Source: Balanoglossus misakiensis (lineage: Eukaryota; Animalia; Hemichordata). Taken from it: 64,000 nucleotides of DNA. The translations under genes were made by a program, and so were the position numbers. Under the pieces are notes generated by a model, which saw only the letters and a program-made list of their open reading frames with translations, did not search any database and was not told the DNA's origin. The stretch covers positions 8,509,097-8,573,096 of the forward strand of contig CM082598.2 in the NCBI GenBank assembly GCA_040954595.2, in the 5' to 3' direction. Below are positions 1-64,000 of the stretch, piece after piece; positions within the stretch are counted from its first letter, which is position 1; each line of letters opens with the position of its first letter.

Positions 1-3000
1 GAATTCAAAGAATGGTCACATAACAGGCCATGCTTTACTAAAAAGACTTATGTATAGTTTCAAGGGTTTGTTTTGGAATAATGAATTCTCTACAAGATTT
101 AAGTGGAACAGTCACAGAATGAAAACAAATATGGAAAGAGTTATGCTGGAATGTTGTAAGAGATAGATTAATATTGCAAATAATTTTATTTCTTACATCA
201 TAAATGGAATTCAAAGAATGGTCACATAACAGGCCATGCTTTACTAAAAAGACTTATGTATAGTTTCAAGGCTTTGTGTTGAAATACCGAATTCTCTCCA
301 AGATTTAAGTGGAACAGTCACAGAATGAAAACAAATATGGAAAGAGTTATGCTGGAATGTTGTAAGAGATAGATTAATATTGCAAATAATTGTATTTCTT
401 ACATCATAAATGGAATTCAAAGAATGGTCACATAACAGGCCATGCTTTACTAAAAAGACTTATGTATAGTTTCAAGGGTTTGTGTTGAAATACCGAATTC
501 TCTCCAAGATTTAAGTGGAACAGTCACAGAATGAAAACAAATATGGAAAGAGTTATGCTGGAATGTTGTAAGGGATAGATTAATATTGCAAATAATTTAA
601 TTTCTTACATCATAAATTGAATTCAAAGAATGGTCACATAACAGGATATGTTTTACTAAAAAGACATGTATAGTTTCAAGGGTTTGTGTTGAAATACCGA
701 ATTCTCTCCAAGATTTAAGTGGAACAGTCACGGAATAAAAACAAATATTGAAATAGTTATGCTGGAATGTTGAAAGGGATAGATTAATATTGCAAATAAT
801 TTAATTTCTTACATCATAAATTGAATTCAAAGAATGGTCACATAACAGGCCATGCTTTACTAAAAAGACATGTATAGTTTCAAGGGTTTGTGTTGAAATA
901 CCGAATTCTCTCCAAGATTTAAGTGGAACAGTCACAGAATGAAAACAAATATGGAAAGAGTTATGCTGGAATGTTGTAAGAGATAGATTAATATTGCAAA
1001 TAATTTTATTTCTTACATCATAAATGGAATTCAAAGAATGGTCACATAACAGGCCATGCTTTACTAAAAAGACTTATGTATAGTTTCAAGGCTTTGTGTT
1101 GAAATACCGAATTCTCTCCAAGATTTAAGTGGAACAGTCACAGAATGAAAACAAATATGGAAAGAGTTATGCTGGAATGTTGTAAGGGATAGATTAATAT
1201 TGCAAATAATTTAATTTCTTACATCATAAATGGAATTCAAAGAATGGTCACATAACAGGCCATGCTTTACTAAAAAGACTTATGTATAGTTTCAAGGGTT
1301 TGTTTTGGAATAATGAATTCTCTACAAGATTTAAGTGGAACAGTCACAGAATGAAAACAAATATGGAAAGAGTTATGCTGGAATGTTGTAAGAGATAGAT
1401 TAATATTGCAAATAATTTTATTTCTTACATCATAAATGGAATTCAAAGAATGGTCACATAACAGGCCATGCTTTACTAAAAAGACTTATGTATAGTTTCA
1501 AGGCTTTGTGTTGAAATACCGAATTCTCTCCAAGATTTAAGTGGAACAGTCACAGAATGAAAACAAATATGGAAAGAGTTATGCTGGAATGTTGTAAGAG
1601 ATAGATTAATATTGCAAATAATTGTATTTCTTACATCATAAATGGAATTCAAAGAATGGTCACATAACAGGCCATGCTTTACTAAAAAGACTTATGTATA
1701 GTTTCAAGGGTTTGTGTTGAAATACCGAATTCTCTCCAAGATTTAAGTGGAACAGTCACAGAATGAAAACAAATATGGAAAGAGTTATGCTGGAATGTTG
1801 TAAGGGATAGATTAATATTGCAAATAATTTAATTTCTTACATCATAAATTGAATTCAAAGAATGGTCACATAACAGGATATGTTTTATTAAAAAGACATG
1901 TATAGTTTCAAGGGTTTGTGTTGAAATACCGAATTCTCTCCAAGATTTAAGTGGAACAGTCACGGAATAAAAACAAATATTGAAATAGTTATGCTGGAAT
2001 GTTGTAAGGGATAGATTAATATTGCAAATAATTTAATTTCTTACATCATAAATGGAATTCAAAGAATGGTCATATAACAAGCCATGTTTTACTAAAAAGA
2101 CTTATGTATAGTTTCAAGGCTTTGTTTTGATATACCGAATTCTCTCCAAGATTTAAGTGGAACAGTCACAGAATGAAAACAAATATGGAAAGAGTTATGC
2201 TGGAATGTTGTAAGGGATAGATTAATATTGCAAATAATTTTATTTCTTACATCATAAATGGAATTCAAAGAATGGTCACATAACAGGCCATGCTTTACTA
2301 AAAAGACTTATGTATAGTTTCAAGGGTTTGTTTTGGAATAATGAATTCTCTACAAGATTTAAGTGGAACAGTCACAGAATGAAAACAAATATGGAAAGAG
2401 TTATGCTGGAATGTTGTAAGAGATAGATTAATATTGCAAATAATTTTATTTCTTACATCATAAATGGAATTCAAAGAATGGTCACATAACAGGCCATGCT
2501 TTACTAAAAAGACTTATGTATAGTTTCAAGGGTTTGTTTTGGAATAATGAATTCTCTACAAGATTTAAGTGGAACAGTCACAGAATGAAAACAAATATGG
2601 AAAGACTTATGCTGGAATGTTGTAAGGGATAGATTAATATTGCAAATAATTTAATTTCTTACATCATAAATGGAATTCAAAGAATGGTCACATAACAGGC
2701 CATGCTTTACTAAAAAGACTTATGTATAGTTTCAAGGGTTTGTTTTGGAATAATGAATTCTCTACAAGATTTAAGTGGAACAGTCACAGAATGAAAACAA
2801 ATATGGAAATAGTTATGCTGGAATGTTGTAAGAGATAGATTAATATTGCAAATAATTTAATTTCTTACATCATAAATGGTATTCAAAGAAAGGTCACATA
2901 ACAGGATATGTATAGTTTCAAGGCTTTGTTTTGGAATAACGAATTCTCTACAAGATTTAAGTGGAACAGTCACAGAATGAAAACAAATATGGATAGAGTT

Positions 3001-3342
3001 ATGCCGGAATATTGTAAGGGATAGATTAATATTGCAAATAATTTAATTTCTTACATCATAAATGGAATTCAAGGAATGGTCACATAACGGGCCATGTTTT
3101 ACTGAAAAGACTTATGTATTGTTTCAAGGCTTTGTTTTGGAATAATGAATTCTCTACAACATTTAAGTGGAATAGTTACAGAATGAAAACAAATATGGAT
3201 AGAGTTATGCCGGAATATTGTAAGGGATAGATTAATATTGCAAATAATTTAATTTCTTACATCATAAATGGAATTCAAGGAATGGTCACATAACGGGCCA
3301 TGTTTTACTGAAAAGACTTATGTATAGTTTCAAGGCTTTGTT

Positions 3343-3471
3343 TAGAGAATAATGTGCCCCCCACAGACCCATAATGGACGAAAGCACACATTGTACGACA
3401 TAATATACGAGGCGAAGCCGAGTATATTATGGAGTACAATGTGTGCTTGAGTGGGGGGCACATTTTTCTTA
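3343..3471 (+). other. Terminal imperfect hairpin of the Crypton element
   Basis: ...GGAC GA AAGCACACATTGTAC GA CATAATATAC GA GGC GAA GCC GA GTATATTATG GA GTACAATGTGTGCTT GA GT..., closed by TAGAGAATAATGTGCCCCCC / GGGGGGCACATTTTCTCTA. Confidence 0.93.
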
Positions 3472-3804
3472 TTATTTTATAGTTTTGTCAATGCCAGTGA
3501 ATTTGCAGACGTCAAAAACATAAATAAAAACCCGTAGCAGCACTAACGCGAGCCGCCAGCATTCACTGTGGCCCTAAATCTGAATACTCAATACAGCCTG
3601 AAACACTGCACAACATCGTGAACATCCAACCGGGCTTTGATCCAATTGATCCAAACCCATACAATCACTTCCTACATAAACAATATGAAATCGACAGTAT
3701 CGAAAACAATTTTTATTGACATTAAACAACAATACCTTAAAATGCCGGAGATTGTAAAAACATTTGAAAATTCATGTAAAGTTCACAGATAAATTCGAAA
3801 AAAA

Positions 3805-5354
3805 TTATCCTTCAGTCATGTCCTTCGCGTTCGCGGGGGGTGCGGGATTACCTGACAAGGTCACGTATACGGGCGCTTGAAAGGTACAGTTCGCGAACAT
3901 ACTGGAGAGGTTATTGTGGCGGGACGCTGACATTGACGTCGAAACCACGGTTTGTTGATCTATGTTACATGGATTTGAAACCGGTTGTTGTCGTTGTTCG
4001 AGACTATTCTCGACAGGACCCGGCGGACAAAAAGCTTCACTGGATTTACCGGTGGCATGAGATTGGATTTCGCGAACACGACCGCGGCCGTTTCCATAAA
4101 TGCTGTCTGAGAGACACGACGACAGCTGACGTTGTTGGCCAGTGGAAGGTTGATTCGTGTAACTTTTGACGCTGGCTTCATTCACATGACCGCTAACGTA
4201 CATGATGTGACGTGTGTCAAATCCAGCATCATCGAGAAGTTTGCAGGTGGTGGCCCGGATACAATGGTTAGTGTACATCTTAGACAATCCTGCTTCCTTA
4301 CTCAGTGTTTTCATAAGCAAACCTAGGGTACATTCGCCAATCGGCGCGTTTACGTACCAGCAAGACTCTTCGGGGTTGAATGGGGATTTCGGGCGTTGAA
4401 ACAGTGAATTATTGGCAGGGTTTAATAAACCAATGTACTTTTGAAATGATGCAACAGGACAGCGGGGTGTTTTTGTCTCATACATTCTGGCGTGACAGGT
4501 GTAATTGTCGTCTGCACCACCGGCATGGTTTTTGACCTTTTCGTTGAACGTGTACTTCACGTATCGTTGACCGATGTCATCTCTTTCGATAACATAGGAA
4601 GACTTGGTCAAATTTCTTACACCTTCACGACCTCTTCTACCAAAGTGCAACATAAGGTCAAACCAAACTTTCCGTTGGAGTCCAACATTGCTCGCAACTG
4701 AAAATATCGGGGACGTCGAAAGCTTTGCTAAATCGCCGGTGCTGATAGGTTGCTTGTGGGTTGTCGTATCTTTCCCTTCTTGCTTCTTAGTTTTGATGAC
4801 ACCACGGAAAACGTAATTCGCGACTTGGAATTCCCTATCGTGCATAATATTGATTTTACGGTGGGAAGGGGGGCCGGTAATATGACGATGGAGCGAAGCG
4901 CGCAAACCGGATATTGATAATTTGCCGTATTCTTGGCCATCTTGCTTACGGGTCGATGCGTAAAATTCGCGGAGGCGCTCTGCTAGCTGATCTACAGGAA
5001 GATGTTCAAAATCGCCTGAATATTTCTTAAAATCCAGCCATTCTACAAAGAAAACAAGCAAAATAAAGTCACGAACCTGAAGATTTCGTTAGATTTCATT
5101 TTTTAAAAATAAGGATTTAGTATTTGACCTCGAGAAAAATTTGCATACGTAAACAAAGCCCTCCGTAACTTGGCTAGGCTGCGACTCGGTTATAATAATT
5201 GTGTTACAAGACACAGTTCAGTCGAGAAAAATAAATTTTAAATACCTTTAAACACACGTACTCCCCACTTCGTTTGCTGTGTAGTCTTTTTCTCATTTCT
5301 AGCATTTTCAAGGTTGTTTAGTTGGTTTTCGTCAACATCAAGGAATCGAGCCAT
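3805..5354 (-). CDS. Tyrosine recombinase of the Crypton/DUF3504 (ZMYM/KCTD1/QRICH1-related) family; 2 exons, complement(join(3805..5042,5246..5354)), ~448 aa
   Basis: Exon 1 MARFLDVDENQL...TKWGVRVFK joins via a phase-1 GT-AG intron (5043-5245) to EWLDFKK. Catalytic set present: R (FGRRGRE), K (EKVKNH), HxxR (NHCIRAT), H (SGH), Y (SVKSY). No stops or frameshifts. Confidence 0.92.
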
Positions 5355-8300
5355 GTTGTATTCGGTGAACTGCGTTCTGTTTGTGTGCGAGCAGACGACG
5401 AGAAGACTACGTCGCGCGCGTGTCGGTCGTGTTGGGCAGAAACAATTACACAAATCGCAGAAAATGTTTTTGGAAATTAATAATTGTCACCATTATTGGT
5501 TTTATTTTGTGATTTTACATATATTTTACCCCTTAATTTTCTAATTTTCTTGTAAACCTACGTTAGTCATCAGAATTGTATACATTATGCTAGTTCTTGG
5601 GCGCGTCCACTGTAATAACACGATACATTATCAGTAATAATGTATAGCTATGACGTCACAAAATTCACTGGTATTGATAAAGCTATAATATAATTTGGAA
5701 TAATGAATTCTCTACAAGATTTAAGTGGAACAGTCACAGAATGAAAACAAATATATAAAGAGTTATGCCGGAATGTTGTAAGGGATAGATAATAATCATA
5801 GTCACAGAATGAAAACAAATATTGAAATAGTTATGCTGGAATGTTGTAAGGGATAGATTAATATTGCAAATAATTTAATTTCTTACATCATCAATGGAAT
5901 TCAAAGAATGGTCACATAACAGGCCATGCTTTACTAAAAAGACTTTTGTATAGTTTCAAGGGTTTGTGTTGAAATACCGAATTCTCCACAAGATTTAAGT
6001 GGAACAGTCACAGAATGTAAACAAATATGGAAAAAGTTATGCTGGAATGTTGTAAGAGATAGATTAATATTGCCAATAATTTAATTTCTTACATCATAAA
6101 TGGAATTCAAAGAATGGTAACATAACGGGCCATGTTTTACTAAAATGACTTATGTATAGTTTCAATGGTTTGTGTTGAAATACCGAATTCTCCACAAGAT
6201 TTAAGTGGAACAGTCAAAGAATAAAAACAAATATTGAAATAGTTATGCTGGAATGTTGTAAGGGATACATTAATATTGCAGAAAAATTAATTTCTTACAT
6301 CATAAATGGAATTCAAAGAATGGTCACATAACAGGCCATGCTTTACTAAAAAGACTTATGTATAGTTTCAAGGGTTTGTGTTGAAATACCAAATTCTCTC
6401 CTAGATTTAAGTGGAACAGTCACAGAATGAAAACAAATATGGAAAGAGTTATGCTGGAATGTTGTAAGAGATAGATTAATATTGCAAATAATTTTATTTC
6501 TTACATCATAAATGGAATTCAAAGAAAGGTCACGTAACAGGATATGTATAGTTTCAAGGCTTTGTTTTGGAATAACGAATTCTCTACAAGATTTAAGTGG
6601 AACAGTCACAGAATGAAAACAAATATGGAAAGAGTTATGCTGGAATGTTGTAAGGGATAGATTAATATTGCAAATAATGTAATTTCTTACATCATAAATG
6701 GTATTCAAAGAAAGGTCACATAACAGGATATGTATAGTTGCAAGGCTTTGTTTTGGAATAACGAATTCTCTTCAAGATTTAAGTGGAACAGTCATAGAAT
6801 GAAAACAAATATGGAAAGAGTTATGCTGGAATGTTGTAAGGGATAGATTAATATTGCAACTAATGTAATTTCTTACATCATAAAATGAATTCAAAGAATG
6901 GTCACATAATGTGGGTATGTTTTACTAAAAAGACATGTATAATTTCAAGGGTTTGTGTTGAAATACCGAATACTCTCCAAGATTTAAGTGGAACAGTTAC
7001 AGAATGAAAACAAATATTGAAAGAGTTATGCCAGAATGTTGTAAGGGATAGATTAATATTGCAAATAATTTAATTTATTGCATCATAAATGGAATTCAAA
7101 GAATGGTCACATAACGAGCCATGTTTTACTAAAAAGACTTATGTATAGTTCCAAGGCTTTGTTTTGGAATAATGAATTCTCTACAAGATTTAAGTGGAAC
7201 AGTCACAGAATGAAAACAAACATGGAAAGAATTATGCTGGAATGTTGTAAGGGATAGATTAATATTGCAAATAATTTAATTTCTTACATCATAAAATGAA
7301 TTCAAAGAATGGTCATGTAACAGGATATGAATAGTTTCAAGGCTTTGTTTTGGAATAACAAATTCTCTACAAGATTTAAGTGGAACAGTCACAGAATGAA
7401 AGCAAATATGGAAAGAGTTATGCTGGAATGCTGTAAGGGATATATTAATATTGCAAATAATTTAATTTCTTACATCATAAATGGAATTCAAAGAAAGGTC
7501 ACATAACAGGATATGAATAGTTTCAAGGCTTTGTTTTGGAATAACAAATTCTCTACAAGATTTAAGTGGAACAGTCACAGAATGAAAACAAATATGGAAA
7601 GAGTTATGCTGGAATGCTGTAAGGGATAGATTAATATTGCCAAATAATTTAATTTCTTACATCATAAAATGAATTCAAAGAATGGTCACATAACAGGATA
7701 TGTTTTACTAAAAAGACATGTATAGTTTCAAGGGTTTGTGTTGAAATACCGAATTCTCTACAAGATTTAAGTGGAACAGTTACTGAATGAAAACAAATAT
7801 TGAAAGAGTTATGCCGGAATGTTGTAAGGGATAGATTAATATTGCAAATAATTTAATTTCCTACATCATAAATGGAATTCAAAGAATGGTCACATAACGA
7901 GCCATGTTTTACTAAAAAGACTTATGTATAGTTTCAAGGCTTTGTTTTGGAATAACAAATTCTCTCCAAGATTTAAGTGGAACAGTCACAGAATGAAAAC
8001 AAATATGGAAAGAGTTATGCTGGAATGTTGTAAGGGATAGATTAATATTGCAAATAATTTTATTTCTTACATCATAAATGGAATTCAAAGAAAGGTCACG
8101 TAACAGGATATGTATAGTTTCAAGGCTTTGTTTTGGAATAACGAATTCTCTACAAGATTTAAGTGGAACAGTCACAGAATGAAAACAAATATGGAAAGAG
8201 TTATGCTGGAATGTTGTAAGGGATAGATTAATATTGCAAATAATTTAATTTCTTACATCATAAATGGAATTCAAAGAATGGTCACGTAACAGGATATGTT

Positions 8301-10095
8301 TTACTAAAAAGACATGTATAGTTTCAAGGGTTTGTGTTGATATACCGAATTCTCTACAAGATTTAAGTGGAACAGTTACTGAATGAAAACAAATATTGAA
8401 AGAGTTATGCCAGAATGTTGTAAGGGATAGATTAATATTGCAAATAATTTAATTTCCTACATCATAAATGGAATTCAAAGAATGGTCACATAATGAGCCA
8501 TGTTTTACTAAAAAGACTTATGTATAGTTTCAAGGCTTTGTTTTGGAATAACAAATTCTCTCCAAGATTTAAGTGGAACATTCACAGAATGAAAACAAAT
8601 ATTGAAATATTTATGCTGGAATGTTGTAAGGGATAGATTAATATTGCAAAAAAAAATAATTTCTTACATCATAAATGGAATTCAAAGAATGGTCACATAA
8701 CGAGCCATGTTTTACTAAAAAGACTTATGTATAGTTTCAAGGCTTTGTTTTGGAATAACAAATTCTCTCCAAGATTTAAGTGGAACAGTCACAGAATGAA
8801 AACAAATATTGAAATATTTATGCTGGAATGTTGTAAGGGATACATTAATATTGCAAAAAAATTAATTTCTTACATCATAAATGGAATTCAAAGAATGGTC
8901 ACATAACAGGCCATGCTTTACTAAAAAGACTTATGTATAGTTTCAAGGGTTTGTGTTGAAATACCGAATTCTCTCCAAGATTTAAGTGGAACAGTCACAG
9001 AATGAAAACAAATATGGAAAGAGTTATGCTGGAATGTTGTAAGAGATAGATTAATATTGCAAATAATTTTATTTCTTACATCATAAATGGAATTCAAAGA
9101 ATGGTCACATAACAGGCCATGCTTTACTAAAAAGACTTATGTATAGTTTCAAGGGTTTGTTTTGGAATAATGTATTCTCTACAAGGTTTAAGTGGAACAG
9201 TCACAGAATGAAAACAAATATGGAAAGAGTTATGCTGGAATGTTGTAAGGGATAGATTAATATTGCCAAATAATTTAATTTCTTACATCATAAATGGAAT
9301 TCAAAGAATGGTCACATAACAGGCCATGCTTTACTAAAAAGACTTATGTATAGTTTCAAGGGTTTGTGTTGAAATACCGAATTCTCTCCAAGATTTAAGT
9401 GGAACAGTCACAGAATGAAAACAAATATGGAAAGAGTTATGCTGGAATGCTGTAAGGGATAGATTAATATTGCCAAATAATTTAATTTCTTACATCATAA
9501 AATGAATTCAAAGAATGGTCACATAACAGGATATGTTTTACTAAAAAGACATGTATAGTTTCAAGGGTTTGTGTTGAAATACCGAATTCTCTACAAGATT
9601 TAAGTGGAACAGTTACTGAATGAAAACAAATATTGAAAGAGTTATGCCGGAATGTTGTAAGGGATAGATTAATATTGCAAATAATTTAATTTCCTACATC
9701 ATAAATGGAATTCAAAGAATGGTCACATAACGAGCCATGTTTTACTAAAAAGACTTATGTATAGTTTCAAGGCTTTGTTTTGGAATAACAAATTCTCTCC
9801 AAGATTTAAGTGGAACAGTCAAAGAATGAAAACAAATATGGAAAGAGTTATGCTGGAATGTTGTAAGGGATAGATTAATATTGCAAATAATTTTATTTCT
9901 TACATCATAAATGGAATTCAAAGAAAGGTCACGTAACAGGATATGTATAGTTTCAAGGCTTTGTTTTGGAATAACGAATTCTCTACAAGATTTAAGTGGA
10001 ACAGTCACAGAATGAAAACAAATATGGAAAGAGTTATGCTGGAATGTTGTAAGGGATAGATTAATATTGCAAATAATTTAATTTCTTACATCATA

Positions 10096-10643
10096 CATCG
10101 TTGTGTTTACGCTAGAGCCAATATGCTCATACGTAGATTTAGTCATTGTTCACAACGTGTGAAATGTACGCTCTTTAAGAGTTTCCTGTACAGTATGTAT
10201 TGTATGAATGTGTGGTGTAACTATAACACCAAATGCATGTCAAATCTGAAAATTGCTTATCACAATGCACTGCGTTTGATCTTTGAACTGAAACGAGACA
10301 TTAGCATAAGTTACAATTTTGTCACAAAGGATATTATGAACTTTAGCTCGTTGCATCGCAAGTTGTTATACTCTCTTGCCACAAGACTTTTGAACAGTAG
10401 TAATGCTGTTGTATATGCCTGCACTCACTCTGACCTGTATTTCCATTCAAGATTTTGGAAGCACTATAGAAACATTCTGTACTAGGGGATGAGGACCGAC
10501 CTTCCACCCCCTCTCGCCACGACGTTGTAGTATTTTATTATTTTTTCTTCAGATTTTAATGTGTGTGTTCTTGTTTTTTACTTCTCTTGCTGTGTTTTTA
10601 TGGGCTACGAGCCTGAAATAAAGATTATTATTATTATTATTAT
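10096..10643 (+). mobile_element. 5'-truncated non-LTR retrotransposon (LINE, probably CR1/L2-group) 3' end
   Basis: ORF 10123-10485 resembles a LINE ORF2 C-terminus (KCTLFKSFLYSMYCMNVW). It is followed by a 3' UTR, AATAAA and an (ATT)n tail, and interrupts the satellite at CATCATA|AATGGAATTC. Confidence 0.85.
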
Positions 10644-13600
10644 AAATGGAATTCAAAGAATGGTCACGTAACAGGATATGTTTTACTAAAAAGACATGTA
10701 TAGTTTCAAGGGTTTGTGTTGATATACCGAATTCTCTACAAGATTTAAGTGGAACAGTTACTGAATGAAAACAAATATTGAAAGAGTTATGCCAGAATGT
10801 TGTAAGGGATAGATTAATATTGCAAATAATTTAATTTCCTACATCATAAATGGAATTCAAAGAATGGTCACATAACGAGCCATGTTTTACTAAAAAGACT
10901 TATGTATAGTTTCAAGGCTTTGTTTTGGAATAACAAATTCTCTCCAAGATTTAAGTGGAACAGTCACAGAATGAAAACAAATATTGAAATATTTATGCTG
11001 GAATGTTGTAAGGGATAGATTAATATTGCAAAAAAAAATAATTTCTTACATCATAAATGGAATTCAAAGAATGGTCACATAACGAGCCATGTTTTACTAA
11101 AAAGACTTATGTATAGTTTCAAGGCTTTGTTTTGGAATAACAAATTCTCTCCAAGATTTAAGTGGAACAGTCACAGAATGAAAACAAATATTGAAATATT
11201 TATGCTGGAATGTTGTAAGGGATACATTAATATTGCAAAAAAATTAATTTCTTACATCATAAATGGAATTCAAAGAATGGTCACATAACAGGCCATGCTT
11301 TACTAAAAAGACTTATGTATAGTTTCAAGGGTTTGTGTTGAAATACCGAATTCTCTCCAAGATTTAAGTGGAACAGTCACAGAATGAAAACAAATATGGA
11401 AAGAGTTATGCTGGAATGTTGTAAGAGATAGATTAATATTGCAAATAATTTTATTTCTTACATCATAAATGGAATTCAAAGAATGGTCACATAACAGGCC
11501 ATGCTTTACTAAAAAGACTTATGTATAGTTTCAAGGGTTTGTTTTGGAATAATGTATTCTCTACAAGGTTTAAGTGGAACAGTCACAGAATGAAAACAAA
11601 TATGGAAAGAGTTATGCTGGAATGTTGTAAGGGATAGATTAATATTGCCAAATAATTTAATTTCTTACATCATAAATGGAATTCAAAGAATGGTCACATA
11701 ACAGGCCATGCTTTACTAAAAAGACTTATGTATAGTTTCAAGGGTTTGTGTTGAAATACCGAATTCTCTCCAAGATTTAAGTGGAACAGTCACAGAATGA
11801 AAACAAATATGGAAAGAGTTATGCTGGAATGTTGTAAGGGATAGATTAATATTGCAAATAATTTAATTTCTTACATCATAAATGGAATTCAAAGAATGGT
11901 CACATAACAGGCCATGCTTTACTAAAAAGACTTATGTATAGTTTCAAGGGTTTGTGTTGAAATACCGAATTCTCTACAAGATTTAAGTGGAACAGTTACA
12001 GAATGAAAACAAATATGGAAAGAGTTATGCTGGAATGTTGTAAGGGATAGATTAATATTGCAAATAATTTTATTTCTTACATCATAAATGGAATTCAAAG
12101 AAAGGTCACGTAACAGGATATGTATAGTTTCAAGGCTTTGTTTTGGAATAACGAATTCTCTACAAGATTTAAGTGGAACAGTCACAGAATGAAAACAAAT
12201 ATGGAAAGAGTTATGCTGGAATGTTGTAAGGGATAGATTAATATTGCAAATAATTTAATTTCTTACTTCATAAATGGAATTCAAAGAATGGTCACATAAC
12301 GAGCCATGTTTTACTAAAAAGACATGTATAGTTTCAAGGGTTTGTGTTGAAATACCGAATTCTCTACAAGATTTAAGTGGAACAGTTACAGAATGAAAAC
12401 AAAAACTGGAAAGAGTTATGCTGGAATGTTGTAAGGGATAGATTAATATTGCAAATAATTTAATTTCTTGCATCATAAATGGAATTCAAAGAATGGTCAC
12501 ATAACGAGCCATGTTTTACTAAAAAGATTTATGTATAGTTTCAAGGCTTTGTTTTGGAATAACGAATTCTCTACAAGATTTAAGTGGAACAGTCACAGAA
12601 TGAAAACAAATATGGAAAGAGTTATGCTGGAATGCTGTAAGGGATAGATTAATATTGCAAATAATTTAATTTCTTACATCATAAATGGAATTCAATGAAT
12701 GGTCACATAACAGGATATGTTTTACTAAAAAGACATGTATAGTTTCAAGGGTTTGTGTTGAAATACCGAATTCTCTACAAGATTTAAGTGGAACAGTTAC
12801 AGAATGAAAACAAATATTGAATGAGTTATGCCAGAATGTTGTAAGGGATAGATTAATATTGCAAATAATTTAATTTCTTGCATCATAAATGGAATTCAAA
12901 GAATGGTCACATAACGAGCCATGTTTTACTAAAAAGACTTATGTATAGTTTCAAGGCTTTGTTTTGGAATAACGAATTCTCTACAAGATTTAAGTGGAAC
13001 AGTCACAGAATGAAAACAAATATGGAAAGAGTTATGCTGGAATGCTGTAAGGGATAGATTAATATTGCAAATAATTTAATTTCTTAGATCATAAATGGAA
13101 TTCAAAGAATGGTCACATAACAGGATATGTTTTACTAAAAAGACTTAAGTATAGTTTCAAGGCTTTGTGTTGAAATACTGAATTCTCTACAAGATTTAAG
13201 TGGAAAAAGTCACAGAATGAAAGCAAATATGGAAAGAGTTATGCTGGAATGTTGTAAGGGATAGATTAATATTGCAAATAATTTAATTTCTTACATCATA
13301 AATGGAATTCAAAGAATGGTCACATAACAGGATATGTTTTACTAAAAAGACATGTATAGTTTCAAGGGTTTGTGTTGAAATACCGAATTCTCTACAAGAT
13401 TTAAGTGGAACAGTTACAGAATGAAAACAAATATTGAATGAGTTATGCCAGAATGTTGTAAGGGATAGATTAATATTGCAAATAATTTAATTTCTTGCAT
13501 CATAAATGGAATTCAAAGAATGGTCACATAACGAGCCATGTTTTACTAAAAAGACTTATGTATAGTTTCAAGGCTTTGTTTTGGAATAACGAATTCTCTA

Positions 13601-14443
13601 CAAGATTTAAGTGGAGCAGTCACAGAATGAAAACAAATATGGAAAGAGTTATGCTGGAATGCTGTAAGGGATAGATTAATATTGCAAATAATTTAATTTC
13701 TTAGATCATAAATGGAATTCAAAGAATGGTCACATAACAGGATATGTTTTACTAAAAAGACTTAAGTATAGTTTCAAGGCTTTGTGTTGAAATACTGAAT
13801 TCTCTACAAGATTTAAGTGGAAAAAGTCACAGAATGAAAGCAAATATGGAAAGAGTTATGCTGGAATGTTGTAAGGGATAGATTAATATTGCAAATAATT
13901 TAATTTCTTACATCATAAATGGAATTCAAAGAATGGTCACATAACAGGATATGTTTTACTAAAAAGACATGTATAGTTTCAAGGGTTTGTGTTGAAATAC
14001 CGAATTCTCTACAAGATTTAAGTGGAACAGTTACAGAATGAAAACAAATATTGAAAGAGTTATGCCAGAATGTTGTATGGGATAGATTAATATTGCAAAT
14101 AATTTAATTTCTTGCATCATAAATGGAATTCAAAGGATGGTCACATAACGAGCCATGTTTTACTAAAAAGACTTATGTATAGTTTCAAGGCTTTGTTTTT
14201 GTGTAATGAATTCTCTACAAGATTTAAGTTGAACAGTCACAGAATGAAAAGAAATATGGAAAGAGTTATGTTGGAATGTTGTAAGGGATAGATTAATATT
14301 GCAAATAATTTAATTTCTTGCATCATAAATGGAATTCAAAGAATGGTCACATAACGGGCCATATTTTACTAAAAAGACTTGTAAAACATGTTCAAAATTT
14401 ATAGCAGACTGTGACAGATAGTGAATGTGCCACTTTTCCATAT

Positions 14444-16996
14444 TTATTTGCTGGAGTCCCTTCTGGCCAATTCTGGCAAAACATAGGTAAAATAAAATTC
14501 CCCCAGGGCTGGTAACATTTTGCTTCACAAAAGTGTATCTTTAAAAATTCTCTCAACAGCAAAACCACTCGGTGACCAAACAACTAAATCACACCACTCA
14601 AGCCCACAAACAAAGAACTGCCCTTGTATCTGGTAATAATATCTGTGATTTCTTTGTAATCTAATCTTACTATCTACAAAATAAAAAAAAGTATCAGGCA
14701 TTTCGGAAGCTTCCACTGGTGTACGCTTTGCATATTTTGAGAGAGATTTAACCTCTACACAGCCATATTGAGCACTGATATCAACACTCAACTTAATAGC
14801 AACAAATTTATCCAAGGAAGCACCTAAGAAAGGAAAACTTGGGTTGACAACTAAACCCATGTCTCTTGATGTAACTGAGTAGCCCTTTCTTTCCAGATCT
14901 TGGATGTACTGTGCTACAGCAATGTGTTCACTTTGAATGCCCCATTTGGTGTGCTTATTTGAAAATTTCCTTTGGTGAAATAATGTTATCAACCAAAGTG
15001 TCAGGGGGGGGGGGTACTTTTGCCTGCAGACAACATCTTTAAATTTGCTCGCCGTGATTCTCAATTCACGTTGTGAGTACCAATTTGGATTTCTGTATTG
15101 GCCCTGAGTGGACATCTCTATTCTGCTTGACTCTGCAACACTCGAAACATTAACCTTAGATTCATAAAAATCATATAAATCCTCATTAATATTGTAAATA
15201 AGTTTTCCGGTATGACTGCTCTCACTGGGTTGTACATTGCAAAACTCATCAGAAGTTACGTCTACATTATTTCCCAAAGCTTCAGTAACTTGACATGGTA
15301 CAGTGTTGTTAATAGCAGGCTCACAATCATTGGAATACAGTAGCTCAACAAGTTGACCACAAGCACTCAGGAAGTCAGCAAGTTGTGTTACCTTTTCTTT
15401 TGTAACAATTTTATCTTTTGTTGGCCATGCATAATATTCACTTTTTCTTTTTCGGGGACGATATACTTTATCTGAATTACAGTCACGTTCATAGTCATAC
15501 TTAATCCAGTCAATTGAGTCAAATTTGACAGCTGTGTTTCCATAAACGCTGGGATGGTGATGAACTTGTAATTTCTCAGTGCATGCAGCTGTATCTGGTA
15601 CCTCCTTCAGTCCACATCTATGAAAATCCATTATGGCAAAAATGGTGGCAGCTATGTGTTTGCAGTATCCACCAGCACCCGCTTTACATACACATTTACC
15701 TCCAAGTATTTTACCTGTGTTCTGATCGAGGAGAACTAGGGTGGAGTACTGTTATTTTGAGGGGTACTGGATCAACAGCCTTGGAATATGACTTGACAAC
15801 CATTGATTTAATAAATAACACTGACTGATGCTCGCGATCATGAATTAAAATGTTCTTGACATGGTTACTCTTGTAAAAGTTCCAACCACTATCCCTATGT
15901 TTTCGAGCAGTACTGTGGCAGTTGTCGCACTTTGTGATGAAATAATCAAAAATGGTGCAATCAGTTAAATCGGGCAGATTACTTATGTTCCTTGTCCATC
16001 CTCCTGCTGGAGGATATGTCAGCATTGACTCCACAGTGTTGACAGACACTTGAACTTGGCACCCTTCACCACGATTACCAGCTCCATCAGGATCAACCAA
16101 GTACTGCTTGTCCCATCCATGACCAATGTATAAATGCACAATATTTAAAAGAATGTTAATACTGCTCTAGGGTGGGTAAAGTACTGCACTTTACTAAAAC
16201 AAAATCAATTAATCAAAGAAATAACTCCATTTTCCCAATGTTTACATTAGAAAAAAAAGTTGTTGAGACTTTAATATATTCTAAATGAACAAAATATTTT
16301 ATTTCGTGATTGAAACAAAAATTTGATTGTTTTACTTAGTTAGTTATTCAAGTACATGAATCTATTCAAACTTGATGCCCCAGCATGACCTGCATACATA
16401 CAATGTTGTAAATATGTAGCTGCTGTATACATTGTACTACATCAACGGCCCATTATCTAATCCCTTCGTTACAAACTGACAATCTACATCAACATCTTTG
16501 GCTCTAAATTTTGCAAGCTCTAGCTCTACAATGGACGAAAGACAGCCTGCCAGTATGACGTGCGTAACATCGTCACGCACGGTAAGGGTACCGGGCCTGA
16601 TATAACCCGGGCCGATCGTCGATCTGTACTATGCAGTCAAACACGATCCCTCCAGAAAATTACTAGTATATTTCGGCTACCAAGCGAGTTGCCAGTATTC
16701 ACGCTAACAATAGGTTGCTCAGTTTATTTTTTGCACAAATCGGGGTGGGCGGCGAACTTCACATGTGTGAAATGAAATCTTGTGCAGCTTGGCTGTCGGC
16801 GATAGCAGTCGGTAGCAGGCAGCATTACAAAAACTCGCTAAAAATTATAAAATTTTCGTTACCTTTCAACAAGTTCTCGCTTGTTTCCACGTAGACTGGC
16901 ACCCTTTCTGCATCTCAGCCATCTCTTCAGCTCTGTTATGGTCAATTCTTCTGGTTTACGACATTTTAAATCTGACCTCGGAATCGCGGATTACAT
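14444..16996 (-). pseudogene. SAP + SWIM zinc finger + YqaJ/lambda-exonuclease-like (PD-(D/E)XK) gene, transposon-associated, disrupted
   Basis: SAP-like exon 16863-16996 (PEELTITELKRWLRCRKGASLRGNKRELVER, GT donor; ATG followed at once by TAA). SWIM CVCKAGAGGYCKHIAA at ~15650-15705. YqaJ motifs WYSQRELRITAS, WGIQSE, LGASLD, VEVK, YYYQIQGQ. Frameshifts at ~15750 and ~14530; shifted C-terminus LGEFYFTYVLPELARR. Confidence 0.85.
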
Positions 16997-18165
16997 TGTT
17001 TACTCATGAATATTGATAGAAAAGTTATGGCTGCGACCTTGTACCCCTGAGGACAACAATGCATTGCGGCTATGATGTCATCGCCATCTTTATGCAAGTC
17101 GGCCATTACTACAATGTCACATGCATCTATTGGTTTTTCAGTAGCTATTTAATATATACAAGAACAAAAATATTAATAGGGATCATCTAAAAATAGCGGA
17201 AAGGACAATGTGCTCACATTTTTTTTGAATTAGTACATTTAAGTGAGATATACTTTATCAACAATAAATGGTATCATACTGATCAATTTATGCAGACCAA
17301 CAGCCAGCCAGCAAGCCAACCAAATAGACATACTAGTACATAAATATGCCACCAACTGATCCAATAAAGCTCCCATAGGTATATATACATACCGGTATAC
17401 CATATGGGAGCTAAAAATTGTAATATAGTGGTTGCCAGGCAGTCATTTTGGATATGCCAAGTTTGAACAAAATTGGTTCCGGCATGTCTGAGTGAGAGCT
17501 GCAGATTTTAAGAAATATGTACCAAGCCATTTTGGGTCATATCACTAATCGAACTGATGTTCATATGTACTGCATAGTGCATTGTCTTTGTACCAAGTTT
17601 GAATGAAATTGGTCTAGGCATGTCTGAGTAATGGCTCGGATGGATGAACAATCCACCTTGGGAATTCTAGTGATTACAGACCAGAGTCTAGCATGGTTGC
17701 AGCTAATACAATCCACTCGGGTGTTATGTATGTATAAAAATGATCAAAAAAGTACCTGCAAAGTCAAAAGCTGTTTTCCTATTTAGGTCCATGATAAGTA
17801 TGGCTGGAAAGTGGCCACAAATGACACAGGTATACTCGTAAGCTGTGTTACACAGTGCTTCAAAATGTAGATATGCGTTCATGATATCATCATGTGAGAC
17901 AGGCATCTTTTGATGTTGAAAGTCTTCGAGTGTTTGCACAGCTCTTCCAATGGCAGTATGATTCTGAAATAGTGATAAAACATGTCTTGCTGACTTGACA
18001 ACTCTAACAGAAATGACTTTTATCAACTTATTATAAAACTGATTATAGGTGAGAAAATTGTGCAACAGTGATTTCAATTCTGAGTCTTTTGACACTTATT
18101 ATGAAGAAAGGCATATTATAAGTGGAATATACCAACAAGGTGAATCCTCAAGACTAGACCACTTA

Positions 18166-18960
18166 GGCTGCATTCACAAACACCTCTGGAGGGGGGGGGC
18201 AGGAGAATTGAGGGGGGGGGATTTGAAAAAATTGAGGGTATGTAAGGGGGGGGGGGATTTGAAATAATTTAGGGACTGAAAGGGGGGGACTTGAAAACTT
18301 TAACGACTAAATATTTATTTTGAGTCCACAAAAATGCAGTTTCGCGCCCTTTATTTTACAAAATTTTCTAATGTGGGAGGGGGACACCCACCCCCTCCAT
18401 TCATCAACACCTTTCAATCATTGACTGGTTTATCTAGTGTCCCAGATCAGGGGACTTGCCCCACCCCATGATAACTTTGAGCGGCGACGGTTAAATTTGT
18501 CCTCCCAAACATACCGGTAGTTGAGTTAATTTGCTTTTGCCGGGTTCATTAAAATGCAACTTTGAGCTCTGTATTTTAGAAAATTTTCTTACGTGGGAGG
18601 GGGACACCCCCTCCCAAACCCACCCCCTTCAATTCTCGGTTTACAATGTCTCCCAACACAGAATACAAATATATGTACTTAAAAAATAAAAGCAATGTTC
18701 AGTTTTAATACCCACTGATGAGGGGAAACATCAGCTTCAAATTCTTTTCATGGGAGCGCTGTTTTTCTTTTTACAAGATAGATAGGTGATGTGTTTTGCT
18801 CTGTGAAAGAAAATGGGGGGGGATTTCAAAATTTTGGCAGTTCGGAAGGGGGGGATTTGAAAATATTGGCAGTTCAGAAGGGGGGCATGTGAAAATTAGC
18901 GGTAAAAAAAATTGAATTCTCCCGCCCCCCCCCCCTCCAGAGGTGTTTAAGAATGCAGCC
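18166..18960. mobile_element. MITE, PIF/Harbinger-type (TTA TSD), intronic
   Basis: TIRs GGCTGCATTCACAAACACCTCTGGAGGGGGGG / CCCCCTCCAGAGGTGTTTAAGAATGCAGCC, flanked by TTA at 18163-18165 and 18961-18963. Confidence 0.88.
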
Positions 18961-20979
18961 TTAAAAAAAAAAACATAATAACAACCACTCTACCTTTATA
19001 TTTGCTCGCAGCCACAAACACAATTGATGTGTCAGAAACACTTTGTTATTAAAGTTGTGTATACCATCAGTATATTCTTGGTATCTATATGTCATTGTGC
19101 ATGTAGGACATTTTTTGTTGTACACTGCAACATCTGTGAAATATGAAGAAACAAAATTTATAAATCTGTATTGTGTTCTGCATACATATACAGAAGTGTA
19201 TTTGTCTTTTCTGTTGAGCAACTACATGTGCGTGCATGTTTTAAAAACCAATAATTTTACACTCAGGGCAGTTAATCCTATAAATGGTTCGCTCAGGAGG
19301 ATTGTTACCAGGATGCACTGTTTAATCAATTTGTAATAAGGTACCTACATGTTTAAACAAATTTTCAGAGTAATCTGACCAGCAATTATTGACTATTACA
19401 TTTTTCAGTTTTGCATATTTTGGTCGTGAAAACTTCATACAGACATAACTATCAGCAAAAGAAAAATAGCACCAGGCCCACTGAAGCACAACTGACACTG
19501 GTGTTTAGCATTGTTATATGGTGGAAAAGCATGGCAGAAAGTACAATCTGGCAAGGGGTTGATGGGGATATTTCTTACCTTTGGAATACGAGTCCCGATC
19601 AAAGATTATACCACTTTTTGATACCAGGACCATCTCAAGTTTTGGGTGGGAATCACTAACTTGGCATTCTTCTTCAACAGGGAATACCTCTTTGATAGTT
19701 TGCCACTCAGATGGTTCTGAACTTATCCTGTTGATATCATTTTTTTTTTCGGACATGATGTACTGCAGCATTCTTGCAACCGGTATATTGGGTTTGGTAT
19801 CTTCTATTTTGTTATCAGTACTACAGGTATCTTCTGTAATTACTTCTAGTCCAATCTGCGGGGTAGTTTCCATGATAAACCACTTTGCGATTGCCTTATG
19901 AAGGCAACCTCTTCTGGAATTGCAGCACTTGCATGTCGGTATGCCTGTTGCCTTGTCAATGCTTACTACCACACGCCCAAGACGAGAGTAGTATCTAATG
20001 TTTTCTTCATGTATAGAAAGAAATATGTACTTTGATGAGCTTGAAGGTTCCCAAGAAGACACCAGTGGCACTTTGGCCTTTTGTGCCCTTTCTTTAGCTT
20101 CAAGGCATTCAGCAATTGTCGAGTCTTTTATCTTCTTTGACATCTTGGCTAAGACACTTCATCTAGATTTGTCTCTCTGGCTCGGTGGAGGATATTCGTA
20201 CTTTGTATATGGCGACAGAAATGGGAAGTATCCCCCCCCCCCCCCTGGCCATTGTCTGTGTCACAAAGTTACATGATGTGTTCTCACACCTTATTATTTG
20301 GGTTGTTGCAGCTGATTTTCTTTGGATATGTATAGGAAAGTGTAAGCCCTTTCTTGACTTCTCAACTAAATATATGCCATTTCGAGCATCAACTAGGACG
20401 CCATCATGAAATGTATATTCTGTAACTGCAGTTTTGGGTAATGAGCTATGTTTTAATTTCATGTGTCTTGCCAAGTTTCTTTTTAACATTTTGACATTAC
20501 AAATTTCACATGATTCGGTACGGCTCTGGTGTGATCTCCCATTTAAATCTTTATCTTTCCTGGTCTGTTTGTGCATCTTACTGCTAGAAGATGTTTCCGA
20601 GGAGTTATTTTCAGTTGTCATTTCATGGCTTTTACATGCAGGTTTCTTCTTGTAATTTACTGATTTACATCTTTTTAAGTGCTCCACATACAGCATTTTT
20701 CTGGCCAGTGTCAGCTTGCACTTCACACAGTGATAATGTGCATGCGAGTTGTGGATCTCTCTGCAGGGTAAATGACACCCAAAGATGACATAATCTGAAA
20801 ATAAAACAAAATAAAGCAACATTTTAATAAAAAAACTTCAACATCATTTTTACAAGATTGTTGTTTCAATAAAGGATCCACTACAGTGATGAATCACAAC
20901 CTTTATCTTTACATTATTCACCAAGAATTTCATATTGTGTCTATAGGACCCTGGAAACTGACTTTAAAAGCAATCAGAT

Positions 20980-21460
20980 CATAACTTGATATAGGTAAGT
21001 AAACTAATTAGAGTTGATGGCTGGGAAAATTTCAGAGCATGGTTTGATGATGACCTACCACGTGGGTGGTAGCATGCTCCGATAGAAATTATGGAATGTT
21101 TGGTTAAAGTAACTGGAGAACAACTTGATATAGGTAAGTAAACTAATTTGAGTTGATGGCTGAGGAAATTAATCATGGATGAAAATTTCAGAGCATGGTT
21201 TGATGATGACCTACCACGTGGGTGGAAGCATGCTCCGATAGAAATTATGGAATGTTTGGTTAACGTAACTGGATTACAACTTGATATAGGTAAGTAAACT
21301 AATTGGAGTTGATAGCTTGGGAAATTAATCATTAAAGTAATTTCTGTTGATAGCCAGTGAATTTATTCACTGATAATGAATGATTCAGAGCATGTTCAAT
21401 GATGACCTACTGTGTGGATGGAAAACTCCAATATAAAGTATGGAATGTTAGGTTAAATCT
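20980..21460. repeat. Intronic tandem repeat, ~160-bp unit, about 3 copies
   Basis: TTCAGAGCATGGTTTGATGATGACCTACCACGTGGGTGG at ~21030 and ~21188, with a diverged copy at ~21385. Confidence 0.8.
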
Positions 21461-24459
21461 GTAACATTGGTACAATGTATTACATTTTACATAAACTGGT
21501 TTCAGTCAAAAAACAAACTGTCATTCTTATGTATTTCAAGGGCACTGCTCATTTAAAATAAGACCTCCTGTAAAAACTACATTTGAAAATGCTGTCAACA
21601 CAAATTTGTTGGGTTCAAGATATACAATAATGAGATCAGAGAATTTACCCGACTCATACTCAAACAAAGTAGTATATTTTTGAAGTCCCACGTGGCAGGT
21701 TTTCTGAAAGTCTATACTCAACAAAAATTCTGGATGAATTATTTCACAAATTTGTTCACTCTGTAGTTTGTTAATCACTATATACAAAAGAAGATTCAAA
21801 TCAGAGAATTGACCAAACATAGCCCAGTTAAGCTTAGAGCAAGTATAAACAATTCTTGGTAAATACTTTACAAACCTGATCTCATAAGTAGCCATAGCAA
21901 TCGGACAAGGGAAGCACAGTAAAAAAACTGCAAACTGCAATATCAAAATTTTCCATCATGAAATCCATGTTCAAAAATACTAATAAAGATTTAAAAATGT
22001 GCTGTCTTACCACCAGACTTCACTGATGTCTTTAAATGGGCTGTGACATGTTTTTTGACCCGCCAGCTATCTCTGGTGGCTTTAAACATGGTCTGAGGGC
22101 ATATTTTACAAGAAAATATTTCGCCCTCAGACACTATGATGCTGCCTGTATCTTCCTTTACAGTTAATGAAGGATGCATCCTATTGTGAGAAAAATATTA
22201 CATATGTAATATGTTTAATATCATATGTCCTTTGTGACACATCTTTGGCAACCGTGGTGAAAAAATGAGGCTCTCACTCACAAAAAGTGTTCATGTCTCC
22301 AGTCATATCTGAGATTATGTCAAGAACAGAAGGAAATTCGAAGTTGTTGGGCAGCTGCATTTTACGATCCAGACTGCCACTGTATCGTCCTAAAACTAAG
22401 TTGTACAGGACCAACTACTACTTACTAGAACCAGTTTCAAAAACGACTTAGTCGTTCCACAGTCAAGTCCACGTTTGGGGGCGAAGTAGGTTTAATCATG
22501 GACGTACGGGAGAAATCTCTCGTAATCTAGGACTTTTGTAACAACGAGTGGACCTTGCGAGTGCGACGAGATGCCTCAGAATGATGGGTAACGAAGGTGA
22601 GAAAAGTTTCGATTGAGCACGTGCTAGTTGGAATGAAGAGATGGCGTCATGAAGAGATGGCATCATTCTGCTGCATTCAGCCACTCCTGCCAGACACTCC
22701 TGTCACAGTACCGTAATTGATACAAAGGCAAACTGTTATACTTACTTTCCTGAGTTAATTTTCACGAAGTGTAGTAAAATATCTAATTATATGTGCCTCC
22801 CACACCAAAACACCGTACTTTCTCCGTATGTACACTGTAGCTGCACATGCGCTCTCGGTGGATGATAGATGATCTCGGGTCATGTCATCAACACGTGACC
22901 TTACGTGAGCTGCCTCCCCAGGGATAAGCCTCACCACTGCCCACATGGTAGCTGGGCAGGAACTCTTCGACTCGCGCACTTACCCTATCACCCCCAGACC
23001 TAAGCCACTTCGGCTTACACTAATTTGTGGGCGGAACAGAACGGAATAAGCCACACCAGATAAAAAAGAGCACTTATTTTTCTATTTCACTGAATAGATT
23101 TCTGAGCTTAAGCACAACTTAAGGTTTATATCAACCCTACCAATTTAGCATCGATTTTTTTTTCAATTTTCCCCAAGAAGACTCCAGTAAACGAAGCTAT
23201 AATTCAAATCTGAAACTACACCTGAATCCAAATCTTACTACTTAAGATATCAGAAACTTCGATCAAAACAATGGTCCGTTGAGAAACATTTTGTTGCAAT
23301 TTTAGGGGGTCAAGCCATATTTTCAGCCGACTATTAAAAGTTGCGCACTCAGAAAACAATCTGAAACCTTAAATATTCTAAAGTGTTGATAGAGGGCGTT
23401 CTGCCAAGACTTGCATAACTTTACGTCAACCCTTCGTCTTGACTCCACTGCCTTGCAGGATCCCTCATTGCCACATCATCACAACACAACAGACATGTAG
23501 ACAATGACATGATGATGAGACTAAAGCCAGATTATAGAGCAGTCGGACCTATTTATTCGCAACAAGAAAGACAAAGTTCACTGCATGCTAAGTAACCTAT
23601 ATAGGTTATTAAACTGTGGCTTTGTCTGCACGTGTGTGGTAATAAATCCTGGCAGCAAGGTAAACCGTTTTCGGAAAATACTCTGAAAACCTGCATCCAT
23701 TGTTGGCTCTAGTAGTGGTGTTGGATCTCACCCGGTTACCACTTGTTATCTAAACTATTGTTGAAAAGGTCTAAAGGAAAACTCAATAACAAATGCTAGC
23801 AAGAAAATTATTTGATGGACAAGGTCAGATAACTGTGCTGCTCGAAGATCGGCCTAGAAAAGGCTGAGAAATACTTCAACACGCACATGGCATTCACCTT
23901 ACTATGCCTCATTGGTCAGTGCAACATATGACACTTTCCTATCCAATGAGCATGCACTAGACACTGCTTGTGTACGTGACATCAAGACAATGATTTCGAT
24001 ACTTTAATGTCGATACGCGCAAAACCATCTATATGTGCAAGTCGAGTTTTCACTGCGGAGTGTTGTCATGACGACTCAAAAATATGTCGATTTCCCTGTT
24101 ATTCAAGTTTTGAAGAGTTCAGAACAGCATTTCTCAATTGAAAGGCTTTATGTACAACTACAACACTACAAAGTTTAGAATATTCCTGTCGTGTACTTCT
24201 CTCTTATTATTGTGGAAAAATTAAGAATGTTTGGTTCTCTAATAATATGATTAGGTAGAAACCGTTTCCCGAGACCATTGTACAACGGACAGATTAATAA
24301 AAAAGTGGTATTCATCTTGTACACTTCCACTGGTACAAAGTTTACAAAATCTGGCTCTAGTGTCTCCTTCCCTCTATTGGTCAGCAACAAACAAAACGTA
24401 CAGCAGGTTCAAGATAAACATCTTATCAAAGATATCTGCACTTTGATTAAAAGTATACA

Positions 24460-24610
24460 GTCACCTCCAATTTACATACGCCCATATATGGCTGAAATGG
24501 AGTATTTGACCGTTATAAAGAACAAATGGTGGCGCCCTTATTTTCACGTGTGCCACCCACTGAAAAACTGTGATTGGCTAGATCTCAATTTGCCATGGTA
24601 AATATACCTA
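24460..24610. repeat. Degenerate dispersed repeat, copy 1 (other copies ~28686-28830 inverted, ~33352-33490)
   Basis: Shared motif CAATTTACATA...TTTCACGTGTGCCA(C/T)CCA(C/T)TGAAAA...TGATTGGCTA. Confidence 0.65.
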
Positions 24611-24939
24611 ATTTTCCATAGGTAACCTTTTAAACTCTGATGCACGCGTGTTCAATTCGCACACGTCACATGGATATTGAATCTGAGTCAGAGATTGATT
24701 AATTCTCCACTAGTGTATATGGATAGTCCGAAATAAAGAATTAATGAAAGGGAATGGACGTTACATTGAACAATGATTCCCCGTTCAAAACAAAAGCGTG
24801 TATGGCACAATTCTACGTTTTTTTTTACAATAATGGAAATAATAATCGTTTACTTTCTGATTCCGCGTCTATGTATTTTTTTTTCATTTGTAAAAAGATG
24901 ACGATGTCAGCAATTTGTTGAGTGTTTGTCTTCGTGTTT

Positions 24940-27900
24940 TCAGATGTAAACAGGACTTTCCACAGACCCAGTAGGACAGATAGGATCGGTTTTCTGAGGA
25001 TCATTTGTGCTTTCACCCGATGAGCCGGCTACACCTTGCCTGCCTCCTTGCATTTCCGACGTATTGATGTATGTTGCTTGACTGGTAGCTGAAGAGTTGG
25101 CTGGTTCGGTTTGTTTTTCGGTCATTGGTAGAATGTTTCTTTTTCCGTCATCTCCACCGGTCGCCAAGTCATTCCCAGCGTTGTCATAGTCAGGTAAATG
25201 CTCCTCAGACTCTTTACACGTATCACCTGGATCGGTTGGCTGCACATAATCACCCTCGTCTACTTGATTCATCGGCACATAGTCACCGTTCTGATCCGTT
25301 TCACCCTCTTCGATCTCCAAAACGGCTTCACATGACGGTGGGTGTTCGTCGTCCTCTGTAAGCGATGTTTCGCCGGTGGTATTACTGGCCGTATTGCGTG
25401 TAGGCATAGATTGTGTGTCCGGTCTATCGTCCAAATTCTCGTCGGCGAGATTGATCCCCTGTCTTCCAGTCGACGTGTGACTATCATCAAGCGAGGTCAT
25501 CGAAGTCGGCGTTGACGTGGAGATTGTTGAATATGTGTGGTGGAATTTGGTATCTGTTTCAACGATCTTCTCTTGAGGCAACTTTGCATCGGTTATCTTT
25601 TCATCATCTAATACTTTCATATCGCTTATCGACTCGTATTTGTTGTCCAATGAGGAAAGCATAGGTGGGGCTGTTGCAGGCACCACATTTTGGCCGTCAA
25701 ACTGAATGGTAGTTTCTTCAGTTTTACCGTAGTATTTCCTAAAAGAATATTCAAATTGACAATAACGCAAACACCATATTTATAACCAGGTAACAGGTCT
25801 CTATTGGCAACTCCCCCACCAATAAAATATTTTTATGGTCACATGAATGGCGCATTATGTTTACAGTGAATGTACTTAAGTGCACGGGAATAAAACCTAT
25901 CATTTGTTTTAACTCATCTGGTCTTATTCAGGAGAATAAAAGTTTTTGATTATTTTTTTTCTGGCATCGTAGTAATTAAAATCTTACCTCCTGAAGAAGT
26001 ACACCGAAACTGCACACACTGTAAGTACCATTATTGCGGCGAGTACGAACAATACTATCATTAACGTTTGTGATTCTGAAAATGAAATTGGCGGATACAT
26101 GTGATGTAAATAAAGTCAGATATTAGCGTTCCATTTTCATATACCACAATTAATATTTTGATCATATGTAGCTATAATGCCTGTGGATTTCCCACAGGCA
26201 GGCAGTCAAGTGCTGTTACACACATGTTCATGCAATAATATCAAACTCACTTTCGTTGATATGGATTTCACAAGTGGAGCCTGACCACTTCAATGTGCAG
26301 ATGCAAGTGTGGCCATCTTCGAAAAAGACACAGGTTCCGTTGTTTTTGCACGGTGATGACACACAAGAGGTTTCCTCTGCCAAAGGGAAAGTGTTTAGGA
26401 AGGCGTAATTAGTAAAACAACAAACATCTTGTAAAAAATAGTTCACGATAATGCTTTGTATCCTGAATTCCCAGACAACGTGTTATGACGCGTGTAATAC
26501 ATGTATATAGGTAGACGGGTAGAATATACACAAATGTTTATCAACTTACGACAGAGGTTCTCACTGTTAAAACTCCATTCCCCAGTGTCAGAACAAATAA
26601 TTGCGTCAGTCGTTGCAGGCCTGTAACCATCGCTGCATGTAAAATTACAAGACATGCCTTTGCTGTTGTCGCAGTTGTCCGCTAATTTTCCATTTGGGAC
26701 ATTCATGGGGCAGTCTGGATCTGGGTATACAATAAAATGATACCTTGGTATATAGTGTTTATTTTATTTCCTAATCTGTAGCTATACAGAATATTTAAAA
26801 TATTAATACTAATGAACTGCTGGTTGACAGAAAACGTCATAGGTAATTTGTATCCCAGCCAATTGTAGTTGAGTATGATGTTCTCGCCAGGAAGGGCCTG
26901 GAAAGAACTAACAGTGAGGGCGCGGTACTTGTTAAAATTACAGTATATTCTCCATGAAATAAAACATCACCTGGTGCATGAAGTCAAAGGAGACCGTAAT
27001 CTACTTCGATGTGTCCGTTTGTGTTGTGTTATAGTAATAACAAAACTGAGGCATTTTTAACTTACAGATTTGACAGAGCTGATCGCTCTCAATAGTCCAT
27101 TTACCGCTCTCAGTGCACATGACAGCATCTTTTGTTGACCGTTCATAATCGCCGTAACAAACAAAATCACAACTCTGGCCATTGGTATTTTTACATCCGT
27201 CCTCAAACCTCCCATTTGGAATTGTACCAGGGCATCTAGAAACTGTGTACGGGGATAAAACATTCAAGTACAGTGCAATTTAGAAAACCTCTCCTTCCAC
27301 ACAAGCATCAACCGACGTTTAGTATGCATTAGCAATAGAGGCAATAATGAATTTAATTGACCTGTTAAGGCAAATAATAACTTACCCTTTGTACATCAAT
27401 ATGTACATGCATAACTTCTTGAAGTACCCCACATAATTGATACGTTATGTATAAGATATTTGCTGTAAATCTGAAGCTATTAAATTCAATAGTTTTGCTT
27501 AGCCAATACGCCGATGAAAAAATAACGATTGTTAATCTAATATGTCTAACTGGCACCGATACCTGCTGTGCAGTTTTCCTGGGAGCATAAGCATTCCGCG
27601 CCGAATTCGGTGTTTATGCAAATCTCGTCGCAACCGCCGTTGAAGTCATCGCACGGTCCTGTAAGGGAAATCCTAGGTGAATTTATCTATATTTTAAATT
27701 TGATACACTTACTTGTAGATACAGTTGTTTTACAAGGAGTATTTTAATTAAGGATTAGTTGATGCCCAGTCATCCATTTCATGAGTTTGAAACTAAAGGA
27801 ACTAAAACTGTTTTTGGTTATCTTTACACTTGTACCAGTATTGTGCAGGATCCGACCTATGAAACACATTGGCGTATTGATCGCACAAATCGAAGAACAA

Positions 27901-30900
27901 TTTTTGCTCGCGAAGTGAAGGCCGTCAGCACTAAAAAAATATTTTTCACTTGAACCGAGCGAAGTCAAACTCACAAAGCATTCTCATTGACTTGTTTCAA
28001 ATCAACTCAACCACGTTTCCCCAAAACAGACATGATTTCATAAGATAGTTTGATTAGACAGATTGCAAGCACACCGAGTTGCGTCGTTATGTGTATGACA
28101 GGCCAAATGGTTCCCTTGAGAAACTTTCACAACACTCTGATGCCGACAAACGCGCGGAATGGCAGCCATGAATATTCATTCAAAACATAGATACTAATAT
28201 CACGTGGACACTTGTATATTGATCTACCGTTTACTGAAAGCGTTTTATAGATGGCATATACTACACCGTTCAATCCACAAAGGCTAATTACCCGTTCCCA
28301 GTGGCTGAAGACTTCGGTGAAAGAATGCCAAGGATGTAGGCACACGAGGCAGAGGCAACGTATTCACCAGTTTCTTAGTTTGGAGGTCTATTACAGTGAT
28401 AATGTTATTCCCTGCGTCGGCCAGGAAAAGAAAACTCTGTCGAGCGAAAATGCAACACTTGTGGTAAGTGAAAGTTGGAAAGGTTTTAATGATGCTAAGG
28501 TGCGCACGGTTACCAAAAATAGGCCATACCCACCTATATTATAGTCAAATATCATATTCAATTTACATGGTAAGCTGTAGAGTAAAGTCAAACACAAAAC
28601 AGTACAGCTAGACAACCAAGAGAAAGAACAGAGAACAAGCTTAGATGTATATACGGTCATCTATACAAATGTAATAACGTCTGTTACTATGATGGAAAAT
28701 TGAAATACAACCAATCACATATCTTCAGTGAGTTGCACACGCGAAAAAATTGCGACACCACATGGTAGTTCAAAGATTTAGATACGCCCCTTTGACCATA
28801 TATGGTCATATGTAAAGGGCGTCCTGTCCCACGCATAACTCGGAAGCAGTTACGATAAAACGTAAACTGTAACCAATGCCAACAGTGATAAATTGTCTGA
28901 TACATTGTACTTAATAGTTTACTTATGTATACCTTTCGAAAATGCTTTTGAATGTACAAGCAAGCATTTGCCTACAGACTTTAACCTTGATTTCAAGTTT
29001 GCGAGAGGTAGTTTTGACTCTGTGAAGACTTCATGCTCTTGGACAGAAAATATAATGACAAAATATATAATGCGATTTTCCTAATTGTGTCTGTCGTACC
29101 TTAAATATTGTTATCCCTTTGAACGACAAGTCGTCGTGCATCGAAAGATTATACGTAGTTTCACGAAAATTTCCATCCAAGTCAACTGACTCAACAAGGA
29201 ATGTTTCTTCATCTGCCCAATAAAGTCTAGAATTAAAATAAAAATAGAACCGATTCAGTATTAGAAAACCCGTTGCATATCTTTGATTGGTTAATCGATC
29301 GATCTAAGTTCCACTTGTTTATTTGAATAAAGTTTACCTGTCGTTACTGATATCTAAGGCCAAAACTGTTGGTGACCTAACGCCAGTTTCAACAATGAAC
29401 TCCCGTCGTCTTCCGCGTAGATCAGACCTTTCGATGCGCGGTTTTGTCCAAGTGTGCGTCCAAAAGAGATACCTGGATCGATAATAGTGATCAATATACA
29501 ATCAAAATTATCGTAACGTTATTGGACGTGAACCGCCTATATGAATTTGGATGTATAGACAAAATTATAGTATAAAGTGGTACGTGTAATAGTGTAATTT
29601 TTTAACTATTCATCCACACCTTGAATTGTCCAGATTTTTTTTAAACTCATGCGTGTTTAACATATGCATTCTCCAATTTATTTTTGATATCGCTAATTTA
29701 CTAACGCTTATGATTTCCCACAAGACGAAAATTAGAAACTTGTTATTTTTGTAGCAAATTACACTTTCTTTTGACGTTTCTTGCTGGATAAGATTAGTGA
29801 TATTTCAATTCATTTCCTACACTCTCTCAACAAGATTCAGTCAAGTACGCATGTTTACATGTTCATTCAATGTACTATGGTCATGTTTTGATAAAACTAT
29901 CTTACTTCTATTGGAATATATTCGATCAAGATAACCGTGTTCACATTGTCCACTTTATCAAGGTAAATATTTATTCTACATACATCTTAGTTGCATGCAC
30001 GACGATTGCTTCTGGTTTTCCCATGCCTTGTGTGACAAGGGGTATGTCAAATCGACCGTCCAGATCTGCCACCATGATATTCTGCTGTTCACGATCAGTC
30101 CAGTACAAGGTTCGACCTAACCAGTCAACAGCAACGTCTGGATAAATAAACAGTGATATCGATGTCATGAAATACTAAAAGAAGACAGCTCTCCATTAAT
30201 TTGAAATAAATATGAATTCTATTGTAACATGAGAAAGGCAGACCGTGGGAAGCTAGCTTGTTGGATTGAGAGAGAGGGGGGAGGGGGGGGGGGAGGAGAG
30301 AAGAAGGGGAGAGATAGACCTATGTCAGAGAATCCATAAAACGTATTGGATATTTCGAAGAAACACGTGATAGGGATGTGGTTCATGTAAGTCAGGGAAT
30401 CGGTTGAAGTGGGTCGCATGATCTGACACATTCTCTCGCTATGTACACATTTACTGTACCATTAATTGTGCCCTTAGATGTACATAGATCTTTCAAGAAC
30501 TGGACACCGCCATATTTCGTACTAGTTCTGCTTATCAGTGGATCTTCATACGTTAACATAGGCATAGAAAAAAGGCCGTGTTTTTTTTTAAAACAAGACG
30601 GTTATGTTGTTTTTTCTTAATTTTCCAAAGGTCTCCTCACCCTTTTATGTAGCAAAGAATGAAAAGGTTTTAAGGACTGTTAATGTGTCCCCGTCCACTT
30701 TAAAACTATATTTTCTTCGGTATATTGACTTCAACTAGCATGAACTAACATGGTAGTAACTTGTTAGTAACAGATATACGTCTCAATCAGGGATAATTGC
30801 CTGTGAAAAACTGAAACATAACCGACCTCTGATATCAGACGGTGAATACTGTGTGACGAAAGTCCACTCCTCATTTTCCTCAAGTCGCATTCTTGCAATG

Positions 30901-31930
30901 TTATTGTCAAGGACACCAAAGATGTAAAGTCCATCTACGTCGACCTCAATGGCCCTGATGCTGTCATTTGAGAAACACGTCAGCGGGAGGTCTGGATTAT
31001 GACCGATATTGCCCGGAAACTTGCACAATTGATCTTCCATTGAGACAATCAGTTCGTGGTCAAATACAATTCTTTCATCTGGAAAATTGTCAAATAAGAA
31101 ATCAACTTCTACTTTTGAGTATAAACAAGTCGCGATATCAAAATTGTCGAGTAATCCAAGGACTTAGACAGTCTAAGGTATAACATTGATTTAACTTTTC
31201 TAGCCTCAATAATGCTCTTATGGATCGTAATAATGCCATTGTGTCTAACAATTGAATCATTACATGGCACAACACAGAGAGACTGACTGACATATATGGA
31301 CACACACGCCCAATATTACTAAGAGAGTAACAATCAGATATTAAATCAAAGAGCACAAAAAGTGATAGACAATGAAATAAAATAACTTTACCTTTCTCAC
31401 AGGTATGTTCATCTTGCGTTAGTCGAAAACCATGGGTACATACACATTTGTAGCCTGGTGGGTCACTAATACACAATTGACTGCAGTTAGCGCTGTGACA
31501 CGGAGCTGTCAGAAAAAAGTCAGAAAAAACGTTAACAAGTGTATGTATGTATGTGTGTATGTATGTATGTATGCATGTATGTATGTGTGTATGTATGTAT
31601 GTATGTATGTATGTATGTATGTATGTATGTATGTATGTATGTATGTATGTATGTATGTATCAGGCAGGCAGGTAGGTAGGTAGTTAGGCGGGTGGATGGA
31701 TGGGTACGTAGGTAGGTATGTTAAGATGTTTCTAACAACATGCAGTGCCCCATATATCACGTTGCATGCCATTCCGAAGTACTTACTTGAACCGGGAGGT
31801 TGTTTATTTGGAGAGTAATAGACAATCCCATTCGGTTCGTTATATCCAATTGGAATCCTATCGATCTTCTTTCGTATGTCCAGGGGAACTAGATATACTC
31901 GGTGTCTGTCTATTTCAGTCACGACCTCGA
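24940..31930 (-). CDS. LRP-like type I membrane receptor (5' end not located). Exons approx. 31787-31925, 31392-31505, 30827-31078, 29984-30137, 29338-29472, 29100-29226, 28292-28436, 27563-27658, 27066-27242, 26550-26720, 26251-26376, 25988-26075, 24940-25738
   Basis: EGF (CSQLCISDPPGYKCVCTHGFRL); YWTD repeats (DVAVDWLGRTLYWTD, YLFWTH, LYWADE); EGF (PCDDFNGGCDEICIN); two sushi/CCP-like exons; EGF (CVSSPCKNNGTC); TM (LMIVLFVLAAIMVLTVCAVSVYFFRR); acidic cytoplasmic tail. GT-AG junctions with compatible phases. Confidence 0.88.
31540..31700. repeat. (TATG)n microsatellite grading into (CAGG)/(TAGG)/(TGGA)
   Basis: Directly visible tetranucleotide run in an intron. Confidence 0.97.
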
Positions 31931-34900
31931 GTATATAAGGAAGATAAACACTTTTGACTCTTAACATGTTTGGAGTTCAGAGTTGTAACATCCCATGCAC
32001 AACTCCAGTAAGGATGTAATTTCTAACACACTAAAATAACTTTGTCTACTAGACCATAAATGTACATATGTTTAAGGAGTAGATAGGTTTCTGATATTTA
32101 TTCATTTACAAAAAGACAAGCAAAAGGCAAGACCATATAGAGGCACTTTTGTACAAATTAGTGCGTCCCCTTTGGTGACCTTTTGTATGCAAATTAGTTA
32201 TATCCAATTTCCGGCCGTTGATTTCAAAATTATGCATTTAACTTTTAATTGACTCTACTCTCTATTGTGTGAAAAAATAGAAAACATTTGCGGCTGAATA
32301 ATTTAAGATGACTCCATGGGGTTTTACCCTTATACCAAAAACGTGGCACTGTGCCAGCGTTTGAGTAATATAAGCACTTCTCCGTAGTTAAGATGGCGTT
32401 CAAAATGCCCCCAAACAATGGAAAAGATATGGGAATACGATTAACGCGGCATGAATAAAATTGTTACAATCACGCAGAGTACCGCTTGTTGTTTTTCAAG
32501 GCTAACGAATGTCAAACCAGCTAAGATTTTCGTCTCTCTAAATCTCGACTTCAATTGCAACCGCATAATTATTTGCACAGTATTGATTAGGGCCGGGGCA
32601 TTAAATTATTGGTTCACAATCTTGGTTAACACTTTTATTGTGGTTAAGTACTAAACCACAAACAATTGCCGAGTTGCCTGTCACGAATCTTATTGTATTT
32701 GGGTCGAAAACATATTGAGTCGTGATGTTTTTGTACTCGACAAAGTCTTGTAAATACCTTGTTATTTAGTCAGTAAACATTACCGTCCTATAAAATAATA
32801 TTTCACAACACGGCGGCAAACGATAATCCAACGTGCACCATTTGTCACCGAGGTACTTTAATATGTAATGTACATTTTCTAATATTTTTTATGCATACTA
32901 TACTTACTAAATAATTGGACTCAGATATCATACGAGTGCACGAACAGACAGTCAAAGTTTCACATTATCTGTGAGCGCACCGTGGCTCAACATTTTTACA
33001 ATCTCTATACTTGTGCCATAAAATGCGAACTGTGGCGGATTTATGATGGGCAGATCAGAGCACGAGAAGTCCTCATCGGTTGTTAGTTGCCAGTGTTTGT
33101 ACTGAGAAGCAATGCTGACCAAATTGGGCACGTAAAAAAGACCATGTACGTATATGATGAATACTACTTATTTTGATAAGCGCGGTAGTCACGATGATGT
33201 TATTATCGAATGTGTACATATCTGAAAAGCATGTCTTACCCGAGGTGTGATACTTCAACTTAATAAATAAGACACGTAGTGAAAACAATATCACAATTTC
33301 ACAACACACCTCCGACATTATACATTTCAGACCAATCAAACAGGTGCACGATCACCTTCAATTTACATATGCCTGTATGTAGTATAGAGGGCGCGTCGTA
33401 GACTTCAAATGGCCAAGGGGTGGTGCTCTTTATTTCACGTGTGCCATCCATTGAAAATATATGATTGGCTAAATTTGAATTTTTCATTTCATTCGTAGTT
33501 AAATTGCGTACTGGGTGTCCGTTTTCCTTAATGGGTTGTATCTTCGGGAGCCGACATTAAATAGGCCGGGCGGCGGAGGAATTTAACTATAAAATTCCAA
33601 AATTCTGAGTAAGCAAGCAAATAGAAATGCCAAGAAAGGCGAATCATGCACCACGCCAAATTGACAAATCAAAATGCGGCAAGGAAATTGCAGCTCACTT
33701 CTGACCATGTGCAAAACTCCCTGGCCTGACAAAAATCATGCTATCACTGTATGAGTTTTTTTTTTTTTTTTTTTTTTTGGGGGGGGGGGGGCTTAGTTCG
33801 AACGCTAATAGCTCGGGACAAGTATGAACGTGGTCACTATTGCATTAATGAGGTAACATCTAGGCTGGATCACAATATGTCCAAGATCACAGATTCACGT
33901 AACATTGAATTACCATCACCGCACCTGAGCACAACTAAATCTTCTAGGTGAAATACTTTTGTACATTTCGAAAAAAGTATCCCCCTCCCCTTCTTTGTCT
34001 CTATACTGCTTGAGAACCTCTTTCTAGCTTTCCACTTTAAGTGAGCCCACACAGTCTGGAGTCTGCCGAAGTTACAGTTCCAATAATGCTGAGTCTACAT
34101 AGAGAAATATATTTTCTCGTAGCCTGTCTTATCCTTAAGAGGAGTTGGAGATAATCTTTTCGCAGAAAAGATAAGTAACATAATAAAACAAATCAAGAGG
34201 CGTCAGGTAGCGTAAGCAGTAGGCAAACGTTATACAAGTGTCAAATGAGCAAGGATCGCAGATGGGCTCTCACAAGATGTTAATCCCACACACGGAACCG
34301 ATCTTAACTAATTAAGAACAAACGTCGACCCCCACTATATACAGACAAATAATTTTCGGTTTGATATTTTTGTCTTAATAATACATCATTTTGCCGCATT
34401 TGAATATCAAAAATACAAAGAAAATAATGTCTCCTCAAGGGTTGATGTAGGTAGGTACCAGATGCGTCACAATTCTCTACCATAATTTTCCTGGTTGCCA
34501 CCAAGCTGTATGCTAGAATGTTCTGTTACTAAAACCAAGGCAAGTGCGTTGCTGACACAACGTTAATTACAATTACTATGTGGACGTAAATACTCTTAAG
34601 AGGTGTTGAGAGGCAATTAGTGTAAAATTATTATGCATTTTTAATTATGCTCTACGTCGTGATAACAATGTCTGGTGCCGTGTCAATGCTATGCTTTTCC
34701 GAACATATACCCTTACAAATACATCCAACTAAAACAAAATGTTAATTTACTATCGTGGCAAAATGGCATTTGCGCCGTTTTCATGTTTTGCAAAACCTTA
34801 TACTTGTGTAGAAATAGTCTTCAGATGTCTCACCTTGCAGTCCAATGGATAGTATAAATGTGAAAATCACACATTTGTTCGGCCAGCGAATTAAATTCAT

Positions 34901-35225
34901 ATTTTCTGGCATGGACTGTCCTCTGTCCAGTCTCTGTTCATAGCAAAACTCAAACAACAACTGGTTCGCATATACATGGGACAGTAAAAGTTATATGCGG
35001 AACCACTGGGCGTGGTCTTATATAAAGAGTTATGGCTATACGTATGCAAAGACTGTGCTGAGAGTTTTACAGAGTTTATTACCATGCAATTTATCCCAAA
35101 ATAGTTCCAATCGTGTTTACAATCAATGCTTTGTGAGCTCTCGTATTATTGGGTCTTTGCGTCCACGCCTGCGACATGATTTTAACTAAGATTAAGAATC
35201 GGCAAGAAAAGGACAGTGCTTAGTA

Positions 35226-35656
35226 CGGAGGCTTAATGAGGCCACAGGAGTATTTTTTTTTCATACCTGTAATTTTGTTTTCATGCCTGTAATAAAAATG
35301 TCATACCTGTAATAAAAATATCATACCTGTAATTTTTTTTTTTACTTTCGTGACATTTGAACCTACAAGATCTGCTCAGCTCAGCTGAGTTCAAGTGTGA
35401 TATTGCGGTCAAAGTTAAGCATAAATCTTTGATATCAACATTCAGGAAGAGAGTAGAAAATACAAACAGAGGTGTCATAACCTGAGGCAGGTTCCAGCGA
35501 CACAGAGTAAGCTGAGCCAGTCACTCTACATGCGATCGTAAGTTGTAAGTTCAAAGGTCATTAAAGTAAAAAAAAATACAGGCATGATCTGATGACGTGA
35601 AGTGTTTCATGCCTGTAATTTTTTTTTTAGTTTCATGTGGCCTCATTAAGCCTCTG
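35226..35656. mobile_element. MITE with TA TSD
   Basis: TA|CGGAGGCTTAATGAGGCCACA ... TGTGGCCTCATTAAGCCTCTG|TA, with internal TCAT(A/G)CCTGTAAT repeats. Confidence 0.8.
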
Positions 35657-37032
35657 TAGCTTAGCGCTTGCTTTGTTAGTAACATGACCGTTAGTTGATA
35701 TTCACGATCTAAATTCGTCATGCTTTCAAACATACTTGTGGGTTTTGTTAAGTCGCAAGTCATTTTGTCCTTGTTCTTAAAATTTGGGCTAAACTGTGTT
35801 TCCTCTGAAGTTTTGGCCATAGCGTACATTGCGTTTATCTCTCCTGTGGTTGCTGATAAATTCTAAAAGAGCGGCAGTTTATTCTTCAAGGAGCTGCGCA
35901 GATGGGGAAACAAATGTTGAATAACTTGACATGAATATTTTCTACCCTCTTAAGAAATATTGCATTAAAAGGCCCATTCTTAAATTTCATGAATGAAAAA
36001 AAAACACTCCCAACTGGGCGATTAATTGGTTCCAGGTGCCAATTTCCTCATTTTCCAATTAATAGCCCTGGACGAATTATCAGTAAAACCCGGCAGTTAA
36101 TTTCATTGAATTTTGTGATATTTTTCTATTTGACACTTGACCTTTCAAGGGACAGGACAAAATCATATCAACCCGCTGCTTCAAGAACATCACTTGTCGT
36201 CCAACAAACAACATCACATATACCCTCAGAATGGCCAGTATCCTCAGATCAGTAATACACATTTATTCTTCAGGTATGCTTCATGGTATTATTGCCAGAT
36301 TTATATTTTCCAAGATAAAAACAAAATCAATGTATAAAAAAATTATCAAAGTGTTACCGAGTAGTTCACGCACCCATGAGAAAAGAAAATTCAGATGGCT
36401 AACAGCGTTTCACCAACCCCTCCACCAAATATCTAAAGTGTCACTAATATGTTCACTTCTCAAACGCCCCTTTAGTTATTTGATTAATATATATGACTCT
36501 AAGAACACTTCCGCGTGATAAGGAGAGTGCCCTAATGTACCCTCTTACAAAAAATGGGTCACTGAAGTACATTGTAGATCCGCGGCTTTATTACTGATAT
36601 TGAGATCACGAAGAAGAATGCAAATAGGTTTCAACATCATTGCTTTTCTTGGTCTTAACAACAGAAAACACTTAGCTCGTACAGTGTGGAATGATGTCGG
36701 GCCATTTAATGATCGGACTTTATAATCTTGGTTTAACATTTTTATTACGTGAAAATATTGATGGACTGAGTTGCCGAGTAGCCTGCCACGATTTCCGCCC
36801 CAATTGGGTCAAACAAACACATTGTGTAGTGAAGTGTGACTTGAAGCTTGCGTAGTATACTCAACACAGCCTTGTAAAAATCTCACGCTGTTTCTGGACT
36901 GTAACTAGTGCCGCTTTATAAAACGATATATCACTACATTTGTTTTCAACACGTTGGCAAAATAACATTCCATTTTGTGCTATTGGTCTCTGGGGTTCTT
37001 TAAAATGCAATTTCTCATCGAAAAATAAACTT

Positions 37033-37371
37033 TGCATACTTTGCGGTATTTTCGTAATAATCTTATTATACATCTTACATCTCCGTTAGATCTTGTGTTG
37101 CATGTTACTTGGCTTTCAAAACGCCCAAAATGCCGATACAATCGATCGAAAACCGCTCAGTTGACTCAGTGGGCAGCCATCTTTCTTTTTTGTTTACGTG
37201 TGCGCACCTGCGTTGGAGTGGGGGTGTCTTGAAACCGTCCGCATAACAACGCACACCTGTACACGGTGAGTTGGGGCGCCTTGAAACCTAAAACTTATTT
37301 AACACGCGTTCCCTACGGCTTTTTTAGCGCACGCTAAATTCTATTGTTCTCAGTGCCAGATGTATAATAAT
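37033..37371 (-). mobile_element. Partial inverted copy of the 440-bp IR/hairpin element at 59334-59773 (outer hairpin arm missing)
   Basis: Close reverse-complement match to 59334-59687; ends AGATGTATAATAAT at 37358-37371. Confidence 0.85.
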
Positions 37372-40300
37372 TTGTTTTATCGTATTGCACCAGATTCTCC
37401 AAGACTCTCTTTTTAGACACATAAATTAACAAACAGACAGCAGACGACAACAAGGTCACGTTCCTACAGCACGACGTTCTCATCAACTGCGAAGCGATCG
37501 ACGATGGCTGCAGGATCATTGCAGGAAATCAATGAGAAAACATTTGAAACAGGTATGCGCCCTCAAACTACGTAGAGCACATTTGAGAATGTCTCTTTTT
37601 ACATAACTTTTTGGTCATATTCTCGCAAATGTAGAGCTAACAAATGATTAATTGTTTAAATTTGTTGATCTAGTTGCATAAGTATGTCAAAAACTAATAT
37701 TATGTAGCAGTTTATAACGAATCCATTGTGTACATCTGAATTTCAAATGAAGTTTCGCACTAAATTGAAAAATGATACATGAGCATAGAATAAGAAATTA
37801 CATCATTTGATCATGATCTCAATTTGCATGTCTTAATCAAAGCTAATGAAATTGTTGTATTTCAATACCTAACCCCTTTAACCACCATGGTTCAGACCAA
37901 ACCCATTGTTTTCTATGGTGAGGACCTCTAAAGAAGGAACTGTAAGATTTGATCATTTTCCCAATGCGTTTTTGTTGAGTATTCACGGTGTGTTTTGTCC
38001 AGATTTAATCTTAATCATTGAGTGAGCAGCCTTGAAATACAGTCCCATATTGCCAGTTTTTGCTATTTTTGACAATGTTGGGGGGTCTTTTATATTTTTG
38101 AAACTCACCAGAAGGCCTTGTGTACACAGTAGTTGTACACTATAGAATATATGGATAGGAGTACAGCAACATGCCTATAGCCATGCTATTTAGTAATGGA
38201 TGTCTAGGTCTCGAAACCTGTTGGCCTTGCAACTGGAGAGTACATACTCTTGACTCAGCTGAAATGTTGACTTCTTGAGGTGTGACGTAGTATTGTTGAT
38301 AAAGGCTCCAAAATACTGAGAGAGAAATAAAAACAAAAGTTTCAGTGCCAATCGATTATATTTAAATGCACATTTGTGAAAAACCGCTAACCTTTAAAAG
38401 TTTGTAAACATTGTTGCAATCTGGTCAAAATCTTAGATTAAATGATTCATATGTGAGAAAGAGGTGTTATGAAAGGTTAGATTTGTAGGGTTTTAGTATG
38501 TTTGAGACCAATCTATGTCTTTGGTTCTAAACTAACTAACTAAACAAACTCATTGGTTACTCAGGACAATTATCCCCAACATATGTACAGATATAGGGCT
38601 GACTCGGTATGTCTGGAAATCCTCAAATTAACTCACATTATGTTTTTAGAGAGCACACTTGTTATTACGTTTGACTGGTGCTTTCTTTCATTTGCTTCCA
38701 TCACCTTTGAAGTTTGACTCCATGCAGAACATCTATGGCAGCTGAGTTCAACAGGTTAAAGGTATACAGTCTCCTATGCAAAGTTAGCTACAGTTACCAT
38801 GGCAAATTGAAGATATTTTACTGTAATTAAAAATACACAGATGAATGGAATTTAGATTAATTCCCTACTCAGAAAGCTACACAATGAAAATGCCAAAAAT
38901 TCAGGACCATAGAAAGTTTGTTTTGCTGAAAAATGGGACATTCAGTAATGATAATTTTGTGTATTTCAAAGGTCGAGATATCATTGGTGTTATGCTCAGC
39001 TAGCAAATTTGGGTTGAGGGATCTCTTGAAAATTTTCCTTCCACCAATGTTATTCATCTTTGATCTCATAAATTATATAACTCTATCTAATGACAATACG
39101 CTCTGTGTGTTTGAGGGATAAGTTAATTAGTATGAGACCAAATATAATTGATTTGTTTGGCACTTGGATGTAACCTGTGATCAAATGGCAGCGCAGTGGC
39201 CAAGACACTGTTTTGGAGAAATCCGCTCGCTGAGCAAATTGACGAGAAACTAATTTGCGTTTCTCGATTACACGCCATTACATTTTTTGTCCTCCGAAAA
39301 GCAACGGCTGAGTGTATGATAGACTATTGTGAACAATATAAAGGTCTTTGCCCAAGGGTGCCTGCATGAAGGTTTCCTGCAGCGAACGGGAACAGCATTT
39401 GGGAAATCTATTTTCACTGTGAATGCGAATCTTGATATTTCGGTATTAAATGAGCAACACTATGGCCTATAGGGCTTTACGTCTTTGAAATAATATAATA
39501 CCCTGTTGGCAAGATCCCAGCTATTGTCAAATGTTATCTCTTCATGTAGAATGCAAGCTGATTTATATAAAGGCAGGAACGAATATCTTTTAAATTAGCG
39601 TGCGTCTCAGTCACGTACACCGATTTCATACAACCCATCCAATGTGTCAACTGCAAAATCATACTGAAACAAATAAGTATCAATTACTGCGCTTTTCATG
39701 TATATAATTGCGATCATACCCATTCATTGGTGAAAAATACATTATTTACATGTTCAGTTGCCGAGCCAAACAGTCAAAAATTGATACAGCGCAGCACACA
39801 GACCAAAGTCAAGTCTGTGAAAGACAGATATATGACCCGGAAGTGATGTCATTATTTTTTCTAAACTTCCCACCTAACCGACCATGTGGCACCCGCCATG
39901 TATAATCCTGGCTTTCTCGTTTTAAATGAACGAGAAAAGTTCGTGTATATTTTCACTCACAAAGACAAACTTCTTCTTGTTAAGTTAATATCAAGTACTT
40001 TACTTCTCTACCCAAACTTCTTCAGTTGTGTAAATGTAAGTGGTAGAGCAAATGCAAGCAATTATACATTGCTAACATAATCCGGTAGGATTGTTGCTTG
40101 TGCAATGTAGTATTATTTGAAATGTACTTCAAAGACAAAGGAGGCATTTCGTTCTCAAAACTCAAGATGTAGTGAAGGTTTTTTACCTGATGTGCAAGTA
40201 AACTCCAATTTGAAACTTTCTGACTCGTTTCCTGACAGCTAGCAGCCAAACAAAAAAACTTAGTCGTTTTTTCAGAAATTCATATTGTCTGAGTACCTCT

Positions 40301-40984
40301 CTACCATCCACCAATGCAATTCTGCGACCGGCCCTACGTCAATCGAAAATTATTGGCATCATCAACTACTCAACATTCGATCGCCTAGGTCCTATTATCC
40401 AGATGGTCCTATCACGCCGGCCGACAACTGTCTTTAAATAGCCAATACCGTAACGCGCCATCATCGACAAGTACCTTCTCAACTTGTCGGTGGGGTTTGG
40501 GAATATATCAGCAATTCTTTTTCAACCACTGTTCAGTAAAGATTCCCTCTCCCCCGACTGTTAGCCCATCTCCCAAGATATTGCAAAAGCATTTTTTTCC
40601 TCTGCACCATCTGCCGACAACCCCCATTATCCTTCAACCACCCCACTAAATTCAAATGGTGCTCCCCTTGTACAAAAAACAACTATTGTTATGTCATTGC
40701 TCCATTCGCAATCGAAAAAAGGCAACGAGAGACTTATTTTTTACGAACAATACAGGTCAATGCCCGGTTTTTTAGCAAGGGTTTTGACTTTTGGAGGTTT
40801 TTTATGAACGACTCGCACATGTACCACTTATAGCCTTGAAACTTTACTAGTCCAATGGGCAAGGGGAACATCTCTGAATAAATGTCGGAGATTTGCATCA
40901 TCTGTAAAACGTTGCAAATCTGTCTATTAATACAAGGCTTAGCCAGTTTCAAAAAAGGCTGTGACTCTGCATTAAAAAATGTTG

Positions 40985-41670
40985 GGCGACGTGACTGTGG
41001 CCTCCCGTAGTGTGATATCTTCTTGTATGGTTGGCTGAATATTGTTGATTACCTTCTGAAGGCTTTTAAGCTGTGCGTTGTTCGTTATTACCAATGGGGT
41101 TTTGTTGTTATCCCCTTTTTGGTTATATTCAAGGAGATCATCGCGGTTATGTTGTTGACTCGTTTTTTACTTGTTCATGAATGGTATTGGGTTTGTATCT
41201 GAGTTGCCGAAATGTCTGTTGCAATTCACCAAGATTGTGATTTCGGTCTTCTTGTTTGGAGCATATTCTGTTATAACGGAGGGTTTGGCTGGATGCAATA
41301 GAACAGAGGGTGTGTGGAGGATGGGAACTGGATGGATGTTGGTAATTGTTGCTGTCTGTGTGGGTTTTTTTTTGGGGGGGGAGGGGTGCTCGTTTCAAGA
41401 TGACCGTCATGGAGTTTCACTGTGGTGTCAAGGAAATGTATGCAATCCTGAGAATATTCCATAGTGAATTTGATAGTGTGGTGTAGAGTGTCTAGTCCAT
41501 GGGTTCAAATCATGAAGATGTCATCTGTGAAGCGAAGGTATATGTATAGGGTTTGAGTGGATATCAATCAAGGAAGAGTTGTTCAAAATCTGTCATGAAT
41601 AAAATTAGCGACCTATGGTCCCATACGCGTACCCATCGCAGTCCCATGTCTAAATCATTTCAACAGGAAG
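40985..41670 (-). pseudogene. Penelope-like retroelement reverse transcriptase relic
   Basis: Minus-strand fragments GTAMGTRMGP, YLRFTDDIFMI, TIKFTMEYSQDCIHFLDTTV, HPSSSHPPHT..SIASSQTLRYNRICS, with multiple stops and frameshifts. Confidence 0.8.
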
Positions 41671-41751
41671 GTCAAGACAGCCATCAAATGATGTCTTTGA
41701 ATCCGGACCTAAATTCAAGAACAATGGGAGTTATATTCTTTTTTTTAAATA

Positions 41752-43585
41752 TATAATAATGCTTTATTTGCATTTCAAGGCCTCCGGCCCATGTGCAAAG
41801 GGGGGTTACATTCAGTATTTCCATTACTTCGTCAAAACAAAACAAAAACAAAACAAAAAGATACAAACATCACGTGGATAATGAAAACGGAAGTAAGTTA
41901 CAGTGGGAGACAATTACAAATCAGAAGTGAAAATGTTATACATTTGCATCAGCTCTTTCTCTGAGCTTGACTGCTCTATGAACAAAATTACAAAGCCTGA
42001 GTATGGTGTCTGAATCATTTGTGTTCATTACATTGGTAAACTTATAAAAGTTTGGCTCTTAAAACAGATAAGTCGGTAAGTATCGTACTCTGAGATTGTT
42101 ATACAGTGGACAAATTACTAGAAAGTGGTACTCATCTTCAACTGCTTTGGTGTTACAAAATTTACAATGTCTGTCTGCTGGGTCGATGTGGTGTCTTCTG
42201 CCTTCCTCTATAGCGAGGGGAAGTGAAGAACACCGAAAACGTGAATACATTTGGATAACAGTGTGGTGACACTGGATGGAAAGATATTTTTCAGGTTCTA
42301 AAATACTCTTGAATTGAATGTAAGTGCGAAGTTTTGGTTTCAATGCCATGTTTTCTCTCCATTGTTGTCTAAAAATATCCTGCACTCTTAGTTGAAATGT
42401 CGAAAGAAATAATTGCTTGTTGCCCACTTCCTGAGCAACCCATGCAAAACCTAGCCCAAATGAGAACAGAATATCCTTTATAGATGACGCCCAAGTACGT
42501 CTGCCTATACTGTCCAAATTACATAACATAATATAAGCTTGTTTCGGAATTCTGTCATTGGGCATTTCTAACAGCTTTAACCAAAAACTGATACGTTTCA
42601 GGGTGTAATAATAAATAGGGAAGCGCCCACATTCTCCTAGTACAGCTTCATTTGTCGCATTCTTAGGTAAACCCAATATTCTTCTGCACCAATTCCTTTG
42701 AATTTTCTCTATAGCATCAAAATATTGGTGGCCCCAGACTTCTGAACCATAACAAAGGATTGGCAGAATAAGCACATCAAACAGTTTAAAATGAACATTA
42801 CAATCAAAGTGACCAAGTTTCCACCTTGCGACTGAGAGTGAAGTTAAGGCTTTGTTTGCTTGGTTGGCTAAGGTGCAAACTGCTTTGGACCATGAATTTC
42901 GTGAGGAAAGGAGAAGGCCAAGGTACTTGAATAAGAAACAATCTCAATCGCAGTTCCATTAAAATGCCATTTCTCCCATCGCGAACGATGGCCACCTTTA
43001 CGAAATATCATTACCTTTGTTTTATCAAAATTGATCTGCATACGCCATTAAGGGCAAAAGAGGGCTAAAATGTCAATCAAACATTGCAAATTTCTAATAG
43101 AATCAGCAAAAATGACAACATCATCTGCGTATAATAAACAGAAAAGGTCATACAATTCTTGGGTAAGCTGAACACCCATAATACCAGCTGACATGTACAT
43201 AGAATTAAGTTCTTCTATAAAGAAACTGAATAATATAGGGCTTAGGATACATCCCTGCCTGACCCCAGCTGGACAATCAAAATAGTGTGATGAGACATTG
43301 CCCGCTCTGACACATGACTTAATGTTGGAATACATGGATTTTAAAATACGAAACATTTTCCCCTTGATGCCTAGCGACATGAGTTTGTACAACAGGAGGG
43401 AGTGGTTAACCCTGTCAAATGCCTTGGAAAAGTCAATGAAGAGACAGTAAAGTTTTCCACGACGGACACTTAAATATTTCTGAATGATGGCGTGTAAGGT
43501 AAAAATGTTATCCGTAGTGCCGTGATTTTTTCTAAAACCTGCTTGGCAGTCTGAGAGGATATTTGAGGAGTTATATTCACAACAC
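41752..43585 (-). mobile_element. 5'-truncated LINE (RT domain to 3' end), disrupted
   Basis: QAGFRKNHGTTDNIF, LFIDFSKAFDRV, GVRQGCILSPILF, LLYADD, PILCYGSEVWG and C-terminal CKFC...EDEYHFLVIC; AATAAAG(CATTATTAT) 3' end; frameshifts. Confidence 0.92.
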
Positions 43586-45406
43586 AATTGTAGGCAGTTG
43601 GTCTGGATATAGTCGAGTAGAACTGAACCCGAAATTGGCATAACCGTGAAGTACGGTACAAATGCGATCTTTTTGTGATAAGATGTGATGAAGCAGAGGT
43701 CATACAGAATTGAGCGAACACAATTGTACAAATAATGTATATGTATTACACGAAAAGTTAAACTGTTTTTACTAAGAGAACATCTACAAAAAAAGTAATG
43801 ATGTTAGAAATTAGCAAATGGTTATTTCGAGTATAACACCCAACCGGCCCGGGCGACGATGCATTTCAAGACTCAGATAGCCAGAGTCTATCGAAACACA
43901 GTAAGTGCACGATATGTGCACACATGGCACTTTTTAACCATCACAATGTCGATATTTCTCTGTCAATTAATGTGCAGTTGCCCTATTTGCTAACAGAGAG
44001 GTCCCAAACATAGGCGTACATGATTTCAGAGATGCCACTTTATGAAATGTTTATCGAAGCTTCTCCATGCAACTGGAAAGCATCTTTGTTGGCCTTGTAA
44101 CTGTCACAAATCACTGGTTATGAAACAGACACTCTATTTGACAAAAGTGCATTTTCACTCATTAATCTCTATACTAAAGCTGACACAACTATCTGTAACT
44201 TGTGAATACTTTGTCAGGTTTATTGGTCTGTATGTAAACCATGGTTCTTTATTCAGCTCCCTATATCAGGATTAGTATTTATCCACTCAACTCTACCAGC
44301 ATGTAGAAAAAATTAATCAAATAACACAAGTGAGGTTGAACTATTAAGCTAAGAATATTTATTTCCAGGTAAGCGTCATATGTTTATGGCTTCAGTGTGA
44401 TATTTTGGCATCCTGCATTGTTTTATGGACAGTCACTTCATCATATAACTGTAATGTCAGCATGAAAGTTAGGATGAAAATTACCGTTATGGACATTTAT
44501 AAAGAAAAACGCTTGTATGATCATGAATAGAAGTGAAAGTACAATGAAAGGAGTGTGTAAGAATAGAACGCCCCATGGGTGTAAGAAATTGAATGTGACC
44601 TGTTTCAATCGAAATTTCCCACGGAATGTTTAAACGTCCTTGTCACCGAGGCCAATTTCATGAGTTTTAGCCTGCACAACGGATGATGATCTCAGACCAT
44701 GATGATGATGATGGCGATATTCATCTTTATATATTCGAGTAACAAACACCAAACATTCAAAAATGAATGTAAATAATGAATGCTGAAATACCGTCAAGAA
44801 CGATCGATCTACACTGAGTTGGGGAAACACGTATCTTGATAATTATATGAAGTTGGTCAAACTCACAAACTAAATCTAAACGAACCAATTCCAGTAGAGT
44901 ATTACCACGACTGCACTTGAAAAGTCCAAGAAAAGTTTTCCTGTGTTGAGCTTGGGTGCACTCTCGGAGCGAGCAGACTTGCCAAGCATCTGGAAACTGG
45001 CAATCATTCTACATATAAGCAACGCGTCTCACAGACGAGGAACGGCTAGATCAATCGCTTAGGTAAGTAAGCGGGTTTTTAAGCCCCTAAGAATCTTTGT
45101 TTCGCGCGAAGAAATTGATAAAAATCAAATTCATCCCAGTGTGTATTTATAATAATCTATGATATCGTGCAAAAACACTCCAGCACCGATTCCTTATTTT
45201 CTTCGCGTATATTCTAGTAATCATGTACGAATAACCATATACTCTTCAGCCTATGAAAGTCAAGAAACTAATTTACGTTCCCACATTGCAACTGTTCGTT
45301 CAATGGTGCATAAAACCAACGTTATATAGAACATCGTGGTCCTCATTATATTACTGTCTTCTCCCGTTCGCATAGGTGATCACAAATCAGAAAGCAACGT
45401 CAGAAA

Positions 45407-46508
45407 ATGGCACTATTTTCAAACGACACGGGTTTGGATGGGGTAACAAATGGAACTGATTCAGAAGTCGACCTATTCAGCTTTAACACACCATTTAAAT
45501 ATGCAGTCCTGTCTGTATCGATAATCGGCCTGATAGACAACGTTCTCGTCTGTTTCGTCATCTGCCGCGTCCAGGCTCTGCAGACGCTCACCAATGCCTT
45601 TGTTTTCAACCAAGCACTAGTAGACGCGCTGACGTCGTTCCTGATCGTCACTTCATTGAAGTAACACGCTACCCCGGTCTTGTCGGTCACTTCCTCTGTC
45701 GTGTTTGGGCGTCCAGATATTTGCTATGGGTATGTCTAAGTGCATCAACATTCAGTCTTATGACGATATCCTTTGAGAGATACTTTGCCCTAGTCTATAC
45801 CCTACGTCACCGAGCTACTTTCACAGCTAGAAAAGTTGGAGTAATTATCGCAATAATCTGGATTTTATCCTTTGTGTTATCTCTATACGTAGCGGTTTTC
45901 ATTGTGAATGTATCCCCAACTAGTGAATGTTATCTCACAGATATGTCAGATATAGTAAGAACGGCCGTAGCTGTATATGTATTCTCTTACCAGTATTTCA
46001 TACCACTATCGTCCATGTCATTTGCATATCTGCGCATAGCTCTTGCAATGCGCAGTTATTCGAAAACAGCTATTCTTAAGCAACAATTCGCATCAGGTGC
46101 AAACAACACGGGCACGGAGAATGTACAAGGGTGTCCTGTAAACAATGTACGGCAGGTTTCTCTCGACAAAGCTCGCAAAAATGTATACAATAACTTCTTT
46201 CTATTTTTCTTTGCGTATATCATCTGCTGGTCGCCAAGTCAGATATATTTCATGCTGTTCTATGTATTGGATCTATTTGGCACATTTAGCTGGAGGGTTC
46301 GCGAATATTTCATTGTCTTGGCTTACTGCAATTTATGCATCAACCCTATAATCTATGCTCTGCAATATGAGCGTTTCCAAACTGGTTTGTGAAAGCTTTT
46401 GACGACAGTGTGCAAACGATCTCTCCCCAAGAGAAACCTGTCTGGTGTAATTGACTGTATAGAACACAAACAGTTCAATGTAGACAGTCAAGTTATGTAT
46501 GACTAAGG
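45407..46508 (+). pseudogene. Class A (rhodopsin-like, peptide-receptor-like) GPCR with intronless CDS, disabled
   Basis: TM1 IIGLIDNVLV, TM2 NQALVD, TM3 ISFERY, TM6 CWSP, TM7 NLCINPIIY. Frameshift near 45650 and likely premature TGA at 46390-46392. Putative 5'UTR intron (GTAAGT ~45063 to CATAG ~45375). Confidence 0.88.
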
Positions 46509-48559
46509 TAATCCATACTAGTTCTCTTTCAAAGAATAAGCGTTGCAATGTATTTGCTTAAAATCTATGTATTTCAGTCACACTATCCCAGTAAAGAAAG
46601 TCATACATGGTTGTGATCAGTTCAAAAAATACAAAAAAAAATATTTTAAAAAATGGCATAGTTTTAGTTATCATTACGGTCGCATCCCAGTGAATCTTGG
46701 TGTCCCTTATACAGGTCTAAAAGTATTATTACAGCAAGTGTCGCTAATAGATACACACAAACCAGACTTCACTACAAGAAAACAAGAATAATACGAACAT
46801 TTGCAAATGTTAATCGCAAATCAAATACAATTATTTGTATTTCGTATAGAATAACTTTGTCAACCCTCGACAAAGATGGACGTTTTTGCATGCGCATCTA
46901 TTCATGGTCATGTCATGTTCATCATTTTTATTCTTGGTTCGGCCAGATAAAATATCTTATTTACTAAATTTATTTACATTCGATTCTTCACGAAATGAGG
47001 ACATTTCGTGTGTTTATCGAGAAACTGCCATGTCAGATTTTTCATTTTCAAGTTGATGATTGGTACGCCCTGAAAACTCTCTTATACACTTTATTTATTT
47101 ATATTCGAGTCTCCACAAAATGAGGCCATTTGGCTTGTGGTGAAACTGCCATGCCATCTTCATGACATAGGCAACATGCTGCCGCACCAATACCGTTGGA
47201 AATGTAGATGGCGTTTAAAAAGCCTAGACCCCCCCCCCCCCAAATGTAATGTCTAATTTGTTATCTTGCTAATGTGGTAGGACGGTTGAGTTCGATCACT
47301 CTATATAAGACTTGTATGCTTTAGAATTTCGTTTGTAACTTTAATTATTGAGGCGAATTTGTTTATATGTGATTTTATCAAATGTCCTTGCACTTTTGTA
47401 ATGAACATTTTTCAAGCTGTACTACAATTGAATATTTTAGCTTGTGTTTGTGACTCTGACTATGTCTTAAATGCGATGTTGTGGTAAGTTTAATTTCTTA
47501 GCATACAATTTAAATTGTTTTCATTGTTGGAGCTTGAAGACCATCTGTTAGGGAAGACAAACCGATGTCTTATATTCACGCATTTCTCTATATTAGGTAT
47601 GAAGCCACCACCAATTTCCCACAATAATTCCGCACATCCGGACTATTAGGCGCGAAAAAATACCCATTTGCATAAAAAAAACATACCGACCGTCGAGGTG
47701 GCAACTCGGACACCTACGTGGGAGATTTTTAGAGCATTGCTCTTTCTCATTTGAAAGGACGCGTCCAGTAACGCAGGGATGTAGATCGGGATACTTCTCA
47801 CCCACGCTCCATATTTTCCGAACAACCTTTAAACGGGGAGGAACCAGAAAGCCTGGAGTGTGAGATTTCGCGCAGGCTCCATGCTGGCGTGTAGTTCCCA
47901 AGAACAGTTCGTCAGCTAGGATAAATACTTACAGTTCTTATTTAGGCCAGGTTCATCTTGGTGCCTCACCCATAAAATTTAAAATCAAATGTTTAAAGTT
48001 TCCGTGAATATTTAACATATGGTTCCAGTTCAAAATCAAAAGTACCTCAAGCTAAGCCGAGCGAGTGAGAATACCCTTGACAAGATTCCTAACCCAAGAC
48101 GTTCTCCCCTTCTCTATTATTTCACAGTAACACGTTTCAAGAGTGCTGTAATCATTTGTAAAATTACTTCAAGAACACTTCAATAGTTCGGAGGTAATAT
48201 TTAACTATTCAGGTTTATGTATTTAAACAGACTAAATAAAAACATTAGTAATGTCTTTGGATTTGTTAGTTGTTTTTACTTACAGCATATTATATAATAA
48301 TTGTATGATCGGGTCATTTTATATCAACTTAAAAAACGCTCTTAAGTTATTTCTGATCCCGTGAATTTCCGTCTGTAGTCCTAACTCCTAAGATCCACAA
48401 TAAATATACATGTCAAAAATAACTATAATACGACAGCCAGACTTAGGAGCGACTATCTGCAGAAGTGACCTGGGTGAACGACAATGCCCCGAGCGGCGCA
48501 CGGGACATAGGACTGAAGAGAGATTTTTAATTTCGTTTTCAAAGTATACGATTTTCCCC

Positions 48560-48740
48560 ATGTTGAATGTAGTATTTCTACGTCCTTGAATTTTGTTTCA
48601 ATGAGAAATAATTGTAAATATGATGCTGTGAAAGAGAACTTGGAACCTTTTATTTAAAATGTGGATATGTCCATCAAATTGATATGAAAGCCGCTATCCC
48701 TTTAGAATGATACTACCGCCTACACAGTGATAACCTGATC
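48560..48740. repeat. Dispersed repeat; second copy at ~60738-60912
   Basis: CATGTTGAATGTA...GAAATAATTGT...TTTTATTTA(A/G)AATGTGGAT...TTAGAAT(G/A)ATACTAC...CCTACAC shared in the same orientation. Confidence 0.75.
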
Positions 48741-48849
48741 TCTCGTTGTTGTGATGGTGGTCAGAAGCAACACAAATCTGCTCTGATTGTGTGAAATAGG
48801 TAAAAACTGAAACTGTTTCCGGTATATACAAATCTTGTTTACTTCTTTT

Positions 48850-49345
48850 ATACAGACACTTTCTTTCTCTCATAGACTGAATCTCGTCGAAGTAATACAA
48901 ATCTGCCTGCATGCCTGAATGGATGTTTAAAATTTCCGTAAGAGGGATAATTCGATAATCACCCCTCACATGTTTACGTCTTTCATAATGAGACTTTTTT
49001 TTTCTCTAATAGTAATACATAGTCCCTTGAAATCTCGCCACACTAATCCAAAACATGCCTATATGCCTTAATGGATGTTTAACATTTCTGTAGGGGTGAT
49101 AATAAAATAATTATCTATCACACATACGTCTTTCATAGTGAGACTTTCTTTCAGTTAGACACAGTCCCCCCAAATCTCGCAAAAGCAGTACTTAATATGC
49201 CTATATGCCTTAATGGATGTTTAAAATTTCCGCAGCAGACACAATTCGATAATCACTTATCGCAGGTTTACGTGTTTCATAGCGAGACTTTCTTTCTCTG
49301 AGACCTCTCACCGCAGCAGAACAAATTTGCATGTATGCCTTAGGT
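48850..49345. repeat. Degenerate minisatellite, ~140-150 bp unit, about 3.5 copies
   Basis: ATGCCT(T/G)AATGGATGTTTAA...ACGTCTTTCATA..GAGACTTT recurs at ~48910, 49065 and 49205. Confidence 0.8.
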
Positions 49346-49514
49346 GGGATGATGTTGTATAGGATAACGTTTCATCGTACCTGAATTCGATACAATGTGC
49401 TGATGGCGTAAACATGCTACGAAACTCGATGTTTTAATCTTTTGTGCGGTACGCGAATTCTATCAGCCATCTGGTGCGCGATTATTATAAACACCTTAAC
49501 CCACCTTCGCTTTA

Positions 49515-51170
49515 CAATTCAATTCAATTCAATTTAATACAATTTTATTTCAATAACTTAGGCTACCGGCCTATCGTTACATGCTCTCAATGATTTTTCC
49601 CTCTAGAAGTCAAAGGCTTATATTGATTTTTGTTAATCTCGGATGAAAAATACAAGTGTTCCGAGAAAATAAATTACACCTATTTCAATTCATAAATTAC
49701 TACGATTACAATATGTGTTTCCTTTTCTTAATACTATAAACAATAAATTTTGCCAGGGAGAGCAAGGTCTGTTTGTATTGACTCTTCAGTAATGTAATGT
49801 AGTTAAAGTAAGATGTGTCCCGACGAAATTAACCGTGTAAATATTTTTGTCTTGCGTCTTGAGTGCAAGTACAGTACATTCAAAAATAAAGTGGTATTCA
49901 TCATCTATTCTATTGGTACCGCAACATTTACATAATCTTCTGCTCTTTTCAATTTTATTTCCTCGGCCTCTGACAATTTCTAAGTTTGCTTCTGTTGAGC
50001 ACCGGATACGCGCAATTGCTGAAACAAGACATCTGTCTGGTAAAAGATCAATATACCTTTCTTGCTCGAGCTTACATTTACAGTTTACATAATTGAACAC
50101 AGTTTTATCATTACACACATTCATATACTATTCTTGGTTTGAGGTTTCAATAACTCTCGTCATAAAAGTTGACAAAAAGAAGTTTTGGTCGGCTATTTGT
50201 TGCGACAACCAAGCAAAATTAACACCATGATTTTGCACCAAAACTCTAACATACGTTGCCCAAGTTGTTTTACCGTTTTCAACAAGTTGACATAATATAT
50301 TATATGCTCTACGGGGAAGTCTGTGGTTTTTCATAAATAAAATCTTTAACCAATAATTTATCATCTTTAACACACTGAACATATATATCTTCCCGCACAC
50401 TCCCCCAGTACAGCAAGTTCAATGTAATAGATCGTACCCCAAGAAGTGTCTTAGTGTAAATAACAGAACTTTACTTGGACTCTTTCAATATTGATATATT
50501 GTTTAACACCCCAACATTCTGCAGAATATGTAAGAATTGGAGTAACCATGGCGTCAAAGAGTTTGAAATACAACGAAAGGCTTAAATGATTGAATTTTCT
50601 AACAATGCCCACATTCTTGCTAGCCTGTTGTGTTAATGTATTCACTGCTTTTCTCCAGGTACCTCTACAAGGTAATCCCAGATATTTGTTAAAACTAACA
50701 CACAGTATCTTTTTCCCTCGTAGTACCATTGTTCGGACCTTGCCAAACTTCCCCTGCTTTAAATACAATAATCTTTGTCTTGTTCACATTTACCTCCAAT
50801 TTCCAATTTGAGTAATACTGATGTAATAAATTTATGAGTCTTTGTAAACCGTACACTGTATTTGAGAACAAAAATAACACCATCGGCAAATAGAGGCCGA
50901 AAACAATCATACATATCGTACATTTGAACTCCGGAATACACAGAATTCATTACCATTGTTTGTAATTCACTAATAAATAGTACAAAAAGTAGGGGACTGA
51001 GCATACAGCCCTGTCTTACTCCAATGTTACAAGAGAAAACAATCTAGACAGCTCATTTTGAATTTTAACATCTGCATATATGTTACGAAGCATATTCAGC
51101 ATATTCGATCACTTAAACAAAATGGCTACCCAAGAAAGCCTACGTTACGATCACGATCGAAGCTTCAGGT
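49515..51170 (-). mobile_element. Older degenerate 5'-truncated LINE with (ATTGA)n tail
   Basis: GVRQGCMLSPLLF, LFADG, KYLG, PILTYSAECWG, RLCKCC...DDEYHFIFEC across many frameshifts; AATAAA plus (ATTGA)n tail at ~49515-49550. Confidence 0.88.
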
Positions 51171-52417
51171 ATACATGGTATACCCGGCAAAACAAAATTA
51201 GGACTTCGCCAAATTGACGAGTTGGGTGCACTATCATGATATAGGTCATTCCTTAGGTCGGGCGTTCATTCACTGACACTTGCTCTGGCCGTTAGACGGT
51301 GGTCGACAGTGGCGCCGTTCTCCAAAACCAGCAGAAACGCCGATACGGCAGTCGGAGCCAATACAAATGACGACGTCAAGTCGTTTGAGGACATTTTCTG
51401 TCCAAGGCCGAAACTTCTCTCGTCGTACATCGATATATTCCGCAAATACTCCATGTGGCTCCGTGAGGATCTTTGAATCCATGTGGCGGGAAATATTCGG
51501 CATAGTCAATTGTGTTGTCGTTGCAGATCCCGTCGCAGCTGCTGAAATATCAAACATAATTAATGGAAAAGGGGCAGCTGGAGAGAGACTTTGTCCCTTT
51601 AAATGCAAATCACATGCTATTGCCAATAAACCAGTAGCTTTAGGACAATTCTTACTGGTCGTTAGCAATTGAAGTGGTGTTTAATTAAAGGGATGTTTAA
51701 ATGAACACGGTACGTCTTTACTCCTTTTTAATGACCATTTTGAAGGTGTCACCAAAATCCGACATCAATTCTACCCTGTATTTGTGTAATCACCCGACTG
51801 CTTTCAAGGCAATAGTGGGAATCGTCACATCAGATGGACGATGGCACGTTTAACAGAGGGGCGTCTGATTGGTTCTAGAGATGACAACACGAAACGCATG
51901 CTGCTTAAGTTATTGTTTATTGTTCAAGATTTGTTTCGTTATTTTAGATGTATTTTTAAATATGTTTCACTGAACGTAACTGAAGGATTTTTGTCCTACT
52001 TTGCAGCAAGAAGTTATGTTTTGTACATGGTTCTTTATTGGTCCAGACTGGACTACAAATCTTGTCGTGTATGTCCATGGCTAGTCTTTTTTTCAAAATA
52101 AAATCATCGGCGTTGAAATATATACTCTACACGTGTCCCCGCCTCTCTTACATCCCAACAACCACCCTGGCAAGACAGACTCTACGAATGTTTCTCACCA
52201 TTAAAGGGACAAAATCAAGATGTCAAGTTGCACTAGATGGAACGTGCTGATGAACATAACATGGTTGAATTGAATCCCAAACAGACAGTTTTGTTTTCAT
52301 GCTTCTGGCACCAAACCATTGGCATCTCTCTGATTAGGGATCCACCAGCCTTGTGTTGTGTTTTTTTGCATTAAGCAACTTGGAGGGGGGACTGAGTCAG
52401 TATTTTTGTTAGATTAA

Positions 52418-52763
52418 AGGGCCAAAGTATCTCTCTCACTGCCCATTTTCCATTAATTATATTTGATACAAGACACCGTTTATATTATTCTGCATGTGTA
52501 TATATAGTTAATCAACGTTCAACCACACACAACATCCACCCAACTTGTAGACACAAGAGTGAAAAACTCGCCAAAATGAATAATGGGTGTTTACCATTTA
52601 TTCATTTAGGCGGGGTTTTATTCTCATATCCTCCAAACGGGATGGAAGTTGTGTGTCGTTGAATGTCGATTCTTTATATATTAACATGTAGAATAACATA
52701 AACGGTGACTTGTATCAAACATAATTAAGGAAAAAAGGCCTATGAGAAAGAGACTTTGTCACT
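52418..52763. mobile_element. Foldback MITE with TTAA flanks (Kolobok-like)
   Basis: Imperfect palindrome over its whole length (TTTGATACAAGACACCGTTTAT / ATAAACGGTGACTTGTATCAAA; centre ~52590), bounded by TTAA|AG ... CT|TTAA. Confidence 0.75.
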
Positions 52764-53083
52764 TTAAGGGAAGACACGACAAGACTATGAAATAACTATT
52801 CCTTGACGAGGTAAGTTACATAGCTTTTGAAAATTTTGCATTCTCTGCATAGTGTCAGTCGATCAATTTTTAAATGTAGATAACTGGGAAAACTTTCGTG
52901 AAGAAGGCGTTAAAGGCAAGGCATTAAACATATATTGAATGTGCATTCAAGAGAAAAATATGTTTCGACACAATAAGCTGAAGTTCCCTTAAGTGCGTCC
53001 AGCAAATGTTTTATAAATAATGTCTGCTGGTTATGACTCAAACACTTTGATGATTAATACCACTTTTGTTTATCCATTTACCG

Positions 53084-56000
53084 GAAGCAACAATTTAATA
53101 TTCATTCATTCCTTTTCATTTTATGACAATCATAAATACATAAATAGTAAAACCACGCATTTCTTACTGTAACTGGGGAAAACTGGGGAAAATTCATCGC
53201 GAGATGCAAAGCCCGAATCATCAAATTAAACATTAAACATTTTGAATGCGACTTCTTTCCACATGGACAAATGTAAGTCCTATTCATCATATTTAGTTTC
53301 CAATGAATTTTACTTGTTCCAGCATGCACCCTCGTAAACTTTTCGTTGAGTCCTTCGGCAGGTGAAATGTGCATGTCATGTCTTCCAATTGTTGGTGGGG
53401 TACATTCGTGTTGAGTTTGAACAGAATGTTGGGTGATGATGGTTATACAAGAGAGTCGGGAACGCATGTAGAGTAGATTTAAACGCCGATGACTTAATTC
53501 AGAAAGGCCGGTCGTGGACATACAGTATAAGCCTGCAGTCCCCTATCCAACACCAAATTGATGCCATGACATGTACACGGACAAATACTTTCTCATTGTT
53601 ATCCCGAGGAAAGTGTTGGGGTTGGGGCGATTGACGGAACAACGTTCCGGTTGGTTGGTCCAAACAACCGCAGGCAGTGGCTGCTAACACATGAATAAGG
53701 AAACACGAAGTAGCATCTCCATTTAGCCCCTGATCGCTCTCTGCAGTGGTTACAATTCTTTGCAAAACACTCATTATTTGTCAAGTAGTTCTTGTATGAA
53801 ATTTTCGCAGATTAGCCGCCAACTCGCAATCATGGCTTGCCGGAGAAGCCGTAAAATGTTACGAGATTGTCGTGAAATACCTCTGAAGTTAACGCTCGTC
53901 GCTTCATTCGTGATGTTGTCGATGACATTACTGCAACAAGCAGGTAAGACACTAATTTTGGGTTTTGCAAGTTCGGAAAGATTGAAGTTCCTCAAAGTTA
54001 GAGAGGTTCGGTTACACGAGGCAACTCGGTATAGGCAACTCGGTGGGCAACTCGACGCGCAACGCGCGAGTCACGACGCTACATCGAACAGTTACACGGG
54101 GCGACTCGATTGGCAACTAGTTGCGCGTAAACAGCGGCTGCCTATGTGCAGCCGCCTAAGTAGCCGATGAAAAAATCGATCTTTATCCGATCAATGCAAA
54201 AATATTTTGTGGTTATTCTGGCAACAGCATGCATATATTTTACTTGTCAATAAGCTGATCAACCTGGACATCTGACCAATTATTTTTTTCTTGAAAAAAA
54301 ACCAACAAAAACAGTTTGCGATTTTCAACTGCATACAATACTTTCTCCATGTATTACTATTTACATAATAAACTAACTAGTATCCTCATCAATAAAAACA
54401 TGGTTTTTTCACAGTTAGCAGGTGATATGCAAGTTTATATCAGTAAAGAAAAAATACTAGCTTGGGTGCTTAATTTAATTGATGAATACGGAATTTTTAA
54501 TCGCGATACCAAATTGGACAAAATGTAAACGTTACTAATTATTGTTTTTTTTTAAAGGACTTACTTAAGTTTAATTACAAAAAATTGACTTATTTTATTT
54601 AAAATGTACTTGAAACCAGGCCAGGTATATATATTTTTTTATAAAAGATCAACCGGCGAGTTTAAATCCTTGTAAGACAGAGGAGTAGATTATGGGGAAA
54701 TTAAAAAAGTTGCGCAATTTAACATTAAGATCATTGAATTATTTAACTGTGCATCATACAAATGTGTGAAAAATGTGGAGCCAAAAGTCGTGCCAATCTG
54801 TAAAAACGTTAAAAATAATAAACAAAATCCATGTTTCGAAATACAGTGGAAGTAATAACAAAGCAAGGGGGACTTTTCATTGTAAAAATAACGAAGTATA
54901 TTTTTTAAAGAAAAAATATATTGACTGAAAGATTTGTTTGTACGTAAAATTATACAAATAGAACTATATATTTATAAGTTGATATGACCGGGCGAAATAG
55001 ACACGTGTTTTGCCCCAAAAGATATATGATGTACACTGGTTGTGTAAGAACTCTTGAACTGTGGGCGATAATCATAAGCTGGCGTTTTCTTATTCTGAAA
55101 TTTGGTTACGATATATCTGGTTACGGTACCCCAACAATCGGAAACGCAATCAATGTCGAGTCAATCACCATAACCATTTTCGCGGAACTAAATAGTAGTT
55201 TATTTTCATATCATCACTGGCAAGATAATTAGTAGAAAGTTTCTTTAAAAAACCTTGAGTTTATATCTATTGGAAATATTTAAACTATAAACACATACAA
55301 ATATCCGATTTCATAGCAAATACGTATTCCCCAATATTTTCAGAAGTCTACAGGTCTACAGTCTGTAGTTCGTGGTTCGTAAAATAACAAATAAACACCA
55401 TTTTCTCATGTGCAGATGTCAAAAATTTATTCGAGGCAAAGTGGTAACGCGGGGCAAATGCTTGCGCGTCAGGCAACTCGTCGCCCGAAAATCCGACATG
55501 ACGGACTTCGAGGCGATGTCGCCAGACGCGTTCCAGCGACGCGACTACATCATACACACGAGGCAACTCACCGAGCAACTCGGGTTGCGCATCGAAGCAA
55601 CAATTTAATATTCATTCATTCCTTTTCATTTTATGACAATCATAAATACATAAATAGTAAAACCACGCATTTCTTACTGTAACTGGGGAAAACTGGGGAA
55701 AATTCATCGCGAGATGCAAAGCCCGAATCATCAAATTAAACATTAAACATTTTGAATGCGACTTCTTTCCACATGGACAAATGTAAGTCCTATTTATCAT
55801 ATTTAGTTTCCAATGAATTTTAATTGTTCCAGCATGCACCCTCGTAAACTTTTCGTTGAGTCCTTCGGCAGGTGAAATGTGCATGTCATGTCTTCCAATT
55901 GATGGTGGGGTACATTCGTGTTGAGTTTGAACAGAATGCTGGGTGATGATGGTTATATAAGAGAGTCGGGAACGCATGTAGAGTAGATTTAAACGCCGAT

Positions 56001-59000
56001 GACTTAATTCAGAAAGGCCAGTCGTGGACATACAGTATAAGCCTGCAGTCCCCTATCCAACACCAAATTGATGCCATGACATGTACACGGACAAATACTT
56101 TCTCATTGTTATCCCGAGGAAAGTGTTGGGGTTGGGGCGATTGACGGAACAACGTTCCGGTTGGTTGGTCCAAACAACCGCAGGCAGTGGCTGCTAACAC
56201 ATGAATAAGGAAACACTACGTAGCATCTCCATTTAGCCGCTGATCGCTCTCTGCAGTGGTGACAATTCTTTGCAAAACACTCATTATTTGTCAAGTAGTT
56301 CTTGTATGAAATTTTCGCAGATTAGCCGCCAACTCGCAATCATGGCTTGCCGGAGAAGCCGTAAAATGTTACGAGATTGTCGTGAAATACCTCTGAAGTT
56401 AACGCTCGTCGCTTCATTCGTGATGTTGTCGATGACATTACTGCAACAAGCAGGTAAGACACTAATTTTGGGTTTTGCAAGTTCGGAAAGATTGAAGTTC
56501 CTCAAAGTTAGAGAGGTTCGGTTACACGAGGCAACTCGGTATAGGCAACTCGGTGGGCAACTCGACGCGCAACGCGCGAGTCACGACGCTACGTCGAACA
56601 CATTACGTTTCCACTCCATTAAAAACTAGAGGCAGCCAACCCCCCCCCCCTTTTTTTTATCTCAGGTAATGTACACACAAGGTAGCTAAGTCCCCCATAA
56701 ACCTGACTTCCTATCATGTGTTTGCTGATAAAATACCAAATTTAAAGCAAGATTACTTTCAGCATGGGACTACTTTTGATGCCAGATTACTACGCTCACA
56801 TATGTGGTATCCTACGGCATGTATTTGGGTATAAGTAGCATAACCACGAATTCGTCAACAAATTATTATTATCACAAACAGTTGTATAGTGTATAATATT
56901 AGTTTTTTACAAGTAGTTTAAGCATCTACTATTTTATTTCAAACCAAAATAATCCTGCCCATGAATACTCTGTAAAGGTAATCAGTCTGAGCAGGGGACT
57001 TACTACAACGTAATCTGTGATTGTTTTGTTTACACAGGCACTGATAAGGTAACCCCCTCAGACCCGAGTTAGGCCTGCTAACTCGGGTTTTAGTTTTAAT
57101 GGAGTGGTAACGTAATGAGTTACACGGGGCGACTCGACTGGCAACTAGTTGCGCGTAAACAGCGGCTGCCTATGTGCAGCCGCCTAAGTAGCCGATGAAA
57201 AAATCGATCTTTATCCGATCAATGCAAAAATATTTGGTAGTTATTATGGCAACAGCATGCATATATTTTACTTGTCAATAAGCTGATCAACCTGGACATC
57301 TGACCAATTATTTTTTTCTTGAAAAAACCCCAACAAAAAACAGTTTGCGATTTTCAACTGCATACAATACTTTCTCAATGTATTACTATTTACATAATAA
57401 ACTAACTAGTATCCTCATCAATAAAAACATGTTTTTTTCACAGTTAGCAGGTGATATGCAAGTTTATATCAGTAAAGAAAAAATACTAGCTTGGGTGCTT
57501 AATTTAATTGATGAATACGGAATTTTTAATCGCGATACCAAATTGGACAAAATGTAAACGTTACTAATTATTGGTTTTTTTTTAAAGGACTTACTTAAGT
57601 TTAATTACAAAAAAATTGACTTATTTTATTTAAAATGTACTTGAAACCAGGCCAGGTATATATATTTTTTTTATAAAAGATCAACCGGCGAGTTTAAATC
57701 CTTGTAAGACAGAGGAGTAGATTATGGGGAAATTAAAAAAGTGGCGCAATTTAACATTAAGATCATTGAATTATTTAACTGTGCATCATACAAATGTGTG
57801 AAAAATGTGGAGCCAAAAGTCGTGCCAATCTGTAAAAACGTTAAAAATAATAAACAAAATCCATGTTTCGAAATACAGTGGAAGTAATAACAAAGCAAGG
57901 GGGAATTTTCATTGTAAAAATAACGAAGTATATTTTTTAAAGAAAAAATATATTGACTGAAAGATTTGTTTGTACGTAAAATTATACAAATAGAACTATA
58001 TATTTATAAGTTGATATGACCGGGCGAAATAGACACGTGTTTTGCCCCAAAAGATATATGATGTACACTGGTTGTGTAAGAACTCTTGAACTGTGGGCGA
58101 TAATCATAAGCTGGCGTTTTCTTATTCTGAAATTTGGTTACGATATATCTGGTTACGGTACCCCAACAATCGGAAACGCAATCAATGTCGAGTCAATCAC
58201 CATAACCATTTTCGCGGAACTAAATAGTAGTTTATTTTCATATCATCACTGGCAAGATAATTAGTAGAAAGTTTCTTTAAAAAACCTTGAGTTTATATCT
58301 ATTGGAAATATTTAAACTATAAACACATACAAATATCCGATTTCATAGCAAATACGTATTCCCCAATATTTTCAGAAGTCTACAGGTCTACAGTCTGTAG
58401 TTCGTGGTTCGTAAAATAACAAATAAACACCATTTTCTCATGTGCAGATGTCAAAAATTTATTCGAGGCAAAGTGGTAACGCGGGGCAAATGCTTGCGCG
58501 TCAGGCAACTCGTCGCCCGAAAATCCGACATGACGGACTTCGAGGCGATGTCGCCAGACGCGTTCCAGCGACGCGACTACATCATACACACGAGGCAACT
58601 CACCGAGCAACTCGGGTTGCGCATCGAAGCAACAATTTAATATTCATTCATTCCTTTTCATTTTATGACAATCATAAATACATAAATAGTAAAACCACGC
58701 ATTTCTTACTGTAACTGGTGAAAACTGGGGAAAATTCATCGCGAGATGCAAAGCCCGAATCATCAAATTAAACATTAAACATTTTGAATGCGACTTCTTT
58801 CCACATGGACAAATGTAAGTCCTATTTATCATATTTAGTTTCCAATGAATTTTAATTGTTCCAGCATGCACCCTCGTAAACTTTTCGTTGAGTCCTTCGG
58901 CAGGTGAAATGTGCATGTCATGTCTTCCAATTGATGGTGGGGTACATTCGTGTTGAGTTTGAACAGAATGCTGGGTGGTGATGGTTATATAAGAGAGTCG

Positions 59001-59250
59001 GGAACGCATGTAGAGTAGATTTAAACGCCGATGACTTAATTCAGAAAGGCCAGTCGTGGACATACAGTATAAGCCTGCAGTCCCCTATCCAACACCAAAT
59101 TGATGCCATGACATGTACACGGACAAATACTTTCTCATTGTTATCCCGAGGAAAGTGTTGGGGTTGGGGCCATTGACGGAACAACGTTCCGGTTGGTTGG
59201 TCCAAACAACCGCAGGCAGTGGCTGCTAACACATGAATAAGGAAACACGA
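53084..59250. repeat. Recent tandem duplication of a ~2.51-kb unit (starts 53084, 55594, 58626; about 2.25 copies)
   Basis: Near-identical sequence and identical ORF sets at offsets 2510 and 3032 (the latter includes a 517-bp insertion). Confidence 0.95.
56601..57117. mobile_element. MITE present in only one copy of the tandem unit
   Basis: TIRs CATTACGTTTCCACTCCATTAAAAACTA / TAGTTTTAATGGAGTGGTAACGTAATG. Empty site CGAACAGTTACAC at ~54085-54097. Confidence 0.9.
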
Positions 59251-59333
59251 CGTCAATCGATAATCCGAGTGATAATCCGAATAATCCGAATAATTCGAAT
59301 AATCCGAATCCGATAATTCGGGCGATAATCCGA

Positions 59334-59773
59334 ATTATTATACATCTAGTGCCGAGAACAATAGATTTTGGCGTGCAATAAAAAGCCGTACGGAACGGTA
59401 CGTACGGAACGCGCGTTAAATAAGTTTTAGGTTTCAAGGCGCCCCAATTCACCGTGTACAGGTATGCGTTGTTATGCGGACAGTTTCAAGGCGCCCCAAC
59501 TCCAACGCACGTGCGCACACGTAAACAAAAACAAAGATGGCTGCTCACTGAGTCAACTGAGCGGTTTTCGATCGATTGTATCGGCATTTTGGGCGTTTTG
59601 AAAGCCAAGTAACATGCAACACAAGAACTAACGGAGATGTAAGATGTATAATAATAAGGTTATTACGAAAATACCGCAAAGTATGCACGAGGACATTACC
59701 GCACCGCATCTGTCTGATACTGAGCGCTAATGTCCTCGTGCATACTTTGCGGTATTTTCGTAATAACCTCATA
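59334..59773 (+). mobile_element. 440-bp non-coding element with IR...IR+terminal hairpin architecture
   Basis: ATTATTATACATCT (59334-59347) / AGATGTATAATAAT (59642-59655), then a perfect 41-bp stem (59658-59698 / 59728-59768). Empty-site-like paralog TCCGA|TTATCTCAATTTTTGGCG at ~60305-60327. Confidence 0.82.
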
Positions 59774-60540
59774 TTATCTCAATTTTTGGCGATCGATCTA
59801 TAAAATAAAATTGTGGAGTAAGTAGGCAACCATGGTGATGCTTCCGGTGGAACGCCATTGACGAATGAGTTACCTTCCCTCAAATCGAACGCCACTTCAG
59901 TGCTCTGATTGGTTGAGCGAAACGGATTTGGAGAGCGGTTTGACCGCGTCTCTGAAAAGCCAAAGGTCATTGATGGCGCCCTCTTGAGAGGCTAGCCGAA
60001 CCTCTCTTATCATTGCCTTTCCAGAGGGCGCCGTCAATGACCTTTGGCTTTTCAGAGACGCGGTGCAAGACGTCTCTCCAAATCCGTTTGAGCTCGTGCT
60101 CTGATTGGCTAGTACCATGCAAGATGTTGCTTCATATGATTGGCTAATATGCCAGACAGAAGTTCCATCGCGTGCATGGATCGCGTGCACGTTCGATCAG
60201 TAAGCGTAACGTCCTTGTCACGTGACGTGGCATACGTGTAGAACAGACGTTCAGAACAACAAACGACACTTGTACTCGTAAATTATGATTACGTGTAAAA
60301 TAATTCCGATTATCTCAATTTTTGGCGATCGATCTATAAAAATGAAATCGTGAAGTAAGTAGGCAACCATGGTGATACTTCCGGTGGACGCCATTGACGA
60401 ATCAGTTACCTTCCCCTAAATCGAACGCCACTTCAGCGCTCTCATTGGTTGAACGAAACGGATTTGGAGAGACCTCTTGACCGCGTCTCTGAAAAGCCAA
60501 AGGTCATTGAGGGCGCCCTCTTGAGAGGCAACTCTTATCA
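59774..60540. repeat. Direct repeat (59774-59992 vs 60310-60529) overlapping a ~170-bp foldback (59920-60089)
   Basis: CCGCGTCTCTGAAAAGCCAAAGGTCATTGA at ~59944 and ~60481; its reverse complement at ~60034-60063. Confidence 0.85.
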
Positions 60541-61700
60541 TACTTTCTATTGTTCTGAAATACCGCGTTCGCGTCTCGAACTATTTTTGAGAACGCGCTG
60601 AAATCATCACACAGCGTTGACTCAGTGATCGGCGCGACAGTTCGCTGTGCGCGCGAGCGAGCGACATAGCGGAGAGGGGTGTTGTAAAGTTCGGTTATTA
60701 GAAGCTGTAATAAAGTTTTCAAAGCTGGCAGTTTTGTCATGTTGAATGTATTATTTTTACTTCTTCGGAATTCTCAATGCGAAATAATTGTTAACATGAT
60801 ATTTTGAAACAGAACGTAGACAATTTTATTTAGAATGTGGATGTGCCCATCGTAATGATAGCTGCCAACCCCCTTAGAATAATACTACGGCCTACACGTT
60901 CATCACCTGATTGCCTCACCCTGTCTCACTTGGCTATTCTGCCAGGATCCCAGGGCGCCCGGTTGAAATTTCTGGCCGTTAAATTATTTTTCTCGGTGCA
61001 ATTTCGCAAATAGTACAATGTACTGTTTTATAGGTAGGCATGTATGATAAAGGGGTTATTACAAACAGTATAGAAAACATTTTCCTAATTTCCGAAAAGA
61101 AGCCATTTTTAAAACGTCATTCAAGGGGATTGTGCCTGGAAATTTCCAAGCACTGGCAGGTCGGTGGCTGGAAATATTCAGACACTTGGGGAATGTAAGG
61201 GCCTGGAAATGTCCACGCATTGACAAATCATGTTTCGGATTGTGGCCTTTAGGAAAATGATCTGTTTATGAACTTCGCCTGTGTTTATATCGCCAACCCG
61301 ACGGATGAGTTTGGTCATTTTGCTGTTCTTCTCTTTCTCTCCATGCCCGACATCCTGGTCTCACCAACAAATGTACGGCGTACACTTGGGAATACGTTCG
61401 GTATGAAGAGAGAGACGGGATGGCCAACACTTCTTTGTATAGGTGGTTTGAACTATGACATTTCGTAACACAGCATAATTCAAGAACAATAGTATTTGGT
61501 AGTTGTGAAGTTGTGACTTTGTATATTGTGTAGAAAGAACAATTATGTCAGATAAACAATACCAATTCCCAATAAACAACTAGTGTATGGGCTTAACTCA
61601 GAGGAGTTGGTAGGCGAAGCCTGTCATGAACATCACGTGGTTCCCAGATATGGGCATTGTTGATATGACGCCATTGTTCCAGTTCCATTGTTGACGCTAA

Positions 61701-63069
61701 GGCTCCATAGACAAAACTGGTGCGTCTGCGGTCCAGATCCTTAGGGACCGTTCAGTTTTTACGGCAGGGGGGGGGGGGCGGCAAGTTTGTGTCATCGGTT
61801 TTCAAAATCAGGCCGACCCCCCTTCACCCAGCACCCAAAAATGATGACCCCCCCCTTTGACAGACCCAAAAATATGATGACCCCCCCCCCCACGCCGAAA
61901 ACATTTGCTGTCCTGATCCTATGTACACTGTATGCAATAAAGGGAATGAGGCTCCTCACACCTTAATTATAAATTTCTTAAAGTATTGTTGAAGTATATA
62001 ATAGTATATCGTTGCAACAAAGAAATCTATGAAAAAATTAAAAGTGACAAGTCAATACAATAGTTGCTAGAATTGGTAAAACAAGAAAAGTGGCGAGGGT
62101 GGGCGTGGGAGGGGGTCTCCCCCTACCACATAAGAAAATTGTGTAAAATAGGTAGCGCAAAGTTGCATTTTAATGAACTCAAAAGCAAATTATCTCAATG
62201 TTTGGGAGGACCAATTTTACTTTTGCCACTCCACTCAAAGTTAGAAGATTTGGCGTCATCCACGTCATGACATCATTTATAAAACTTCTAGTATATAGGA
62301 GATGCAGCGCGAAACTATCAGTTATGCGAAATGGTTTAAACGATTATTCTCCCTTATGTATTTACTTTGTTAAATAATATCATCGGTAGCGTTGGGGTGA
62401 CAAGCACTCTGCCCTGGTACTCTAGACAAACCAGCAAAAAACGAAATGTGCCGGAGAATGAAGGGGGTGGGTGTGGGTATGAGAAAATTTTGTAAAATAA
62501 AGGGTGCGAAACTGCAATTTTGTGGACTCAAAAGCAAAAGTTCAGTGGCAAAAGTATGTGACCCCCCCTTTAAACGTTTAAAAAAAACAGATGACCCCCC
62601 CCCCCCCCTTTAGGACTTCAAAATTTAAGTGACCCCCCCCCCCCGTGGATTTTGCCGCCCCCCCCCCCCGGCCGTAAAAACTGAACGGTCCCTTACTTGA
62701 TCTTTTCGACCGAAATTCGATTTTATCGGGAGAATATCCTATCCCTGTCTACTGACTGGTTATAACCGACTCCGTAAATGACGCGATTGACTTCTTCTAA
62801 CGTCCGAACCGCTTGCTTTCGGAAACTTTTGTGTTTACCCATGGAGATAAGCTCGCTGTATTCAATATGGTGATCTCAACAGATAAACACAAGAGAAAAC
62901 CAGAAAGCGAGCGGCTCGGAAGATAATTGAATTGCATCATATTTGGAGTAATTTAGGAGGTAGAAGGAGACGGGGAAAAGATTTCCCCGATAAAATCGAA
63001 TTTCGGCCGAAAAGCTGCGGTCCTGATCCGGATCCGGATCACAGCTGTACCCGTTTTGTCTATGGAGCC
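61701..63069. mobile_element. Outer MITE with long imperfect TIRs, interrupted by a nested MITE
   Basis: GGCTCCATAGACAAAAC / GTTTTGTCTATGGAGCC. The left TIR continues after the nested element (CTTTTCGACCGAAATTCGATTTTATCGGG vs CCCGATAAAATCGAATTTCGGCCGAAAAG). TSD unclear. Confidence 0.8.
61744..62692. mobile_element. Nested PIF/Harbinger-type MITE (TTA TSD)
   Basis: TTA|GGGACCGTTCAGTTTTTACGGC ... GCCGTAAAAACTGAACGGTCCC|TTA. Confidence 0.92.
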
Positions 63070-64000
63070 TTGCAGGGCTGTGGAAGCCATGTATTAAACG
63101 CAGGGACCACGCAGATCTGTACGCAGGGCTACCTCGACCCAAGTAGTTTAGTTGCTAAATATGGATTTGTGAATGAGCAATGCTTATTTCCTTAAATTCT
63201 TACGAAATCCAACAGTTATGTGTGATACAGACATTAATCTAACAAATCTTATAATAAATCTCGGGTTTCAGATTTACTTGTTAATGCAATTACTTTTTCT
63301 GAGAAAATTTTACAAATAGAAATATTACTGATGATAAACATGGAGACAAAATTTCATTAGAAAAAAATCAAAAGCACTGTCATGTATGTGCCTTTGAAGG
63401 AGACTCAATTTTTTCACAGATATATTTTAATTTGAGTTTAAAACCAAAATATGACAAAATGCATGTTTTCTGCTGTACATCTGCAGGAAAGAGACTAAGA
63501 ATACCTTTATGTATTTTTTTCATTAGAAATTTGTAAAGAATAGGGAATATTTTCATAATTTTCTAATTTTTTCATCAATAATTATGTAAAAAGGAGGTTT
63601 TTCGGAAATTGGAAAATGTTTTTCGTACTGTTTACACGAATCTTGGTCGACAACGCCACGCATTCTCGTTGCTTCGCAACTCGTCAAAATACGGACCTCA
63701 CTCGAATACGACGCGTTATCCACCAAAATTCGTCTAATAATTGTTTCATGTATGATTGTAATGAGAATAACGATTTGACCTCCAGATTGCAAGAGCGTTT
63801 ACGGGTGGATGGATCACAGTAGAGCTTACACCTTTTGTGAGCGATTAGGTCTTCGCCTTGTTAAAGATGACAGCGTAAGAAAACACACAGCTATAACAAA
63901 AACTTTAAGAGAACGAAGCCTAGCACTTTCGTGGTTCTGGATAGATGGACACGTAACCGACGACGGAAACAACGTCACGACAAGAGACGGGGAAATTTTA

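Follow-up and report, generated by a model that had tools for sequence, protein, structure and literature searches.

Within a 64,000-nt stretch of the Balanoglossus misakiensis genome (hereafter the window), we identified a CryptonA DNA transposon with an intact tyrosine recombinase (YR) gene, the 3′ end of which is a long, strand-polarized hairpin. This end structure is real, conserved, and part of a known transposon group, and it is apparently unpublished. We are confident that this fold functions as DNA and has a defined polarity. Comparative sequence evidence makes it somewhat probable that the folded antisense single strand is the recombination substrate of the YR and undergoes one strand exchange. 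The broader proposal, on which we are evenly divided, is that animal CryptonA elements are eukaryotic single-strand transposons, in which a Cre-family recombinase would excise and integrate one self-splinted, G.A-stabilized strand by a single exchange.

The element is a 2351-bp insert (3344-5694, minus strand) interrupting one satellite unit, with ends good only to 1-2 nt because a T run lies at the boundary. The insertion site reads GCTTTG-TTTT-GGAATAATG, and the empty site is thus known from the satellite units. The true 3′ terminus lies at 3343-3344, and contigs of other copies diverge from the window at 3342 and 5692. The empty site showed neither a 4-6-bp direct repeat, such as the terminal repeats of fungal and oomycete Cryptons (CryptonF, CryptonS), nor a 5-7-nt foreign coupling sequence, and the junctions share at most 1-2 T. 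As to the 3-nt NTT repeat at both ends of DIRS1-like elements, TTT stands beside both element ends on the plus strand, but the satellite itself supplies four T, and overlaps in relatives are 0-2 nt. An 8-bp sequence (GAATAATG) is shared by the target right of the insertion (5697-5704) and the hairpin foot (3347-3354); this likeness of target and 3′ end (CATTATTC) is not general among other flanks.

As expected of CryptonA, the element lacks TIRs, long direct repeats, and a target duplication; its one inverted copy is asymmetric, being internal at one end. The gag and RT/RH ORFs and ITRs of a DIRS1-like element are absent within 3344-5694. The HUH nuclease of Helitrons, Helentrons, and IS200/IS605 is also absent, with Pfam and the fold search both pointing to a tyrosine recombinase. 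The tree behind the YR comparison was built from the loci and database proteins. Readings of the locus as a Helentron, as a miRNA, or as a simple TIR element with a passenger hairpin were considered and rejected.

Table 1. Features of the CryptonA element and its left flank (window coordinates).
Feature	Position	Strand	Basis
Autonomous CryptonA element	3344..5694	-	Satellite junctions, length, departure points of other copies
3′-terminal hairpin	3344..3470	+ (antisense to YR, carries G.A pairs)	Fold, sequence
Three tandem GA/GA mismatches	3380..3450	+	Sequence; middle one GT/GA in most other host copies
GCGAAGC DNA mini-hairpin cap	3412..3418	+	Sequence; Tm from PMC13037366
Left-arm segment unpaired owing to copy-specific 15-nt deletion	3363..3379	+	Sequence, contigs
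Junction complement (ICR-like), inverted copy of far terminus, continues inner hairpin arm	3471..3514	+	
Far (5′) terminus, partner of 3471-3514	5651..5694	+	
Small palindrome ATACATTAT-CAGTA-ATAATGTAT near 5′ end, like motif at hairpin foot	5623..5645		Sequence, fold
YR exon 1 (36 codons + 1 nt)	5246..5354	-	72% identity to P0002 residues 1-36
203-nt GT-AG intron	5043..5245	-	Predicted from homology
YR exon 2, open frame	3805..5042	-	Phage_integrase + DUF3504
206-bp satellite, left flank (continues 5695 to ~14300)	1..3342		

The element is occupied by a single YR gene with two exons (minus strand: 5354-5246 and 5042-3805, separated by the intron) and encodes no RT, no DDE transposase, and no source of ssDNA. 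The protein matches the Pfam domains Phage_integrase and DUF3504, the latter at E = 3.7e-5, below the curated cut-off, which a 71%-identical relative (P0002) passes; GCR1_C gave no match. The catalytic residues R152, K186, H275, R278, H301, and Y310 (P0001 numbering) are all present. Across 41 sequences, R152 and H275 are invariant, while R278, Y310, K186, and H301 are at least 90% conserved. The predicted structure (mean pLDDT 79.9) has Cre as its closest fold, followed by Tn1549 Int, QRICH1, Xer, and IntI; no integron-type adaptation is visible in the model, nor is an I2-like domain evident. Among 106 matches, the closest proteins are from Ptychodera (71%) and Glandiceps (70%). The intron occupies one shared position in the window and in five hairpin-bearing clusters of relatives (L016, L024, L029, L046, and L057), which argues against a spliced RNA intermediate; hairpin clusters L034, L036, L037, L039, L063, L064, L065, and L068 are apparently intronless. 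Upstream of the gene, near the 5′ terminus (5580-5660), the words TGACGTCA and GCGCG are promoter-like, as is GCGCTCTGATTGG at the 5′ ends of relatives (L016, L024, L029, L073). These words suggest that the element may carry its own promoter.

The earlier note had described the 3′ end as a palindrome with three tandem mismatches, and a check of the sequence confirmed its coordinates: stems of 15, 10, and 3 bp are separated by GA/GA at 3380-81/3449-50, 3397-98/3432-33, and 3409-10/3420-21 and capped by GGC-GAA-GCC (3411-3419), with an outer stem of 14 bp (3351-3364/3451-3464). None of 200 shuffles folded as well (z = -13.9). The window contains three ungapped hairpins with a score above 13, the terminal hairpin among them, and scanning both strands returned it as the only GA-core hairpin. 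Rfam gave no match in 3300-5750 at E up to 1, and none of 55 pattern matches in viral contigs was a relative. The note's statement that only one strand folds well was too strong in silico, where ViennaRNA gave -45.0 kcal/mol for the plus strand vs -43.7 for the minus strand; across loci, the differences were small, ran in both directions, and did not discriminate the strands. Because this model scores sheared pairs incompletely, the folding asymmetry rests on published measurements (PMC13037366, PMC8163305). Melting temperatures are 76.5 °C for GCGAAGC, 69.5 °C for GCGTTAGC, and 39.0 °C for r(GCGAAAGC); among the 64 triloops, the mini-hairpin was formed by GNA alone, and it is much weaker in RNA (PMC13037366). 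The sheared stacking of tandem GA is very large (PMC8163305).

Other host copies were read from contigs of three runs of one sample (X1, X2, and X3), possibly the window's own source. Statements about their variants, including those on both outer GA/GA, hold among the variants listed, beyond which lie 54 lower-ranked ones. The right arm had been thought to lack 15 nt between GT microhomologies. This loss is real, and other copies keep those nucleotides: two contigs spanning the loop (X1 record 2, X3 record 17) carry 15 extra letters, and loose ends behind 3452 start with CCATTATGGGTCT in 3 + 4 contigs. Position 3350 pairs with 3465 in other host copies, and a compensatory change links 3395 A>G with 3435 T>C. 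The substitution 3398 A>T (depth 8533/9513 in X1 and 31291/44243 in X2) turns the middle mismatch mostly into GT/GA, which on the plus strand would still give G.A plus T.G. Four joints run from 3395-3499 to 5580-5623, linking both ends in deleted copies, and contig depth, which is not a copy number, is 6,600-86,000 at the ends vs 120-1,200 in the interior. Both the joints and this large difference in depth hint that non-autonomous copies with internal deletions exist.

To place the hairpin among relatives, we built a profile from the window protein and 40 of the 106 matches (41 proteins) and took the best 80 of 353 related metagenome-contig stretches. Together with the window, these loci fell into 48 clusters (80% DNA identity). 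Of the 26 clusters with at least 700 nt downstream of the YR, 18 have a long palindrome there at a distance of 200-1200 nt, vs 4 of 24 upstream (Fisher p = 2e-4). Two shorter contigs add two hairpin clusters, giving 20 of 48. Tandem GA/GA stands on the antisense strand in 18 of these 20 (17/19 without the window) and on the sense strand in none. Taking one representative per cluster, 31 of 41 2x2 loops are GA/GA and 4 are GC/AA, with no TC/TC. Other palindromes in the same loci show neither pattern in 16 of 18 cases; the two exceptions sit past the element terminus and look like neighboring elements, including an inverted one. When both strands of the 80 loci were scanned for the loop-proximal core, 25 antisense hits, in 12 clusters, were obtained vs 0 sense hits. 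The first GA/GA is usually 3-4 bp from the loop and the next ones are spaced ~19-21 bp apart. Loops are GAA, GCA, GTTA, or GTCA with C-G closure, fitting the DNA mini-hairpin set. 1x1 loops show no G.T excess (G/T 14, A/C 10).

The stems themselves are mostly unrelated: of 153 arm pairs compared, only 18 surpassed all 100 shuffles in similarity. Within clades, two-sided changes were found at 44 of 79 base pairs (6 sequences) and at 17 of 60 (4 sequences). The prediction that stems would covary while the strand stayed fixed was thus borne out, with GA/GA and G-N(N)-A loops antisense to the YR in 18 of 20 clusters vs 0. As for the fixity of the mismatches, strand and loop polarity are kept; the GA/GA themselves are less constant, the middle one being mostly GT/GA in the host and the motif absent from some lineages. 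Hairpins occur across the YR tree (28 loci rows of the 48 clusters plus 4 proteins) and are likely ancestral. The clusters thus share descent, the polarity may go back to a single origin, and the sign test cannot be taken as 18 independent events. No long hairpin was seen in 8 of the 26 clusters. L006, L011, L030, and L045 form a supported hairpin-less clade, L049 has a short terminal hairpin only, L047 and L051 have none, the L073 contigs break off close to where the foot is expected, and the palindromes of L007 and L010 lack GA/GA.

In multi-copy families, the hairpin foot is the element terminus. An independent MITE, with its own TIRs and target duplication and unlinked to the YR, does not fit this position or the joints linking both ends; on the evidence of host joints and family boundaries, the hairpin is the element's own end. 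Hairpin-ended elements also lie directly against element ends (L020:2410-2588, L024:5908-6038, L048:3184-3258, L018:1-68, and L027:3077-3110); some are arranged head to tail, and one is inverted. The palindrome is prone to deletion: in copies at L031:4200-4325, L033:4274, L057:2683-2802, and L054:1613-1732, internal deletion has collapsed the hairpin, as it has in the window.

The strongest clue, which the earlier note had missed, is a complement of the far end located beside the hairpin. Positions 3471-3514 match inverted 5651-5694 at 84% over 44 nt (score 62 vs a maximum of 29 among 1000 shuffles). One of these inverted copies is terminal and the other continues the inner hairpin arm; therefore, joined ends extend the stem across the crossover. 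The junction folds at -74.7 kcal/mol vs -50.7 with the genomic flank, 40 far-end bases are paired, and the completed palindrome reaches ~220 nt. In all 8 families tested, the far end pairs with the inner tail (11-45 bases paired; 0 of 100 shuffles as good in each), although in four families the pairing covers only 11-17 nt. The far end was fixed independently, from satellite or copy boundaries, in five (window, L020, L024, L029, and L039) and located by the match itself in three (L037, L065, and L068; p 0.005 or less over the upstream region). Of 28 loci searched blindly for the far-end match, 11 reached p < 0.02, with at least three matches placed wrongly; short matches later found from copy boundaries were missed. 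In the far-end helix, where the alignments are noisy, G.T was not favored among antisense-strand mismatches (GT 11, AC 10).

All 21 listed 3′ flanks start with A, junction overlaps are 0-2 nt, and termini in relatives read ..GCTT|A and ..|TAT. The L039 copies have a 4-nt near-repeat, ATTA/A(A/T)TA, at their ends, which fits the classical model. We did not pair metagenome flanks to infer duplications because they are apparently assembly-mixed, with shared 3′ and different 5′ flanks. Some flanks are the ends of other family members (L018; also L027), which suggests that elements may stack.

We propose the following scheme. The antisense strand would be exposed, probably at a replication fork, and its mini-hairpin cap and sheared G.A pairs would let it fold fast and stay folded; the G.A pairs would also break the perfect palindrome about every 20 bp. 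The junction complement would then splint both ends side by side, and one YR strand exchange would produce a single-strand circle, the near-perfect stem around its junction mimicking double-stranded DNA as in CTX-phage attP. A single strand exchange with an A/T-rich target would need 0-2 nt of homology and could be resolved by host replication or repair without leaving a duplication. Only self-folding of the antisense strand makes sense of the polarity, the DNA-type caps, and the self-splinting layout. The GA/GA pairs lie ~36 bp from the crossover in the window and toward the loop in relatives, and the near-crossover part is an almost perfect duplex. Given this placement, they probably select or stabilize the folding strand and are probably not read like the extrahelical bases of attC. 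The comparative predictions of the earlier note have held, while use of the folded strand by the YR is a step that we still infer.

Alternative schemes keep the fold and change its use. In one, which we regard as unlikely, the junction complement splints a single-strand circle whose G.A-capped hairpin either shields it or serves as primer for the second strand, and the YR then integrates an ordinary double-stranded circle. The layout is that of the DIRS ICR, for which a splinting role has likewise been proposed; DIRS-1 cannot do without its ICR, which works on antisense ssDNA (PMC7192593). Priming sites on phage ssDNA are marked by mini-hairpins (PMC13037366), and telomere overhangs in Streptomyces end in caps with GNA loops (PMC5449611). 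The remoteness of the GA/GA pairs from the crossover also suits this scheme. Double exchange by YRs normally leaves a 6-8-bp homologous or coupling core, however, and none is present at the known empty site. Rather unlikely as well is a cruciform: supercoiling would drive the palindrome spanning the junction out of a double-stranded circle, and the YR would act on the arm with the G.A pairs. In its favor, good folds are predicted for both strands, the completed palindrome is long (~220 nt), the element encodes no ssDNA-making protein, and N4 promoters use extruded GNA hairpins (PMC13037366). Periodic 2-nt mismatches should nevertheless hinder extrusion, by our reasoning, and non-autonomous copies would form very small circles.

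We consider it very improbable that the element is a classical double-stranded Crypton, with the palindrome serving as a protein-binding array or passenger MITE and the mismatches being conserved CGAG words that are recognized in double-stranded DNA. Published accounts adopt this model (PMC3212892, PMC13565253), CGAG is a recurrent word in both arms, and the hairpin is missing from some lineages. It leaves unexplained why CGAG words lie exactly opposite each other across unrelated covarying stems, as well as the GNA loops and the junction complement, and in multi-copy families the hairpin ends exactly at the terminus. Most doubtful is an RNA intermediate, with an RT supplied in trans as in minimal DIRS and the antisense strand as first-strand cDNA. 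The folding strand has cDNA polarity, several hairpin families lack the intron, and DIRS RT does act in trans (PMC7192593). Against it, the conserved-position intron is kept in 6 hairpin clusters (window included), the element encodes no RT, and the complement differs from the termini (84% in the window), so it does not act as a recurrent template.

The element resembles animal CryptonA in being YR-only and of the DUF3504 type, in its length of ~2.3 kb, in lacking a TIR or target duplication, and in its abundant non-autonomous derivatives; unlike published CryptonA, its ends are defined by a polarized hairpin and a junction complement (PMC3212892). It shares with integron attC/IntI the reliance on structure over sequence, a favored strand, and a site completed on circularization, and some Crypton loci show integron-like head-to-tail stacking (PMC4792948). 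As in CTXphi attP(+) (XerC/D), a strand would be folded, its stem mimicking dsDNA at the crossover, with exchange of one strand predicted here (PMC4792948). Unlike attC, the window element has no GTT/AAC core or extrahelical bases near the crossover, and its G.A mismatches are paired and far off. With base pairing almost unbroken beside the crossover and the G.A pairs placed toward the loop, the fold appears nearer to CTX attP than to attC. CTX relies on recombinases of its host, inserts at dif, and brings a rolling-circle Rep of its own, whereas the window element encodes its own YR and has degenerate A/T-rich targets.

As in DIRS1, an internal region near the 3′ end is complementary to both joined termini, the ssDNA polarity is antisense, and the junction is T-rich (PMC3266345, PMC7192593). 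Unlike DIRS1, the window element has no gag/RT/RH or ITRs, its intron is kept, and its imperfect complement joins the terminus in a hairpin that bears GA/GA pairs. Strand-specific subterminal hairpins, the ssDNA circle that we propose, and the absence of a duplication are also features of IS200/IS605 peel-and-paste and Helitron-type elements, which use an HUH nuclease (5′-phosphotyrosine) where the window element has a Cre-family recombinase (PMC13565253).

A defined end structure supplies the missing substrate, making the Crypton mechanism testable with oligonucleotides and one purified protein. If insertion of folded ssDNA without double-strand breaks holds true, integron/CTX chemistry would extend to animals, Crypton and DIRS ends would be linked, head-to-tail stacking of elements would be possible, and the end would be a candidate tool for ssDNA insertion. 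It would also yield a rule for classifying gene-less hairpin repeats. Some Eulor repeats are reportedly described as hairpin-like in Repbase/Dfam. The human Eulor5/6 are CryptonA relics, for which the available portions of PMC5753468 mention no hairpin, and they would be natural cases for such a rule (PMC5753468).

For animal Cryptons, terminal repeats were not found and a double-stranded circle was assumed; hemichordate CryptonA-2_SK (2289 bp) has its termini given as 'n.d.' (PMC3212892). Palindromes go unmentioned in the available portions of that paper's text and six supplement files. According to a 2026 review, Crypton transposition has never been demonstrated, and a double-stranded circle is again assumed (PMC13565253). 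The accessible parts of PMC13465315 mention no hairpin or palindrome, and those of PMC12130899 contain nothing relevant to the hairpin end. In the openly available papers covered, we found no description of a polarized Crypton hairpin end.

Elsewhere in the window, the satellite runs from 1 to ~14300; its units of 206, 204, and 186 bp show higher-order organization, and its GC skew stays steady at ~+0.25. The same satellite holds a 5′-truncated LINE-like fragment (10094-10625) with an AATAAA + (ATT)n tail and no Pfam match. Minus-strand ORFs at 14525-16166 combine a SWIM finger with a YqaJ exonuclease, as in some DNA transposons, an association that we take to be of the ISL2EU type. A broken LINE reverse transcriptase lies at 42059-43803 (minus strand) and a rhodopsin-family GPCR ORF at 45499-46392 (plus strand). 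A second long hairpin (59654-59772), with ~45 near-perfect bp and no GA/GA, sits at the end of a repeat that has an inverted partial copy at 37033-37382; its minus strand folds better (-60.6 vs -54.4), and the repeat is possibly another hairpin-ended element. Nearby, a 50-nt unit occurs three times (59943-60064 and 60480-60531), two copies forming a hairpin and the third lying downstream, an asymmetric inverted-repeat layout like that of the Crypton ends but without GA/GA.
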